From a virus, in the IMG/VR virus record IMGVR_UViG_3300035659_001663, positions 1 to 64,000 of that record: a stretch of 64,000 bases of DNA; one strand, 5' to 3'. Position numbers and translations under genes: made by a program. The number at the start of each line of letters is the position of its first letter. The stretch's first letter is position 1. This document shows positions 1-64,000 of this stretch, in pieces. The notes beneath the pieces are model-generated. The model had not been told where the DNA came from. It did no database searches and saw only the letters and a list, made by a program, of their open reading frames with translations.

Positions 1-678
1 TCTTTTGTCTATCTTGTGACATACATTTTCACTTAAATTACTTTCATCATAAGTGATGTATACATATGAAAGATCTATACTTAGTTGTACTGGTATTCTC
101 TTGTCGTCCATTAAGTTTTGTATCTTATAGAGATCTTCTTTGTAGTTCTTTCTGAGTTTTGGAAGTCTAATCTCTATCTCTGTTTGTCTATTAGGATAAA
201 ACATAATCAAGTTATTCTCGATCACATCAAATACATATTTCCTGTTACCATCTCTGCGTGTCTCTCCTATAGATACTAAAGGCTCTAGTCGCTTTAATTT
301 GAAATCTCTTCTCTTTATTTTCTTCAAAGTTCTTTCGATAAATAACTTCTTACCACCAAATATAACAGAATGAGGCATTCTCTTTTTATTACTTGGATTT
401 TCTTTATTGAAGTCTACTACTTGTTTTACATTTTCTCTAAAAGCTCTATATTTAGCATTAGCAGTATAGATGGCTGATTGTTTGAACCAACTATCTATAT
501 TATCAATATTGTTCATGCTATTTACTATAGCTGTTAGTTCTTTTTGCTGTAGACTATTGTCGCTATCTTTTATTTTGTTGAACACATGATGCATGCAGCT
601 ATTTTGCTGCTTCATGAGTTTCAGAATAATCTCTTTGTTACTTTTCGAAGAAGTGTAAGGAAGTTTTATTGTTATCAT
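1..678 (-). CDS. tnpB: TnpB-like (IS200/IS605/IS607 OrfB family) RNA-guided nuclease, N-terminal part; runs off the left edge
   Basis: Not in the ORF track. Manual translation from ATG at 678 is open to position 1: MITIKLPYTS...SWFKQSA...VIFGGKKLFIER...KRLEPLVSIGETRRDGNRKY...SIDLSYVYITYDE. These motifs are typical of phage-borne TnpB N-terminal halves; the RuvC motifs would lie outside the window. Confidence 0.7.
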   Translation of the reverse strand, partial: MITIKLPYTSSKSNKEIILKLMKQQNSCMHHVFNKIKDSDNSLQQKELTAIVNSMNNIDNIDSWFKQSAIYTANAKYRAFRENVKQVVDFNKENPSNKKRMPHSVIFGGKKLFIERTLKKIKRRDFKLKRLEPLVSIGETRRDGNRKYVFDVIENNLIMFYPNRQTEIEIRLPKLRKNYKEDLYKIQNLMDDKRIPVQLSIDLSYVYITYDESNLSENVCHKIDKR

Positions 679-853
679 TGTTTATACTATGCAAATTTCA
701 TCATCGACTTAACTATTAGCCATGAAAATTACAAAGCAGATGTATTGTCTTTTAATCACGCCATGTCTTTGGCATATTCAGCAAATCATACATACACGTC
801 AATTACACTATCGATCCAGTAACTTGAATCTTACGGCCGGCAACATCTCACTT

Positions 854-1123
854 TCAGTAAGCCTCAGCAAATTTACTGTCAAAAAGTATTTTTATAGTAT
901 TCAATATGTCATTCTCATCCTCTCCATTTACAATTATTTGAATTTCAGCACCTTTAGGTGCCATTAATGACATTAACGACAATACACTTCTTGCATCTGC
1001 ATGTCTATCATTACAAACAAATTCTATAGAACTCTTAAATGGTATCAATCTTTCAACAATTAAAGCAGATGGTCTAGCATGAAGACCATATTCATTTTTT
1101 ACTTTTAATATTGCTGTTTGCAT
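854..1123 (-). CDS. ptsH: HPr phosphocarrier protein of the PTS
   Basis: GLHARP (His15) and DARSVLSLMSL (Ser46) motifs; 89 aa from MQTAILK. Confidence 0.92.
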   Translation of the reverse strand: MQTAILKVKNEYGLHARPSALIVERLIPFKSSIEFVCNDRHADARSVLSLMSLMAPKGAEIQIIVNGEDENDILNTIKILFDSKFAEAY

Positions 1124-1388
1124 ATTGTAATAGTTCTTGATCTGGTGAATATTCATTACAGTCGTCTACATTTTTGTATCTACAATGTGCATTTTTACAT
1201 GCCTTACACAATGAAATCTGCCATGCCTGTGCATAATTTTTTGCATTTTTATGCACCCAAAATAATACATGTTGTTGTCCTGGATCAGCGTTTATACGCT
1301 CACCCTCAAGCCATTTTGATACTTCAATAGCTTTTGTTTGCGCATCAATAAAGACTTTGTAATGTATATCATTGCGTACTTCAAACAT
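1092..1388 (-). CDS. Small protein, DUF4032-like, with Cys-rich tail
   Basis: IEVSKWLEGERINADPGQQHVLFWV resembles the KW-x-x-E...D-x-G...W pattern of DUF4032-type proteins; CxxCxxxxC tail. Confidence 0.5.
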   Translation of the reverse strand: MFEVRNDIHYKVFIDAQTKAIEVSKWLEGERINADPGQQHVLFWVHKNAKNYAQAWQISLCKACKNAHCRYKNVDDCNEYSPDQELLQYANSNIKSKK

Positions 1389-1422
1389 ACAAACCTCGCT
1401 TGTGGTATGTAGTCTGTAAATA

Positions 1423-2073
1423 CTATTGAAAATGTTTAATTGTAATTAAGAAGTTGCTTTTTGCGCTTTTAAGCGTGTCAAAACGTGCAACTTCTCTAGA
1501 TTCAGGCGTAAATAATGAATAGAAGCAGACTAAACCACCACTTTCATTACATGTGGTCTGTCGTTCTATATACCAAGATATGTCATAAGCGTAATATCTA
1601 CATTTACCATTTGCATTTATTGGTCGACGCCAACGTACTATTTCTGGTAGTAATGGCACATGTTTAACATCAATTGTTGATTTAGTTATAGGTGCTGTTA
1701 TTGGTATTTCAGACACTTTCATTAGTTTCAATATATCATCAATAGTGCTACAATTGTCAATATCTTTAACTAAAGTTATCACATCATCTGTTGATATAGC
1801 TTTTTGATCAGTCACGACTTGCTCAGGTTGTTTGTATTGTTCTTGACACATCTCTAAAATATGCGATGCAAATTTTATCTCTTCATCATTGTCAGACGTC
1901 GTAATTACATGATTTAGAAAATCTGTCCATTTTTTTACATTCAATACATTGATGACATTGTTCGGCAACTGCATCTCAACACTACCAAGTAACAAAGGAG
2001 GCTGTATAACGTTGATGATGCCTTGCTTTATGGCATCCTGTAGCAGTTCATTTGCGTTGTTGTATAGGGACAT
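1423..2073 (-). CDS. Hypothetical protein
   Basis: 216-aa ORF with upstream GAGG SD-like sequence; C-terminal FDTLKSAK motif common in small phage proteins. Confidence 0.6.
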   Translation of the reverse strand: MSLYNNANELLQDAIKQGIINVIQPPLLLGSVEMQLPNNVINVLNVKKWTDFLNHVITTSDNDEEIKFASHILEMCQEQYKQPEQVVTDQKAISTDDVITLVKDIDNCSTIDDILKLMKVSEIPITAPITKSTIDVKHVPLLPEIVRWRRPINANGKCRYYAYDISWYIERQTTCNESGGLVCFYSLFTPESREVARFDTLKSAKSNFLITIKHFQ

Positions 2074-2153
2074 CTTGACCTCTATTATAGTGTCATGATA
2101 AGGCCAGTATTTACTTTATAGCATTCTTCGAAATTCATATTGATTATTGAATC

Positions 2154-2825
2154 ATGACAAACATTGTTGACATTGATAACTCAATCATCATCAGTAACGT
2201 TGAAGATTTGAAACAATATTATAGCACAGTTTGCGACGCTATCAAGAGTCGTATGACTGAATTTCAACTACTTAAAACTAATGCAATGCCAATACAATTG
2301 TTCAGGGAACTGGTATTCTGTATTTTGACAGCAAATGCTAGTGCTAAAATGGGATTGAAAGCTATTCAAGCTATCGATGATCATACGTTACTTTTTGGTA
2401 GTGAAAAAGATATCACTACTAAATTGACAGGAGTATATCGATTTCCAGTATCAAGGGCAAACTACATCGTAAGGACACGACAATTCTTAAACGATCATTG
2501 CAATCTTGATATTCATAAGATTTTCAACGAATTCAAAGATCCATCTGCTTTACGATTTTTCCTCGCCAGTAATCTAATAGGCATCGGCTACAAAGAATGT
2601 AGTCATTTCCTCAGAAATGTTGGTTTCAAAGGATATGCAATTCTCGATAAGCATGTTATATCTATGCTTAACTTACTTGGTTGTGATGTGCAAAAGCCAA
2701 GAAAAAAAGCTGAATACGTCACAACTGAGATTAAGATGAAAGAATTTGCAGTCAAACATTCGTTGGACTTTGATGAGCTTGATCTATTATTTTGGTCGTA
2801 CAAGACCGGAGAGATTATTAAATGA
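2154..2825 (+). CDS. ogg: 8-oxoguanine DNA glycosylase/AP lyase (Ogg2, archaeal/Thermotoga type)
   Basis: ELVFCILTAN, HhH motif GIGYKECSHFLRNVG with catalytic Lys, ILDKH (catalytic Asp), C-terminal TGEIIK ending in the 8-oxoG-recognition Lys. Confidence 0.9.
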   Translation: MTNIVDIDNSIIISNVEDLKQYYSTVCDAIKSRMTEFQLLKTNAMPIQLFRELVFCILTANASAKMGLKAIQAIDDHTLLFGSEKDITTKLTGVYRFPVSRANYIVRTRQFLNDHCNLDIHKIFNEFKDPSALRFFLASNLIGIGYKECSHFLRNVGFKGYAILDKHVISMLNLLGCDVQKPRKKAEYVTTEIKMKEFAVKHSLDFDELDLLFWSYKTGEIIK

Positions 2826-3658
2826 CTGACTTCACTGATCTTCAAAGAGTTGTTTCATGGAAGTCAAATAAAGCAATGGTAATCGGTCGCGATCATTCAT
2901 TGTTTAGAGTAAATCGACAAGATTTTTGTGATACTCTTGATGATGAAGGTGATCTTTATGGTATAGTCTGTGATGGTTGTGGTAGTGGCGCTTATACAGA
3001 AGTCGGCGCTAGTTTAATTGGTAATTTAGTTCTGAGACTATTGCCGACATTGAACTTACAACAGTTTAATTCACCATTTGCTATACAATATACTAATGAT
3101 CCTGAACTTCAACGAATGACAGATATTTCGAAAAGTCAAATAAGTCGATTTATTGAGTCTCAAGTGACGACAACAGTATATGCATTTATAGAGAGATTGA
3201 CTAGGAATTTGCAACTATATACGTTTATTCAAAATAAAGACAAAATTGTAGAAAAAATGCAATTCATAAATGACTATCTATTGACAACTATAATCTTCAG
3301 CATTGTATTACGAGACTATGTTGTCATTGGTCATTGTGGTGACGGTGTAGTAATTGTTGATGATGACGTAACTGTCATTGATCAAGGTGGTAGTCCACAT
3401 TATTTGATGTACAATAATGTTCCAAAAGAAGCATTGCAATCAACGCCGTCACAACTGCAAGGACTAAAAATCGATATTTATGATACAAAGAAAATAAGCA
3501 AAATAGCAATAGGCACTGACGGACTTACACCATTGGTTGATAATAAAACTACGAATGAATTGTTTGGGGTGTCTCGACTGCAGCGAAAATTTAATATGTG
3601 GTCAAATCAAAAAGTATTTTTTGATGATGCTGCATGCGTTATTTTTGAAAAGGTTTAA
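2822..3658 (+). CDS. PP2C-family protein phosphatase (TerY-P triad type)
   Basis: GRDH..NRQD, VCDGCGSG, GHCGDG, GTDGL and DDAACV metal-binding motifs. Confidence 0.85.
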   Translation: MTDFTDLQRVVSWKSNKAMVIGRDHSLFRVNRQDFCDTLDDEGDLYGIVCDGCGSGAYTEVGASLIGNLVLRLLPTLNLQQFNSPFAIQYTNDPELQRMTDISKSQISRFIESQVTTTVYAFIERLTRNLQLYTFIQNKDKIVEKMQFINDYLLTTIIFSIVLRDYVVIGHCGDGVVIVDDDVTVIDQGGSPHYLMYNNVPKEALQSTPSQLQGLKIDIYDTKKISKIAIGTDGLTPLVDNKTTNELFGVSRLQRKFNMWSNQKVFFDDAACVIFEKV

Positions 3659-3660
3659 AC

Positions 3661-5520
3661 ATGAAGATAGTCTATAAAGGCCAAATAATTGAATTGGACA
3701 CTAAACACTCGTTGGGTAGCGGTGGTGAAGCCAATGTCATCAAACATAAGAATGTTGCATTCAAGATTTATCATAGTCCTTCATTAGAACGCGCTCATAA
3801 GTTACAAGATTTTTTACAGCAATCCTTTAAACTGTCACAATTTGTCTTGGCACCAATTGATGTGACGCTTGATACAAAAGGTAATATCAATGGTTTTGCG
3901 ATGGAAATAGCACCGAAAGCCACAACGTTCATTGACTTGTCAAATTTAATGTACCGTAAGAAACATCAAATCAATACTAATAACATAGTTGAGACATTTT
4001 TCAATTCAAAAACGACACTTGATAATATTCATGATGCTAACATTGTCGTTGGTGACTTAAATGATGTCAATAAGTTATTTACTGATGATTGGAAAGTCTA
4101 CTATATTGATGTCGATTCATTTCAATTTGGATCGCATCCTTGTTTTGTAGGTACTGACACTTTCATCGATCCAAAGCTATATGGTATAGATTTAACTAAG
4201 AAACCATCATTTACAAAAGAGACAGATTATTATGCATTTGCTGTAATGTTGTTTAAGTCTTTGTTATTCGTACATCCTTATGGCGGTATGCATAATCAAT
4301 ATAAGACTATGATACGGAGAGCAGAGAGGGCTGTATGGGCGCTTGACAAGACTGTAATATATCCAAAAATTGGATTACATCCTGAGACGCTTAGTGATGA
4401 TCTGTTGAATTATTTTGCAAATACATTTGTGAAACGACAGCGACAAGAATTTTCAACTCAAGTATTACAGGGATTGATTGGGTCATTCATTGAATGTAAA
4501 TCATGTGGCACATTTTATTCTAATACTAGATCAAAATGTCCACAGTGTCAAAAGACTGCACCGCAACGATCTGTAGACTTAACTAATATAATAGTACAAA
4601 AACAGGTAGACAAAGAAAGATGTGACGTGACATTAATATACCAGACGTCAGGTATAATCTTATTCATTAAAGTCGTAGGCAATAAGATCGTCATTGTAAG
4701 TTTTGAGAATGGTAATACAGTACTTGCAGTAATAACTGAAAATTACAAACAATCTTTTGTCTTGTGGGCTGGTTTTGAGAAACAATTTAAGTACGAATAT
4801 TTCGAACCAGCTTATCTCGTTATTAGTCAAGACGATAGTTTGCTAGTGTTTGATACTAGTATTGACAAACTTAGAACAGTAGCAAAATTTACTACATTGA
4901 GTTATAAGAATGAACCAGTATTTTCTTGCAGTCAAAACTACATATATCGATTAACTACTAATACAATTATGAGAGGCAAGTTCGTTGGTGTTCAATTTGT
5001 TGAAGAAGAAGTTACTACGGCTATGGAAAATCAAACGTGGTTACACACAGGCCAAAATGATTTCGGCCTTGGCATGTTTCAAATATTTAGTCAATCACAA
5101 TTCTTTGTGTTTTCTAAAGCAGGCCGATATGAAATAGAGATGGATCAACTTAAAGGTCAAGTGATTGACATGGACGTTTGCATATCTGTCAACAATTTGA
5201 TACTGTTGAGAAAGACGATAGATAATGGTCGGACGTATTCTCATTGGCATATTATTGATGACAAAGGTAAAGTGTTAGAAACAAAGACAGAAGAGTCATT
5301 GAATTCTGAGTTACTGAAAAACATTCATGGCAAACAGTTGGCAGGTTCAAGCATAGTTCATGCAACAGATGCAGGAATAGTAATTGAGAAACATGGTCAG
5401 TTAATATTGAAACAGTCAACAGCTGAGTTTGTTGATAGTGATCAAAGTCTATGGTTCTACAAACAAGGTTTATTGACAGTGTCAGTGAATAGAATAAACT
5501 ATTTGGTTCTTCAATCATGA
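3661..5520 (+). CDS. Ser/Thr protein kinase (YegI/TerY-P type) with Zn ribbon and beta-rich C-terminus
   Basis: LGSGGEANV Gly loop, FKIY, VVGDLNDVN catalytic loop, IDVDSFQ, TDYYAFAV; CxxC...CxxC after the kinase domain. Confidence 0.85.
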   Translation: MKIVYKGQIIELDTKHSLGSGGEANVIKHKNVAFKIYHSPSLERAHKLQDFLQQSFKLSQFVLAPIDVTLDTKGNINGFAMEIAPKATTFIDLSNLMYRKKHQINTNNIVETFFNSKTTLDNIHDANIVVGDLNDVNKLFTDDWKVYYIDVDSFQFGSHPCFVGTDTFIDPKLYGIDLTKKPSFTKETDYYAFAVMLFKSLLFVHPYGGMHNQYKTMIRRAERAVWALDKTVIYPKIGLHPETLSDDLLNYFANTFVKRQRQEFSTQVLQGLIGSFIECKSCGTFYSNTRSKCPQCQKTAPQRSVDLTNIIVQKQVDKERCDVTLIYQTSGIILFIKVVGNKIVIVSFENGNTVLAVITENYKQSFVLWAGFEKQFKYEYFEPAYLVISQDDSLLVFDTSIDKLRTVAKFTTLSYKNEPVFSCSQNYIYRLTTNTIMRGKFVGVQFVEEEVTTAMENQTWLHTGQNDFGLGMFQIFSQSQFFVFSKAGRYEIEMDQLKGQVIDMDVCISVNNLILLRKTIDNGRTYSHWHIIDDKGKVLETKTEESLNSELLKNIHGKQLAGSSIVHATDAGIVIEKHGQLILKQSTAEFVDSDQSLWFYKQGLLTVSVNRINYLVLQS

Positions 5521-6242
5521 TACGTCTTGCAACTTATTCACTTGATAGAATATTACCATTCATAGGCTGTCAAGACAGATTCAATTTAGATGGTGACTTT
5601 GTTAATGTGACATCTTTACGATTGAGATGTTTTAAGATGAAAGGTTTGACATGTGTACGATGTGGATTAGTTGGAGAATTTTTTGCTAAAGAAAAAAGTG
5701 CAGTGTATGATAAGACTTGTCATTTGAATCTATATGCTATTGGTAATGGAACTGAAGTTCTCATGACGCGTGATCACATTGTGCCTCGTTGTGAAGGTGG
5801 AAAAGACAACATGTCTAATTCACAAACAATGTGTATGCCATGTAATTCTAAAAAAGGTTGCGGTAAAAATAGAGCAGTCAAGAATTACATGACAGGCATA
5901 GAACGTATTGATACAATTTTAGGTAATCTTTTTAATATTGTAGAACAAACTGGCAAGTTGCACATATCTGATCTTACTCAACTTTCAAATCATGTACGGT
6001 CATCAATGGTTGATAGTATTGTTCCAAAAGCATTGAAATCTGTTGCAGTTGGATGTCAACCATCTGATTTTGATGGTTACAATCAGCAAGTGTTTAAGAT
6101 TGCACCGAATGTAACGATAGCTCATGGTATTGAAGATGTTACACAAGATTGTCATAAGTTTTATATTTTGAATGTAAGAACTGGAGAACGACTGAATATT
6201 ACTTTAAACAGTCCTAAACAATCAACCCAGGAGGTTTCATGA
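5517..6242 (+). CDS. HNH endonuclease
   Basis: CVRCG...TRDHIVPRCEGGKDNMSNSQTMCMPCNSKKG. Confidence 0.82.
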   Translation: MIRLATYSLDRILPFIGCQDRFNLDGDFVNVTSLRLRCFKMKGLTCVRCGLVGEFFAKEKSAVYDKTCHLNLYAIGNGTEVLMTRDHIVPRCEGGKDNMSNSQTMCMPCNSKKGCGKNRAVKNYMTGIERIDTILGNLFNIVEQTGKLHISDLTQLSNHVRSSMVDSIVPKALKSVAVGCQPSDFDGYNQQVFKIAPNVTIAHGIEDVTQDCHKFYILNVRTGERLNITLNSPKQSTQEVS

Positions 6243-7198
6243 GACCGTCGTTTTATGATCCAAGTAAGGTCGGTACATTGTTTCTGCCACGAATCAATGA
6301 TGTTGAGAAAGAAGCTGATGCTTTGAAGTTGCCTGCATCAGCAAGTGACAAGCCGGGCAATAGGGTTGCACTATTGATCATTGACATGCAGATTGATTTC
6401 TGCCATCAGGCAGGACAATTGTATGTGCCTGGAGCTGAAGATGATATTCGCAATACAGCGAATTTCATTCTTGATAATGTGGACAAGTTGACGGCAATTT
6501 TTGCATCGCTCGACTCTCACTTACTATTCCAGATCTTCTTTCGGTCGTGGTGGCAGTTACAAAATGGACAGAAACCGGATTTCTTCACTGAAATCTACAA
6601 AGATGAACCTGCTCAACGTCATGCACTTACAAAGTGCATCAATATGGGTGAGATTCGGCCGGGCATCGATCCGATAGCAAGTATTGATTATACTGAGAAG
6701 TTGATGCAGCAGTCGAACAAACCGCTTTGTATCTGGACGTACCATACATTACTAGGATTTCCTGGTCAGGCACTCGACCCAGCGCTTGCTGAAGTCTTAG
6801 CATTTCATGCGTTTGCCAGGAAGTCGCAGTTGAACTTCTTGCAGAAGGGTCAAATTCCCCAGACTGAAATGTACGGTATTCTTAGCCCGGAAGTCAAGAT
6901 ACCGACGCACAAGCAGGGAGGGTTCAACACTGACTTCTTGAATATCCTTGCAAAATATGACAAATTAATTGTCGCGGGTGAAGCTGCCAGCCATTGCGTT
7001 TTGGCAACATTGCTCCAAATGCATGGATTCTTCATGAACAATGATAAGTCAGTGCTTAAGAAGATCGTCATTTTTGAAGATTGCATGAGTCCGGTTAAAC
7101 ATCCGACAATTGACTTCAAAAGTATCACGGAAAAACAGTTTGACAAATTCCGGTCGGATGGAATTAACATTGTGAAAAGTACTGATTACAAATTCTAA
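6239..7198 (+). CDS. Nicotinamidase/isochorismatase-family cysteine hydrolase (PncA-like)
   Basis: IIDMQIDF (Asp), LYVPGA, SLDSH (metal), QKG (Lys), GEAASHCV (Cys): intact Asp-Lys-Cys triad; GGAGG SD. Confidence 0.8.
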   Translation: MRPSFYDPSKVGTLFLPRINDVEKEADALKLPASASDKPGNRVALLIIDMQIDFCHQAGQLYVPGAEDDIRNTANFILDNVDKLTAIFASLDSHLLFQIFFRSWWQLQNGQKPDFFTEIYKDEPAQRHALTKCINMGEIRPGIDPIASIDYTEKLMQQSNKPLCIWTYHTLLGFPGQALDPALAEVLAFHAFARKSQLNFLQKGQIPQTEMYGILSPEVKIPTHKQGGFNTDFLNILAKYDKLIVAGEAASHCVLATLLQMHGFFMNNDKSVLKKIVIFEDCMSPVKHPTIDFKSITEKQFDKFRSDGINIVKSTDYKF

Positions 7199-7228
7199 CG
7201 ATAACGCTAAAAAAGGAGAGAAAAAGTT

Positions 7229-8023
7229 ATGAGTTCTAAAAATCCTGTCAGTGTCAATAGTATCAAAAGCTTGTTTACTGGTGCAGTCCAGAACAATGAA
7301 GTAAGTCAAGCTGCAGCTACTATTATGGTCAATAGCCTCAATGATACGAACATTTTGGGCTGTACCGGCGCGTCATTCGATGAATTAGAAACAGATAGTG
7401 TTACTTTGACATCAATTGTGATCGATGCTTCGTACTCAATGAAGAACAATGAACAGACAGTTCGTGACGCTTATGACGAACTGGTGATAAAGGCAATGGC
7501 TGAGTCAAAGCAAAGCGGATCGATGCTGGTAAGTGCAAGAGTATTTTCGACTGATCAGACAATTCTCTATGGTTTCAAGAAAGTTGCAGACATTGGTAAG
7601 ATTGGTAGCCAATATCGTGCAGAAGGTGGTTCAACTCGAATTTTCGATACAGTTGTTGATGCAATTACTGGTATCAGAGCTTATGCAAAGACATTGAATG
7701 ATGGCGGCGTCCAGACAAAATGTATCATAGTTGTAATGTCTGACGGTCAGGACAATGATTCACAGAAGTTCACTGCAGCAGATGCTAAGAAACTTGCTGA
7801 AGACTGTATCGCTTCTGAAATGTTCTATCTAGCATATGTGGGATTCAAGAACGATCCTTCAGATAATCTTGATGCTGTCGCAGCGATGATCGGTTTTCCA
7901 AGTGTGCTTACAACTGGTAATACACCGAGTGAGATTCGAAAAGCAATAGGGTTAGTCAGTCAGTCGGTAATTAGAAAGAGTCAAACGCAAATCGGCCCAG
8001 CAAACACGTTTTTCCAACAATAG
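7229..8023 (+). CDS. vWA-domain protein (TerY-like)
   Basis: MIDAS IDASYSM, GGSTRIFD, VVMSDGQDN. Confidence 0.85.
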   Translation: MSSKNPVSVNSIKSLFTGAVQNNEVSQAAATIMVNSLNDTNILGCTGASFDELETDSVTLTSIVIDASYSMKNNEQTVRDAYDELVIKAMAESKQSGSMLVSARVFSTDQTILYGFKKVADIGKIGSQYRAEGGSTRIFDTVVDAITGIRAYAKTLNDGGVQTKCIIVVMSDGQDNDSQKFTAADAKKLAEDCIASEMFYLAYVGFKNDPSDNLDAVAAMIGFPSVLTTGNTPSEIRKAIGLVSQSVIRKSQTQIGPANTFFQQ

Positions 8024-8028
8024 TATGT

Positions 8029-8059
8029 CGATAGCCGGTGTGTTTAACATCGGCTATCG
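8029..8059 (+). promoter_or_regulatory. Intergenic stem-loop without U-tract (mRNA stability/processing or weak terminator)
   Basis: CGATAGCCGGTG ... CATCGGCTATCG, 12-bp stem with one G-U pair. Confidence 0.55.
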
Positions 8060-8080
8060 TTATGTATGTAGGAGGATCTA

Positions 8081-8614
8081 ATGATACATTACATTAGCGG
8101 CGATGCAACTGATCCTGTCCAAGACAAAGCATTGATTTGTCATGTAGCAAATGATGTGGGTGCATGGGGGTCTGGTTTTGTGCTTGCTCTTTCAAAGAAG
8201 TGGATTAGTCCTGAAAAGGCATATCGCGATTGGAGAAATGGGCGAATAGATAGAGTTACACAAGTCAATATTGACAAATCATTTATATTGGGTAATGTAC
8301 AGTTCGTGCCAGTGTGCTTGCTGCAAGGTAAAGAGATTTGGGTTGCAAACATGATTGCGCAAAAGCGTTGTGGGAATCCGAAATCGACGACTGAGATCTT
8401 TTTACAATACGATCAATTGAACATCGCACTTATCAAGTCGTTTAAGTTTGCAGAAGAGAAAAAATTGTCGCTTCACATGCCTCGCATTGGTTGCGATAGA
8501 GCCGGCGGTCAATGGAGCAAAGTCAAACCATTAATTGAAACACATTCACAAGATACTGGGATTGATGTGTATGTATATGATTTGCCAGGCGTGCCAAAGA
8601 CATGGAATGACTGA
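8081..8614 (+). CDS. Macro-domain protein (ADP-ribose processing, Poa1p/DarG-like clade)
   Basis: YISGDATDP, CHVANDVGAWGSGF, ANMIAQ, MPRIGCDRAGGQW. Confidence 0.9.
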   Translation: MIHYISGDATDPVQDKALICHVANDVGAWGSGFVLALSKKWISPEKAYRDWRNGRIDRVTQVNIDKSFILGNVQFVPVCLLQGKEIWVANMIAQKRCGNPKSTTEIFLQYDQLNIALIKSFKFAEEKKLSLHMPRIGCDRAGGQWSKVKPLIETHSQDTGIDVYVYDLPGVPKTWND

Positions 8615-8823
8615 TGATTGTCTTGACTTTAATTAATGGTATAGTCGCAAAGTTTCGATTCAAAGAGAAAGATCTGTTTTTCTATTGGTTAATGTATGAT
8701 ATGTCAGGCGAGTATAAATACATTCATAATGATAGACATGTTAAGATAAATACTGACGATGGACAGTTAGTGATCACAGCATCAATGATCAAGAAATGTG
8801 AGCTTATTAATGAATCTTACTAG
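8614..8823 (+). CDS. Hypothetical protein
   Basis: Start overlaps the Macro gene stop (TGATG), suggesting translational coupling. Confidence 0.55.
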   Translation: MIVLTLINGIVAKFRFKEKDLFFYWLMYDMSGEYKYIHNDRHVKINTDDGQLVITASMIKKCELINESY

Positions 8824-9496
8824 TGATTCTTTTATTACTTGGGCTTCTAGATCTATCAAAAATAAAAACACATTACGACTAGTATTATTGGCATATAGAC
8901 TGGCAAAAAGTTCACAGGTTATAAAAGGTGCTGATATCAACGAGCCTGCGCAGGCTGCCAGATTTTTTGCAAATGAATATGTTGAGGGTGACCAGCAACG
9001 ACTTAGTATGAATATTGTGGCTTTATTACTTAGTTATGTAGTTGATGTAAATCTTTTGACGATGGATGATGTCTATTTTATTTTTGGAAAAGTTGTACAT
9101 GAAAAAGTACGATCACTCGATTTAATAGAGACTATTGTTTCATCGAATGCAAAAATAACAGATGCAAAGCAATGTCGGTATGTCAACCAATTCACAGAAG
9201 ATCACATTCTTATAAAAGCATCTGTTATCATTGTTAGACTGAGAGCTTTACAACTAAGCAAGAATAAAGGGTTACCTATAAAGATACATAGTAGGTATCT
9301 ACCAATCTTCGATACTTATATTCAAATCGGCAATAAAGTTGCTACAGAATTACGAAAATGGTTGTTACAGAAGATCAAGCAGGCGCAAACATCTGGTACT
9401 GACTATAATTTAACTGCCGGTGACCTTTTCTCATACTTTTCAATCGTGTCAGATAGACGATTGAAGACTAAGTCCCTCGAATTACTTCTCCGTTGA
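8798..9496 (+). CDS. Degenerate RelA/SpoT/Mesh1-type HD-domain protein (catalytic residues lost)
   Basis: AYRLAK, INEPAQAARFFANE, IVALLLSYVVDVNLLTMDDVYFIFGKVV and ILIKASVIIVRLRAL align with AYxFAxxAH, YIxHPxxVAxIL, IAALLHDVVEDTxxTxxxIxxxFGxxV and LIKLADRLHNMRTL. Confidence 0.65.
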   Translation: MSLLMNLTSDSFITWASRSIKNKNTLRLVLLAYRLAKSSQVIKGADINEPAQAARFFANEYVEGDQQRLSMNIVALLLSYVVDVNLLTMDDVYFIFGKVVHEKVRSLDLIETIVSSNAKITDAKQCRYVNQFTEDHILIKASVIIVRLRALQLSKNKGLPIKIHSRYLPIFDTYIQIGNKVATELRKWLLQKIKQAQTSGTDYNLTAGDLFSYFSIVSDRRLKTKSLELLLR

Positions 9497-9684
9497 TTTA
9501 TTTCTGAATTGTAAATCAATTGATAATTTTTGTTTATATAGATCTATAATTATCTAAGAGGAGGTCTAAGCGGTTAAAAGATCGATGAAATTGAAATGTG
9601 ACTGAAGAAAAAGTCACAAAGTATTAACGTTACACTAATTCACAGTGTGACACGAACTGAACAAAGGTTCAACAAACAAGGAGA

Positions 9685-10644
9685 TTGAAAATGAAGTTTA
9701 CTAATCCTGCCATTTGTGCCCGCATTAAAGAAGCTGCTGCTGTTGTTAATCCCTACGTTAAAGACATTCCAGCTGAAGAAATTATTTATGACGTGCTAGA
9801 TAAAGTCGGTGTCATTGATAAGTCTGAGTTAAGCATAAAACTGTTAGAAAGCCAAATAACGATTGCCGATTTTAATGAAGCATTTAGTCGTATACTAACT
9901 AAATGCTTCTATCCAGTGCCTGCTGCTAGAGTCAGAGTAATTTTGTCAATTTTGCAAGGAAAAGATCCATTCAAGCAGTCTGAGTGGCAAATAACGAATG
10001 ATTCACCGAATATTACTGCTTCACCAGACGCAATGACGTTCAAGTTACTGCTTGACACTATGCAGCAAAACAAACCAATAGGTCAACTATCAGATCTTGA
10101 ATTGATTTCTAAGTATGGTAAAGATTGTTCTTCTGAAGTTGAATGCGAACTTCTTAAGAGATCTAAAGGCCGACCATGCATCATATTCAAAAATGATGAT
10201 ACTGTCGATACTGACAATTCTCTAATACTGCTACGAAAAGCAAGACACCAAGAGACTCCAAGTACTTATGCTGTTGATTCTGGTATCAAATCTGTTTACA
10301 AAGTTGGTGACTTTCCCATGAATGTGTTGTATGAATGTCCTATTCATTCACATATTTTGTTAGTTGATGGATACTGTGAAGAATGCGGAATTAAATGGCT
10401 TGACTTTGAAGTCAATCGAAGCAAGCACATTTTCTTGCGAATGATGTCAGAATCTGCAAAAATTGATCCTATCAATTTGAGAGCTTATTTGCAACAGTCA
10501 TTTGAACAATTGACGCAATTGTATCCAAAAGTGTATATGAAATTTGTTGAATTGTATGAAGAAGATAAGTTACCAACATTGAAGCGCAGATTATCTAAGG
10601 CAAAAAACGGCGATCCATTTAGAGTCATCCACACACAGTATTAG
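9685..10644 (+). CDS. Uncharacterised protein with CPxH...CxxC Zn-binding motif
   Basis: 319-aa ORF, AAGGAG SD, YECPIHSHILLVDGYCEECGIKW. Confidence 0.7.
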   Translation: MKMKFTNPAICARIKEAAAVVNPYVKDIPAEEIIYDVLDKVGVIDKSELSIKLLESQITIADFNEAFSRILTKCFYPVPAARVRVILSILQGKDPFKQSEWQITNDSPNITASPDAMTFKLLLDTMQQNKPIGQLSDLELISKYGKDCSSEVECELLKRSKGRPCIIFKNDDTVDTDNSLILLRKARHQETPSTYAVDSGIKSVYKVGDFPMNVLYECPIHSHILLVDGYCEECGIKWLDFEVNRSKHIFLRMMSESAKIDPINLRAYLQQSFEQLTQLYPKVYMKFVELYEEDKLPTLKRRLSKAKNGDPFRVIHTQY

Positions 10645-10678
10645 AGCTATGCTCCCTCATTTATAGAAGGGAAATGTT

Positions 10679-11869
10679 ATGATCTCGAGAAATGCAGTTG
10701 GTTTTTCTATGGCTCCTAATATGTGTCGTGTTATGGAGTCAGATGGATTTTTTGCATCAATTATGCGATCAGATAAGAAGAAAGACAGTGATGATTCATC
10801 ATTGCCACCAGGTATACCTATTCCAGTGCTACCTGTAGATTATCTTAAGAGTCGACCAGATTTTTGGGTTGGTGGTCAGGGTTCATATGTTTGTCCTGTC
10901 GAATCAGATTGGGCTCTATGGTTCAACTGGGTTATGAACAATAATGATATATCAATTCTTACATCTGTAAAAGGCATGAACCCAATTACTGGGCAACGTA
11001 CATCAGGTTTACAACTTGAACAGTATAAAGAAAAATGTCCAGTACATAATGTAAAATTTCTACATGGTCAATTGTGTCCTGAGTGTAATTTTAAGTGGCC
11101 TGAACAAAACTATATAGCTGACCCAATGCCATTTTATTGGGATGGATTTAGATCAGCTGATGGCACTGTTAGACAATTCTATTTCACTGAAGACATGATG
11201 AAGTCAGTGCCAGAATTAGTTATTGGAAAAGATGATACTGTTCCAGCATTTGGATTTTGTTTTTATCAGTTGAAGAATCGAAAAACAAATTATGAAAATG
11301 GTAATCGATATAAGAACAAATTTCCAAAAGAGTTTCGTTATAGTGGATCTTCTGGATACTCGGGCGATGGTTCTTCAGGATTGTCTGGATACACAGGTGG
11401 TGGTTCTTCTATACGTATGAAGAGTTTAATTCATCCAGATGTGTTTTGTAGAACAATTTCAGATTTGAAAGCAGATAGTTCGTCAATATCAATTTATCAT
11501 ACTAGTTCTAGTGCTGATGCTAGTAGCACATTACTTAATTGTTGTAACACGAAATCTGATTCAATGTCTTTTACATCATCGCATGATTCAATGTTAGGTT
11601 TAGGTTCAGCTGTGCCATGTGCTGCTGCAGTGACTGAACGATCAATGACAGCTGAAGTTGGTATTGGTGCAGGCGCTAAAATCTCTCAAAATATAATGCG
11701 TGATAGACATTCTATAGATGAATGGCAAGAAAAGCCTGCAGGTATTATTCGATTATATTTTGTGTTTCGTGAACAGTTTGAACGATATGTAGAAGATGGT
11801 TTAAGAGATTTATCGGGAATGAAAGAGGGATATTTGAATTCGATACCTGTAGGAGGAACAAATGAATAA
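10679..11869 (+). CDS. Uncharacterised conserved-looking protein with Zn motif and Ser/Gly-rich linker
   Basis: SLPPG...GSYVCPV...ALWFNW, NPITG, WDGF...VRQF, EVGIGAGAKISQ; CPVH...CPEC. Confidence 0.7.
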   Translation: MISRNAVGFSMAPNMCRVMESDGFFASIMRSDKKKDSDDSSLPPGIPIPVLPVDYLKSRPDFWVGGQGSYVCPVESDWALWFNWVMNNNDISILTSVKGMNPITGQRTSGLQLEQYKEKCPVHNVKFLHGQLCPECNFKWPEQNYIADPMPFYWDGFRSADGTVRQFYFTEDMMKSVPELVIGKDDTVPAFGFCFYQLKNRKTNYENGNRYKNKFPKEFRYSGSSGYSGDGSSGLSGYTGGGSSIRMKSLIHPDVFCRTISDLKADSSSISIYHTSSSADASSTLLNCCNTKSDSMSFTSSHDSMLGLGSAVPCAAAVTERSMTAEVGIGAGAKISQNIMRDRHSIDEWQEKPAGIIRLYFVFREQFERYVEDGLRDLSGMKEGYLNSIPVGGTNE

Positions 11870-12578
11870 GGTTGACTTGTTATTTATTGTTGATGTTACT
11901 GGGTCAATGAGTGGATTTATACAAGACGCAAAATGCAGAATGCAAAAGATATTGTCAAGTTTGACAACTGAATTTGAGATCGATTTGAAAGTCGGTTTAA
12001 GTTTGTATCGTGATCATCCATCGCAAGACAAGTCATTTGTTACTGCAGTATTTGATTTAATGGATATTGACAAAATGAATGAAACTATTAGTGAAATAAC
12101 AGTTAATGGCGGTGGTGACGCACCAGAAGCTGTTATTGATGGTATTGTTGATGGCGTATCTGGAATGAATTGGCGAGATAATAGCAGAAGAATTGCCTTT
12201 TTGATTGGAGATGCACCGGCTCATGGAATGACAGAAAATGAGAGTTGTTGTCAATGCGGATTAACATGGGGAAATGCAGTATCAGTAACGCAAAAGAACA
12301 AAGTTGTAATTTACGCAGTACTGTTGTCAAGCGATTCAATTGCTAGATTAAATTTCAGGACAATTGCTAATTTCACTGGTGGAATGTTGATTGAGAATGA
12401 TAATGCGATGAATGTGATACTAGATACTTTGAAGACAGAGTTTGACAATGTCAATTTAGATGCTAAGGTGCTTGAAATGTTGTCTAAAAATAGTAATGTA
12501 GATGATATTTGTAAGATGTTGAATATTGATCGAGATGAATTTACATCGTCAACGTCAAGAATTGTTCAGTTCATCTAA
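11862..12578 (+). CDS. vWA-domain protein (alpha-kinase VwkA-like subtype)
   Basis: DLLFIVDVTGSM, YRDH, GGGDAPEA, LIGDAPAHG. Confidence 0.88.
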   Translation: MNKVDLLFIVDVTGSMSGFIQDAKCRMQKILSSLTTEFEIDLKVGLSLYRDHPSQDKSFVTAVFDLMDIDKMNETISEITVNGGGDAPEAVIDGIVDGVSGMNWRDNSRRIAFLIGDAPAHGMTENESCCQCGLTWGNAVSVTQKNKVVIYAVLLSSDSIARLNFRTIANFTGGMLIENDNAMNVILDTLKTEFDNVNLDAKVLEMLSKNSNVDDICKMLNIDRDEFTSSTSRIVQFI

Positions 12579-12600
12579 ACGCGCTTATTGACTGTTGTAC

Positions 12601-12640
12601 TTAAAGCTTGATAGAAATGTCAAGCTTTAATTTTGTTTTG
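12601..12640 (+). terminator. Probable intrinsic terminator
   Basis: Perfect 11-bp IR TTAAAGCTTGA/TCAAGCTTTAA followed by TTTTGTTTT. Confidence 0.7.
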
Positions 12641-12698
12641 ATATTACGATTATCATTGATAGATGTGGTTGTTATCTGTCGTCAGTAAGGGAATAGTT

Positions 12699-14036
12699 AT
12701 GAATCATTTAGCATTAATTCAGGATGAGTTTTTGAAGATAGCAAAAGATAAAATTGCTATTGATCCTGATTGGTGGAAAAAACTTACTCCTGAACAGCAA
12801 CGTGAGTATATTAGTACTCATCGAAAGACTAAGTTACGACCATTATCAAGACCGACAATGTCAAATAAAGAGTTATTAAAGAAGCAGCATCCGGCAATTG
12901 ACGAACAACAAATTCAGGATCGGACTACTCGTAGAATTTTAGCGCAGACGCCAAAGAATTGGAAACAAACATTACTATATAACGGAATGGGTGAGGGATC
13001 AGAAACAGTTCAATTGTCAGATGCATTAAGACCGAGACAGATAAAAGAAGCATTTGAAGACACGACAGTAATAGCAGTTGTTGGTTTTGAAGGTGGTCGA
13101 CCAATAACTGACATGAAACCTGCATTTTTCATGAAGCGGTCTGGATATAAAGATGATAGATTTAATTGCGAAGTTCCTGAATTGCAAAATGGCAATGTCG
13201 TTAAGAATCAAAAAGGTGAAATAGCTGTCAAGACTATAGCTGAAGAGACTACAAAATGGCGCGGTGGTAGTAGATTTCGTCCAGCACATTCTTATGTCGA
13301 TAGAAAATCTGACTTAAGAATGTCAAAGATTATAGAGATGATGCCTGACAAACCGTATACTATATTTGCAGTCAAGTTAGATCCTAAACGTATAGAAGCA
13401 AAGCAGATGCGATCTGCTCTTAAAGATACAAGTAAAGTTCGTGAAGTTGAGAAGAAAATAGTTGCAAATGCAGCAAAACCAATTTATGACTTTTATTCTG
13501 ATGAATTACAATCTAACATAGCCGTGATACAAAAAGCTTCAATACCATCGTTTAATGATGTATTAGATGACAAAAGTAATTCTCGTCAAGAAAGAGACGC
13601 AATAGAATTAGCATTTCATAAAGTGCAAAATGCAAGATCAAAATTGTCATCATTATCGTCAGCTATTCATAGTATTTATTGGAATCATTTACCACGAGCT
13701 GGCGAGCAGTTAATTGACCCTAAACATTCTGATTCGAGCAAGCAAGAAGTTAAGAGATTTTTAGAGAAAGTGACTGAGTTAAAGAAACAGTTTGCGAATG
13801 AATATTATTCAATAATTCGTGATAGATGTTATGATGTGACTAGACAATTAACAAACAAACAATTTGATGATGCAGTTGATGTAGTTAAAGATCTCAATCT
13901 TAAGAAAGCAATACCGATGATTGATAATTTGAGAACAGTTAGTGATCCGACAACTTTCACTAATGGTGTTGTAGCTGTTAGACAAAAAATGCTTGAAGAA
14001 GCAAAAAAGTATTTACCTGAAAGTCAACAACAGTAA
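12699..14036 (+). CDS. Putative virion (internal head) protein
   Basis: N-terminal KIAKDKIA followed by WWKKLTPEQQREYISTH; first gene of the structural block. Confidence 0.55.
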   Translation: MNHLALIQDEFLKIAKDKIAIDPDWWKKLTPEQQREYISTHRKTKLRPLSRPTMSNKELLKKQHPAIDEQQIQDRTTRRILAQTPKNWKQTLLYNGMGEGSETVQLSDALRPRQIKEAFEDTTVIAVVGFEGGRPITDMKPAFFMKRSGYKDDRFNCEVPELQNGNVVKNQKGEIAVKTIAEETTKWRGGSRFRPAHSYVDRKSDLRMSKIIEMMPDKPYTIFAVKLDPKRIEAKQMRSALKDTSKVREVEKKIVANAAKPIYDFYSDELQSNIAVIQKASIPSFNDVLDDKSNSRQERDAIELAFHKVQNARSKLSSLSSAIHSIYWNHLPRAGEQLIDPKHSDSSKQEVKRFLEKVTELKKQFANEYYSIIRDRCYDVTRQLTNKQFDDAVDVVKDLNLKKAIPMIDNLRTVSDPTTFTNGVVAVRQKMLEEAKKYLPESQQQ

Positions 14037-14050
14037 CTAAGGAGGTCAAT

Positions 14051-14272
14051 ATGGCAGCGTCAGGTCAAAAAGTCACCGTTTCTGCAGGCATTTCACGTAA
14101 AGTTCAAGCTCCTGATTTTAATGACAAAAAATTTGCAAATGTTGAACCGACTACAGGAACAGTTGTATCGAGCGAGTATTCGACAACTGCTGGCGTTTCA
14201 TCTACTATGTCAAATCGTTCTAAAGAGGGTCTTAGCACGGGTGGATATGACAGACATTTTAATGTGTATTGA
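14051..14272 (+). CDS. Small putative virion protein (short paralog of the next gene)
   Basis: Strong AAGGAGG SD; shares N- and C-terminal segments with 14302-15024. Confidence 0.7.
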   Translation: MAASGQKVTVSAGISRKVQAPDFNDKKFANVEPTTGTVVSSEYSTTAGVSSTMSNRSKEGLSTGGYDRHFNVY

Positions 14273-14301
14273 ATAAACTTCAAAACTTTTAGGAGGACAA
14301 T

Positions 14302-15024
14302 ATGGTAACAGGGCCAACATTAGTTTCAGTCGGTGGTACATCAGCAAAAGTTGACACGCCTAATTATGGTGATCCTAAGTTTGCAACTGGTGATATTGTA
14401 ATTGGATCAGCTGTCAAGAGTATGGTGGCACCTGTATCGACTGTTTCAGTGATAGCTGACAATGCTGGAACATACACAGTAGGCGCAGTGACGTTGAAGA
14501 TCAATGGTCATGCTGCAACTGCTGCATACAATGCGACAAAGAATCAGACATTGACAGATTTAGCAGCTGCTATTGCTGCTGCTGACGTTGTAAATGTTGC
14601 GACTGCAGTGTATTCGAGTGTGACGCACACAATAACTATTACTGCAAATACGAACAAACTCGTAGTCGTTTCAGATTTAGTTTTGACAGCTATCACTGGA
14701 ACAATGACGATGGTTGTGAATCAGTCTGGTGCAAATGGTGATTGTTATATAGCACCTGCTACTGCAAATGGTTGGACAATTAATCGTAAATATACATGGG
14801 AAGCAGCAGCATGGGTTGAATCATTACCAGTAACTGGTGAAGTTGTATGGGTGAGCAATCAAAGTAGAGATTATAAGTGGAGTGGTACTGCATGGGTAGC
14901 TAGTGTAATGGCTAATGTCGCTTGTCAGTTGACTACAAGTGCAGTGGGGGTCTCTTCACCCATGTACAATCGTACTAAAGAGGGTTTGACAAGCAGTTAT
15001 GATAGACAGTTCAATGTGTATTAA
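14302..15024 (+). CDS. Putative virion decoration/fibre protein with inserted beta domain and DUF2793-like domain
   Basis: AGGAGG SD; Ala/Thr/Val-rich; GDCYIA...W...P..GEVVWV...YKWSGTAW; termini paralogous to 14051-14272. Confidence 0.65.
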   Translation: MVTGPTLVSVGGTSAKVDTPNYGDPKFATGDIVIGSAVKSMVAPVSTVSVIADNAGTYTVGAVTLKINGHAATAAYNATKNQTLTDLAAAIAAADVVNVATAVYSSVTHTITITANTNKLVVVSDLVLTAITGTMTMVVNQSGANGDCYIAPATANGWTINRKYTWEAAAWVESLPVTGEVVWVSNQSRDYKWSGTAWVASVMANVACQLTTSAVGVSSPMYNRTKEGLTSSYDRQFNVY

Positions 15025-15165
15025 GTTATGAATCTGCAACCATTAAGAGAGCGAGCTGACTATGGAGTTGATGGTGATCAACTTGAACGTCAGTTCGCTC
15101 TTTTGTCACGTGAAAACAAGAATCTAATCAAAGATCAATTTGCTGGTCGGTTAAAAGGAGTCAAT

Positions 15166-16938
15166 ATGGACTCGATAGTTGATAAAATTGCAAGTGAAAT
15201 TCTTGCAAGTGAAAAAGAGGCAGTCTCGCCTCCAGGGTGGTCTGGAACTGTACGTGCCATGAAACACCATAAGGACATTACTAATCCTTGGGCATTGTGC
15301 TTCACAGCAGATACTAAAGTTTTATTGTTTGATGGTAGAAGCTTGACCATGAAAGAGTTAGTTGATGAATTTGGAATTGAAAAAAGTACTTATGTATTTT
15401 CTTATGATATTCAAAATGACAAGATTGTAGCAGGCGTTGCTCATGATTTTAGACGAACAGCTGAAGGTGCTAAATTAGTAGAAGTTACATTAGATAATGG
15501 TAAAAAAATTCGTTGTACATTGTCTCATATGTTTTTGATGAATGACGGTTCATATAAAGAAGCTCAAGATTTACAATCTGGTGAATCTTTGATGCCGATT
15601 TATTTTGATGTTCATGAAGGATCATTTTGTGATGGTTATAAACGTGCATGGTCAAAGGATAATAAAAAGCATTTTGTTCATAGAATAGCAGCTAAATATA
15701 AGTTTGGAAAAGAGTGGTCGAAAGGTTTTATCATTCATCACAATAATTTTGATAAGAATAATAATAGTCCAGATAATTTGAAATTGATGACATGTGCTGA
15801 ACACTCTACTTTTCATAGAACTGCTGATAAAGCACAACATTTAGTTGATTATAATAAATCAGACGCGGGTCGTGCATTGGCAGCAGTTACAGGTAAGAGA
15901 AACATGAAGAAGTTGTGGAGTGAGCGTCGTGAAGAAATGATTGTAAATTGTAAGAAAAATGGTTCAAAAGGCGGTGATTGTGGTAAGTATGCATTACTTA
16001 AATATAATAAATCGCAAGCTGCTATTGATTCAATGAGTCGTAGAAATCTAGATGGATCAATAATAACAGCTAAAATGATAAAAATAGCTAAAAAAATATT
16101 AGATTTTGGATTAGGAATAAATGAAGCTACATGGAACGAGCATAAAGGATATAAAAGCAACCCATCGTTTAATAAATTATTAGAAATGTTTGGGTCAGTA
16201 AGTAATTTTCTTGAAAAATTTAACGTTAATATTGTTTACAGTACGCGAGTTAAATATAATTGTCTAAAGATTACAAAAAGAATTTTAGAGAAGAACCTGC
16301 CTATTAATGATACTACTTGGGATAAATACAAGCGATCGTTTAAAAATCCTCATTTGTTAATAGCCATTGAACTGTTTGGTTCAATAGATAATTTAATATT
16401 TGAGACTGAAAAAAAATATGATCTAATTACAAATCACAAAGTTGTCAGTGTCAATCGGCTTGAATGCGTAGAAGATGTATACGATTTTATAGTCAACAAT
16501 TATCATAATTTTGCACTCGATGCCGGAGTGTTTGTACATAATAGTCATTGGATGGCTAAGCAGAAGCCGGGCGCAAAATGGGGACCTGGCGGAAAACTGA
16601 AAAAGTCTCCAGAACCGCATTATAAACCAGAGAAGAAAAAGAAGAAGTCTGATAATGAGAATATTGATAAGGTTGCTGAAATTGCAGATGAAGTAATTGC
16701 AGAAGTCATGACCGGACCTGCGATACCGGTTACTCCCATAACAGAGTCTACACGCAAATTTTCAACAGTTGATTCAATTAAGACTGATGACGGCTACATT
16801 ACAATCAAAGCTAATTATGATGAAAAAGATGGCGAAGTTATTCTTGAAGAATATGTTGTGGACAAAGATGGCGATGTTCAGACATATAATAATGTAGATG
16901 ATTTTACTGACAGATTGGTAAGTGAAGGACTGCTCTAA
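15166..16938 (+). CDS. Intein-containing small putative virion protein (spliced product about 175 aa)
   Basis: AAGGAG SD before MDSIVDKIA; exteins join as SPPGWSGTVRAMKHHKDITNPWAL-SHWMAKQKPG. Confidence 0.8.
   Translation: MDSIVDKIASEILASEKEAVSPPGWSGTVRAMKHHKDITNPWALCFTADTKVLLFDGRSLTMKELVDEFGIEKSTYVFSYDIQNDKIVAGVAHDFRRTAEGAKLVEVTLDNGKKIRCTLSHMFLMNDGSYKEAQDLQSGESLMPIYFDVHEGSFCDGYKRAWSKDNKKHFVHRIAAKYKFGKEWSKGFIIHHNNFDKNNNSPDNLKLMTCAEHSTFHRTADKAQHLVDYNKSDAGRALAAVTGKRNMKKLWSERREEMIVNCKKNGSKGGDCGKYALLKYNKSQAAIDSMSRRNLDGSIITAKMIKIAKKILDFGLGINEATWNEHKGYKSNPSFNKLLEMFGSVSNFLEKFNVNIVYSTRVKYNCLKITKRILEKNLPINDTTWDKYKRSFKNPHLLIAIELFGSIDNLIFETEKKYDLITNHKVVSVNRLECVEDVYDFIVNNYHNFALDAGVFVHNSHWMAKQKPGAKWGPGGKLKKSPEPHYKPEKKKKKSDNENIDKVAEIADEVIAEVMTGPAIPVTPITESTRKFSTVDSIKTDDGYITIKANYDEKDGEVILEEYVVDKDGDVQTYNNVDDFTDRLVSEGLL
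15298..16542 (+). mobile_element. Intein (415 aa) with HNH homing endonuclease
   Basis: Block A CFTADTKV, block B CTLSHMFL, HNH VHR...IHHNNFDKNNNSPDNL...H...H, block F VYDFIVNNYHNF, block G VFVHN followed by Ser(+1). Confidence 0.93.
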
Positions 16939-16943
16939 CTATT

Positions 16944-16979
16944 ATGTTGTCGGTCAATTATAATATTGACTGACAACAT
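16944..16979. terminator. Long inverted repeat after the intein gene (terminator/processing hairpin)
   Basis: ATGTTGTCGGTCAAT / ATTGACTGACAACAT, 15-bp stem with one G-U pair; no clear U-tract. Confidence 0.55.
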
Positions 16980-17076
16980 CTTCATCAATTGCTGCAATAA
17001 TTTCTTCATCTAGTACTTCTTTTGATAAATTCGCACTATTATATTGATATGGTCGAAATCTGTAAAGAGGGTCAAC

Positions 17077-17964
17077 ATGCTTTACATTACACAACGTACG
17101 AATAGACATATAGTAAAGAAATTAAGCACTACTTCATTACCAGCAGTCTATGTAAGTCATTTTGGTACGTTTGAAGTTAAAGGCAGTGGTCTTACTACGT
17201 TTGATAATCCTTGGGGCGTTACACATGATACTTCAAATAACATTTATGTTTGTGACTTTGAGAATCAACGTATAACAAAATTTGATTCGTCTTTAGCATA
17301 CATAACTAGTTATGATACTCGAACTGCAGGTGATTCTGCGATTGGAAATCCCTGTGCAATATTATTTGACATTACTACTGGTAACTTATATGTTGCAGGC
17401 GTTTTTGATGATGCTTATGTTAGAATCCAAAGATTCACAACATCATTAACTAGTGTTAGAATTAGTGGTAACTTAAATACTGCTGGTCAAATGTGGTTTA
17501 GACCTACTGGAATATGCCGCGGATTTATTTCAGGCAGACTTCTAGTTGCAGGTTGTAATCTTGGACTGTTTCAAACCATAGAAACTTCATCGTTTTCTTC
17601 ATTTACTACAGAGAATATTGTAGGTGAGACGACATCATGGCCTCAGTTGTTTACGACTACAACATATAATTCAGTGATAAAGCATTCAAATGGCAATGTA
17701 TATGTTAATAATGGTCGTCAAATCTTACGCGTGTCCAATACTTCACCGACAATGACTAATATTGGAGACTCAAATGTGATTAGCAATAGTTTAATTAGTG
17801 GATTGAAAGAAGGTACTGGTGGATCAATTTTGACATATTTGAATGATAAGCAAAAGATAATTAGATTTAATGAGAACATGAATTTCTTAGGAGATGTTTA
17901 TTGGACAACAGGAGTAACTGTAGATTCAGACGCATATGATGTAGTTGATTTTACAGAAATTTAA
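17077..17964 (+). CDS. NHL-type beta-propeller protein (stand-alone module copy 1)
   Basis: FDNPWGVTHDTSNNIYVCDFENQRITKFD NHL repeat; starts YITQRTNRH, ends DAYDVVDF. Confidence 0.8.
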   Translation: MLYITQRTNRHIVKKLSTTSLPAVYVSHFGTFEVKGSGLTTFDNPWGVTHDTSNNIYVCDFENQRITKFDSSLAYITSYDTRTAGDSAIGNPCAILFDITTGNLYVAGVFDDAYVRIQRFTTSLTSVRISGNLNTAGQMWFRPTGICRGFISGRLLVAGCNLGLFQTIETSSFSSFTTENIVGETTSWPQLFTTTTYNSVIKHSNGNVYVNNGRQILRVSNTSPTMTNIGDSNVISNSLISGLKEGTGGSILTYLNDKQKIIRFNENMNFLGDVYWTTGVTVDSDAYDVVDFTEI

Positions 17965-17978
17965 CGAGAGGTATTGCT

Positions 17979-18914
17979 ATGGCTAATAAAATTTATCTAA
18001 CACAGCGTACTAATAGGCATGTAGTAAAGAGATTAGATTCAACAGCTACGCCTGCAACATATGATTCAGCTATTTTTGGTACGTGGGGAATACCGGGATC
18101 AACAAGTAGTACATTGAATTTTCCATGGGGCGTGACTAGAGATTCAAGTGGTAGTATTTATGTATGTGACACAGAGAATAAGCGGATTGTCAAATTGGAT
18201 TCTAGTTTAGCGTATTTGACATCTTATGATACATCAGCAACAGTTGGCGTACCATATTCAATATTCTATGAACTTGCAACTAACAATATTTATGTTGTTG
18301 GTGTAGAATTGATTTATGGCGCAGCAGTTAGAATTGAGCGATTGACGACATCATTCGTACAGACATTACTTAGTAGTAATTTGGGTGTGATTAAAGACTT
18401 GTCATTTAAGCCTGTTGGCATTTGTAGAGGTGAAGCTGGAAAGATTTGGGTAGTTGGCGCTGATCTTGATATTTTTGAGACAATAGAAAGTGGATCTTTT
18501 TCACCGTTTATCACAAGATCAATTTATCGTGAGATTACAACATATCCTGAACTGTTTACTACTACTCGATATAATGGTATAGTTCATCATTCAAATGGTA
18601 GTCTTTATGTTACTAATGGCAGGAAGATAATTCGGGCATTGATATCTATTTCACCGGCGCCATTTGTAAACGTTGGAGATTCTGATTTCGTGTCAAAGAC
18701 TATTTATGGGCTTAAAGAGGGTGTTGGCGGATCATTGTTAGTGTATTGTGCTGATTCTAGTACAATTTATAATCCAGTTCGAGGCAAGCATAATCAGAAG
18801 ATTATGCGATTTGATGATGACCTGAATTTTGTTGATGATGTTTATATCGATAGTGGCAGTGCTATAACGACAGATGCTTATGAAATAATGGATTTTGTTG
18901 AAGCTACTGTTTAA
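17979..18914 (+). CDS. NHL-type beta-propeller protein (module copy 2)
   Basis: LNFPWGVTRDSSGSIYVCDTENKRIVKLD; YLTQRTNRH...DAYEIMDF. Confidence 0.8.
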   Translation: MANKIYLTQRTNRHVVKRLDSTATPATYDSAIFGTWGIPGSTSSTLNFPWGVTRDSSGSIYVCDTENKRIVKLDSSLAYLTSYDTSATVGVPYSIFYELATNNIYVVGVELIYGAAVRIERLTTSFVQTLLSSNLGVIKDLSFKPVGICRGEAGKIWVVGADLDIFETIESGSFSPFITRSIYREITTYPELFTTTRYNGIVHHSNGSLYVTNGRKIIRALISISPAPFVNVGDSDFVSKTIYGLKEGVGGSLLVYCADSSTIYNPVRGKHNQKIMRFDDDLNFVDDVYIDSGSAITTDAYEIMDFVEATV

Positions 18915-19045
18915 TTTGAACAACTCATGAAAATTATTGATTGCTTGTTCAGTCAACAATTGCAATATTATAGCATCATTATGCACATGAATATTGTATT
19001 CAACATTCAGAATGATTTAGCTTAGATTTATCTAAGTTTGAAAGA

Positions 19046-19645
19046 ATGGTAAATATGAAATTACATATTCTAATGATCGATGCTCATGTAAAAGCGTATC
19101 CCGATCCTGCAAGAAGTAAAAGGATGGAGTGTATAGCTCAGGCGTATAAGATAGCTACTGAAGAGGGGCATGAGTTTGAGCTGATGCAAAACACTGAGCT
19201 ACAGCAGTATTTTGATGAGCCTATCTGGGATATGGATTATGGTCCGGTTCTTACCTTCGCGAGGATATGTGATCCGTTGAGATGGAGGAAAGCATCATAT
19301 ATTCCTAATCTACTGTACTTGGATACGGATGTGTATTTGAACTACATACCTGAAATGTTGCCAGGAAAACCATATCTTGCTGGTAACTTTATAATAGGGA
19401 CAAATGACTGCTGTGATGCGATAAAGAAAATAGTGAGAGCGGGTTATTTACCGGATGCTCACTGCATGTTTACAGATGATTGTTATATTCATTACCGATT
19501 GAGTGCTGAAAGGATAAAGCCAATTGCTCCAGAAACTTTGATGAAATACTATACAGATCCTGTCATGGTTGAAAAGAATCGTAAACCGTGGATGACTTGG
19601 ATTGAAGGAGAAGATGTGCAGATTGGGTGTGATTCATGGCGTTAA
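19046..19645 (+). CDS. DxD-motif glycosyltransferase-like protein (GT32/Gly_transf_sug-like)
   Basis: ICDPLRW...LYLDTDV matches the sDxxR...YxDxD signature. Confidence 0.55.
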   Translation: MVNMKLHILMIDAHVKAYPDPARSKRMECIAQAYKIATEEGHEFELMQNTELQQYFDEPIWDMDYGPVLTFARICDPLRWRKASYIPNLLYLDTDVYLNYIPEMLPGKPYLAGNFIIGTNDCCDAIKKIVRAGYLPDAHCMFTDDCYIHYRLSAERIKPIAPETLMKYYTDPVMVEKNRKPWMTWIEGEDVQIGCDSWR

Positions 19646-21381
19646 CAAAACTATTTGATTCTGTTCTATACCCACCGGGAGATATTGTAGTAGACAATTC
19701 TGGGTATGTTATTATAGATGATCCCTCTACTGGTATGTATGCTTATCAATGGACAGGTTCGACCCTATCTTTAATAACGAGTTATTTGGTACCCGCAGTT
19801 TCAATTTATGGAAACAGATCAATATACTACAACGGTACATATATCTTTAGGATAGTTGGATCTAACCTAAAAGCATACACGTTCAATGGATCTGTATTCG
19901 CAGAAGTAGGATCAATAGCTATTCCCTATAGCAGTAGCATATCTGCTATGGTAGTGCAATGGGGAGGGACACAGATTGTAATAAATTCTGCCAGTCCTTA
20001 CCCATACGGTCATATGATGCTATTTACGTTTAGCGGTAGTTTTACGTACTATGGGACCTTTACTCCAAGTCCATTTGGATTATTCGTTCCTTACACACCT
20101 CATCAAATGATGTATGGTTCCTTTACAGGAGGCACATATCAAGTTTCGGATGCTGGATATTTAGGATATGCTTCTGTATACCCAGGACCTACACCTGGTA
20201 GTATAAGTATGTTTGGAGGCGGAGGTGGAACGAAGCTCTTTAGTAAGAGAAGTGTAAAATTCTATACCTCTGGCTCTTCGGCCTTCTACGTGAATGGAAA
20301 TGTTACTAATAGATATATGGACTATGGCGGAGTAAATCTTGATTATGATGGATCATATTTATATCTTGTTTCCAATGTAAGTGGAACTCCTAAAGTTGAA
20401 AAGATAGACATAACAACTAACCCTTGTACAGTCATTGATTCCATTACTTATACTGGCACTTACTATAATGCATGTGTAGCTGGAAGAAATGACTTAATCT
20501 TTGTCAACGAATCATCTGGTCCATACCTGTCGGTATGGGGTGCACTCGTCTACTCAAAAATGTATTTAGTCCAACGAACTAATAGACATGTAGTTAAAGA
20601 ATTGAATGTTAGTAGTTTGCCAGCAATATATACTGGTAAAGAATTTGGATTATATGGTGAATCAGGGTCAAACAGTTTGATGATGAAGTTTCCAAATGGT
20701 ATTGTATCTACCATTGATGGCATATTTGTTTGTGACACGTTGAACAAAAGAATATTGAAGTTAGATGATAATTTAACATATGTAGCTGAATACAGTACAG
20801 TTAACACTATTGGTGAACCATATAAAATAATGCTTAATAGTTATTTGTATGTCGTTGGAGTGTATAATAATTTTACTAGAATTCAGAAACTAGATACTGA
20901 TTTTAGTAATCTTGGTGTAAGTGGCAATTTACATGCAATAGGACAACGTATTGATAATCCAACTGCTGTTTGTAGAGGATTTGGTAGTGACTTTATCTTA
21001 GTGACAGGTTCAATGTTAGATATTTGCGAGACTACAGAGTCATCAGGTTTTGCACCATTTGTTGTTAGACATATTGTGGGAGAAGAATCGAAAGAATATT
21101 ATGGTATGATTTATCACTCTAATGAAAATGTGTATGTTAATGATGGTCAAAAAATACTAAAGGTAAACTCTAACTATGAAAATATCGGTGATTCAAATAG
21201 GATTGCTAAGACGATTAGAGGATTGAAAGAAGATCGTGATGGTAATTTGTTAATTTATAATGTCGATCGACAAAAGATAATGAAATATGATGAAGATTTG
21301 AATTTTGTTGAGGACGTTTTTATTGGTTCTGGTAGTGGAATTGCAAATGATGCTTATGATATTGTTGATTTTTTTGGTTGA
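19636..21381 (+). CDS. Structural protein: variable beta-rich N-terminus plus C-terminal NHL module (copy 3, from about 20560)
   Basis: MYLVQRTNRH...FPNGI...CDTLNKRILKLD...DAYDIVDFF. Confidence 0.75.
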   Translation: MALTKLFDSVLYPPGDIVVDNSGYVIIDDPSTGMYAYQWTGSTLSLITSYLVPAVSIYGNRSIYYNGTYIFRIVGSNLKAYTFNGSVFAEVGSIAIPYSSSISAMVVQWGGTQIVINSASPYPYGHMMLFTFSGSFTYYGTFTPSPFGLFVPYTPHQMMYGSFTGGTYQVSDAGYLGYASVYPGPTPGSISMFGGGGGTKLFSKRSVKFYTSGSSAFYVNGNVTNRYMDYGGVNLDYDGSYLYLVSNVSGTPKVEKIDITTNPCTVIDSITYTGTYYNACVAGRNDLIFVNESSGPYLSVWGALVYSKMYLVQRTNRHVVKELNVSSLPAIYTGKEFGLYGESGSNSLMMKFPNGIVSTIDGIFVCDTLNKRILKLDDNLTYVAEYSTVNTIGEPYKIMLNSYLYVVGVYNNFTRIQKLDTDFSNLGVSGNLHAIGQRIDNPTAVCRGFGSDFILVTGSMLDICETTESSGFAPFVVRHIVGEESKEYYGMIYHSNENVYVNDGQKILKVNSNYENIGDSNRIAKTIRGLKEDRDGNLLIYNVDRQKIMKYDEDLNFVEDVFIGSGSGIANDAYDIVDFFG

Positions 21382-21426
21382 ACAGAACAGTATTCTATTG
21401 TTTTTATCTGTCATCTAATTGTAAGT

Positions 21427-22761
21427 ATGGAAAAACTAACAACTAAACTCACTGTCGAGACTGATAATGGAAGGCCTGCAAGCTCTCCGTCTTTGATTGT
21501 TAAGCCGACAGGTCAAAAATTTGTTTTTTATACAAAACAGTTCACGTCTGGAAGAACAAGTGATTCTAATGTGACTTTTACATTGCCAAATATTGTTAAT
21601 ATAGAAGCGGGCAGTGGAACACTTAATAGTATTGTAATTTCATGGAGTGCAGTTTCTCCGACAGTAAGTTATAATTCATTTGATATTGTTTATGTCGATT
21701 CTTCTGGCAATGTGATTGTTTCAGATACTTGGGACATGACAACTATAGCTTCATCTATAGTTCTTGCATACGTTTATGTAGGCGGATCTGCAATTACGTC
21801 TCTTGAACAAGTGGAAAAGATGGGTCTTTATGTTTATTCTCAGAAGCAAGTATTAGTAGGTTCTGTGTGGCAGTGGATTGATCAGGAATACCTTGTAAAT
21901 ACAGGAGAACAACCAAGAGCTTTTTATGATCAGGCAAGTGACAAGATTTATTTACAGTATAAAAAGGATAGTTCAGTTTACTTACGGATATTTGATCCTT
22001 CTGATGAATTGTCTTGGAGATACATACCGAATACATTTATTCAGGCTCCAAACATAGTTCATTTGAATCGTGACCCTCAAGCATCTATACAGTTTATTGC
22101 TGGCGCTGGTGATTTTGCAGACCAGACTGTACTTGATGCTGAGTTATTTCCATTGAGCGCAACAGGTCTTAGTTTTCAGTTAGTTAGCACTGTTTTTGAA
22201 TCATTTATTTACATTCCGTATCTTACAGGTAGTTATCTTCAGTATCTTCATTATCCCTATACCATAGAGATAGGTCATTTAAGTGGGGGTAATTTTGTAG
22301 TTGAAGATTCTGTTGTTATGAGTGACAATGACACTTATGATAGATGGCATAAATGGACAGGAACTCTTGGTCTAAAGTATCTCAGGGTAAGATGTTTCTC
22401 GTCTTTGATGGGTGGAGAATACTTTACCCCGCCTGCCAATTACAAACAGGTTTTGATATTTGATCCTTTTGAGTACCAAGAGACTATCGGGAATACTGAG
22501 AATATACAGATACTTACTGAGCCAGTTAATTTTGAGGCTTCAAGTGCGAAGTTAGGGCAAATAATCAAGACCTTCGAGTACGAAGAGTCCAGGGATTTTG
22601 AACAAGATGCTGTTTTATTTGAAGTAGGGACAGGATCTTTTGGACAGATAACAAAAACTTTTGAATACGAAGAGTCCAGGGATTTTGAGCAAGATACTAT
22701 TCCTGCATTTCAGGTAGGCGCTGGATATAGTGCTATTATGACTACTGTAAATATATCGTAA
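21427..22761 (+). CDS. Putative structural protein with 29-aa C-terminal tandem duplication
   Basis: Beta-rich 444-aa ORF; GQI(I/T)KTFEYEESRDFEQD occurs twice. Confidence 0.65.
   Translation: MEKLTTKLTVETDNGRPASSPSLIVKPTGQKFVFYTKQFTSGRTSDSNVTFTLPNIVNIEAGSGTLNSIVISWSAVSPTVSYNSFDIVYVDSSGNVIVSDTWDMTTIASSIVLAYVYVGGSAITSLEQVEKMGLYVYSQKQVLVGSVWQWIDQEYLVNTGEQPRAFYDQASDKIYLQYKKDSSVYLRIFDPSDELSWRYIPNTFIQAPNIVHLNRDPQASIQFIAGAGDFADQTVLDAELFPLSATGLSFQLVSTVFESFIYIPYLTGSYLQYLHYPYTIEIGHLSGGNFVVEDSVVMSDNDTYDRWHKWTGTLGLKYLRVRCFSSLMGGEYFTPPANYKQVLIFDPFEYQETIGNTENIQILTEPVNFEASSAKLGQIIKTFEYEESRDFEQDAVLFEVGTGSFGQITKTFEYEESRDFEQDTIPAFQVGAGYSAIMTTVNIS
22579..22688 (+). repeat. Intragenic direct repeat, 87-bp period
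   Basis: TACGAAGAGTCCAGGGATTTTGA identical at 22579-22601 and 22666-22688, in frame. Confidence 0.9.
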
Positions 22762-22771
22762 GGAGCTTGTC

Positions 22772-25700
22772 ATGTTCAAGAACAAAGGTTTGTACGAGTG
22801 GAAGCTAATTGAAAGCGACAAAGTTGTGGCTGAGGGGTCACAGTGGAATACTTCTACGGATCAGATGCCATTGGTGTTTGGATGTTGGGAAGGTAACGCC
22901 CTGTTCGGTAACAATCCCAGAGAGATAACGCTGTCAGGCTCTACAGTTCCAGCAGAAGACTTTCGCCAAAGATACTCCCCTTGGCAGCGCATCACTACTC
23001 TATCAAGTGGAAGATCCACATCTCTAAGTCTAGTGACCGATCCTATCTTGAATAGTGCTTATGTGCAATATCTATTTGCCCCTCCGGGTGCTCCTCGCAC
23101 TATCAGAGTTATAGGATCAAACTTTAATGTTGGTTCATCTTATCCATACGACTATGCATCTTTTATTGAGTTGTCCGTACCTATCACGCAGCAGATCAAT
23201 CAATATCTCTTTGTTAAGTACACGATTTTCCACAGTTTTACCGCAGGAGGTTACAATTCACCTAACAATCACTATATCCAGCGCAAGATTACACAGAACT
23301 TGATGTATTATGCGTGCCGAGTTTTTGGATTGAGTAATAGCGTTCAAGGGATAAGCCCGTTTAATCCACCAACCACGCTGAATAATGTGATGAGGCATAT
23401 TTGGCGATTGGATGAGGCAGCCAGCATTCAGTGGTCCGGTCCTTGTTACGGCCATAAATGGGCAAGGGACTATGCCACTACCGAGTTGGTTGGTCCAATG
23501 GGTGTTTTTGTTTTTGGCCGTCCAAGTAGAGGGTCTGATCCTACGGATATAGCTGTTACTATTGGATATTCTACCCCTTCTGATTTTGGACCCGCTATAT
23601 CTCGTGTTTTCACACATCCTTCTGGTTATATGGACCAGATTTTTAGTGATCCCGGTCACACACCGTCGTCTCAAGGGACGATTGCTTTGTCTGGAACACC
23701 TACCAATAAACATCCTATTATTGGACGTGTACGAATTACAAAGACAGGGGATGCTTCAGATATTATTGATGATACATTCACTGTATCTGGTCCTCCTACG
23801 GATACTATTGTTACAAATAGTAGTCAAGGGCATTTAGTGGATGAACTTGTTCGGTTCACTTCCACAACTACTCTTCCTGATCCATTGCTTCCTGATACTA
23901 GCTATCATATTGTTTATAAGAGCGGAACAAGCATGAAAGTATCGTCTGTTCAAGGCGGTACTCCAATTACACTTAATGATGTTGGTACTGGTATACATAC
24001 AGTTATTAGATGGAACACGGGTCGATTCTCTCTTGAACTTGAGCCGTGGTCTTACATATATAGTGCAGGTTCATGGAGAGGTTATCCGGTATGGCAGTTG
24101 TCTATGGGCGTTGATGTCGATGGCAAGATGCAAGCCCATGATAATCAGGAGAGCATAGCGGAGTATCAAGCGACGGCGAGAACAGACAACATGATAGAGG
24201 ATCAAGTTCAGGTAGGGGACTTTATCTATTCTATTCAGAAGAGCCGATCCACGGAATTGCAGAACGTGTGCCGTTGGCGTTTCTGGACCATTGAGACTTC
24301 TGAGTCGTTGTGTAAGTTTGGTACTACTGGAACAAAAGCATATCGGATGGTCAAGGTTGGTACTAATGTCTACATAGCGACATCAGATGGGTTGTACCTG
24401 TATAGCACTCTCACCCCCACTGTTGCACCGTCACTCTTGACAATTACTAATATCTTATCTAATCCAATTTATGATTTAGCGTATGACCCAATCTCAGGGT
24501 ATCTATGGTCTGGTCATACGGCAGGTCTTAGCAAGATTGATCTTGGCGCGTCTACGGCAACTCAGTATATTACGGGTATGGGCGAGAAACTTGAAGGGAT
24601 GTCTGCTGGAAGAGCACATATTGCTACAGGACAATTGGAAGCGTACAATGGCCGTGTTATACGTGGAGGTCGTCAAAGGCTTGTCGGGGATCAATATTTT
24701 ACGGATGGCGAGAAGGCTTGGGTGCTACAAGATGAAGTTCACGACGGGAACAGTATAGGATGGTGCTCTTTTGGGGGAGCCTACGATGATTCAGCAAGAG
24801 GAACGTGTCTGCGAAAAGGTACAAATGAGATTATTGATGTTTCGGGTGGTAATCTTATGAGATACACTGTTGTAGTTACCGGAGTTGGTACTGGAACTAT
24901 AACTATAGAGGACACTTGGGTTTTGGAAGGTGTTGGTGCTTATTATGAAGGATATGTGGCACAAATATCTGATAAAACATTTCAATTTTCTTTTCAGAGT
25001 AGTAGTGGTAGGTTTTATGGACAAACTTACGTCATAGGAGGATCACATGGATCGTTAATAATAGACACATCTTTTGCTAGTTGGTCCCAGGCATATCAAT
25101 ACATGGGTTGGCCTTATGCAGGTACAACTAACTGGTACGCCCATGCATTCCGCAACACTGTAGACCTTGGAAACGGAGTTATCGTCCCTATTGCTCATTT
25201 CAACTCGATGCACTATAATGCAGAACTCGGTTATCCAACACCATTTGGGTGGAGCGGTTCTGCTTGGATTAAGGACAATACTGGCGACCGTCCGATTCCA
25301 AAGACAGGTACGACTGCACTTCTTCAGGGTGTAAGTGTTGCATTCAACAACGCAACGGGCAAGCCGTGGGACCAGCAGTTTGTTTTGGGCGATAGATTTA
25401 CATGGGTTCATGGCCCCAATAAGATCAAAGACAACCTCCAGACGATGAGTGTTGCAGCTAAGAATTACCATGTTCCTGTAGATGTTGCAAATGCTATTGC
25501 ATTTCAGATTCCTGCCGCAACTCCTTACGTTAAGCACGTAACGGAAACTACTGATCCTGATTTCCGAGCTACTGACCCTGACCCGATGGTTGTGAAAGTT
25601 ATGGAGGGTGTGACGGCGTATACTTCTTATGTCCCTACAATCATATCAACGTGGTCCGTGTCTGATCTACCTAATGACACGATAGCGTGTGGTTTGAATA

Positions 25701-26032
25701 TCGCAGACGGCACGCCTGTGAAGTTGTATCATTCAGAAACTAATCAATCGAATTTCATGTTTCCTACTCCGTTAGTCGATGGCGGTATTTATTATGCAAT
25801 CAATGTAGATACTACACATATTAAGTTAGCCGCGACTTATGCAGACGCAATGGCACATACCCCAATAGATTTCAAGAACGGAGGATACGCTTTTGGACCC
25901 GTATGGCGTATTGCCGTTATTACACCGGGAACAGGGGAGTATTCCTTCGGTTCCAACGGAGTATTTATCTTTGCAGCAGCAGACGCAAACAAGAACTTGA
26001 CCTTAACTTATACTTATTCACTTTTTGCTTAG
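22772..26032 (+). CDS. Large putative tail/fibre protein with beta-propeller region and two small repeated beta domains
   Basis: AAGGAG SD; VRFTSTTTLPDPL..TSYHI and TPVKLY...FPTPL..GGIYYAI...IKLAAT repeats typical of phage tail/baseplate proteins; VYIATSDGL and LWSGHTAGL propeller blades. Confidence 0.65.
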   Translation: MFKNKGLYEWKLIESDKVVAEGSQWNTSTDQMPLVFGCWEGNALFGNNPREITLSGSTVPAEDFRQRYSPWQRITTLSSGRSTSLSLVTDPILNSAYVQYLFAPPGAPRTIRVIGSNFNVGSSYPYDYASFIELSVPITQQINQYLFVKYTIFHSFTAGGYNSPNNHYIQRKITQNLMYYACRVFGLSNSVQGISPFNPPTTLNNVMRHIWRLDEAASIQWSGPCYGHKWARDYATTELVGPMGVFVFGRPSRGSDPTDIAVTIGYSTPSDFGPAISRVFTHPSGYMDQIFSDPGHTPSSQGTIALSGTPTNKHPIIGRVRITKTGDASDIIDDTFTVSGPPTDTIVTNSSQGHLVDELVRFTSTTTLPDPLLPDTSYHIVYKSGTSMKVSSVQGGTPITLNDVGTGIHTVIRWNTGRFSLELEPWSYIYSAGSWRGYPVWQLSMGVDVDGKMQAHDNQESIAEYQATARTDNMIEDQVQVGDFIYSIQKSRSTELQNVCRWRFWTIETSESLCKFGTTGTKAYRMVKVGTNVYIATSDGLYLYSTLTPTVAPSLLTITNILSNPIYDLAYDPISGYLWSGHTAGLSKIDLGASTATQYITGMGEKLEGMSAGRAHIATGQLEAYNGRVIRGGRQRLVGDQYFTDGEKAWVLQDEVHDGNSIGWCSFGGAYDDSARGTCLRKGTNEIIDVSGGNLMRYTVVVTGVGTGTITIEDTWVLEGVGAYYEGYVAQISDKTFQFSFQSSSGRFYGQTYVIGGSHGSLIIDTSFASWSQAYQYMGWPYAGTTNWYAHAFRNTVDLGNGVIVPIAHFNSMHYNAELGYPTPFGWSGSAWIKDNTGDRPIPKTGTTALLQGVSVAFNNATGKPWDQQFVLGDRFTWVHGPNKIKDNLQTMSVAAKNYHVPVDVANAIAFQIPAATPYVKHVTETTDPDFRATDPDPMVVKVMEGVTAYTSYVPTIISTWSVSDLPNDTIACGLNIADGTPVKLYHSETNQSNFMFPTPLVDGGIYYAINVDTTHIKLAATYADAMAHTPIDFKNGGYAFGPVWRIAVITPGTGEYSFGSNGVFIFAAADANKNLTLTYTYSLFA

Positions 26033-26040
26033 GAGATACT

Positions 26041-26250
26041 ATGACCACGGAAGACATTGTTGCTTTGATCGCCCGTCAAGAGTATCTGACTGCACAGCTT
26101 AAAGTTCAGGTATTGAAAGATCCTATTGTGAAGGAGGATACATTTACTGCACTGACCAATCTTCTCAAGGTATCAGAGGCTTTGGATGATGGTATATGTG
26201 AAAATCTTGGTATTGAGTATGTTGTAAAACTCAGGATGGGTCAGTTCTGA
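26041..26250 (+). CDS. Hypothetical protein
   Basis: AGGAG SD before MTTEDIV; fills the gap between structural genes. Confidence 0.6.
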   Translation: MTTEDIVALIARQEYLTAQLKVQVLKDPIVKEDTFTALTNLLKVSEALDDGICENLGIEYVVKLRMGQF

Positions 26251-26252
26251 AT

Positions 26253-29200
26253 ATGTCGCTACCTGTAACTGATAAGCAAGAACTTTTTGTAAATGGGTAT
26301 GGTACTGAGTCCATACCTCAAGGGATTTCTGTTAAGGGATCTCTGTGGACTGTCATGCAGTCTTATGGGAAGTTGTTGATAAAGGAGTATTATAGTGATA
26401 GTGTTTTTTCTATAAAATTGTTTTTATACAATTTTACAACATCTTCAGCTCTTCAAAGTAATGGGTCTTTTTATACAGATCGTTTTTGGGTTTGGTACAT
26501 TAATACTAGTAAAGTTCTTACTTTACTTGAAATCGAACCAAATATTGGAATAGATCCAATACTTCATTTTTCTCGTATATTACATTCTGATGTTAGTTCA
26601 GTCTCGGTTTATGTTAATGAATTTGATGTAGTTAGACTTTCAATTCTATCAAATTCTCTACCCAAGTCACTTAAGAGTTTGACATATTTAGATGTAAAAA
26701 CATCAACGCCTACAGAAACAAACTTATCATGGGACGCAACTCGACAAGATATTTTCACACAATTTGTTAATACTAACAAATCTAATTTATCTGTAGCTTA
26801 TTCAAATGCGGCTTCACCATATTCAATCTACACTGAAGACTATTCTGTTCCAACTCCACTAAATTTGACAGCAGCACAAGTCGGTTCTAGTGCTAGTGTT
26901 CAAGTAGACTGGAATGCTTCAGTTGGATCAGATCAATACGTTTTAGAACGAGATACTAATGCTAGCTTTCCGTCACCGTCAGTGAGATATACTGGACCAT
27001 TAATTACATTTTTAGATAGTGTAACAACTATCGGAATATATTATTATAGAGTAAAAGCCAGAGTGACATCGATCTATCTAGAATCATCGTGGTCACTCAC
27101 TGCTTCAGCTATAGTTTCTCTTCCAGTAGCTCCAACAGGATTGGCAGCTGTTAATGGTATATTATTGGGCGAAGTTGATACGTCGTGGAACATTGTATCT
27201 GGAGTTGACACTTACACATTGCAAAGAGCAAAAGACGCTTTATTCACAGTCAATTTGACAACTGTTTATACTGGTGCAACTGCTTTATTTGATGAATTTG
27301 TTACGCAGGCAGCTACATATTACTATCGTGTCAGATCACATAATATTCTTGGAAATTCGAGTTGGTCAACATATGCGTCTGTAATAGTTACTGGTCCGGC
27401 AATACCGACAAATTTAGTTGTAGTTGCTGGCAGTTTCCTTGGTCAAATTAATGCTTCTTGGAATGCAGTTCCTGAAGCGACTGATTATGTTTTACAACGA
27501 GACAAAGATATAATATTTGATGGTCCAATTGATGTCTATACGGGTTCAATCACGTCATTTACTGACACAGTATCTGAGACTGCAACATATTATTATCGTG
27601 TCAAAGCTAGAAATTTATTAGGTGACTCTGATTGGTCAATCGTTGCATTTATTTCTGTCAGTATGATTAGTATTACTTATAGAAAAGTGTTTGCGTCATT
27701 AAGAACTAATAGACATGTTATAAAACAACTTGATGCGATGGTCGAACCGTTTGTTTATGATGACAAGTATTTTGGATCGTTTGGAATTGCAGGCGGCGGG
27801 ACGACAGGTTTGAATTTTCCAAACGGAATGACTGTTGATTTTGATAACAACATATATATATGTGATCACAATAATAGTCGTATTGTTAAGTTAAACAAAA
27901 ACTTATCATATATTGGATATCTTAACACAAAATTCACTATTGGTCAGCCTTGCGCAATAATGTTTAATACAGACGATCGTTATCTATATATCACTGGAAT
28001 TAGATATCATGACATCGCTGATGAAAATATCTATATGTATGTTGGTATTGAGAAATGTACAACATCTTTTACTGATGTCAAATATTCAAACGATATCTTA
28101 GGATTTTATAGACGACTGAATCAACGATCGTTAATGTATAAGCCCAATAGTATCTGTCGTGGATTTATTACATTCGTTAATGAGTATTTGATTACAGGAG
28201 TTAACAAAACTATTTATAGAGTCATCGAGACACTTACAGGCTTCTCGACAGCTATTGAAGAATCAGTAGTCGGTGAGACAGCAGAGACATATGTTGGTAT
28301 GGTCAGACATTCAAATGGTTATTTATATCTGAATACAGGTTCGCAAATAATAAAGACAGATGGTGTATTTATTAATATGGGCGATTCTGACATTTTAGCA
28401 AAAACATTATATGGTCTTAAACAAGGATTTGACGGTAATCTATTAACATATAATGTAGATAGACGGTCATTAATAGCAGTCGATGCAGATTTGAATTATG
28501 TTGATGAATTTTATATAGATTCTGGTGACACACCTGCGACGAGCTTCTATGACACGTTTGATATTGCCGTTAATTATGTAGGCATTCCTCGCGATGTGTA
28601 TAGTATCTTAAATACTCATGCTATACGATTATGGGCATCATTTTCTGAAGCTGGTCATTCGACAGGATATTCACCAAATACTGCTAGTCAAATAGATAGT
28701 TCTATTACTAGATTACAATTGATTAATTTCTTAGGCAGTGATCAAGTAAGCGATGGATTTTTGACATTAGACGCAGTCGCTGGCACTGGAACTGTTACAA
28801 CAAACTTAACTGATAATTCTGTTAGAATTACAAGTGACTTGACGATAATCATTTGGCACAAATGGGACGATGTTGCTAGTTCAAGTGGCTGGATGCTAGA
28901 CTGTTCAGGACCGTATGGTAGTCTAGCACAAGCAGATAACATGTTATATGGTATCTGGGTTACTAGTACTGGAAGCATAAAATTATATCATAAAAACAAT
29001 ATAATCACAGTTCAAACTTTCTTTGCGACAATATTTCCACGAGATGGTCAGCAGCATATGTTAATGGTTCGTAGGAATGCAACTGCAAAAACATATGATG
29101 TAAGTATAGATAATGGCGTAATTGAACAACAGCCATATCCTAGTAATCCAAATGGTGGAGGTAATGCAGTAGTTTCTATCGGTGGCAAAGATGTTGGCAG

Positions 29201-29369
29201 TAATAGAGTACGAGGTACTTACTCAGACGCTTACATATTTTCAGATTTATTGAATGATACTGAAATTGGCACTATGTATCATTATGGTCCGTCAGAACCA
29301 CCATGGTTCGATTACTCGAACTGGAATAATGGCACTGGTCTTGGTCATGTAATTTGGAAAGTAGCATGA
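26253..29369 (+). CDS. Multidomain structural protein: 3x fibronectin type III, NHL module (copy 4), LamG/ConA-like domain
   Basis: Three P..L.A...W......Y.L.R...YYYRV.A/S...S.WS FN3 units; LRTNRH...LNFPNGM...CDHNNSRIVKL; LTIIIW...H....R....IDNG...IGG...G.YSD..IFSD.L LamG pattern. Confidence 0.8.
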   Translation: MSLPVTDKQELFVNGYGTESIPQGISVKGSLWTVMQSYGKLLIKEYYSDSVFSIKLFLYNFTTSSALQSNGSFYTDRFWVWYINTSKVLTLLEIEPNIGIDPILHFSRILHSDVSSVSVYVNEFDVVRLSILSNSLPKSLKSLTYLDVKTSTPTETNLSWDATRQDIFTQFVNTNKSNLSVAYSNAASPYSIYTEDYSVPTPLNLTAAQVGSSASVQVDWNASVGSDQYVLERDTNASFPSPSVRYTGPLITFLDSVTTIGIYYYRVKARVTSIYLESSWSLTASAIVSLPVAPTGLAAVNGILLGEVDTSWNIVSGVDTYTLQRAKDALFTVNLTTVYTGATALFDEFVTQAATYYYRVRSHNILGNSSWSTYASVIVTGPAIPTNLVVVAGSFLGQINASWNAVPEATDYVLQRDKDIIFDGPIDVYTGSITSFTDTVSETATYYYRVKARNLLGDSDWSIVAFISVSMISITYRKVFASLRTNRHVIKQLDAMVEPFVYDDKYFGSFGIAGGGTTGLNFPNGMTVDFDNNIYICDHNNSRIVKLNKNLSYIGYLNTKFTIGQPCAIMFNTDDRYLYITGIRYHDIADENIYMYVGIEKCTTSFTDVKYSNDILGFYRRLNQRSLMYKPNSICRGFITFVNEYLITGVNKTIYRVIETLTGFSTAIEESVVGETAETYVGMVRHSNGYLYLNTGSQIIKTDGVFINMGDSDILAKTLYGLKQGFDGNLLTYNVDRRSLIAVDADLNYVDEFYIDSGDTPATSFYDTFDIAVNYVGIPRDVYSILNTHAIRLWASFSEAGHSTGYSPNTASQIDSSITRLQLINFLGSDQVSDGFLTLDAVAGTGTVTTNLTDNSVRITSDLTIIIWHKWDDVASSSGWMLDCSGPYGSLAQADNMLYGIWVTSTGSIKLYHKNNIITVQTFFATIFPRDGQQHMLMVRRNATAKTYDVSIDNGVIEQQPYPSNPNGGGNAVVSIGGKDVGSNRVRGTYSDAYIFSDLLNDTEIGTMYHYGPSEPPWFDYSNWNNGTGLGHVIWKVA

Positions 29370-29370
29370 A

Positions 29371-31026
29371 ATGTCATATTATGTGAACTTCGAAGTTGAT
29401 CATCTACCATATTTGCCTAATGATCTAAGTAATCCTATGGGTTGGCTTGATTTTGTAAACGGTCCAGCAGGGACTTATTATTGTCGAGGAATGAAGGACG
29501 ATCCAACTAGAATTCTATACTTAGCTGATAAGATATTGCTGCCATGGAGTTTAAGCGCTTTTGGATCATGGAGAATGAATGTCTTAACAATTACTGGTAC
29601 GACTGCACAATATTCAAATTCTTGGTCAATGACTGGCGGAATAGTATCAGTTAATGGTATAGTAATTCAGGGTGCAGGAGCTGTTAGAAATTACAGTTTT
29701 TATGATACACATTTTATCGTTAGTAATCAAATAATAATAAGCAGCACACTTGGTAATGCTGTTAATACTTATTTCAAAGGCTGCATTGTTAGATGTGATT
29801 CAATTGATGTCGATTTGTCTACTCCGTCAACTGTTTTGAACGGTCTCAATTTAAGAGACAGTATATTGATAGTAGACTCGAATATTAATAGAGGTAACGA
29901 ATTTAGGAACTCAGTACTCAATAGACCAATGTCAGCATGGAGTTCTGTAAGTAGTATAGTAAGTTGTCAGTTTAATTGGATTCCACCAACGTGGCCCTTA
30001 TGGAATGCAGTAAAAGATTCATGGAAATATTCAATATTAAGTCAAGGCACATCATCACCAATAGTCATATCTGCAACAGGCAGCTTTTCAGGTTATGAAT
30101 ATGATTTATTTGGAAATTTAAGATCAACAGCTGCTGGAATTGGTGCATTCTTTTTTGATGTTAGTAATTATCGATTGTATTTAGTACAGGGAATTAACAG
30201 ACATATTATCAAGAGATTAGATTCAAATGTGGCGCCTGCAGTCTTTGACGGTGAATTTTATGGTATTTACGGTGAAGCAGGCAGATTGAATTTTCCATCA
30301 AGTGTTACGACAGATGGAAGTAATATATTTCTTTGTGATTACAAAAATAGTAGAGTCATTAGATTCGACAAGACATTAAACTTTATCTATGAATATAACA
30401 CTTCACTGACAATGAATGATCAACCATTTTTGATTTATTATGATAGTATTACTACGGATTTATATGTCTTGAGAGTGACAGAGTCTCTCTGGAATATGAA
30501 GCTTGAACGGCTTGGATTTGACAATAATGGTTTCACTAGTAAGAAAATTAGTGGATTTTTAGGTAAGATGACTGATGGTCTAATGCCGACTGCTATGTGT
30601 AGAGGTTTTGCAAGTGGTGAATTTCTCGTATGCGGATTAGGTAACGATATTTACAAGACTGTAGAATCGCCAATAACATTTTCATCATTCGTTAATCAGT
30701 CAATCACTGGTCAAGAACCTAATAGATATATGGGTATGATTAAGCATTCTAATGGATATCTTTATTTGAATTCAGGATTACAATTAGTAAAAGCAAATTC
30801 GTCATTTGAGAGTCTTGGTGTGTCTAATCTTATTGCAACAGTTACGACATGTTTGAAAGAATCGCTTAATGCTAAGATACTATTGTATAGTAATCATGAT
30901 CAATCAATTTTACGATATGATACTAATTTGAATTTTGTTGAAGAAGTGTTCAAAGATAATGGTACTGGTATTGCGACTGATTCTTTTGATGTTGTTGATT
31001 TAATGGAAATTGATTTAGTAGCGTAG
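29371..31026 (+). CDS. Structural protein: beta-helix-like N-terminus plus C-terminal NHL module (copy 5)
   Basis: DLFGNLR...IGAF end-of-beta-helix motif, then LYLVQGINRH...LNFPSSV...CDYKNSRVIRFD...DSFDVVDL. Confidence 0.75.
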   Translation: MSYYVNFEVDHLPYLPNDLSNPMGWLDFVNGPAGTYYCRGMKDDPTRILYLADKILLPWSLSAFGSWRMNVLTITGTTAQYSNSWSMTGGIVSVNGIVIQGAGAVRNYSFYDTHFIVSNQIIISSTLGNAVNTYFKGCIVRCDSIDVDLSTPSTVLNGLNLRDSILIVDSNINRGNEFRNSVLNRPMSAWSSVSSIVSCQFNWIPPTWPLWNAVKDSWKYSILSQGTSSPIVISATGSFSGYEYDLFGNLRSTAAGIGAFFFDVSNYRLYLVQGINRHIIKRLDSNVAPAVFDGEFYGIYGEAGRLNFPSSVTTDGSNIFLCDYKNSRVIRFDKTLNFIYEYNTSLTMNDQPFLIYYDSITTDLYVLRVTESLWNMKLERLGFDNNGFTSKKISGFLGKMTDGLMPTAMCRGFASGEFLVCGLGNDIYKTVESPITFSSFVNQSITGQEPNRYMGMIKHSNGYLYLNSGLQLVKANSSFESLGVSNLIATVTTCLKESLNAKILLYSNHDQSILRYDTNLNFVEEVFKDNGTGIATDSFDVVDLMEIDLVA

Positions 31027-31035
31027 CCTATTAAA

Positions 31036-31063
31036 GCCGTGACATTGTTCATGGCCTTTTTTT
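31036..31063 (+). terminator. Intrinsic terminator
   Basis: GCCGTGA/TCATGGC stem followed by a T-run. Confidence 0.65.
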
Positions 31064-31089
31064 GTGAACATGATGATATTTTCAGCAAA

Positions 31090-31398
31090 CAAGGACTCTT
31101 GAATCACCTGCTGCATTTACAGTATTTGACAATCAAGCTATAGTTGGTCAAAATCTTCGTAGATATATGGGTGATTAATGACGGTTTACAATTAATCAAA
31201 GTGAATTCATTATTTGAGAATGTTGGTGATTCTAATGAAATCGTAACTACAATCATGCGCCTAAAAGAATCTGTGCATGCAAAATTATTGACATACAACA
31301 ATAAAAATCAATCTGTTTTGCAATATGATGCAGATCTAAACTTTGCAACTGATGCCTTTGATATTGTAGATTTTCATAGAGATTGATTTAGTAGCGTA
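31090..31398 (+). pseudogene. Decayed duplicate of the NHL-module C-terminus (copy 6, deletions and frameshifts)
   Basis: RTLESPAAFTVFDNQAIVGQNLRRYMG vs KTVESPITFSSFVNQSITGQEPNRYMG; GLQLIKVNSLFE vs GLQLVKANSSFE; ends ATTGATTTAGTAGCGTAG, identical to the end of 29371-31026. Confidence 0.8.
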
Positions 31399-31459
31399 GA
31401 CATAAATGTTCTTAATTATTAAAGGTAAATGTTTGATTTAATAAGTATAAGATTAAAAA

Positions 31460-32146
31460 ATGAATGTTTTCATTTATGCACTATGTGACCCTTCAACTTT
31501 TGAAGTACGTTATATTGGAAAAACAATAAATCCTTATAAACGGTATTATTCGCATTTATCTGCTAGAAGTCTTAATAGACGAATACAAACACATAAAACT
31601 CATTGGTTAAAGTCATTATTGAGACAGTCGTTATTACCAATACAACAAATTTTAGAAATATGTGATGAACGTAATTGGGAACAAAAAGAAAGTGAATGGA
31701 TAGCTTTTTATAAAAGTATTGGTTGTAATTTAACAAATGGAACACCTGGTGGGTATGGTTGGTTTAAATGTTCAGGTAAATCTAGAAAAGGTAGAAAGCT
31801 TTCTGAAGAATGGAGAGCAAAAATAAGTAAAACTTTAAAAGGAAGAAAGCTGCCAGATGAACATCGAAAAAATATAAGCAAAAATCATGCTAGAAAAGGT
31901 AAATTTGGAAAAGATTGTCCAATATTTGGTAGTCATCACTCTGACGAAACTAAAAGAAAAATGAGTGAATCGCAAAAGCTTCGAGACCCAAAAACGCGAG
32001 CAACATGGACTAGTGGCGGTCATCACACGGAAGAAGCAAAATTAAGAATAGGTAGAACAGAAAAAATTACTAAAGCAAATAAAAAATTAGAAAAATTTAT
32101 TAAAGACAATCATTTGCATCTAACTAAATATTCACATCTAAACTAA
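31460..32146 (+). CDS. GIY-YIG homing endonuclease with NUMOD3-type repeats
   Basis: FIYALCDP...RYIGKT...R...H, E..WI, LTNGTPGG; KLSEEWRAKIS, HSDETKRKMS, HTEEAKLRIG. Confidence 0.9.
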   Translation: MNVFIYALCDPSTFEVRYIGKTINPYKRYYSHLSARSLNRRIQTHKTHWLKSLLRQSLLPIQQILEICDERNWEQKESEWIAFYKSIGCNLTNGTPGGYGWFKCSGKSRKGRKLSEEWRAKISKTLKGRKLPDEHRKNISKNHARKGKFGKDCPIFGSHHSDETKRKMSESQKLRDPKTRATWTSGGHHTEEAKLRIGRTEKITKANKKLEKFIKDNHLHLTKYSHLN

Positions 32147-32162
32147 ATAAAGAGATGTAAAA

Positions 32163-32699
32163 GTGTTCTTGATAATCGAGGGAATTCACAACACTGGTAA
32201 GACTACGTTAGTTGAATCATTGAGAAGTCAATTCAAAGTATTTTCATGTAGACGGTTATTTCCCGAATTAGTCAATTCAAGAAACACACAGATCTCAGAT
32301 TTTTCATTTGGTGTAAATTGTTCGATTACGTGGTTTGCAAAAGAGATGTCACATGATGATGTATTGTTTGATAGACTGCATGTGTCTGAGTACGCTTATA
32401 GTACTAGTATTCGTCATACAAATGAGATAGAGGCGTTCAGAAATTTTAGAATGATTGATACTGCATTATCTAAATGTAATGTTAAGATGATACTCTTGAC
32501 ATGTGATTATGATACTATGTGTAAGAGATTGCAAGAAAAAAATAGTATCTATAGTAAAGACGATTATGATGTGTTAACAGTAATGTTTAGTAAGGCACTT
32601 TACGCTACATTAATTCCGTCAATTGTGATTGATACAAGTAAATTCAATAAATCACAGGTAGTAAGTAAATCATTAGATTTCATAAAAGGATTATCATGA
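32163..32699 (+). CDS. P-loop nucleotide kinase (thymidylate/dNMP kinase-like)
   Basis: IIEGIHNTGKTT Walker A; LFDRLHVSEYAY (DR motif). Confidence 0.8.
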   Translation: MFLIIEGIHNTGKTTLVESLRSQFKVFSCRRLFPELVNSRNTQISDFSFGVNCSITWFAKEMSHDDVLFDRLHVSEYAYSTSIRHTNEIEAFRNFRMIDTALSKCNVKMILLTCDYDTMCKRLQEKNSIYSKDDYDVLTVMFSKALYATLIPSIVIDTSKFNKSQVVSKSLDFIKGLS

Positions 32700-33787
32700 G
32701 TTTGTCTGTTGAAGAAAAATTAAGAAAGCACGCTGATAGAATTACACAGTCTACTAACTCATGTTTATTAACATTGCAACTTGATCTTACTGACTTTTGT
32801 GTTTGTAAGTGTAAAGGTTGTGAACACTGGAAATGGCCAGTTAAAACAAAACTTAGTCGTGAAATATTGGATAAGAACGTTCTACCGTACTTGGAAGAAT
32901 TCGATTCATTACAATCAATAGTTCTTTCAGGTGGTGAACCCTTACTTCATCCTGAAGTTGAACAAATAGTTCATCATATAAAGCAAGAGTATGGATTAAA
33001 CATTGGCATAATAACATCAGGATTGGGACATGCTAATTTAGATTGGGCATCATTGTCTAGAGATTGTAGTTGGATAAGATTTTCAACTGACGGGTTTACA
33101 TCAGAAAACTACACTGAAACTCGCGGTGTAGACATGTTTGATCAATGGAAAAAAAATCTATTGACATTGTTGAAAGAGAATGAGCAAACAAAATGTAAAA
33201 CAAGACTTAATGTTACCATTCACGATTACAATAAGCACAACTTTGTAGACGGATTAGTAGATTTTTTAGATAACAATGATGTTGATGTTGAAATATTTTT
33301 TTGGTTATCAAGGGAAATAATTGCTAGACTTAGAAAGCTTGAAAGTAGTGAACAACGACGACAGTCAGATGACTGTCAAACAATTTTCAAACAAGTTAGT
33401 AAGTTGCATCATAGATCAAAAGCATATTACGTTTATAATTATGATAATATCTTTTCTCACATCGGTGATACAGAAGTTAGTGATTATCATTCTTGTTTCA
33501 TTCCTAAAATATTTGCATTAATCGCTTCTGACGGTAATGTGTTTCCGTGCTGCTATGCGTATGAACCAGTGTTTTCAATGGACAAACAACAAACAAAGTT
33601 CGTGATTGGCAATGTTAATGAAAACACTTTAGCTGAAATTTACTCTAGTGATCGATATAAAACAGTTGTTGATCAATTTCTTAACTGTGATAAGAAATAT
33701 GAAATGTGTCAATATTGTGACAGATTTGATCATATCAATGTTCATCTAAACAATTATAGACCTATTAGTGATCCAATATTTCTATGA
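32696..33787 (+). CDS. Radical SAM protein with SPASM/twitch domain
   Basis: CVCKCKGC (CxxxCxxC), SGGEPLLH, STDG; C...DGNVFPCC...IGNV...CQYC. Confidence 0.9.
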   Translation: MSLSVEEKLRKHADRITQSTNSCLLTLQLDLTDFCVCKCKGCEHWKWPVKTKLSREILDKNVLPYLEEFDSLQSIVLSGGEPLLHPEVEQIVHHIKQEYGLNIGIITSGLGHANLDWASLSRDCSWIRFSTDGFTSENYTETRGVDMFDQWKKNLLTLLKENEQTKCKTRLNVTIHDYNKHNFVDGLVDFLDNNDVDVEIFFWLSREIIARLRKLESSEQRRQSDDCQTIFKQVSKLHHRSKAYYVYNYDNIFSHIGDTEVSDYHSCFIPKIFALIASDGNVFPCCYAYEPVFSMDKQQTKFVIGNVNENTLAEIYSSDRYKTVVDQFLNCDKKYEMCQYCDRFDHINVHLNNYRPISDPIFL

Positions 33788-34398
33788 AATTTTCTTTACT
33801 GCAACAAAAAGTTAATGACGTTGAACAACAAATATTCAATTGCAGTAAGTGTCCAGAACTATTTGAACTAAGACAAAACAAAGTTCATAACTGTCCTGTT
33901 CTTGGATTTAATGTCGTACACTACGCTAATGCTAGAGTTTGTTCTATATGTGAAGCACCGGGAGTATACAAACCTCACAAGGGCGAACAACTAATTGACA
34001 AACTTGAAGATTTTCACAAGATATACGACGACAGAATACAAAATGTTTCTTTAATTGGCTCTAGACTATTTGAAATTTATAGTAAAGCAAACTTGACTTG
34101 GCAAGATATACAACATTTCAATGTAGTATGTTGTAGTCCACCGAATTATCGTAAACCGCAAGTTGATGAAGTTGTTAGTTGTTTACCGTTTCTATTGATG
34201 CGCATTAATCTAGTGCAAAGGATGAAAGTAATTATTACTTTTGGAACTGTTGCTAAAAATGCTGTAAAAAGATTCAAGTTAAACGTGCCTATAGTTTATT
34301 CACATCATCCAAGTTATATTTACTCATATATGCCAGAATCTGAAAGACAAGATTACATAAATCGTGTTGCAAATAGCATTAAAAAATGTCTCACGTAA
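33784..34398 (+). CDS. Uracil-DNA glycosylase, family 4/5-like (Fe-S)
   Basis: CSKCPEL, ICEAPG, NVVCCSPPNYRKP...C, HHPSY. Confidence 0.85.
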   Translation: MKFSLLQQKVNDVEQQIFNCSKCPELFELRQNKVHNCPVLGFNVVHYANARVCSICEAPGVYKPHKGEQLIDKLEDFHKIYDDRIQNVSLIGSRLFEIYSKANLTWQDIQHFNVVCCSPPNYRKPQVDEVVSCLPFLLMRINLVQRMKVIITFGTVAKNAVKRFKLNVPIVYSHHPSYIYSYMPESERQDYINRVANSIKKCLT

Positions 34399-34622
34399 TT
34401 CAATTGATTAATGGGTTTGCAATAATTGTTGACGACAAACAGTTCAGTCGTTGCAAATGGCAATTCACTAGCACATTTCATTTTAGCAAGTTCATTACAG
34501 TGACTGACATTCATGGGCATAAAATAACTGTACCAAAAAAGTATATATTACTATTTGAGTTGTATAATGAAGAAATCAAGACGCAAAAAAATCAAGACAA
34601 TTCCATTGCCAGCATCATTTGA
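34386..34622 (+). CDS. Hypothetical protein
   Basis: Short ORF overlapping neighbours in an operon-like arrangement. Confidence 0.45.
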   Translation: MSHVIQLINGFAIIVDDKQFSRCKWQFTSTFHFSKFITVTDIHGHKITVPKKYILLFELYNEEIKTQKNQDNSIASII

Positions 34623-34944
34623 TGAGACAAATCAAATGTTAAAGGCTAAGTTTTCAGTTAAATACATTAACTATGTCACTAATAATGGTATAATCAGGTT
34701 CGGTTGGCTAATATCTAATGAGCAATCGATTGATGAAGCAATTAAGTTATTGAAAGTTCAAGCAGCACCTATTTACATACTAGGTCGATTTGCAAGTGCT
34801 GTTGTTTCATGGAATGCAATTAAGATAAACATGATGGGTAGTCTGTATAAAAGCGGTGAAGAATCTGATAAGTTTAGAACAGATGATTTTGACATTACTA
34901 AAAGTAAACTAACTGAGTGGTATAAGATCTGCAATAATGAATGA
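34567..34944 (+). CDS. Hypothetical protein
   Basis: ORF from MKKSRRKK, coupled to the next gene. Confidence 0.55.
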   Translation: MKKSRRKKIKTIPLPASFDETNQMLKAKFSVKYINYVTNNGIIRFGWLISNEQSIDEAIKLLKVQAAPIYILGRFASAVVSWNAIKINMMGSLYKSGEESDKFRTDDFDITKSKLTEWYKICNNE

Positions 34945-35134
34945 TTACTCTTGGACGTATGCGCATGAATTTGATGAAGAGGATAGTGAAGTGCCATCAT
35001 TACTTAGAGATAGATTTTGGTCAAAAATTAGATCTGATCTATACAAAAAGATTTGTAAGGGTAAGGGCGGCGGATCACAATGGTTATTTATACTCGGAAA
35101 AAATCTACTTGTAATGGTGAAAAAATACAATTGA
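34937..35134 (+). CDS. Hypothetical protein (possibly the 5' part of a -1 frameshifted gene)
   Basis: Overlaps the next ORF by 55 nt across an A-AAA-AAT heptamer. Confidence 0.5.
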   Translation: MNDYSWTYAHEFDEEDSEVPSLLRDRFWSKIRSDLYKKICKGKGGGSQWLFILGKNLLVMVKKYN

Positions 35135-35358
35135 CAAAAAAGAGTTTTCAGGCACTTGAAAGAATAGTTGAGTATCTTAATACAAGTGAAGGAATAGATA
35201 GTTTGATTAATATTGGAGAGACTCAAGCACCAGAATCAGTAGATGATTTGATTGATGTTTTACAGGCTTCAAAAACTAGTAATGAAGTTAGACAAACAGA
35301 ATTCAAAATCTTTTTGAAGAATAGAGAAAGACTGCTGAGAACTATTTCAAATTATTAA
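35080..35358 (+). CDS. Hypothetical protein (possibly the 3' part of a -1 frameshifted gene)
   Basis: Lies in the -1 frame relative to 34937-35134; no strong SD. Confidence 0.5.
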   Translation: MVIYTRKKSTCNGEKIQLTKKSFQALERIVEYLNTSEGIDSLINIGETQAPESVDDLIDVLQASKTSNEVRQTEFKIFLKNRERLLRTISNY

Positions 35359-35367
35359 AGGAGGAAC

Positions 35368-35628
35368 ATGATTTACGACTATCGATGCGAATGTGGGAAT
35401 ATACAAGAAGAAATGCATGGGATGAATGAAAATCCTGTAATAGTTTGTAAGAAGTGCACAAAGACGATGCAACGAATTATTACTGGCGGCGCAGGCGTAG
35501 TATTTAAGGGTGGCGGGTGGCCATCAGCTGACGCAAGATTCAAAGACTCAATGACAAAAAAGAGTGCTCGAAAAGCTCAAAAAGCCAAAGATCACAACAA
35601 ACCTGTTACATCATTAGGTGATCTCTAA
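35368..35628 (+). CDS. FmdB-family zinc-ribbon protein
   Basis: IYDYRCECG...CKKC...MQRIITGGAGVVFKGGGW; AAGGAGG SD. Confidence 0.88.
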   Translation: MIYDYRCECGNIQEEMHGMNENPVIVCKKCTKTMQRIITGGAGVVFKGGGWPSADARFKDSMTKKSARKAQKAKDHNKPVTSLGDL

Positions 35629-35784
35629 TTGTCAAAGTAAAAATTGTCTACAGCTATTGCTTTGTCGTTTGATATAAATTCTAGGATTGTAATGGTAAAT
35701 GATAAGATCTATTGGTTATTTGAATACTAAGACTGAGGATAGGTTTTTGATGTTTTCTATGTTAGTCTGCCTGATTATGGTATC

Positions 35785-35997
35785 ATGAAGTTTGTCGTTG
35801 TCTATACGAATTGCGACTGTGCAAGTGGAAAGACAATTCGTAGAGATCGTATTTGGAACTTGGGTCCTCGATGTCCTCATTGTTACAAAATACTGGGACC
35901 GATGCAATACACAATTCATGAAGAAATAACTGCTAAGAATTTAGACGAAGCTTATAGGAAATGGAGAGAAATCAAAGATGGCCAAAGAAAAAGATAA
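35785..35997 (+). CDS. Small Cys-rich hypothetical protein
   Basis: CDC...CPHC; overlaps the gyrB start. Confidence 0.55.
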   Translation: MKFVVVYTNCDCASGKTIRRDRIWNLGPRCPHCYKILGPMQYTIHEEITAKNLDEAYRKWREIKDGQRKR

Positions 35998-37912
35998 GTA
36001 CGACGAACATTCAATTCAACAACTAGATGATAGGTCACACGTAAGACTACGACCATCAATGTATGTGGGTGATACTGGCTTATTTGGTTTACATCATCTA
36101 GTATATGAAGTCGTAGACAATAGCATCGATGAAATCACTAATGGTTATGGAGATACTATTACCTGTATTATCCATAAAGATGGATTCGTTACCGAAAGTG
36201 ACAATGGTCGTGGCATTCCGGTGGGCATCAAAAAAGAGACAGGCAAGTCAGCAGCTGAAATGGTGATGACATCTCTACGCTCTGGCGGCAAATTCAATAG
36301 TACTTCTTACAAAACATCTTCAGGTCTACATGGTATTGGAGTTTCTGCTGTCAATTTTCTATCTGATCATCTAGACTTGACTATCTGTCGTGAAGGTTTC
36401 TCTTGGCAACAATCTTACAAAAAGGGATTGGCTGTTTCTCCCTTTGGCAAAGGCGCTGCTACTGACAAAACAGGCACTACAGTCAAGTTCAAACCTGATC
36501 ACACAATTTTCCAAACAATAGACTTTCAATACAAGATCTTACATGATCGGTTAAAAGAATTAGCCTATTTGAATAAAGGTGTGAAAATCGAAGTTGTTGA
36601 TGAACGAACAGAAGAAAGAGCTGAATTCTATTCTGACGGCGGAATAGTGGCTTTTATTGAAGATTTGAATAAAGGTAAAGAATCTCTTGGACCAATTATT
36701 CATCTTGATGAAAGTGTCAAGGTCAAGAATGAGACAGTAGGTAATTATGATGTCAGGATAGAAATTGCATTTCAATACAATAATGGTTACTCTGACATCA
36801 TCTATTCTTTTGCTAATAATGTAAATACTAGGGATGGTGGATCACATCTATCTGGGTTCAAATCAGCTTTGCTTGAAGCCATCGTCAAGTATTCTGAGAA
36901 GAAGAAGTTGTTCAAGGGACTAGATATTCGACCGACTCCTCGTGATGTATTGGAAGGTTTGGCTTCGATAATCTCAGTTAAGTTACCAAATCCTGAGTTT
37001 GAAGGTCAGACAAAATCTACATTGGGTAATCCTGAAATCAAGGAAATTGTTTATAATCAGGTACTTGACGCAATTACATCGTATTTTTCAAGCAATGATG
37101 ATATCGCGATGCTAATTGCCAGTAAGGTTTCGCAAGCTTGTATAGCAAGGGAAGAAGCTAGGAAAGCTCGTGATGCAGTTCGGAGAAAGAATGTTTTGTC
37201 ATCATCAATCTTGCCTGGCAAGTTGGCCGATTGCTCAAGCAAGAATGTCGATATTTGCGAAGTCTTCGTGGTAGAAGGTGATTCTGCAGCCGGTTCTGCT
37301 AAGATGGGACGTAACAGAATTTTTCAAGCAGTTTTACCATTAAAGGGTAAAATTTTGAACGTCGAAAAGAGCGAGTTGTCTGAGATACTCGAGAATAAAG
37401 AAGTAAAAGCACTGATTGCAGCAATTGGTATAAATATCCAAACGGGCGACATTTCAAAGCTTCGATATGGTAAGATTATCATTAATTGCGACGCTGATGT
37501 CGATGGCGCTCACATTTCGTCATTATTGTTGACAGTGTTTTTCAGGTTTATGAAACCATTGTTAACAGAAGGTCATGTCTATATAGCTCAACCTCCATTG
37601 TATAAAGTCAAGTATGGTATGAATGATTTTTACTTGGCAGATGACGAAGCGTTAGCTGCTTGGAAAAAGTCAGTGAAGAATCCTGATAAGGCAGTGATTA
37701 CTCGATTCAAAGGTTTGGGAGAAATGAATCCTGAACAGCTTGGTGAAACCACAATGAATCCTGCAACACGAAGGTTGGCTAAGGTCATAGTTACAGATGA
37801 AGCCGAAACAGATCGAATATTCACTATATTGATGGGCAATGATGTTGATAGTCGAAGAGAGTACATTGTACAGAACGCATTGATGATAGATGAAGATGCA
37901 ATTGACGCATAA
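35978..37912 (+). CDS. gyrB: Type IIA topoisomerase (DNA gyrase) subunit B
   Basis: VRLRPSMYVG, EVVDNSIDE, DNGRGIP, GLHGIGVS, PGKLADC, VEGDSA, PLKGKILN, DADVDG, RFKGLGEMN. Confidence 0.95.
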   Translation: MAKEKDKYDEHSIQQLDDRSHVRLRPSMYVGDTGLFGLHHLVYEVVDNSIDEITNGYGDTITCIIHKDGFVTESDNGRGIPVGIKKETGKSAAEMVMTSLRSGGKFNSTSYKTSSGLHGIGVSAVNFLSDHLDLTICREGFSWQQSYKKGLAVSPFGKGAATDKTGTTVKFKPDHTIFQTIDFQYKILHDRLKELAYLNKGVKIEVVDERTEERAEFYSDGGIVAFIEDLNKGKESLGPIIHLDESVKVKNETVGNYDVRIEIAFQYNNGYSDIIYSFANNVNTRDGGSHLSGFKSALLEAIVKYSEKKKLFKGLDIRPTPRDVLEGLASIISVKLPNPEFEGQTKSTLGNPEIKEIVYNQVLDAITSYFSSNDDIAMLIASKVSQACIAREEARKARDAVRRKNVLSSSILPGKLADCSSKNVDICEVFVVEGDSAAGSAKMGRNRIFQAVLPLKGKILNVEKSELSEILENKEVKALIAAIGINIQTGDISKLRYGKIIINCDADVDGAHISSLLLTVFFRFMKPLLTEGHVYIAQPPLYKVKYGMNDFYLADDEALAAWKKSVKNPDKAVITRFKGLGEMNPEQLGETTMNPATRRLAKVIVTDEAETDRIFTILMGNDVDSRREYIVQNALMIDEDAIDA

Positions 37913-37922
37913 GGAGTGAAAG

Positions 37923-40580
37923 ATGGCTGATGAGATTGAAGATCGAGAAGAAGATCAAGAAGAGCAAGTGAATATTGATCAAGAAATTGGTCAGTTTGAT
38001 GTGAAGTCACATGAAGTATTGCCTAAGATGTATTTGGCTTATGCTTTGAGTGTCATCAAAGATCGATCATTGCCAGATATTCGTGACGGGCTAAAGCCTG
38101 TTGCACGACGTATACTATTCAGCATGAATGAAATGGGTCTTATGCATAACAAGCCGACAAGGAAATCTGCAAGAGTTGTTGGCGACGTTATGGGCAGACT
38201 TCATCCTCATGGCGACGGGGCAATATATGGCACTGCCGTCCGAATCGCGCAACCGTTTACAACTAGATATCCGTTAATAATTGGTCAAGGTAATTTTGGA
38301 TCATTAGAAGATCCGCCAGCTGCAATGCGATATACAGAAATGAAGATGGCTGAAATTACGCAAGAGGTTGTAGCTGATCTTGACAAAGAGACTGTTGACT
38401 TCAAACCTAATTTTGATGGCACATTACAAGAGCCCAAAGTATTGCCTACGAGACTTCCATTGTTTTTGCTGAATGGTTCTATTGGCATTGCTGTTGGTAT
38501 GGCTACTTCTGCACCACCGCACAATTTGACAGAAGTAGTCAATGCATTACTTGCTTTTATTGATAATGAAGACATTACTGTTGCTGAATTGACAAAGTTT
38601 ATTAAAGGACCTGATTTTCCGTCAGCAGCATATATGTTCGATTCAAATGTCAAAACTATATATGAAACTGGTCGTGGATCAGTAATTCTTCGAGCAAAAG
38701 CAGAAATCGAAGAGACTAACAAGAGACAACGAATCATAGTTACAGAATTACCATATCATGTAGATAGGTCGAAGTTGATTGCTCGAATTGCTGAGTTGTA
38801 TCAAGATAAGGAGAAAAAGCTTGAAGGTATTGAAGGTATTACAGACATTCGAGATGAATCTGATAAGACTGGAACGAGGATAGTTATTGAGTTGCGTAAG
38901 GGTGTCAAAGCCAAGATGGTTTTGAACACACTATATCGTAGAACTGAAATGCAGTCAAAACACTCTATATTGATGAGAGCATTGATTAACAATAGTCCTA
39001 AGTTAGTCGGGCTGAAGGAAGTGTTTTGGCATTTTGTGGATCATCGTAAGAGTGTTGTTATTAGACGAGCAGAATTTGATCTTAGGAGTGCAGAAAAACG
39101 AGATCATATACTACAAGGATTTTTGATTGCATTTGATAATCTCGACACGGTGATTCAAGATGTCAAGACTTCAAAATCAAATGAAGAAACTTACAAGCGA
39201 CTTCGTAAGTACAAACTGACTGATGAACAAATCAAGGCTATTCTTGAATTGAGAGTTCAACGTCTTGCTCAATTTGAACGTGATCAGATTACTACTGAAC
39301 GTAATGAGTTGGTTGCAAAGATCAATCAATTGCGACAACTATTAGATTCTGAAGACCTTGTGTTACAGACGATAAAGAATGAACTCATTGACATTAGAAC
39401 TAAATATGGTGATGAACGTCGCACAAAGATTATCAAGACGAGGCCTGAAGATGGCGGTGATGGAAATGTTGAGATTAAGGAGATTGAAGAGGTTCAAGAC
39501 GATGAAGTGATAGTGACAGTTACCCATAATGGTTTCGTAAAACGTACTCCGATTACTGAGTATAGGACTCAAAACATCAAAGGTAAAGGACTAATAGGTT
39601 GCGATGTTAAAGACGGAGATTATGTTGAAAGCATGTTCCAACTATCGACTAGAGATGCTACGTTAGTCTTTACAAACAATGGCAATTGTTACAAGATGAA
39701 TGTCTATGACATACCGTCATTGGGTCGGACAGCTTCGGGTAGTTCAATTCTAAATGTGATTGGAATGAATGAGGGTGAGAAAGTTGTAAGAGTGATACCT
39801 ATTACTAATCTTGATGGTAAAGCGTTTTTGATGGTTAGTAAAAAGGGTCAGATTAAGAAGTTGAAGTCTGAGAAATTGCGTCGACCAAGATCATCAGGTA
39901 CTAGAGTGATGGGACTCGATGAAGGTGATTTGTTGGTTGATGTTGCATTCATTGATAAGCAAGACATGAATGTTTTGATGGTTACAAGGGATGGTATATC
40001 AATACGGTTTGAAGAAAAAGCTATTCGTACATCTGGAAAGAGTAGTTCAGGTGTTCGGTCAATAAGACTGCAAGAGAACAACTACATCATTTCAATGAAT
40101 GTGTTTGAGAGTGCTAAGCATGAAGAACAGTTCATAATGATAGTGACTGAAAAGGGTTATTCAAAGAAGACAATATTGAGGAAATTTCGTATCCAGAAGA
40201 GAGGTGGACGTGGAGTTATTTGTATGGACATCAGTAGTACTACTGGCAAAATAGTATCTGCTGGAATTGCAAAGGATGAGAAGGAACAGTTCATTATTAT
40301 AACGGCCAAGGGAATTTTGATTCGGTTACGGTCAAAGCAGATTAGAAAACTTGGTCGTAATACTCAAGGTAGTCGCATTCAGAATGTGCAAAGTAATGAC
40401 TGTGTAGCAGCTGTTGCATTTCTTGGAATTGTAGATGAAGATGTCAAGTTTGATAAAGTACAAGATGCTGAAACTGATGCGAATGAAGTTATTGAGGATA
40501 AGGATGATGATAGTGAGTTTGCAAATGATGATGGTGAAGAAGATAATTCAAAAGAAGTAGATGATGACGAAAAAGAGTAA
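37923..40580 (+). CDS. gyrA: Type IIA topoisomerase (DNA gyrase) subunit A with beta-pinwheel CTD and acidic tail
   Basis: DGLKPV.RR, HPHGD, AAMRYTE (catalytic Tyr), GIAVGMAT, GPDFP, six CTD blades. Confidence 0.95.
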   Translation: MADEIEDREEDQEEQVNIDQEIGQFDVKSHEVLPKMYLAYALSVIKDRSLPDIRDGLKPVARRILFSMNEMGLMHNKPTRKSARVVGDVMGRLHPHGDGAIYGTAVRIAQPFTTRYPLIIGQGNFGSLEDPPAAMRYTEMKMAEITQEVVADLDKETVDFKPNFDGTLQEPKVLPTRLPLFLLNGSIGIAVGMATSAPPHNLTEVVNALLAFIDNEDITVAELTKFIKGPDFPSAAYMFDSNVKTIYETGRGSVILRAKAEIEETNKRQRIIVTELPYHVDRSKLIARIAELYQDKEKKLEGIEGITDIRDESDKTGTRIVIELRKGVKAKMVLNTLYRRTEMQSKHSILMRALINNSPKLVGLKEVFWHFVDHRKSVVIRRAEFDLRSAEKRDHILQGFLIAFDNLDTVIQDVKTSKSNEETYKRLRKYKLTDEQIKAILELRVQRLAQFERDQITTERNELVAKINQLRQLLDSEDLVLQTIKNELIDIRTKYGDERRTKIIKTRPEDGGDGNVEIKEIEEVQDDEVIVTVTHNGFVKRTPITEYRTQNIKGKGLIGCDVKDGDYVESMFQLSTRDATLVFTNNGNCYKMNVYDIPSLGRTASGSSILNVIGMNEGEKVVRVIPITNLDGKAFLMVSKKGQIKKLKSEKLRRPRSSGTRVMGLDEGDLLVDVAFIDKQDMNVLMVTRDGISIRFEEKAIRTSGKSSSGVRSIRLQENNYIISMNVFESAKHEEQFIMIVTEKGYSKKTILRKFRIQKRGGRGVICMDISSTTGKIVSAGIAKDEKEQFIIITAKGILIRLRSKQIRKLGRNTQGSRIQNVQSNDCVAAVAFLGIVDEDVKFDKVQDAETDANEVIEDKDDDSEFANDDGEEDNSKEVDDDEKE

Positions 40581-40794
40581 AGATCATATATCAGTGTGGC
40601 CATTTAGGCAAGCGCCGTCTGATATCAAAGAATTGACGTCTCAGGGTGATGATGAAGATTGGGTTGTATTTATTCCAAAAGCGCTTGCAGTTTCAGATAA
40701 TCCGAAACCTTTTTGGATAGAAGCAACTGATAGTATGCGAGAACCAGTTCAGATTGAAGTTGAAGATGGCACATTTTTTGTTGGATGTCATTAG
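40561..40794 (+). CDS. Hypothetical protein
   Basis: ISVWPF..AP......S.GDDEDWV; fills the gyrA-topA gap. Confidence 0.6.
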   Translation: MMTKKSKDHISVWPFRQAPSDIKELTSQGDDEDWVVFIPKALAVSDNPKPFWIEATDSMREPVQIEVEDGTFFVGCH

Positions 40795-40802
40795 GAGAAA
40801 TA

Positions 40803-42857
40803 ATGAAGACATTAATTATTGTAGAGTCACCTGGTAAAATCAAGACTATTCAAGGTATATTGGGTGCGAATTATTTGATAAAAGCTACGATTGGGCATCT
40901 GTACCACATTGATCCCAAAGATGATGCCATTGACATTGAAAACAATTTCGAACCAAGATATGTGGCTATTACAAAGAAGAAAGATGTAATTAAAGATCTC
41001 AAAACAGCTGCGGCAACTTGTGACGACGTCATTATTTGTAGTGATGAAGACCGTGAAGGAGAAAATATTGCATTTTCTGTAGCAAAATTTGTTCTTAAAG
41101 ATTTGAATGTGAAAAGAGCGGCATTTCAGGAGATAACAAAGACTGCAATATTGAATGCTGTAAGAAATCCTCGAAGAATTAACATGGACTTAGTGAATGC
41201 ACAGAAAGCGCGGTCTGTGCTAGATATGCTTGTAGGATTCAAAGTGTCACCGATATTGTGGAGAAAAGTTTGTAATGGTACATCAGCTGGTCGAGTACAA
41301 TCTATTGGTCTCATGCTTATTGTAGAGCGCCAAAAAGAAATCGATGCATTCAAACCCGAAGAGTATTGGGATATTACTGGATTGTTTTCTACGAGTAAAA
41401 ACGAAGAATTCAAATCTACGTATAAGAGTGACGAGAAGTTAATCTCAGAAGGTCAAGTTTCAAGTATACTGGATTCTATAGGCAAGATCAAGACTTGGTC
41501 TGTGAAGTCAATCTCCAAATCTAGAAAGAACAGATCGCCACAACCAGTATTCAATACTTCATCATTACAGCAATTCTGTTCTTCGACCTTCAGTTGGGAC
41601 GGTAAAAAGACGATGAAAGTCGCTCAGTCACTTTACGAAGGGTTTGCGATTGGCAATCATGAACGAATGGGATTGATAACATATCATAGAACAGATACTG
41701 TCGTAGTTAGTACTGAAGCTATGACAGGTCTAAGAGACTTCATCAAGACTTCTTTTGGTAGCAAGTATTTGCCTGATCAACCAATCATCTACAAGTCAAA
41801 GAACAAAAATGCACAAGAAGCACACGAAGGCATACGACCAACTCATTTGGAAATCTCTCTGAGTGAAGCAAAGAAAAGTCTTGAAGAAGATGAATATAGA
41901 TTGTATGAAGCAATCTACTACAAATTTGTCTCTTGCCAAATGACAGACGCAATATTTGATGTCACTAAGATTGAGATTACTTCAAGTGATAACAAACACA
42001 TGTTTGTTGCAAATGGACAAGTCTTAGTATTTGATGGATTTTTGAAGTGTTGGCCATATTCGACTGCTAAAGAGGAATCATTACCAAGTTTAGTTGAAAA
42101 TGAGAATGTAGTATTGAAAGATTCGAAGGGTGAACAGCATTTTACAAAGCCACCAGCAATGTATAATACAGCGTCTGTAGTTAAGAAGCTTGAAGAAGAG
42201 GGTATTGGTCGGCCGTCAACGTATGCGACTATTATTGACACTTTGCTGAAGAGACAATATGTGGAGAAAAAGGGCAAAGCATTTGTGCCGACTGAATTGG
42301 GAAAGAAAGTTGGTGAGTATTTAGTGAGTGCGTTTCCTGAATTGATGAACATGAATTTTACAGCACGTATTGAAGATCAGCTTGATGACGTTGCCGATGC
42401 TACAAAGGTTTGGTATAATGTAGTTGATGGATTTTATACAGAACTTAAGAAGCGGTTAGATGTGGCTAAAGAATCTAAGGGTGTGAAAAATCAAGGTACA
42501 ACTGATATTACATGTCCTACGTGTAACAAGTTTAAGTTGGTGAAAAGATTTAGTAGGTTTGGATCATTTTATGGTTGCGATGGATTTCGTGACAAAGAAA
42601 ATCAATGCACAGCGACATTCAAGATCGGGCCTGAAGGCGAGCCAATCGTCAAAGAAGTAAAAGAGAAGCGATATCTTGAGGGTGTAAAGTGTGACAAGTG
42701 TGGATCGCCAATCATAATTAGGACTGGGCACAAGTCAGGCAAAGAATTCGGTGGGTGTTCGAAATTTCCTAAGTGTCATAGAATGTTCTCTATGGATGGC
42801 TCGCCAATTGAATATAAGAGCAAACATCATAAAAAGTCTAAAAAAGATGAAGACTGA
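40803..42857 (+). CDS. topA: DNA topoisomerase I (type IA) with C-terminal Zn ribbons
   Basis: LIIVESPGK, DEDREGE, SAGRVQS, GLITYHRTD (catalytic Tyr), AQEAHEGIRPT, GIGRPSTYA, two C4 Zn ribbons. Confidence 0.95.
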   Translation: MKTLIIVESPGKIKTIQGILGANYLIKATIGHLYHIDPKDDAIDIENNFEPRYVAITKKKDVIKDLKTAAATCDDVIICSDEDREGENIAFSVAKFVLKDLNVKRAAFQEITKTAILNAVRNPRRINMDLVNAQKARSVLDMLVGFKVSPILWRKVCNGTSAGRVQSIGLMLIVERQKEIDAFKPEEYWDITGLFSTSKNEEFKSTYKSDEKLISEGQVSSILDSIGKIKTWSVKSISKSRKNRSPQPVFNTSSLQQFCSSTFSWDGKKTMKVAQSLYEGFAIGNHERMGLITYHRTDTVVVSTEAMTGLRDFIKTSFGSKYLPDQPIIYKSKNKNAQEAHEGIRPTHLEISLSEAKKSLEEDEYRLYEAIYYKFVSCQMTDAIFDVTKIEITSSDNKHMFVANGQVLVFDGFLKCWPYSTAKEESLPSLVENENVVLKDSKGEQHFTKPPAMYNTASVVKKLEEEGIGRPSTYATIIDTLLKRQYVEKKGKAFVPTELGKKVGEYLVSAFPELMNMNFTARIEDQLDDVADATKVWYNVVDGFYTELKKRLDVAKESKGVKNQGTTDITCPTCNKFKLVKRFSRFGSFYGCDGFRDKENQCTATFKIGPEGEPIVKEVKEKRYLEGVKCDKCGSPIIIRTGHKSGKEFGGCSKFPKCHRMFSMDGSPIEYKSKHHKKSKKDED

Positions 42858-43024
42858 TGTAGGGTTTGTTTCAGATACTCTGCTACCAGAAGAACTTCGC
42901 CGGACTGCTACAAAACAATTACTTCTCTTCGTTTTAACAACATTACCGTAATCTGATTGCCGTTCACATCTTTTGATATTTTGTGCATATTTAATATGCG
43001 CTATATTAAAGGAGATGAAGTCTT

Positions 43025-43213
43025 ATGTATTCAAAGACGGGTCTCAGATGTCCGGACTGCAATGAGATTAAAGATGCCATGATTCGTATTGTAATAGAGT
43101 TAGTTGACAAGAAATCAAAAGAAATAATTGAAGTCACGTACGGTGAGATAGTTTGCACTGATTGCTTTCAGGTTAGATACAAGGGTCGCACGAAGTTGAG
43201 AATTTATGTTTAA
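43025..43213 (+). CDS. Small Zn-finger protein
   Basis: CPDC...CTDC; AAGGAG SD. Confidence 0.55.
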   Translation: MYSKTGLRCPDCNEIKDAMIRIVIELVDKKSKEIIEVTYGEIVCTDCFQVRYKGRTKLRIYV

Positions 43214-43224
43214 GGAGGTAAACG

Positions 43225-44031
43225 ATGGACACTACAGTTACTAATATAACAACAATGTGGGGATTTTTTGCTCATCTTGGACCGATACAAGTTACAGCTA
43301 TGGTGTTAGTTATTGCTATTGTATTGATGATAATTATACTTGTGACTAAGCCGACAATCAAAATAGGGTCGAATAGTATTTCATTTAGGAAAAGATTAGA
43401 CGATGAAGATGATGAAAAGTTACCTGCACATGCTACATGTATACATAATGTTGATTTTTGTCATATAGTTTCAAAGACGACAGAGATTGTGACAAAGTTG
43501 TGCTATATTGACCACATTGATCGTGTAGAGAAACAAATGTCATATGTTGAAGAGAAGATGACGACAGTCAAGTCGATGTTGTTAGATAATTATTCGATGT
43601 TACTTAGAAGTAAGATTAAAGATTCGACATCAATTACAGCACATGAAGATTATATTACTTACCATAGGTTGGTCGAATCAATGTTGCGAGAGGATGTAAA
43701 GAGTTTTATAAAACGATCTATTTATGAAGAGAATTTTGAAGATTTAACTGATACTGAATTTAAAGTGTTTGTTAATGAAAAATTTGATTATATGTATCAG
43801 ATAGCGAGTGAGTTTATGGACATCTGGTACATTAGTAATAAGATGCTAATTACTAGAGATGAAATAAAAATGTCTGCTTTACAGTTAAGGCCTAAATTTC
43901 TAGACCTGTGTTTTGATGTTTATTCACGTGCAATTCGGTGGTTTCAAGAACAACAAAAAGAGAAAGATTCATTGCGCAAAGAGCTGGATGATTTTTATTA
44001 TAAAATCGTCGGCATCAAGCGTACAAATTAA
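43225..44031 (+). CDS. Membrane-anchored hypothetical protein
   Basis: AAGGAGG SD; hydrophobic segment VTAMVLVIAIVLMIIILV followed by a helical domain. Confidence 0.7.
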   Translation: MDTTVTNITTMWGFFAHLGPIQVTAMVLVIAIVLMIIILVTKPTIKIGSNSISFRKRLDDEDDEKLPAHATCIHNVDFCHIVSKTTEIVTKLCYIDHIDRVEKQMSYVEEKMTTVKSMLLDNYSMLLRSKIKDSTSITAHEDYITYHRLVESMLREDVKSFIKRSIYEENFEDLTDTEFKVFVNEKFDYMYQIASEFMDIWYISNKMLITRDEIKMSALQLRPKFLDLCFDVYSRAIRWFQEQQKEKDSLRKELDDFYYKIVGIKRTN

Positions 44032-44052
44032 ACCAAATGAAGGAGATGCATC

Positions 44053-44451
44053 ATGCCAATCTATGAATTCGTGTGTAAGAGCTGTGGTCTTGAATTTGAT
44101 GACATGAGAAAAGTTGATGATGTTAAAGCTAACTGTCCAGTATGTGGATCTGAGTCTGAGAAGTTAATGTCTGCAGCAGCTGTCGTTGTAAAAGGAAGTA
44201 CTAATGCTTCTATAGATACTATAATTGGTGCAGATGCAGAAAAACGGTGGACAGCAATTGAAGAACGTAAGAACAAGCGTAATAAAGAACAATTTGGATC
44301 AATTTCACAACAAGAATTGAATCAGAAAAACCAGCAACGAATCTCAGGGTTACTAAATAGACAGAATGAAGCTTATAGCGCAATTAGTAAAGCAAAAGCT
44401 GAAGCGGGAGTGACAAGGAAACAAGAGCTAGATCATGTTCTGAAAGGATAA
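44053..44451 (+). CDS. FmdB-family zinc-ribbon protein with helical tail
   Basis: MPIYEFVCKSCG...CPVCG...EKLMS. Confidence 0.85.
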   Translation: MPIYEFVCKSCGLEFDDMRKVDDVKANCPVCGSESEKLMSAAAVVVKGSTNASIDTIIGADAEKRWTAIEERKNKRNKEQFGSISQQELNQKNQQRISGLLNRQNEAYSAISKAKAEAGVTRKQELDHVLKG

Positions 44452-44454
44452 AAT

Positions 44455-45801
44455 ATGTTCAAAGTTGTGATTTCATCTAAGCTTGAAAGTATCTTACGAA
44501 GTAGAATGGTCAAGTGCGCGACTGATTGGCGTGACCAATATGTGATACATACTACTCCAGGTGGTAAGCAGACTCGTGTTAAGATTAGATCATTGCCGCC
44601 TGAAGAGCAAGCAAGATATGCACCTAAGAAAACTACAACAGGTTTTGAATTGTCACCAGTGCAAATTCAGTCTGAAGTGAAAGATTTTCAGACATCAGCT
44701 AATACGGCTAAGACATTGACTAACAAGTCGACATTGACGGCAGCTGAACAAGCACAGTTAAAAGATGCAAATAGAAAAAATCGACAGGCATTTGAACGAT
44801 TATACAGCAATTTCTTGCCAATGATATCAAAAACAATGAAAACAGTTATTGGTGAACGATGGCACAATACTACAACAGCAGATAGAGAAGACATTAAGCA
44901 GCAGGCTGCACAAATATTTGTAAAATTGCTTAACATTGCTGACGCTAATAATCCAGGACTAATTAGTTATTTCAAAACTTCAATAGAGAATCAGTTAAGA
45001 GGAAAAGTACGTGAGATTTTTAGAACGCCTGTTTCAATGGATCCAAAAGAACGACAAAAACTCAGAGCCATACAAAGATATTTGCACGAATATCAACAGA
45101 AGTATGGTGAAATGCCGTATGATTATGATGAAATGGCTAGAGACATAAACAGAGATAAGAAAAATATAGAGAAACAAATCACTACAGATGCAACTGAAAT
45201 TGGTGCATTACTACAAAGCGGTGTTGTAAGCCTAGAAGAACGAGTTGATGAAGGCGGTAGTAGCAGAGACATTCATGAAGTATTAGGTCCATCAAAAGTT
45301 AGACCTGGTGCCGGAGATACTTTATTGACTCCTGAAGAAGAGCAAACAGAAAAAGAAATGAAAAGTGTTGTCTTACATAGTATAGAATCTATGGGCGATG
45401 CTACAAAAGAAAAAGTTTTGAAGTTAAAGTTTGGTCTTATGCCACAGAATGAATTGCCTGAAGGGTATTTTGAGGGTGAAGAATTGAATCCTAGACAAAT
45501 TTCTGAAATAATGGGCATGCCGCGATCAACAGTCAGTAGAGAAATAGACAGAGCAGAAGCTAGATTGCGGCAAAATAAAGATATACAACGATTGCGACAG
45601 TCTTCATCAATTTTTAGAATTATCAAGTCATATAACAAACACATAAAAATTGCATATGTGCCAGATAAAATAGTGAAAATATCAAAAGATTCAGTACTAT
45701 TTGATGATAAATTTTTAGTGAAAAAGTTTGCGAGTCAGATTGTTTGCAATTGTGGTAAAGATTGCTTACATAGAGATGCAGCAAAACAGTATTTGAACTA
45801 A
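44455..45801 (+). CDS. Sigma70-family RNA polymerase sigma factor with N- and C-terminal extensions
   Basis: Region 2 (AFERLYSNFLPMI...EDIKQQA...ISYF...I), region 3 (VVSLEE), region 4 HTH (VLKLKFGL...PRQISEIMGMPRSTVSREIDRAEARLR); C-terminal CNCGKDCLH. Confidence 0.8.
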   Translation: MFKVVISSKLESILRSRMVKCATDWRDQYVIHTTPGGKQTRVKIRSLPPEEQARYAPKKTTTGFELSPVQIQSEVKDFQTSANTAKTLTNKSTLTAAEQAQLKDANRKNRQAFERLYSNFLPMISKTMKTVIGERWHNTTTADREDIKQQAAQIFVKLLNIADANNPGLISYFKTSIENQLRGKVREIFRTPVSMDPKERQKLRAIQRYLHEYQQKYGEMPYDYDEMARDINRDKKNIEKQITTDATEIGALLQSGVVSLEERVDEGGSSRDIHEVLGPSKVRPGAGDTLLTPEEEQTEKEMKSVVLHSIESMGDATKEKVLKLKFGLMPQNELPEGYFEGEELNPRQISEIMGMPRSTVSREIDRAEARLRQNKDIQRLRQSSSIFRIIKSYNKHIKIAYVPDKIVKISKDSVLFDDKFLVKKFASQIVCNCGKDCLHRDAAKQYLN

Positions 45802-45802
45802 C

Positions 45803-47719
45803 ATGGCGACAATAAAATCAAAATTAACGCAAATTGAATCTAAAGAATCGAATACTGCTTCGTCATTTGAAAACATCTTTAATGATTTCATCACGACGAT
45901 GATCAAGGAAGATGAATTAGTTGATATTCTAACATTTGTTAAGTCACCATATTACTTAAATATTAAAACGCTACAACCGCCACAACAGTTCATATTGAAA
46001 GTATTTTATGGACTTCAATTAGATGATCAAGATAAATGTATAAGACTAAAATCATTTCCACAGACTAGCAATGTTAAGTTTTTGACTGAAAAAGAATATG
46101 TATTATACTTGATGAATCAAAGAAGATGCAATCTAACATCAATTGATGATATATTAGCTTGTGCTGCCGGAGAATTAGTTTTAGCTTGCGGTCGAAGAGG
46201 TGGCAAAACATTTCTAGCATCAATTATTTCTGCATATGAGTCTTACAAATTGATTATTAAGGACAATCCACAAGCTTATTATTCGATGGCTGAAGATGAA
46301 GTTATCAAAATCGTAAATATAGCTTCTAGTGGTGATCAAGCTCTTGAACTTGCCACGCAGATTCAGAATAGGATATTCAATTCTGAATGGTTCTTACCGT
46401 ATATAGCAAGTTTTAATGATTCAGAAATAAATTTGAGGACTAAGCATGATATCAAGAAGATGAATGATGAAGAGAAACGATATGGTAAACCGTTAAAGAA
46501 ACGGTCTACAATACGAGTTGAATCATTACTTTGCTCTGCAAGAGGATCACGCGGTGGTTCTGTCATTGTGGCATTATTTGATGAGTTAGCACACTTTGTT
46601 GACAATGAAGGTAACCGTGGTGGTAAGAAGATTTATGAAAGCTTAACACCGTCTGGAGCTACTTTTGGAAAAGATAGCAAAATAATTTGCATATCTAGTC
46701 CATATACTAAGAGTGGTGTATTTTACGATTTATACTGTACATCATTTGAAGATAAAAACACGAGAATGTTACAGTTGCCGACTTGGGAAATGAATCCCAA
46801 GATCGATGATGACTTTCTCAAGAATAGATATAAAAAAGACACTGAATCATTCTGGACTGAATATGGTGCACAATTCTCAACTACTATTACTGGCTTCTTT
46901 AAGTTCCCTGAAAAGATTCAAGAATGTGTCAGTGTTTTAGGTTATACAGATTATGTTGATGAGAACAATGAAGCTAAGAAAGCACCAATTTATAGACAAG
47001 AAACAGAAAGTGCTATAGGAAGACAGCGGTATTATATAGCTCTCGACCCAGCTGTTCAAGCAAATGGTTATTCGTTAGCCATGGTTCATTGTGAACGTGA
47101 TGAGCATAATAGATTAATAGTAGTAGTAGATAAGTGGAGAAAATGGTCGATTAATGATCCTGAATTTTCTGAATATGACTTTATAGATATTGAATTGATT
47201 GACAACTATGTAATGGATTTGACTAAGAGGTTTAGAGTTGACAAGATAGTGTATGACCAATTTGAATCTGCTGCATCAATACAGAAGTTCATAAAGGCAG
47301 GTATTGATGCCATTAAGACGCACTTTTCGCGTCAATATAATATGAAAATCTATAAGAATTTGCGGTCTATAATATATGATAAGCGACTGGCTCTTTTGCA
47401 TAATGAAGACGGTATAAGAGAATTGGTGTATTTACAAGAGAAAAGTGTTGGTAAGAAGCAATTCACTGTAGAAGCGCCCAAAACTGGTGATGTTACAACT
47501 GACGACTTAGCAGACGTATTGGCCAACGCAGTATCTATAGCTTTAGAAAATGAGATGGAAAAATCGTCTGCTAGTATCTCATCTATTTCTGTTTCTGCTG
47601 CTAGTCATGCTCAAGCAGCCGGTGTGAATTTGAGTGGTAGACGGTCATATTCATCTATTGCTGCAATGTCGTCTATGGATAGATTGATGCTTGCTAGACG
47701 AATGGGAATACATAGATAA
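45803..47719 (+). CDS. terL: Terminase large subunit
   Basis: Walker A CGRRGGKT, Walker B LFDELAHF, ISSP coupling motif, EYGAQF, nuclease ALDPA, YDQFES, DDLAD. Confidence 0.93.
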   Translation: MATIKSKLTQIESKESNTASSFENIFNDFITTMIKEDELVDILTFVKSPYYLNIKTLQPPQQFILKVFYGLQLDDQDKCIRLKSFPQTSNVKFLTEKEYVLYLMNQRRCNLTSIDDILACAAGELVLACGRRGGKTFLASIISAYESYKLIIKDNPQAYYSMAEDEVIKIVNIASSGDQALELATQIQNRIFNSEWFLPYIASFNDSEINLRTKHDIKKMNDEEKRYGKPLKKRSTIRVESLLCSARGSRGGSVIVALFDELAHFVDNEGNRGGKKIYESLTPSGATFGKDSKIICISSPYTKSGVFYDLYCTSFEDKNTRMLQLPTWEMNPKIDDDFLKNRYKKDTESFWTEYGAQFSTTITGFFKFPEKIQECVSVLGYTDYVDENNEAKKAPIYRQETESAIGRQRYYIALDPAVQANGYSLAMVHCERDEHNRLIVVVDKWRKWSINDPEFSEYDFIDIELIDNYVMDLTKRFRVDKIVYDQFESAASIQKFIKAGIDAIKTHFSRQYNMKIYKNLRSIIYDKRLALLHNEDGIRELVYLQEKSVGKKQFTVEAPKTGDVTTDDLADVLANAVSIALENEMEKSSASISSISVSAASHAQAAGVNLSGRRSYSSIAAMSSMDRLMLARRMGIHR

Positions 47720-48084
47720 TGAATTATTATGAGAAAATTAAAGACTATCAAGAACGCAGGCGTAAGGCAAGTGAATTAGCAAGTAAAGTGCCTATAACAG
47801 CAGAATCGTTTTTGCAGCAATTGTTGAGCATGAGTAAATTTGCAAATGAATTACCAGTTGAGATAACATATCGTAAGAATAGATTGCAAAACAATATTTC
47901 AAGCTTAGTACAATGCGTTGATGAATTGAAGTATGAACTACAATCACTGATTAATGATTGTGGTATACAAATACATGGATTGATAGTACAACAAAATCTT
48001 GAAAAACTAGTAGAGGAGAAGAAAAATGCGTCAAAATCAAACGCCAGATTGGCTCGACGAATTAATCACAAAAGAGAGTCATGA
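47719..48084 (+). CDS. Hypothetical protein (head module)
   Basis: Coupled to terL (TAATG). Confidence 0.6.
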   Translation: MNYYEKIKDYQERRRKASELASKVPITAESFLQQLLSMSKFANELPVEITYRKNRLQNNISSLVQCVDELKYELQSLINDCGIQIHGLIVQQNLEKLVEEKKNASKSNARLARRINHKRES

Positions 48085-48535
48085 AATTGCTAAGACAGCG
48101 CAAGATGACAAGTTGAAAGATTTGGAAAAGCGTATTGAAAATGCTAAAACTCCAGAAGAGTTAAGTGCTATTGAGAAAGAACTCAATGCACTTGAAAGTA
48201 GTGCTGCACCTAAAGATGATAGCAAAAAAGATGCAGCTGATGAAGGTACTGATGATAAGGGCACTCCTGCTAAAGATGAAGATAAAGGAGCTGATGAAGA
48301 TGCTGCTAAACCTGAAGCTGGTGCCGATAAAGATGAAGAAGGCGCTGATAAAGGTGAAGAAGCAGATGATGAAGGTGGTAATGATGTCATGAAGGAATTG
48401 AAAGAAATAAAGAAAGATGTTAGTAGCAAAAAAGATGAAATGCAACAAAAGTTACTGAATGAAATGCAAAAGCTCAATGACCAACTTGGTCTTAACAAAA
48501 TAGTTGATCTAAATGGCACTGTCGACACAATGTAA
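48026..48535 (+). CDS. Acidic low-complexity protein (head module)
   Basis: GAGGAG SD; PDWL...KTA, D/E/K/A-rich core. Confidence 0.7.
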   Translation: MRQNQTPDWLDELITKESHEIAKTAQDDKLKDLEKRIENAKTPEELSAIEKELNALESSAAPKDDSKKDAADEGTDDKGTPAKDEDKGADEDAAKPEAGADKDEEGADKGEEADDEGGNDVMKELKEIKKDVSSKKDEMQQKLLNEMQKLNDQLGLNKIVDLNGTVDTM

Positions 48536-48544
48536 GGACGTCAG

Positions 48545-51118
48545 ATGAATAAAATTCCAAGAATAAAACTTGTACGAGCTACAAGGACTGCGAGTGATTC
48601 AAAACCTACACTCAGTCGGCCTGCTCGTATTGTCAAAAATAGTGCCATCAAAGAGTCGCAACCATCTTTACAATCTGAAACATATCAAGGACCATTAAGA
48701 AAACACAATACTAAGGCAATGAAGATTGTAAATCACTTTGCTAAGACAGCTGCTGCTGATGTCAAGCAAGGCGTGCCATTATTTTATCATCCTGATTTTG
48801 AACCATCATCGTTAATACTACCAAAAGATAGGATGGAAATAAACAGCTGGTGCAATTACTTCTACAAATATGATGCATTAGTTGCAACAGCAGTTGACAT
48901 GCATGCTGAATTGCCGCTTTCAAAAATTCGGCTTGACTTGCCGAAAATGATTAATAAGAAGCAAGCTAATAGAATTCTTGAACATTATGTAGACATGATT
49001 GGAAATACGGGAATTGACTTATTCAATAAACTACTAATGATAGGTGTTGAATACTACAAATTAGGTAATGTATTTCCATGGGCGCAAATGAATGGTGACG
49101 GTACTAGATGGGCAAGATTGACATGTCTTAATCCTGATTACACACATATTGAGAAATTGTCATTGACAAATGCGATAAAAGTATATCTAGTTCCTGATGA
49201 TAGACTTCGACATATAGTTCATGCCGGACCAGACGACAAAAAAACAGGTGAACTCTTTCAAACGTTATCAGACGAAGTAGTTGAATATGTAACTAGTGGT
49301 AAAGAAATTCCACTATCTACTGATCCTAATGAAGGTTCACATGTAGCTCATTTGGCAAGAAAAATTGCAGACTATGCCGACTGGGGAACATCAATTATTG
49401 AGCGCAATTTCAAGACATTAGTTTATAAAGATAGATTACGACAATCGCAAGATGCTATTGCCACAAGACATTTGACGCCGAAACATCTAATTCATGCAGA
49501 ATATGCAAGTAGAGCAGATGTAAATGAAATACGAGAACAAGTTGAAGATGCGATGATGAATCCTGATTCTGCAATCATAACTAACTATGAACTACATTGG
49601 GAACTTGTTGGTACTAGCAGTGGGTTAATGCAATTAGCGACTGAACGAGAATGGGTAACTGAAGATCTTCTTGTTGGATTGATGATTAACAAAAATGTTC
49701 TACTTGGTGAAGGCAATTTTGCTGCTGGACAAACTGTACTAGAAATTCTAAATCAACGGTATGCAATTTTTAGAGAACAACTTGAATCATATATTGAGAA
49801 AAGTTTATTCTTACCAATTGCGCGAAATTGCGGTTATGTTGAATATGAACCAGGAACAGTCAAGAAAGAAAAGAGAGAGATCTACTTATATCCTAAGGTC
49901 AGATGGAATAGACTGAATTTGACTGACGACACACAGCACAAGCAGATGCTTGGTCAAGCAGTTACTGAAGGAAAAGTCGATATTGGCACATGGTTAGAGT
50001 ATTTTGGTTTGAATTCTGATTCTATTGCTGAAAGACTAAAGCAAAATGAAGATACTGTAATGGACCCTGTTTACAATGAATTGAGACGTTCGATAATGAT
50101 GGAAGTCGGACGATCATTAGGGCCTGCAGTAGCAAAAGTATATGCTGAAGCTTATGGACTTGAACTTGAAGATCAAGGCGGCGGCGGAATGGGAATGTTT
50201 GCATCTAGTAAATTACCAATTACTAAGTTTGGAAAAGATTTTGACATTGAATATACTAATGATGGCGGATTAAGTATTAAGCCAAAAATGATAATTGAAG
50301 AACATGATATTCCAAAAGTTGCTGAAACTAGAGAAGAACGTCAACATGATCGTGACGTGAACAAATCTAACAGTGATATTGAAACAGCAAAAGATAATTT
50401 GGAAGTAACAAACATTGATAGCGAGCAATTGAAACCACCAAGAGAAGATTTGAAACGCAAGAAGATGCCAAACATCTTAAAAGCGACGCAAATTTTGAAT
50501 CGAAGATTTGGAACAATAGAAAAAGAAGAAGCCGAAGAACAATCAGTTGACATTCCAATTACTAGCGTCAGTGAATTAGGTTACACTTACGATGAAAACA
50601 CACCGTTGCAATCACAAGAAAAACTTGCGCTAATGAAAGAGAAAAATAGTGCTGTTAATGATGGTCAAGGTCAGATGTCACAACTTTTGTCTAAACAAGG
50701 TGTTGATGAATATACAAGAAAGCTGGTCAAAACAGCTGAAAATGATATAGCTGGAAATTACTACAAGCTAATAAACAAGACAAAGGACAATGGTTTACAA
50801 CAGTTAGCTACAAAAGTAGTAAACAGAATTTATGCAGGAATGTATCATTCATTAGTAAATCCTAAGGAATCAATATTCAAGTCATCACAAGCAATAAAAG
50901 AGGTATTTAGTGATGATGTCAATAAGAGAGCATCAAAACTAGTTCAAAAGATTGAGATCATATCTTCTGCTAATAGGAAAATTGCTCAAAATACATCTAG
51001 TGATAATGTTGCTGGCAAATCGAGAGAAGTATTCGCACAAAACGAACACGGTGTACGAAAAGCTTTTAGAGAAATTGTCAATGAGATCTTTGAAGACATC
51101 AAAGGTACAATGACATGA
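48545..51118 (+). CDS. Portal protein with long C-terminal extension
   Basis: Lies between terL and the protease; FYKYDALVATAVDMHAELP, EYYKLGNVF, LNPD, WGTSII; portal-like core of about 500 aa. Confidence 0.8.
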   Translation: MNKIPRIKLVRATRTASDSKPTLSRPARIVKNSAIKESQPSLQSETYQGPLRKHNTKAMKIVNHFAKTAAADVKQGVPLFYHPDFEPSSLILPKDRMEINSWCNYFYKYDALVATAVDMHAELPLSKIRLDLPKMINKKQANRILEHYVDMIGNTGIDLFNKLLMIGVEYYKLGNVFPWAQMNGDGTRWARLTCLNPDYTHIEKLSLTNAIKVYLVPDDRLRHIVHAGPDDKKTGELFQTLSDEVVEYVTSGKEIPLSTDPNEGSHVAHLARKIADYADWGTSIIERNFKTLVYKDRLRQSQDAIATRHLTPKHLIHAEYASRADVNEIREQVEDAMMNPDSAIITNYELHWELVGTSSGLMQLATEREWVTEDLLVGLMINKNVLLGEGNFAAGQTVLEILNQRYAIFREQLESYIEKSLFLPIARNCGYVEYEPGTVKKEKREIYLYPKVRWNRLNLTDDTQHKQMLGQAVTEGKVDIGTWLEYFGLNSDSIAERLKQNEDTVMDPVYNELRRSIMMEVGRSLGPAVAKVYAEAYGLELEDQGGGGMGMFASSKLPITKFGKDFDIEYTNDGGLSIKPKMIIEEHDIPKVAETREERQHDRDVNKSNSDIETAKDNLEVTNIDSEQLKPPREDLKRKKMPNILKATQILNRRFGTIEKEEAEEQSVDIPITSVSELGYTYDENTPLQSQEKLALMKEKNSAVNDGQGQMSQLLSKQGVDEYTRKLVKTAENDIAGNYYKLINKTKDNGLQQLATKVVNRIYAGMYHSLVNPKESIFKSSQAIKEVFSDDVNKRASKLVQKIEIISSANRKIAQNTSSDNVAGKSREVFAQNEHGVRKAFREIVNEIFEDIKGTMT

Positions 51119-51543
51119 TAAAACAGGCAATGACTATACGTGAACTAATAAGTCGTGCGCCTGCTGAAGTTAAAAGCAGAGCTAAAGAGTATAGACCTTT
51201 GTTTGTTAGATCTAGCAATAATACATGGGTTTATAATGTCGGCGATTACACAGTAAGGATTAAGTTCAAAAAGATACAACCAAGACTTCGTCAGCAGTTG
51301 ACGCAAGTACAGTATGATAAATTAAGAAAGATTAAAGATAGAGACACATTTGTCAGTTGCACATGTAGATTCTGGAAATGGAACGGACCAGATTTCAATG
51401 CTGCTCTTCATGGCTATAGTGAAAGACAGTTTTCAGATTTAAGTGACCCTGCTATAAGGGATCCAGAGCTTAAATACTTAATTTGCAAGCATGTATATGC
51501 AGCGCTGTTGAAATTTAAGCACGATGTCGGCGAAGCCGAATAA
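51115..51543 (+). CDS. SWIM-type Zn-finger protein
   Basis: VSCTC..W.W.G...ICKHVYAAL. Confidence 0.75.
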   Translation: MIKQAMTIRELISRAPAEVKSRAKEYRPLFVRSSNNTWVYNVGDYTVRIKFKKIQPRLRQQLTQVQYDKLRKIKDRDTFVSCTCRFWKWNGPDFNAALHGYSERQFSDLSDPAIRDPELKYLICKHVYAALLKFKHDVGEAE

Positions 51544-51600
51544 TGGCTTTATCTTCTAAATACATAATATAGCTCGAAAATTTAACCAGGAGTCAAGCAC

Positions 51601-53343
51601 ATGTTCACAAAACATGGAGCAGTTTTTGCTATAACTGGATCCGATAGAATTAAGACTGCTAGCGACTGGTCTGATGTTGTAAATAAGACATCAACAGCCG
51701 AAGGCATTGTCATAAACAAAAATATGGAACCCGGTAATGCACAAAAAATAGTATGCCAAATAGATATCAATAAATACATCTATATACATACTACAATTAT
51801 GGCATCCGTTGATCTGGAACCAGAATCAGACTATTATATTACAAGAGCTACTGAAAAATATATCAACACTAACGGTGATGCTTGGCCTCGTGACATACTA
51901 CTTAAAGACTACCGAACGTTTGTCGATAATGGCATCGTCTATGTTGAACACGATCAAAGTCCTGAGCATGCAAAAGGTAAAGTGCTTGACGCAATTGCTC
52001 GTGACATGGGTGACACAATTCTTGTAGATCTGTTATTCTGTGTCGATAAACGACATTCTGATTTAGTACATAACATTGAGACAGGATTAGCGAATGCAGT
52101 TTCAATGGGATGCACGACAAAATACACTATATGTTCTATTTGTGGAAACGTTGCACATGATGAAAAAGAATATTGCAATCATGTAAAGAATCAAAAGAAT
52201 CAAATGGTCAAATGTGCTGACGGTCAGTATAGAAAAGCATGTGAAGTTTGCTTTGAAAATACATTCTATGACTGCTCAATCGTTGCAAATCCTGCATTTG
52301 CAGGGGCTGTTTTTAGGAAATTAGTCGCAGCTGATAAAGTTTCAATGCAGATGCTATCTAACATGCTATGTAGGAAAATTAGCTCTTCAGAATTCCAAAA
52401 TGAAGTATCGAAATTTGATATTATGTCAAAATTTGCTTCTGTAGATACAGATAAGAACCATCCAATGGAAAGAGCAGCAGATGAACAAAATTCAAAAGAC
52501 TATGCACCTGATGAAGAAGGTCGGTATAGTGATATTCCTTATAATGATCCTCATAACACTTTACCAGCTTTTGATGAACAGCAGGCTGAGAGTGTGGTGG
52601 ATGCTGGAAAGAGCAAAAAGAAAACTGCAAACGTTGCAAAGTGCAGCGACTATGGCTCGTTAGTCATATTGAATGACCAATACAATGTGCCGCCACGTGA
52701 TAGAGTCGCTAAGACTATTTTTAACTTCATAAGTAAAAACACTGTCGGTCGTCTTGTCGGTCGTGAAGCAAACACTTGCGCGATATATTTTAACAAATTC
52801 GGTATGATTAGAAACATTCCTTCAGAAATGGTCGCACAATATGTAATGAGTGCTCCAGAAATTACTAAGAAAGCTAAAAAAGTTAGTGATGAAGAATTGT
52901 CAATACAAAGAAAAGGTACTTATTTACCTACTAATACTAGATTTCAAATCTTAAAAGTAACTGACGATGATGTCGAAGTTAGATGGCTTGACGGCGAAAA
53001 GATGGGACAAAAAGAAATTCTACCAAAGAAAGATTGCAAGAGCGATGCAATCAAATGGGCCAGTGCTGATAAAATTGCTTCATTTGATGCGACATGGAAT
53101 GGCAAACATTACCAAGTTAAAAAAGCTGAATGGAATGAGAAAGTCGCAAATGTACTTGATCAATTCGAGACTCATATTGACAATGTACAACATGACATAA
53201 CTTGCATATCACCGCTTGCTAATGGTAAGAAGTATGCAAAGTCATTTAAGATTAGAACTAAAATTGCTAGCACTAATTTCAAATTTGATGCTGTTGTGAA
53301 TAATGATGATCTGCACATCGATGTAAATGCCACAAATTGGTGA
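51601..53343 (+). CDS. Prohead maturation protease (HK97/assemblin-like fold) with Zn ribbon and C-terminal extension
   Basis: NTNGDAW, VEHD...KGKVLDA, VSMG (catalytic Ser candidate), CSICG...CNH, SIVANPA; position between portal and scaffold. Confidence 0.78.
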   Translation: MFTKHGAVFAITGSDRIKTASDWSDVVNKTSTAEGIVINKNMEPGNAQKIVCQIDINKYIYIHTTIMASVDLEPESDYYITRATEKYINTNGDAWPRDILLKDYRTFVDNGIVYVEHDQSPEHAKGKVLDAIARDMGDTILVDLLFCVDKRHSDLVHNIETGLANAVSMGCTTKYTICSICGNVAHDEKEYCNHVKNQKNQMVKCADGQYRKACEVCFENTFYDCSIVANPAFAGAVFRKLVAADKVSMQMLSNMLCRKISSSEFQNEVSKFDIMSKFASVDTDKNHPMERAADEQNSKDYAPDEEGRYSDIPYNDPHNTLPAFDEQQAESVVDAGKSKKKTANVAKCSDYGSLVILNDQYNVPPRDRVAKTIFNFISKNTVGRLVGREANTCAIYFNKFGMIRNIPSEMVAQYVMSAPEITKKAKKVSDEELSIQRKGTYLPTNTRFQILKVTDDDVEVRWLDGEKMGQKEILPKKDCKSDAIKWASADKIASFDATWNGKHYQVKKAEWNEKVANVLDQFETHIDNVQHDITCISPLANGKKYAKSFKIRTKIASTNFKFDAVVNNDDLHIDVNATNW

Positions 53344-53381
53344 TGGTCCCTATAAGCTAGTCTGCTACATTAGATTCAATC

Positions 53382-53464
53382 AATTAAGACATATTCAATG
53401 ATTGTTGGTGATCACGACATACAGCTATTTATGTGTGTCATTGACAATTTCAGATGTCTTAATT
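53382..53464 (+). promoter_or_regulatory. Long imperfect RNA hairpin upstream of the scaffold-capsid genes
   Basis: AATTAAGACAT/ATGTCTTAATT outer stem; ATTGTTGGT/ATTGACAAT and GACATACA/TGTGTGTC inner stems with G-U pairs. Confidence 0.6.
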
Positions 53465-53552
53465 TTAGATTAGATATTGTTGCTAGAAGGTAAAAGTAAC
53501 TTTGCTTGACACCAAAGATGCCGATATACATGATCAACTAAGGAGGATTGCG

Positions 53553-55403
53553 ATGGACAAGTGGACTGCAAAGGTACATGTTTCAGGAACTCGCATTCAG
53601 CTTCTCAAGAACGGTAGTGTAACTAAGGTCATCAAAGCTAGCACTGAAACTTTCAAGCCGATCGAAGCTAAGGCATTTGCTGAGAACTTGGTTAATACTA
53701 TCAATGCAAAACAAGCGAAGCAGATGACAGATCCTGATGCAGCACCTGCTATTGATACAAAGGGAGAAGAACAGGCGAAGGCTTTGAAGGCTCTTGGTCA
53801 AGATGCAAAAGGCATCTCTGTCAAAGAAGCTTCGGCTATTACTGAAGAAAATAAGTCATTGAAGAAGAAGGTTGCACGGCTCGAAAAGGAAGCAACAATT
53901 GAGAGAAAAGCACGTCGTGGACTTGCAATTGCTAAGACGATGGTCCAACAGAAGAAGATTGCAAACGATGAATCTGCTATTAAAGCAGAAGTCATGAAGA
54001 TCGTTGCGATGTCGAATGATGAAATCGGCCTGCTCGAAAAGAAAGTTGCAGGAGCTCCTCTTTACAACTCTGCTGATGAAGCTGCTACTGCTGGACGACG
54101 TTATGCTCGTATGGCAAGACTGCACAGACAAGCTGCTGAAGATGCTGAGCTCGCAGAGAATACAGATCTTGCTGATGATGAAGATAAACAGGCTGCTAAG
54201 TACGAGACTCTGTCTAAAGAAGCTGCTTGCGAAGCTGAAAAGTGCTACGCACAGATGGATGCTGCGAAGGTCGATTCTACGAAGCCTGACGATGCAGTGA
54301 ATCAGGTCAAAGACGAGGCTAAGGGCGTCGACGCGCAGGGTAAGAAGACAGCTTCTGATGATAAGGATGCTGATGATGTTGATGGTGACAAAGATGAAGA
54401 AGAAGAATTCATAGACGATGAAAAGGTAGCATCTGATGATGACGACGAAGATGATGTTGAGGAAGAAGAAGACGAAGACTTTGAGATTGAAGCAGCTGCA
54501 GCTATTTACCGGAAGATAGCTTCTGATCATACTGCTAAGTCTGAAGAATTCAAGAAGGCAGGAAAAGAAACTGAAGCTGCGACAGAACTCGAAGTTGCGA
54601 AAGAAGCTGCTGAACTTGCTGACGACATTGAGAGTGATGAAGATGAGGATGAAGAAGATCTAAGCAAGGAAGCTGCTGCAATCTATCGCAAGATCGCAGC
54701 TGAACATCGTAAGAAGGCAGACGAACTTGAAGCTGAAGGCAAGACACCAGAAGCTGATGTAGAAGATGAAATTGCTGACGAATCTGAACAACTCGCTGCA
54801 AGTGTTGAATCTTCATTGGCGAAGAAAGCTGATGACGATGACTCTGACAGTTCAGACGATGATGCGAAAGCTCTTAAGGGCGACCCGATGAAAATGGAAA
54901 CAGAAGGCAAGGTCGCAGAAGATGAAGGCTGCAAGAAAGTATCAGATGATGATGCGAAGAAACCCGCTCCTGAAGTTATGCCTGAAGACACTGCTGCTGT
55001 TGCAGACACTACTGATGAAGTAACAGACAAAGAAGCCAAGAAGACACCAGCTACTACTGATGAAGATGACCCCTTGGCAGCACTGTTAACAGACGACGAA
55101 GCTAAAGCTGCAAGCGCTGATGAAGATGAATCAACTGAAGGCGATGATGCTACAATGCCTTCTGATGATGAAATTGATGCAGCTGTTGCAGGAGATTCAG
55201 ATGAAGATGAAGTGGCGCCAACTGAAGAAGAGGTCGATGCAGGAGATTCTAAAGAAGCTACAACTTCAAAGGGATCCAAAAAGATCGCCAATGAAGGCCA
55301 TAGCAAACAGGCATCTTATGACAGAATCGAACAGAATCAGTATGCATCAGATCCTCAAGTACGCGAGCTCGAAAGTCTCTGGCGCCCAGAAGAAAATGCA
55401 TAA
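53553..55403 (+). CDS. Capsid scaffolding/core protein (highly acidic)
   Basis: AAGGAGG SD; coiled-coil and D/E-rich; repeated EAAAAIYRKIA/KEAAAIYRKIA; precedes decoration and MCP genes. Confidence 0.75.
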   Translation: MDKWTAKVHVSGTRIQLLKNGSVTKVIKASTETFKPIEAKAFAENLVNTINAKQAKQMTDPDAAPAIDTKGEEQAKALKALGQDAKGISVKEASAITEENKSLKKKVARLEKEATIERKARRGLAIAKTMVQQKKIANDESAIKAEVMKIVAMSNDEIGLLEKKVAGAPLYNSADEAATAGRRYARMARLHRQAAEDAELAENTDLADDEDKQAAKYETLSKEAACEAEKCYAQMDAAKVDSTKPDDAVNQVKDEAKGVDAQGKKTASDDKDADDVDGDKDEEEEFIDDEKVASDDDDEDDVEEEEDEDFEIEAAAAIYRKIASDHTAKSEEFKKAGKETEAATELEVAKEAAELADDIESDEDEDEEDLSKEAAAIYRKIAAEHRKKADELEAEGKTPEADVEDEIADESEQLAASVESSLAKKADDDDSDSSDDDAKALKGDPMKMETEGKVAEDEGCKKVSDDDAKKPAPEVMPEDTAAVADTTDEVTDKEAKKTPATTDEDDPLAALLTDDEAKAASADEDESTEGDDATMPSDDEIDAAVAGDSDEDEVAPTEEEVDAGDSKEATTSKGSKKIANEGHSKQASYDRIEQNQYASDPQVRELESLWRPEENA

Positions 55404-55436
55404 ACGTAACTCAACAATCACTCGGAGGTTCTTCAC

Positions 55437-55934
55437 ATGCTTATTATCAAATACCCTGGCAACAGGAACACGCTCTACAGCTTGAATGCGACGGGTTTCA
55501 CCCGCCCCAATACAGCTGCTGAAGCAGGACGCACTCTCGGTCGCATCCCGGCCAATGCACCTGCAGGCGCTCTCGGCGGAATGGCAGCGATGATGAGTGG
55601 CAGCTATGAAGCCAACATCTGCGTGAACGACAAACCGGTCGGATTCTTCTTGAATGATGCAGCAGGCTCGGCATATGAAAATACGCCAACTGTTGCTTCT
55701 GGCAAGCTCACGGTCATGACCGGTCAAGGCTCATACGAGACTGACATCTATGAGACAGTCAAGGAAGCCGGCGGCGCGCTTGACACTGCATGGACAGCTT
55801 CTCTCGGTCTCCCGCTGTATGTTTCAAACTTCGGCCTCCTCACGACCGAAAGCACTGGTTCGATCATCGTCGGCTATGTGACAAAGGCACCGGCAACTGA
55901 CAACCCGATGCTTGGTTTCAATACGACAATCTAA
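55437..55934 (+). CDS. Head decoration/cement protein
   Basis: GGAGG SD; PVGFFLND...SGKLTV..G.G.YETD.YE...LYVS..GLLT...VG.VTK.P; immediately upstream of MCP. Confidence 0.75.
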   Translation: MLIIKYPGNRNTLYSLNATGFTRPNTAAEAGRTLGRIPANAPAGALGGMAAMMSGSYEANICVNDKPVGFFLNDAAGSAYENTPTVASGKLTVMTGQGSYETDIYETVKEAGGALDTAWTASLGLPLYVSNFGLLTTESTGSIIVGYVTKAPATDNPMLGFNTTI

Positions 55935-56001
55935 GTAGCTAGCTGCAATTGCTAATGCAAAAAGAAATTGAACGATCAACAATCTTTAAGGAGTCGAAAA
56001 A

Positions 56002-56874
56002 ATGAAACTTACACCGGCCCAAAGAGAAGCAGTTGTTAACAAGCTTCTCCAGACTGCTGAAGGCAAGATGAAGCTTGCTGCTTCGATGCAGAACCCGTTG
56101 CGCGAAAGGCTTGACTACGAAGGCGTATTTCGCCGGGCTATCGTGGTGGATCCGCTCCCTCAGGGCGCACTTCCCTACTACGATAAGGACATCAACGTCC
56201 CTGCTATCGTAATCTCTGAAGAAGGCAAGACACCGGAAACGATCGTCAAGGGAAAGCGTATCCTGATTCCCCTGTTCGAACTCGGATCGAACCCGAAGAT
56301 TCCGTTCACACAGGTCAAGGAACGCCGTTACAATCTCATTGACCGTGCACAAGACAAGGCCAAACAGGAAATCCAGGCTGCTGAAGACGAGCTCGGATTC
56401 TCTGCTTTCGACGTTGCAATTGCACAGGTTGACCCGATCACTGGCGTCCCCTTCAATGCTACAATCGGTGCAGCTGGCTCGCTCGACCGTGACGCACTTG
56501 CTGACGGCTTTGCCGAAATTGAGAAACATGACCTTCGTGTTGCACGCATGTTCATGAATGCACGTGACTACAGCGACATCCGTAAGTGGGGCCGGGACCA
56601 ACTGGACCCGATCACACAGGAGAGCTTGCTGAACACGGGCCTCATGGGAATGATCTGGGGAGCAGAAATCATCGTTAGCCGTATCGTTCCGATCGGCACG
56701 GTCTATGTCTGCACGGAAGAGAAACACCTCGGAATCATGCCGCAGCGTATCGACATCACGGTACTTCCTGCTGACGACCCCGATAGCAGATTGGTCGGCT
56801 GGTCAATTTTCGAACAAATTGGAATAGGTGTCTGGAACCCGCGCGGAGTGGGCTCGATCTTGATAACCAGGTAA
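56002..56874 (+). CDS. Major capsid protein (HK97 fold)
   Basis: KLAASMQNPLRERLDYEG..RR..VVD.LPQG, P.FE...P.I..., FMNARDYSDIRKWG, G.IWGA.I.VS; strongly biased high-expression codons. Confidence 0.9.
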   Translation: MKLTPAQREAVVNKLLQTAEGKMKLAASMQNPLRERLDYEGVFRRAIVVDPLPQGALPYYDKDINVPAIVISEEGKTPETIVKGKRILIPLFELGSNPKIPFTQVKERRYNLIDRAQDKAKQEIQAAEDELGFSAFDVAIAQVDPITGVPFNATIGAAGSLDRDALADGFAEIEKHDLRVARMFMNARDYSDIRKWGRDQLDPITQESLLNTGLMGMIWGAEIIVSRIVPIGTVYVCTEEKHLGIMPQRIDITVLPADDPDSRLVGWSIFEQIGIGVWNPRGVGSILITR

Positions 56875-56912
56875 GTAAGTAGTCGAGCAAATTAAACTGT
56901 CAGTCAGTTTAG

Positions 56913-56945
56913 ATAGCAGCCTTTCAAAAAGGCTGCTATTTTTTT
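56913..56945 (+). terminator. Intrinsic terminator after MCP
   Basis: ATAGCAGCCTT/AAGGCTGCTAT stem plus T-run. Confidence 0.85.
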
Positions 56946-57024
56946 GTCTAAGTGCTCTTCTTCTTAATTTAATCGTGATTAGATACCTCTCTCTCATAAA
57001 CTCTTTGCTGTTTTCATTACCAAT

Positions 57025-57060
57025 GATCCTGATACTCGCTTGGTTGGTTGGACTATTTTT
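57025..57060 (+). repeat. Recoded 36-nt copy of an MCP C-terminal segment (56776-56811)
   Basis: GATCCTGATACTCGCTTGGTTGGTTGGACTATTTTT encodes DPDTRLVGWTIF vs MCP DPDSRLVGWSIF; 25/36 nt and 10/12 aa identical. Confidence 0.85.
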
Positions 57061-57148
57061 GTCATATAATCATAATTATTTTATTTTTATTGTAAATCAT
57101 CGTAAAAAGATTATATATTATAATCATAAGATTAAAAAAGGAGGAAAC

Positions 57149-58618
57149 ATGCAATGTCCTGTATGCAATTCTAATGTCAATGATATGGCTAGACATTTTG
57201 TATCAAAGTTTAGACTTGTAAATGACGAAGATGGGATTAAGCATTTACAATACATTAAGGAAGAGAAAAAACAAATAACTGATTATGTTAATTCATTTTT
57301 TGAGACAAATTTGACATTGAGACAAGCTAGAGATAAAGTTAATGAAAAGTATATTAATCTAACATTCAAATCATTAAGAATAATTTCAAAAATTTGGATT
57401 AGAACGTTTGGCAAAGAAGAGTATGATAAAAGAGTAAAGCGATTAAACAGTGGAAAATCTAAAAAAATGTGGCTCACTAGAGATAAAAGTGCTATTAAAC
57501 ATTTGTATGAGTTTAGAATTCAAAGTGCAAAGGATAGAACTGCTTTAGCTATAGAAAATACGAATAAAATATTAAGCAATAGAGTCAATGCTATAAAATT
57601 TGTAGATAATGTTAATGAAAACATTGAAATTAAAGATCATTTATCTAGTGCTATTCAATGTCGATTATGTGGTAATTTTTTTAGAGCATTAGGTTTTCAT
57701 TGTATGAATGTTCATAGTATTACAAGCATGGGATACAAAATATTATTTCCTAACGAACCATTAGTATGTCAAGAATCGATTGATAGTCGGTCTAAAAAAT
57801 TGATTTCTCAAGGATTAATGCGAAAAATTAGATTTTTTGATGAATCTATTAATATAGAGAAAGAAGTCGAAATAGCTCAATATAGAAAAAAAATGTTTAG
57901 ATTAGTTAGAGGTAGAGACATTTGTTGCCAAGAATGTGATAAAATAGATAGTAATGTTGATATTCATCATATAGTACCACATCGATTATTTTCTAGATAT
58001 GACTTTGAAATGCATGATCCTGATAATTTAATATTATTGTGTGATCAATGTCATGCTATTTATGGTCAAGAGCTTGATCAAATTATTATTGAAATATTTG
58101 CACGAATTATTCAAGTCATGCATCCTTTTACTTATAAGTATGTTATTGCCAAGTTGAAATTTGAAGAAAAGTTAATATTCAAAAGAAAAGTCGGTGCTCC
58201 TAAGTTGTATAACGTGACAGCTAATGATGTCGATAAGGCAAAAGTTGATGGAAAAGTTATGATTTCAAAAGCTATAGAGTTGATGCCAAATGTGCCAAAA
58301 CGGCATATAGTTAAAGCTTGTAGAGATAATAATATGACGTTCATAAATCCTGAATGTTTGACTAAGAATTTGAAAACAAAGATATGTCCTGTGTGTGGTT
58401 GGAGTGGGTCATTTAAGTTTTCAAAGCATGTGAAAACAAATGACGATAAGCATCAATCATTTTTGAGAGAGTTAGAAAGATTGTATATTAATGAGAAGTT
58501 AGGTTGTGATAAAATAGCTGAAGTTTATAGTGAATATAATTTTACACGTGAGATTGTTGAAGCGATTTTGAAAGATGCAGGTATATATTATAAAATATTA
58601 CAAGAGGAGGTTGCATGA
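57149..58618 (+). CDS. HNH endonuclease with several C2H2/Ros-MucR-like Zn fingers
   Basis: AAGGAGG SD before MQCPVC; CRLCG...H...VH...Y; CQEC...DIHHIVP...HDPDNLILLCDQCH. Confidence 0.85.
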   Translation: MQCPVCNSNVNDMARHFVSKFRLVNDEDGIKHLQYIKEEKKQITDYVNSFFETNLTLRQARDKVNEKYINLTFKSLRIISKIWIRTFGKEEYDKRVKRLNSGKSKKMWLTRDKSAIKHLYEFRIQSAKDRTALAIENTNKILSNRVNAIKFVDNVNENIEIKDHLSSAIQCRLCGNFFRALGFHCMNVHSITSMGYKILFPNEPLVCQESIDSRSKKLISQGLMRKIRFFDESINIEKEVEIAQYRKKMFRLVRGRDICCQECDKIDSNVDIHHIVPHRLFSRYDFEMHDPDNLILLCDQCHAIYGQELDQIIIEIFARIIQVMHPFTYKYVIAKLKFEEKLIFKRKVGAPKLYNVTANDVDKAKVDGKVMISKAIELMPNVPKRHIVKACRDNNMTFINPECLTKNLKTKICPVCGWSGSFKFSKHVKTNDDKHQSFLRELERLYINEKLGCDKIAEVYSEYNFTREIVEAILKDAGIYYKILQEEVA

Positions 58619-59175
58619 GTGAGTTGATTCGGTGCCAAATTGAAGGCTGTACGCATGAAGCAAAAGCATTAAGAGGTCATGTGGTTAGTGTTCACGGAAT
58701 GACAACAGATGAGTATAAGCAAAAGTATGGTAAGTATAGTCTTGTGTCAGAGGATTATTTGTTAAAATTGCGAGCGTCAGGTAATAAAGCGTCAGAGACA
58801 GTTGATAATAGAGTGTATAGGCATAAGTGTAGAAATGATGATTGTGATGTGATTATTGATGGAAAGGCATTAGTTTGTGATGTTTGTAAAGCTAAGCAGC
58901 AGATAAGATTATTAGAGTTGCAAAAGTTGAAGTTTAAAGATATGGTTGAGAATCAAGATTTTGTTGTTTGCAAAATTTGCGGGTGGTGTGATACTAGAAT
59001 ATCTGGTCATGTATTGAGTGTTCACAATATGGATAAACGACAGTATAGAAGTTTGTATGGTGATTCACTGTTAGTATGTAGTGACATTGCAAATAGAACA
59101 GCATTTAGAGGGATTCATTCTATTGATACTCGTAGGCAAATGGCAATAAGTCACATGAAACGTCAGTCTATATAG
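58615..59175 (+). CDS. Tandem Ros/MucR-like Zn-finger protein with NUMOD3-like tail
   Basis: CQIEGC...GHVVSVHGM...Y...YG and CKICG...GHVLSVHNM...Y...YG; HSIDTRRQMA. Confidence 0.75.
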   Translation: MSELIRCQIEGCTHEAKALRGHVVSVHGMTTDEYKQKYGKYSLVSEDYLLKLRASGNKASETVDNRVYRHKCRNDDCDVIIDGKALVCDVCKAKQQIRLLELQKLKFKDMVENQDFVVCKICGWCDTRISGHVLSVHNMDKRQYRSLYGDSLLVCSDIANRTAFRGIHSIDTRRQMAISHMKRQSI

Positions 59176-59187
59176 GGAGTAGATCAA

Positions 59188-59700
59188 ATGATTGTTGAAG
59201 CAGATACTAGAATATATAATTTTGCAAAGTTAATGGGAAATGAAGATTATGAGATTAATTTTGTCGAGCTTGATAATGGTGCGTTCGGGATACAATATCC
59301 TTATAAGAAATTGATAGAGATTAATTTATGCCTGTTAGATGACGATATTGAAGATAGAATACTAGCTGTACTGTCTCATGAAATTGGTCACTGTAAAACG
59401 TATGCTAGAAGTCAGTATTTACGTGAATTTCATGCGTCTATGTGGGCTATAAGACGAAATGAAGAAGTAAGAAAAGATAATGATGAATATGATTTTCGAT
59501 CGATTAGGAATAGGTTGATTTTGACATTTTTGTTATGGGAGAATGATTCACCTGCAAGATATAGAAAATCTGCTTATTTTGCAAGACAATGCGGTGTTTT
59601 AAGTTATTTAGAGTATTGTTTGGTATCTAATACAGAATGTAATATTGATGAATTAAGTAGAATATATGAACACCATGTGAACATTAAAGTTTCTGTATAA
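59188..59700 (+). CDS. HExxH zinc metallopeptidase-like protein (ImmA/IrrE-like)
   Basis: IEINL...VLSHEIGH...E..A. Confidence 0.7.
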   Translation: MIVEADTRIYNFAKLMGNEDYEINFVELDNGAFGIQYPYKKLIEINLCLLDDDIEDRILAVLSHEIGHCKTYARSQYLREFHASMWAIRRNEEVRKDNDEYDFRSIRNRLILTFLLWENDSPARYRKSAYFARQCGVLSYLEYCLVSNTECNIDELSRIYEHHVNIKVSV

Positions 59701-59717
59701 AAATAAGGAGTGATATT

Positions 59718-60074
59718 ATGTCTTGTAGAGTCGAGTTGATGCAAGGTAGGACAGATCGTTTTGTTATTGTAGACAAGAATGGTAGGGTTGTTAATGATGC
59801 TCAGGGTTATGGTTATACAACAAAGCAAAAGGCTATTAGGGCTATGTGGTATCATTGTGGAGGAGGTAAACAGAAGATTGATGCAATTAAGAATGAGGCT
59901 AAGAAGTTTTGGGATGATCATAAAGATGCTGGTAAGTATTTGCAAGAGTTGTATGAGATGAATGTTAAAGAAATATGTACGGGAGAAGTTACTGATAACG
60001 ATATTATTAGAGATGTTTGCGAGAAGTATTTGATTGATAGTATTCCAAGGGCATATATTGAGTATTTGCCGTAG
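59718..60074 (+). CDS. Hypothetical protein
   Basis: AAGGAG SD; DAQGYGYTT motif. Confidence 0.65.
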   Translation: MSCRVELMQGRTDRFVIVDKNGRVVNDAQGYGYTTKQKAIRAMWYHCGGGKQKIDAIKNEAKKFWDDHKDAGKYLQELYEMNVKEICTGEVTDNDIIRDVCEKYLIDSIPRAYIEYLP

Positions 60075-60092
60075 ATGACGATTTTGTATGAA

Positions 60093-60119
60093 AGCAGCTA
60101 TCAAAAGGCTGCTATTTTT
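60093..60119 (+). terminator. Terminator, degenerate duplicate of the post-MCP terminator
   Basis: AGCAGCT..GGCTGCT plus T-run; AAAAGGCTGCTATTTTT identical to 56927-56943. Confidence 0.7.
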
Positions 60120-60188
60120 CTGTGAATTAGAGGATGTAAGTGGTTAATGATACTAAATGAATAGTTGCTTTATATTGAGGTAAAATAC

Positions 60189-60890
60189 ATGGAGAAAAGA
60201 AGTCATTCATTGACGAATCGTGAGATAGATGTAGATGGTTTAGTGGATAAGTATGAGGAGTTCGATAATAGTGATTTTGGAAATGAGTTTGTTCCGTTAG
60301 AGAAATCAGATTATGAGATAAGGGCATCACAAAACAACACTCGTGAGGAGGAAAGTATGAAGGATACGCGTAAGGCAAGTTATGTGGGTGAATTGACATC
60401 TGGTTATGATGCAAAGGTTCAGAATGATTATGAGGCTGGTAAGGGTGATAAGGGTCAGATTGGTAAGGGGCATGAGGAGGAAGTTGCTGCTAAGAATAAT
60501 TGGGAGGCTGATAAGAGAGATGCTGTTGGTCGTGCAGCTGCTTCGAGTTTGTTACGTAAGGCAGCGTTGAAGTTGACTAAGATGGCAGATGCTATGGAGG
60601 AAGAGAAGTTTGATGATGATGACGATGTTGAAGAGAGTGTTAAGGATTTGGAGAATGTAGATAGTGATGATGAGGGTGGAGATATGGAGGAGATCGCTAC
60701 AGCAGTTCTTGATGAGACTAAAGTAGCGGCCAAGAAGGTTGCAGTGCATCCGTTAGATCATGATCCTAAGGGAGATGATCCGGCAGCTGATATGTCACCG
60801 CAGACAGGTGATGAGGAGTGGATTGATATAGGTCCTGGTGAGTTTGATGATCCGCGTGATGAAGTTGGAAGAGCTGCTGAGGGAAAGTAA
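60189..60890 (+). CDS. Acidic putative head protein with internal repeat (RDxVGRAA twice)
   Basis: D/E-rich; RKAS, RKAA, KVAAKKVA motifs; a second possible start at 60357 has a GAGGAGG SD. Confidence 0.65.
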   Translation: MEKRSHSLTNREIDVDGLVDKYEEFDNSDFGNEFVPLEKSDYEIRASQNNTREEESMKDTRKASYVGELTSGYDAKVQNDYEAGKGDKGQIGKGHEEEVAAKNNWEADKRDAVGRAAASSLLRKAALKLTKMADAMEEEKFDDDDDVEESVKDLENVDSDDEGGDMEEIATAVLDETKVAAKKVAVHPLDHDPKGDDPAADMSPQTGDEEWIDIGPGEFDDPRDEVGRAAEGK

Positions 60891-60936
60891 GGGTAGTTGT
60901 AGATTAAACTAAATTTATATGGATGGAGGTAGGTGT

Positions 60937-61449
60937 ATGAAGTATTTGACGCAGGTTAAGTTTCGGTTAGTGGATAATGGTAAGTATTTGAATGAGGGTG
61001 ATGTTTATGATCCTATGGATAGTGCGTATGAGAGTAGTTCGAGGTCATTAGCAGCAGCATTGAAGGCTGGATGGTTGAAGATGATAAGTGATGAAGATGC
61101 TGCTAAGATTCAGGCAGAGAAAGTTAAGAAGTTGATGGCTGTTGAGCCTGTTGAGATTAAGAAGGTTCATGTAGATCCGAATCAGACGAAGGCAATAAGT
61201 AGGAAGATAAATAGTGATGTTGAGGTTGCCACGCCGAATGTGGGTTTGGGTGAGGTGACTGATGAAGATATGGCTGATGAGGTGATACATCAGGAGCCGA
61301 TAATAGCTGCAATGGAGAGCAGGAGACAGGCTAAGAGGCAGTCACAGGTACAGCAGCCGAGAGAAGTTGAGGTTACGGCTGAGAGTATAAAGAGTGAGAT
61401 AAAGCGTAAGGTTAGGAAAAGTTTGAGGATCGATAAACGAAAGAAGTGA
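60937..61449 (+). CDS. Hypothetical protein (head-associated region)
   Basis: GGAGGT SD before MKYLTQ. Confidence 0.65.
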   Translation: MKYLTQVKFRLVDNGKYLNEGDVYDPMDSAYESSSRSLAAALKAGWLKMISDEDAAKIQAEKVKKLMAVEPVEIKKVHVDPNQTKAISRKINSDVEVATPNVGLGEVTDEDMADEVIHQEPIIAAMESRRQAKRQSQVQQPREVEVTAESIKSEIKRKVRKSLRIDKRKK

Positions 61450-61453
61450 ATAA

Positions 61454-61921
61454 ATGATTAGCAATAAGATCCAAGTCGTTTATAGATTGCCTAGCCGTGT
61501 AACATTGATGTGGCCGTCGAGGCCAAATGCAGGCAATGCAACGTTGCCGACAAGTTATAATATTTATTGGGATACGTCGACGATTGGATTGTTTGCATCA
61601 TTGTTGGGGTCAGTAGAGAATCAGGGATCACCCGGGTATAATGGTAATAGATCGTATTTTGGTAAGGTTGTGTTTCATATAGTGCCTGAGATGATACCCG
61701 GGTGGAATAATGATATTATGAATTATGTGAGGTTGAGGGCAGTGATTGGTGGTGTGTTGCAGCCTGCAGAAGATATCGTGCAGATACCGCAGTATACTAC
61801 TGGTGGAATGAGGTTGACGTATCCTGAGTTGAGTACGACAGCAATGGTTGGGTATGACGCAGCCGAGAATAGGTTTATTCCGGTTGCTGTTGATACAAAT
61901 GGTAAAGTTAAAGTTGTTTAA
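61454..61921 (+). CDS. Putative structural protein with FN3-like strand pattern
   Basis: VTLMW...SYNIYW...YVRLRAV. Confidence 0.6.
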   Translation: MISNKIQVVYRLPSRVTLMWPSRPNAGNATLPTSYNIYWDTSTIGLFASLLGSVENQGSPGYNGNRSYFGKVVFHIVPEMIPGWNNDIMNYVRLRAVIGGVLQPAEDIVQIPQYTTGGMRLTYPELSTTAMVGYDAAENRFIPVAVDTNGKVKVV

Positions 61922-61949
61922 TCAATCAACCGTATAAGGAGGAAGGGTT

Positions 61950-62366
61950 ATGAAGATTACGAATTTGACCGCCAATGTGTTGGAGTTCAATGACCTTGGT
62001 AGTTATATCAAGGGTGTGTCGCCGATTGCTCGTAGTATTCGGTTGGATCCTGCAGGATCAACTGGTGCGTCGATGTATTTGGTTGAGACTGGTGAAGTAT
62101 TGCTTAGCGCACAGTCTGGCGATATTCATCGTTTTGCTGCTGCGACAAAGATCACAGTGAATGATGTGACTGGTGTTGTTGGAGCTGGTGGTAGCGTGAC
62201 ATTGACACATAATTTCAGATTTCAGCCGAATGTTAATGTTGTTATTACTGCTTCTGGTGTTCAAGCAGCTGCTTCTGATTTGACAATCACTCACAATGCA
62301 AGTTTCACAGCAGTGACGATCTTGTCGGCTGCTGGAGCTGCATCATTCACAATTCGTTTGAGCTAA
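61950..62366 (+). CDS. Putative structural (decoration/fibre) protein
   Basis: AAGGAGG SD; A/T/V/G-rich; VTLTHNF...PNV; followed by a strong terminator. Confidence 0.65.
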   Translation: MKITNLTANVLEFNDLGSYIKGVSPIARSIRLDPAGSTGASMYLVETGEVLLSAQSGDIHRFAAATKITVNDVTGVVGAGGSVTLTHNFRFQPNVNVVITASGVQAAASDLTITHNASFTAVTILSAAGAASFTIRLS

Positions 62367-62378
62367 GTGTTGAATAGG

Positions 62379-62412
62379 AAGAGAGTTCCTGTAAAAGGGA
62401 ACTCTCTTTTTT
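62379..62412 (+). terminator. Intrinsic terminator
   Basis: AAGAGAGTTCCT/GGGAACTCTCTT stem plus T-run. Confidence 0.85.
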
Positions 62413-62442
62413 GTTCGATTAAAACAGATTAAAGGAGAGAAT

Positions 62443-63024
62443 ATGTTGAATATAATAATGAGATTTATTCAAAAGATGATATTGAGTGATAATACTATTA
62501 AAGAGTACATCATTAGTATTTGTTTGAATAAAGATCAAGAATTACGAGATGAATTTACTGCTAAGATTTCATTTTTGGCTGATGATAATGAGATTTATCA
62601 GAAAATTGAATCACTTGAAAATGATTTACTTGAAAAGTGCAATATTTTAGTTGATAGTGTTTATTCAGATGAAGAATTCAAATCGTTGAAAGCATCAATA
62701 GTAGAATTTAAGTTAGCTCTTGACAATTGTTATAGTGCATTAGATTCTAAGGCCGATCAAGAGTTAACATTACAATTGACAGCTAATAATATCAAGTTAT
62801 CGAAAGCAGTACTTGACATAAAGCGTCAAGTTGAAAATACACAGCCTGTACAAATTCAAGATTCAACAGCGATTGAAAGTTTAGTTAAGAAAACTAGAGT
62901 AGACACAGCAACAGTTATTACAAAAGTAAAAGAGAGTGTGTCTGAGTTAGATATTAAGTTGGATGCGTTTATAGATACTGTCAGTGAGAAGATTGCAGAG
63001 ATAAAGCAGAAGAATAGAAGATAG
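62443..63024 (+). CDS. Coiled-coil hypothetical protein
   Basis: AAGGAG SD; heptad-like L/I periodicity. Confidence 0.65.
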   Translation: MLNIIMRFIQKMILSDNTIKEYIISICLNKDQELRDEFTAKISFLADDNEIYQKIESLENDLLEKCNILVDSVYSDEEFKSLKASIVEFKLALDNCYSALDSKADQELTLQLTANNIKLSKAVLDIKRQVENTQPVQIQDSTAIESLVKKTRVDTATVITKVKESVSELDIKLDAFIDTVSEKIAEIKQKNRR

Positions 63025-63036
63025 AAATTAAGATAG

Positions 63037-63564
63037 ATGGAGAAAAACATGTCTGAGAATATGACTATTGTTACTCCTGATTTGTATTTTGCTGCATATT
63101 TGAAAGCTAAGAGCTGTCAGATTGTTAATATACAAAAAGAAGGTACGAAAACTATATTTACGTTTGATGTTAATGATTCTCATTTGACAGTGCCAGAGTT
63201 GAAGCATGGATATTTCAATAATGATGATGATTTTAAGTACACTGTTTGTGCGATAGATTTTGCTGATGCTATTCGAGCATTGAAGACATTATGTCATGTT
63301 GAAGATAGTGATAAGATAACTACTCCAGATTTGTATTTTGCTGCATATTTGAAGACGAAGAGGTGTTCAGTAGAGACTGTTAGACAACGAGATTCAAAGA
63401 CAGTGTTTTTATTTGAAGTTGGTCCGTCAGGATTGTCTGCATTAGAGTTGAAATTGGGATATTTTAATAGTATACAGGACAAGAGATGCACAGTGAACGC
63501 ATCAGCATATACTGATGCAGTGCGATCATTGAAAACGATGTGTCATATAACAGGTGATCTGTAG
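63037..63564 (+). CDS. Tandem DUF5659-like domain protein
   Basis: TPDLYFAAYLK...K.T.F.F.V...ELK.GYFN...TV.A...DA.R.LKT.CH duplicated with an 83-aa period (63073 and 63322). Confidence 0.75.
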   Translation: MEKNMSENMTIVTPDLYFAAYLKAKSCQIVNIQKEGTKTIFTFDVNDSHLTVPELKHGYFNNDDDFKYTVCAIDFADAIRALKTLCHVEDSDKITTPDLYFAAYLKTKRCSVETVRQRDSKTVFLFEVGPSGLSALELKLGYFNSIQDKRCTVNASAYTDAVRSLKTMCHITGDL

Positions 63565-63742
63565 AATATAGGAATTGTGATCAATATTACAAAGCAAAGT
63601 CATTTTATAAGAAATTGACGTGTGATGATATTGATTCAACTCCAACTAACATCGACGGGCAAACGATTGATTATTTAGTAGGGGATATTAACAACTATCT
63701 TGAGGACCCTGAAGTTCTTGTTCAAGCTATAAAAGATATACC

Positions 63743-64000
63743 ATGAACCGAACATACTTTGCAGGAAACTACTATGTAGGGAATAATGGTGTAGGCAGAA
63801 CTAATCTGATTACTTCACCTGTAGCAATACCTGGAAGTTGGGCTAATTATTTCACATCGGCCAAAATTGCCTACAAGGACTGGTTTTTAATTGATACAAC
63901 GGGCAAAGTATTTTTCCTTGGGTATGATGCTACAGTATTAGGTGTAGGGGGAACAAATCAGTGTATTTCTTGTACTGTTCCAACTTCAATTGCTCGACCT
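63743..64000 (+). CDS. Partial ORF, RCC1/BLIP-II-like beta-propeller; runs off the right edge
   Basis: Manual translation: MNRTYFAGNYYVGNNGVG...TSPVAIPGSW...FLIDTTGKVFFLGY...LGVG. Confidence 0.55.
   Translation, partial: MNRTYFAGNYYVGNNGVGRTNLITSPVAIPGSWANYFTSAKIAYKDWFLIDTTGKVFFLGYDATVLGVGGTNQCISCTVPTSIARP

Follow-up and report, generated by a model that had tools for sequence, protein, structure and literature searches.

A short copy of a major capsid protein (MCP) gene segment was found between the MCP gene and a free-standing HNH endonuclease gene of a phage-G-like megaphage, and it may represent a homing-site mimic, i.e., a sequence bound but not cut by the neighbouring nuclease, like the I-TevI operator. 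This reading, suggested by comparative sequence analysis, is tentative, at slightly short of an even chance; such a mimic would belong to a kind of element described before in phage T4. The window, i.e., the whole stretch of DNA analysed (64,000 nt, positions 1 to 64,000 of IMG/VR record IMGVR_UViG_3300035659_001663), carries the copy within an island of nuclease and cargo genes, and related fragments recur at the same locus in relatives.

Capsid-derived fragment and nuclease island

The MCP gene (56002..56874, plus strand) encodes a 290-aa protein of the HK97 fold family, matching phrog_2522 major head protein (E 1.4e-65) and 47% identical to gp27 of Bacillus phage G; 881 homologs were found. 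Positions 57025-57060 (GAT CCT GAT ACT CGC TTG GTT GGT TGG ACT ATT TTT) encode DPDTRLVGWTIF, and the resident counterpart at 56776-56811 (GAC CCC GAT AGC AGA TTG GTC GGC TGG TCA ATT TTC; MCP residues 259-270) encodes DPDSRLVGWSIF. Reading both stretches confirmed the copy that had been proposed from the sequence, with 11 of 36 nt different, including five third-position C>T changes, an AGA>CGC exchange, and two Ser>Thr codons. As also proposed, the copy lies 3' of the MCP terminator (56911-56941), its end 88 nt from the HNH start codon (ATG, 57149). Its BLOSUM scan score was 58, against a shuffle maximum of 27 (40 shuffles, 4 kb downstream), and tblastn lengthened the match to 17 residues (57010-57060, 65% identity, E 5.5e-4); chance similarity to the MCP was rejected on these two analyses. 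The complete MCP-derived fragment, VFITNDPDTRLVGWTIF (57010..57060, core 57025-57060, plus strand), is the candidate non-cleavable homing-site mimic. In the window, a 1-nt deletion follows directly 3' of TTT. A longer HNH protein, extended N-terminally to an ATG at 57023 (MILILAWLVG...), was considered and rejected, the frame being closed in relatives L003 and L004.

The left edge of the island is formed by the MCP terminator T1 (56911..56950, plus strand), a stem-loop with a T tract conserved in L003 and L004, and the right edge by a second terminator copy, T2 (60093..60123, plus strand), identical to 56927-56947 at 20 of 21 nt. The AT-rich spacer behind T1 (56951..57009) is not MCP-derived: its similarity to the MCP did not exceed that of shuffles, and it is absent in L004. 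No signal of an eroded MCP tail was obtained for 56946-57024 in 12 alignments, two nominal P values of 0.02-0.04 being lost after multiple testing. Over 56951-57024, the window and L030 showed 31% mismatch and 12 gap columns. A promoter-like site for the HNH operon, TTGTAA-18-TATATT (57090..57119, plus strand), was assigned by consensus match only; its hexamers are conserved in L003 (TTGTAA..TATATT) and L004 (TTGTAC..TATATA), and a pattern search with the promoter block matched only the contig of L003. The fragment stops at 57060 and the -35-like hexamer of this predicted promoter begins at 57090, so the two are ~30 nt apart and do not overlap; in L005, a short fragment remnant abuts a predicted TATAAT.

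The HNH gene (57149..58618, plus strand; 489 aa) is preceded by AGGAGG 4 nt before the start codon. Its assignment to the free-standing homing type, as had been anticipated, is supported by PF01844 (26.6 bits, cut-off 21.4, residues 260-306) and ten matching PHROG HNH families. The motif CCQEC...HH...DNLILLC...CDQCH (pattern CxxC...HH...N...CxxCH) comprises the catalytic His/Asn/His and zinc-binding Cys pairs of an HNH beta-beta-alpha-metal fold; in addition, three Cys/His zinc-finger modules were recognised by eye, for which Pfam gives only a sub-threshold zf-Di19. A PDB sequence search gave no match, and a protein atlas returned viral HNH clusters only, with scores under 0.9. With the protein and two alignments as queries, only the contig of L004 was recovered among viral contigs and none in metagenomes; paralogs were not found in five records. 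The HNH stop is overlapped by the start of a gene for a 186-aa MucR/Ros-type zinc-finger protein (58615..59175, plus strand; PF05443, E 4.5e-10), homologous by tblastn to the N-terminal DNA-binding part of NUMOD3-type homing endonuclease genes (HEGs) in L013, L014, L005, and L017. This protein and the relatives' HEGs match ROS_MUCR and NUMOD3 above cut-off. The island cargo includes a SprT-like (HEIGH) ORF of 170 aa (59188..59700, plus strand; PF10263, E 0.0018, below cut-off) with 90% identity in L029/L030, and a 118-aa ORF of unknown family (59718..60074, plus strand) absent from L029. Within the SprT-like ORF, in another frame, a second MCP-like stretch (59492-59515) matches 56806-56829 at 20 of 24 nt; as a further MCP copy it was rejected, being at about chance level by a rough estimate.

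Beyond T2 lies a conserved acidic 241-aa gene (60165..60890, plus strand). It directly follows the MCP in L008, an empty-site relative in which the MCP ends at 6870 and the homolog of the 241-aa gene starts at 6982. Different relatives carry different free-standing HEGs in the gap between the MCP and the conserved gene that follows, which makes this gap a hot spot: HNH, NUMOD3/endonuclease-I-like, or TnsA-like genes occupy the same place, with other nuclease types in L005, L013, L014, and L018. The hot-spot HEGs are of HNH or NUMOD3/endonuclease-I-like types with MucR-like zinc fingers at the start. In L029/L030, the HNH motif is deleted, as in HEG decay, and the capsid fragment is still present. 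Sporadic presence and decayed copies at one locus among close relatives are characteristic of a free-standing HNH homing endonuclease, and the empty site in L008 together with the differing nucleases upheld the view of this locus as a homing-endonuclease hot spot.

The presumed endonuclease target is MCP segment S (residues 254-277; 56761..56832, plus strand); the window copy corresponds to its core, 56776-56811. All MCP-derived fragments of relatives fall on residues ~248-277, a group I intron is located at MCP 251|252 in the distant relative L072, and an insertion occurs at 254|255 in a distant relative. The recurrence and the intron sites suggest that S is a homing site. Third-position identity of S across seven alleles was the 9th lowest among 267 windows. 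MCP divergence steps up at nt 687 from 5.5% to 15.6% (permutation P ~0.001), which substantiates the predicted recombination boundary at the MCP 3' end and, with the intron at 251|252, is consistent with the S region behaving like a homing site. The codon switch predicted for the MCP 3' end was borne out in part: AGA, AGG, TTG, and ATA make up 4 of the 258 early codons and 6 of the last 32 (Fisher 1.7e-4, with the codons chosen post hoc), but GC3 is unchanged (0.60 for codons 1-258 and 0.63 for the final 32). Of 120 MCP homologs examined, all 118 covering the site have Ser after GW and none has Thr. Degenerate DNA scans of IMG/VR likewise revealed no MCP allele with Thr at this position, and those of JGI metagenomes gave only L003-type copies and four hits without a nearby MCP, taken as chance.

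Recurrence and substitution pattern of the fragment

Seventeen sources were scanned for the fragment and scored against shuffles. An S-like fragment scored above every shuffle in four of them, the window (58), L003 (50), L004 (47), and L017 (38, inverted); weaker copies of the same S motif, which look eroded, were found in L013, L010, and L005. The fragments of L017, L013, and L010 are inverted, and in every case the first zinc-finger HEG follows within 100 nt. The authors counted the fragment in seven of eight island types with a zinc-finger HEG first vs none of six islands with another first gene; in L014-16, with an apparently intact zinc-finger HEG, the fragment was not detected. The check named in the original prediction, for MCP-derived segments at homologous loci, was positive, but it is the same segment each time and not a set of different, spacer-like ones. 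Contigs of four other sediment runs again contained L003-type and L004-type fragments and no new variants. Each copy agrees with its own capsid clade in characteristic residues (Val vs Ile, Asn vs Ser/Ala). To assess generality, nine loci of other NUMOD3 HEGs from three related megaphages were examined; a fragment of a neighbouring gene (targets within 5 kb) was found upstream in none of the six testable loci, so such fragments are not a general HEG habit.

The copies are conserved in a codon-periodic manner, with third positions near-randomised and positions 1-2 kept. In the window, third positions differ from the MCP at 9 of 13 codons vs 4 of 26 first and second positions, in keeping with the suggestion that the copy diverged while coding in another allele; neutral decay of an own-lineage copy is disfavoured (P 0.002). 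A recent duplication of the resident gene was rejected, the third positions being saturated and the resident allele ranking 10th of 17. Third positions account for 11 of the 16 changes inferred among the three plus-strand copies (P 0.004) and for 9 of 13 differences between the window and L003, which share the same flanks (P 0.009); these statistics rest on 3-7 short, related sequences. Between the window and L004, where flanks are unalignable, the 22 first and second positions show only 2 differences. The fragment core has no indels and the spacer 12 gap columns. Total divergence of fragment and spacer is equal, 31% each, and the third positions of the window and L003 (9/13) differ more than the neutral-looking spacer (31%; P 0.005); re-derivation from coding alleles fits this excess better than simple constraint. 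The even substitutions with indels and the gradual fading expected of a decaying relic were not observed, given the third-position excess (P 0.004-0.009), and fading was seen only on the 3' side of the fragment, where the L003 copy can be followed, though decayed, as far as residue 277. The resident MCP is never the nearest allele of a fragment (rank 7-15 of 17); the window copy shares 69% identity with the resident gene and matches any sampled allele at no more than 30 of 39 positions. The invariant Ser of the capsid is changed in six of seven fragments, as would be expected if cleavage had to be lost.

Possible origins and roles of the fragment

According to the tentatively preferred explanation, the island nucleases would recognise the capsid segment coding for residues ~254-277, and 57010-57060 would be a captured copy of this recognition site. 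The endonuclease or its zinc-finger partner (58615-59175) may still bind the copy while being unable to cut it, and the copy may thereby act as a cis element by the nuclease promoter, serving autoregulation or titration, as the T4 I-TevI operator does. Speaking for this reading are the HEG hot-spot setting, the recurrence of the fragment and its codon-like constraint, the altered Ser, the T4 precedent, and the homing-site-like behaviour of the S region; the role of S as target, the binding of the copy, and its effect are inferred. Homing endonucleases are reported to tolerate wobble positions in coding targets, e.g., I-AniI (PMC3943268). The operator or decoy form of the original prediction thus provides the best explanation, but it had been regarded as an undescribed system, and T4 I-TevI has such an operator (PMC2988022). 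Counting against a mimic are the lack of promoter overlap in the window, unlike in T4, the absence of the fragment from L014-16, its erosion in L013, L010, and L005, its retention in L029/L030 without the HNH motif, the third-position divergence from L003 in excess of the spacer, and the lack of neighbour-gene fragments at the six testable NUMOD3 HEG loci elsewhere. A different and improbable reading is that the fragment is a rewritable record, re-templated from the capsid allele of a partner phage during homing between co-infecting relatives; every cassette would thereby hold an uncuttable image of a recent target allele, tuning the dosage or specificity of the zinc-finger nuclease in inter-phage competition. 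This would explain the third-position excess over the spacer, the clade-typical residues, and the occurrence of both orientations, and would mean that the fragment is not a fixed operator.

A serious possibility, though well short of an even one, is that the fragment is a non-functional scar, the leftover of a donor phage's capsid allele that marks the cut site and does nothing. The relic proposed in the original prediction is still a live rival. The longer, progressively eroded MCP tails in relatives that were named there as speaking against a guide are seen only weakly, in L003 to residue 277, and the upstream spacer is not MCP-like. The scar could stem from a break made by the endonuclease in segment S and repaired illegitimately, such repair at microhomologies being documented for T4 intron homing (PMC2988022, citing Parker 1999), or from cassette insertion into a duplicated, dispensable MCP 3' end with its terminator, and it would survive only where mutation made the fragment uncuttable. 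Consistent with it are the two terminator copies bracketing the island, the recombination boundary at nt 687, the decaying 3' side of the L003 copy, and the 1-nt deletion after TTT in the window, as well as the eroded copies in L013, L010, and L005, the absence of the fragment from L014-16, its persistence beside HNH genes without a nuclease motif, and a divergence equal to that of the spacer (31% each). Third positions saturated relative to every resident allele and the own MCP never being closest would likewise be expected if the piece came from a foreign coding allele. However, neutral scars should not differ mainly at third positions, as the orthologous window and L003 copies do (P 0.009), and in the comparison with L004, 20 of 22 first and second positions are unchanged although the flanks cannot be aligned. 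The upstream spacer has no MCP ancestry, hence no long eroded tail, and the same ~25-codon segment, found in either orientation and next to two classes of nuclease, would require a scar-making mechanism that repeats very precisely. Independent fresh captures are also disfavoured by the Thr that copies share at the invariant Ser position.

Codon-periodic conservation would also follow from translation, if the fragment encoded a short peptide mimicking the C-terminal strand of the capsid protein. ATG-initiated ORFs do extend over the fragment in L017 (29 aa; 6991-7080, minus strand) and L004 (22 aa), and L080 has a 65-aa ORF right after the MCP with a stretch resembling MCP residues 24-48; but the L004 ATG lies inside the terminator stem, a stop replaces Trp in L010, and neither frame nor length is conserved. 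From the preceding stop to the fragment, the frame of the window and L003 contains no start codon (ATG, GTG, or TTG) and no ribosome-binding site, so initiation signals are absent in two of four clear copies, and a mini-protein appears quite unlikely. The faintest prospect is that of a transcribed guide or antisense RNA that directs or regulates the HNH protein against foreign capsid alleles, in a CRISPR-, IscB-, or TnpB-like manner, or silences MCP mRNA. A target-like segment 5' of a nuclease ORF superficially resembles the arrangement of guide, omega-RNA, and IscB, and the distant relative L079 has a true HEARO/IscB RNA (RF02033, 99 bits) 3' of its MCP. In the window, however, Rfam gave no match at the gathering score, nor at E<=1 in 56850-57250; fold z-scores were -0.46 and +0.49, flanking repeats were looked for and not found, and Pfam revealed HNH families and weak zinc-finger hits and no RuvC or RRXRR domain, so this part of the original prediction was not sustained. 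In addition, the segment precedes the promoter-like site, its identity to the resident gene (69%) and to sampled alleles (at most 30/39) would allow only poor base pairing, and the inverted copies in L017, L013, and L010 would yield the opposite strand.

If the fragment is a homing-site mimic, the endonucleases of an uncultured megaphage have had their likely homing site placed, at capsid residues ~254-277, by comparative genomics alone, and target-site mimicry by a nuclease promoter is not confined to T4. To our knowledge, such mimicry has so far been demonstrated only for the intron-encoded I-TevI; it would be extended to free-standing zinc-finger nucleases of two catalytic classes. If the fragment is a scar, the finding is ordinary, the homing footprint still usefully marking the cut region. 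The locus offers a compact test bed for how homing endonucleases separate binding from cutting and for capsid-gene shuffling between giant phages.

Comparison with known systems

The setting resembles the intronless or collaborative homing of free-standing endonucleases such as T4 MobE and the Seg proteins, with a nuclease gene between conserved genes, sporadic presence in close relatives, presumed cutting of a neighbouring essential gene, and co-conversion of flanking markers. The cyanophage endonuclease F-CphI, located next to psbA, is another free-standing homing endonuclease of this kind. HEGs have been described to cluster beside capsid genes and to form HEG islands (PMC10448857; MobE, PMC2790892). 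In T4 intron homing, limited-homology break repair joins ends at microhomologies and lets the endonuclease element invade ectopic sites (PMC2988022, citing Parker, Belisle, Belfort 1999). As in the resulting T4 exon duplications, such repair could leave a scrap of the target gene at the edge of the element; those scars, however, were experimental one-offs, whereas in the present case diverged phages share one recurring segment, with codon-periodic substitutions. A target-derived sequence adjoining an HNH-containing nuclease gene is also known from IscB/TnpB omega-RNA (HEARO) systems, but in contrast to these, the window has no RNA scaffold, RuvC domain, or transposon ends.

In the titles and abstracts retrieved by literature searches, no copy of a target segment beside the HEG was found for free-standing homing endonucleases, which is not proof of absence. 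[quoted passage not shown] In both cases, a target-like sequence stands just upstream of the endonuclease ORF near the promoter, here at 88 nt and with an invariant codon altered. The T4 enzymes are intron-encoded and of GIY-YIG or HNH type, whereas those of the megaphage islands are free-standing, come from two nuclease classes, and bear zinc fingers of MucR type. The T4 operator overlaps its promoter, whereas in the window ~30 nt separate the candidate mimic from the -35-like hexamer downstream, and both orientations are found among relatives.

Gene content of the capsid locus

The source record is a 73-kb megaphage fragment with an estimated completeness of 19%. Its major capsid protein (MCP; 56002-56874, plus strand, 290 aa) is 47% identical to gp27 of Bacillus phage G, and close relatives lie on viral contigs of 330-424 kb. 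The MCP gene is preceded by protease-like, acidic scaffold-like, and decoration-like genes. The G+C content is about 35% in the genome background, 45-55% in the scaffold, decoration, and capsid genes, and 25-34% in the region 56950-60100; the high-GC head genes span 53500-56874. The MCP gene has a GC3 of 0.60 in the window and of 0.57 in the related locus L003, compared with 0.25-0.37 in most relatives (0.48 in L017 and 0.44 in L018), a pattern that points to lineage-specific recoding of highly expressed head genes. The codon switch originally noted at the MCP 3' end holds for AGA, AGG, TTG, and ATA (4 of 258 codons versus 6 of the last 32) but does not extend to GC3, which is steady (0.60 versus 0.63).

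In the empty-site relative L008, a homolog of the window ORF 60165-60890 lies directly 3' of the MCP gene. The corresponding interval in the window is 3.2 kb and contains an HNH gene (57149-58618, PF01844), a MucR/Ros zinc-finger protein gene with its start overlapping the stop of the HNH gene, a SprT-like ORF, and a 118-aa ORF. This island is bounded by two homologous terminators (56911-56947 and 60093-60123), which match at 20 of 21 nt in their 3' halves; empty-site relatives have a single terminator. The same site is occupied by ROS_MUCR plus NUMOD3 plus endonuclease-I-like genes in L005, L013, and L014, by a single NUMOD3 plus TnsA-like gene in L018, by a glycosyltransferase gene in L006, and by still other genes in further relatives. 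About 100 residues are missing from the HNH gene of L004, and the L003-type contigs L030 and L029 lack HNH residues 153-320 or 38-320, with loss of the nuclease motif. Such sporadic, modular, and decaying occupancy is the pattern of free-standing homing endonuclease genes, which are known to cluster next to capsid genes (PMC10448857).

Over their C-terminal ~140 residues, the HNH proteins of the window (58190-58615) and L004 (7730-8138) are nearly identical, while the N-terminal 100 residues are ~29% identical and an internal zinc-finger module is absent from L004, a mixture that indicates shuffling of domains or recent recombination within the gene. A 689-aa zinc-finger/NUMOD3 endonuclease-like ORF in L013 (7061-9127) has a weak DNA-methylase-like C-terminal region (PF01555, E 0.0012, below the cut-off) and may be a fusion.

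The copied capsid segment and its recurrence

As originally described, MCP residues 259-270 (DPDSRLVGWSIF, 56776-56811) reappear as DPDTRLVGWTIF at 57025-57060, with 11 nucleotide differences, 3' of the MCP terminator (56911-56941) and 88 nt ahead of the HNH gene ATG. By tblastn, the match covers 17 residues (57010-57060), and its BLOSUM scan score of 58 compares with no more than 27 for any of 40 shuffles. Among the 17 sources scanned (the window and the loci L003-L018), fragments resembling the presumed target, MCP residues 254-277 (56761-56832), exceeded every shuffle in the window, L003, L004, and L017, the last with 25 residues on the opposite strand (E 3e-6). Weaker pieces of the same motif occupy the same place in L013 (DNDLIGW, minus strand), L010 (ARLIG*TKFD, minus strand), and L005 (FIGWSSI, adjoining a TATAAT). 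All seven fragments follow the MCP terminator and precede the first zinc-finger endonuclease gene, whose start is at most 100 nt away; the first gene of L010 was assigned to this class by reading alone. Counted over related and thus non-independent loci, a fragment is present in seven of the eight island types with a zinc-finger endonuclease as the first gene (the exception being L014-L016) and in none of the six with another first gene. Scanning IMG/VR and the JGI metagenomes with degenerate patterns yielded only more L003-type and L004 copies, the same two types being found on contigs of other sediment runs. No similar fragment was found 5' of nine other NUMOD3 endonuclease genes of three related megaphages (0 of 6 testable).

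Other capsid-like stretches were also observed. Window positions 59492-59515, which lie within the SprT-like ORF in a different frame, share 20 of 24 nt with MCP 56806-56829 (IFEQIGIG), the part immediately after the copied segment. By a rough estimate this match is at about chance level; L029/L030 show 100% identity across the 76 nt around it. The L080 contig, assigned by binning to a Paceibacterota MAG, has a 65-aa ORF directly 3' of the MCP terminator (5945-6142) that contains LPQTLLIPLRRRLYYNGIIRYAFKI, similar to another MCP piece, residues 24-48 (31.6 bits versus 19.2 for the control), and no endonuclease was found nearby. Stretches ~5 kb downstream of the MCP gene in L014-L016 (11145-11198) and L018 (10916-10966) resemble MCP residues 14-31 (EKFLLTPDGKLSVDANVE) and may belong to a paralogous protein sharing an N-terminal motif.

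Divergence of the capsid segment and its copies

Divergence between the MCP genes of the window (56002-56874) and L003 (6001-6873) is 5.5% over nt 1-687 and 15.6% over nt 688-873, a three-fold step (permutation P ~0.001) that suggests a boundary of recombination or co-conversion ~90 nt 5' of the copied segment. When seven colinear MCP alleles are compared, residues 254-277 rank 9th lowest of 267 windows for third-position identity. Distant relatives have MCP genes that are themselves interrupted, by a group I intron at residues 251|252 in L072 (5730-6135; RF00028, 64 bits) and by an insertion at 254|255 in L079, where the gene is split at several points; the 5' edge of the segment is thus a recurrent entry point for mobile introns. 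Further insertions occur at residues 60 and 190, the latter ~1.25 kb long in L077 (=L021; 5550-6797). Another group I intron lies in the MCP gene of L076 (585-809; RF00028). In L079 the MCP gene is broken into at least five pieces (5001-8243), and just 3' of it lies a full-length HEARO RNA (8789-9015; RF02033, 99 bits), an IscB-associated omega-RNA.

Compared with the resident MCP, every fragment is near random at third positions (6-9 differences in 8-13 codons), while first and second positions are mostly retained (in the window, 4 of 26 are changed). The own MCP allele is never the closest to its fragment (rank 7-15 of 17). In statistics drawn from three to seven short, related sequences, neutral decay of a resident-lineage copy is disfavoured for the window, L004, L017, and L010 (P 0.002-0.016) and compatible with L003, L005, and L013; of the 16 changes inferred for the three same-strand copies, 11 are at third positions (P 0.004), as are 9 of 13 differences between the window and L003 fragments (P 0.009). 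These two fragments are orthologous, since their flanks are alignable. Mismatch is 31% in both the fragment and the adjoining AT-rich spacer (compared over 56951-57024), with 12 gap columns in the spacer and no indels in the fragment, whose third positions exceed the spacer in divergence (P 0.005); this excess hints that the copies derive from different coding alleles. Between flanks that can no longer be aligned, the window and L004 fragments agree at 20 of the 22 first and second positions. The Ser after Gly-Trp, present in all 118 of 120 MCP homologs covering the site, down to 52% identity, is replaced by Thr in four fragments, Phe in one, and Cys in one, and is retained in L005 only. At other positions, the residues of each fragment follow the respective capsid clade (Val, with Met in L003, versus Ile; Asn versus Ser/Ala/Thr). 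In L003, decayed MCP similarity continues on the 3' side to residue 277; no MCP ancestry was detectable in the upstream spacer.

A possible homing scar or binding-site mimic

The guide or antisense RNA form of the original prediction was rejected, as searches for an Rfam family, a fold signal, repeats, and RuvC or IscB features were all empty. A translated peptide was dismissed because start signals are absent in the window and L003, and so was the idea that the HNH protein is longer at its N terminus, the frame being closed in relatives. The main rival, appreciably below even odds, is that the fragment is a functionless scar of homing, which could have arisen by illegitimate break repair or by insertion where the MCP 3' end and its terminator had been duplicated. 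The duplicated terminator, the eroded copies, the missing fragment in L014-L016, its retention beside nuclease-dead genes, and the divergence of third positions beyond the spacer (P 0.005) all favour a scar.

The simplest account of a codon-periodic, indel-free capsid copy, recurrently placed beside zinc-finger endonuclease genes, would be that it reproduces the site recognized by their products. Homing endonucleases target conserved coding sequence while tolerating changes at wobble positions (PMC3943268); therefore, a site retained for binding of such a protein would drift at third positions. The fragment would then be a non-cleavable mimic of a putative homing site, presumably bound and acting in cis on regulation near a promoter predicted by consensus match. 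Given its recurrence, the codon pattern, and the T4 precedent, this mimic is the leading, though tentative, reading and falls just short of an even chance. [quoted passage not shown]
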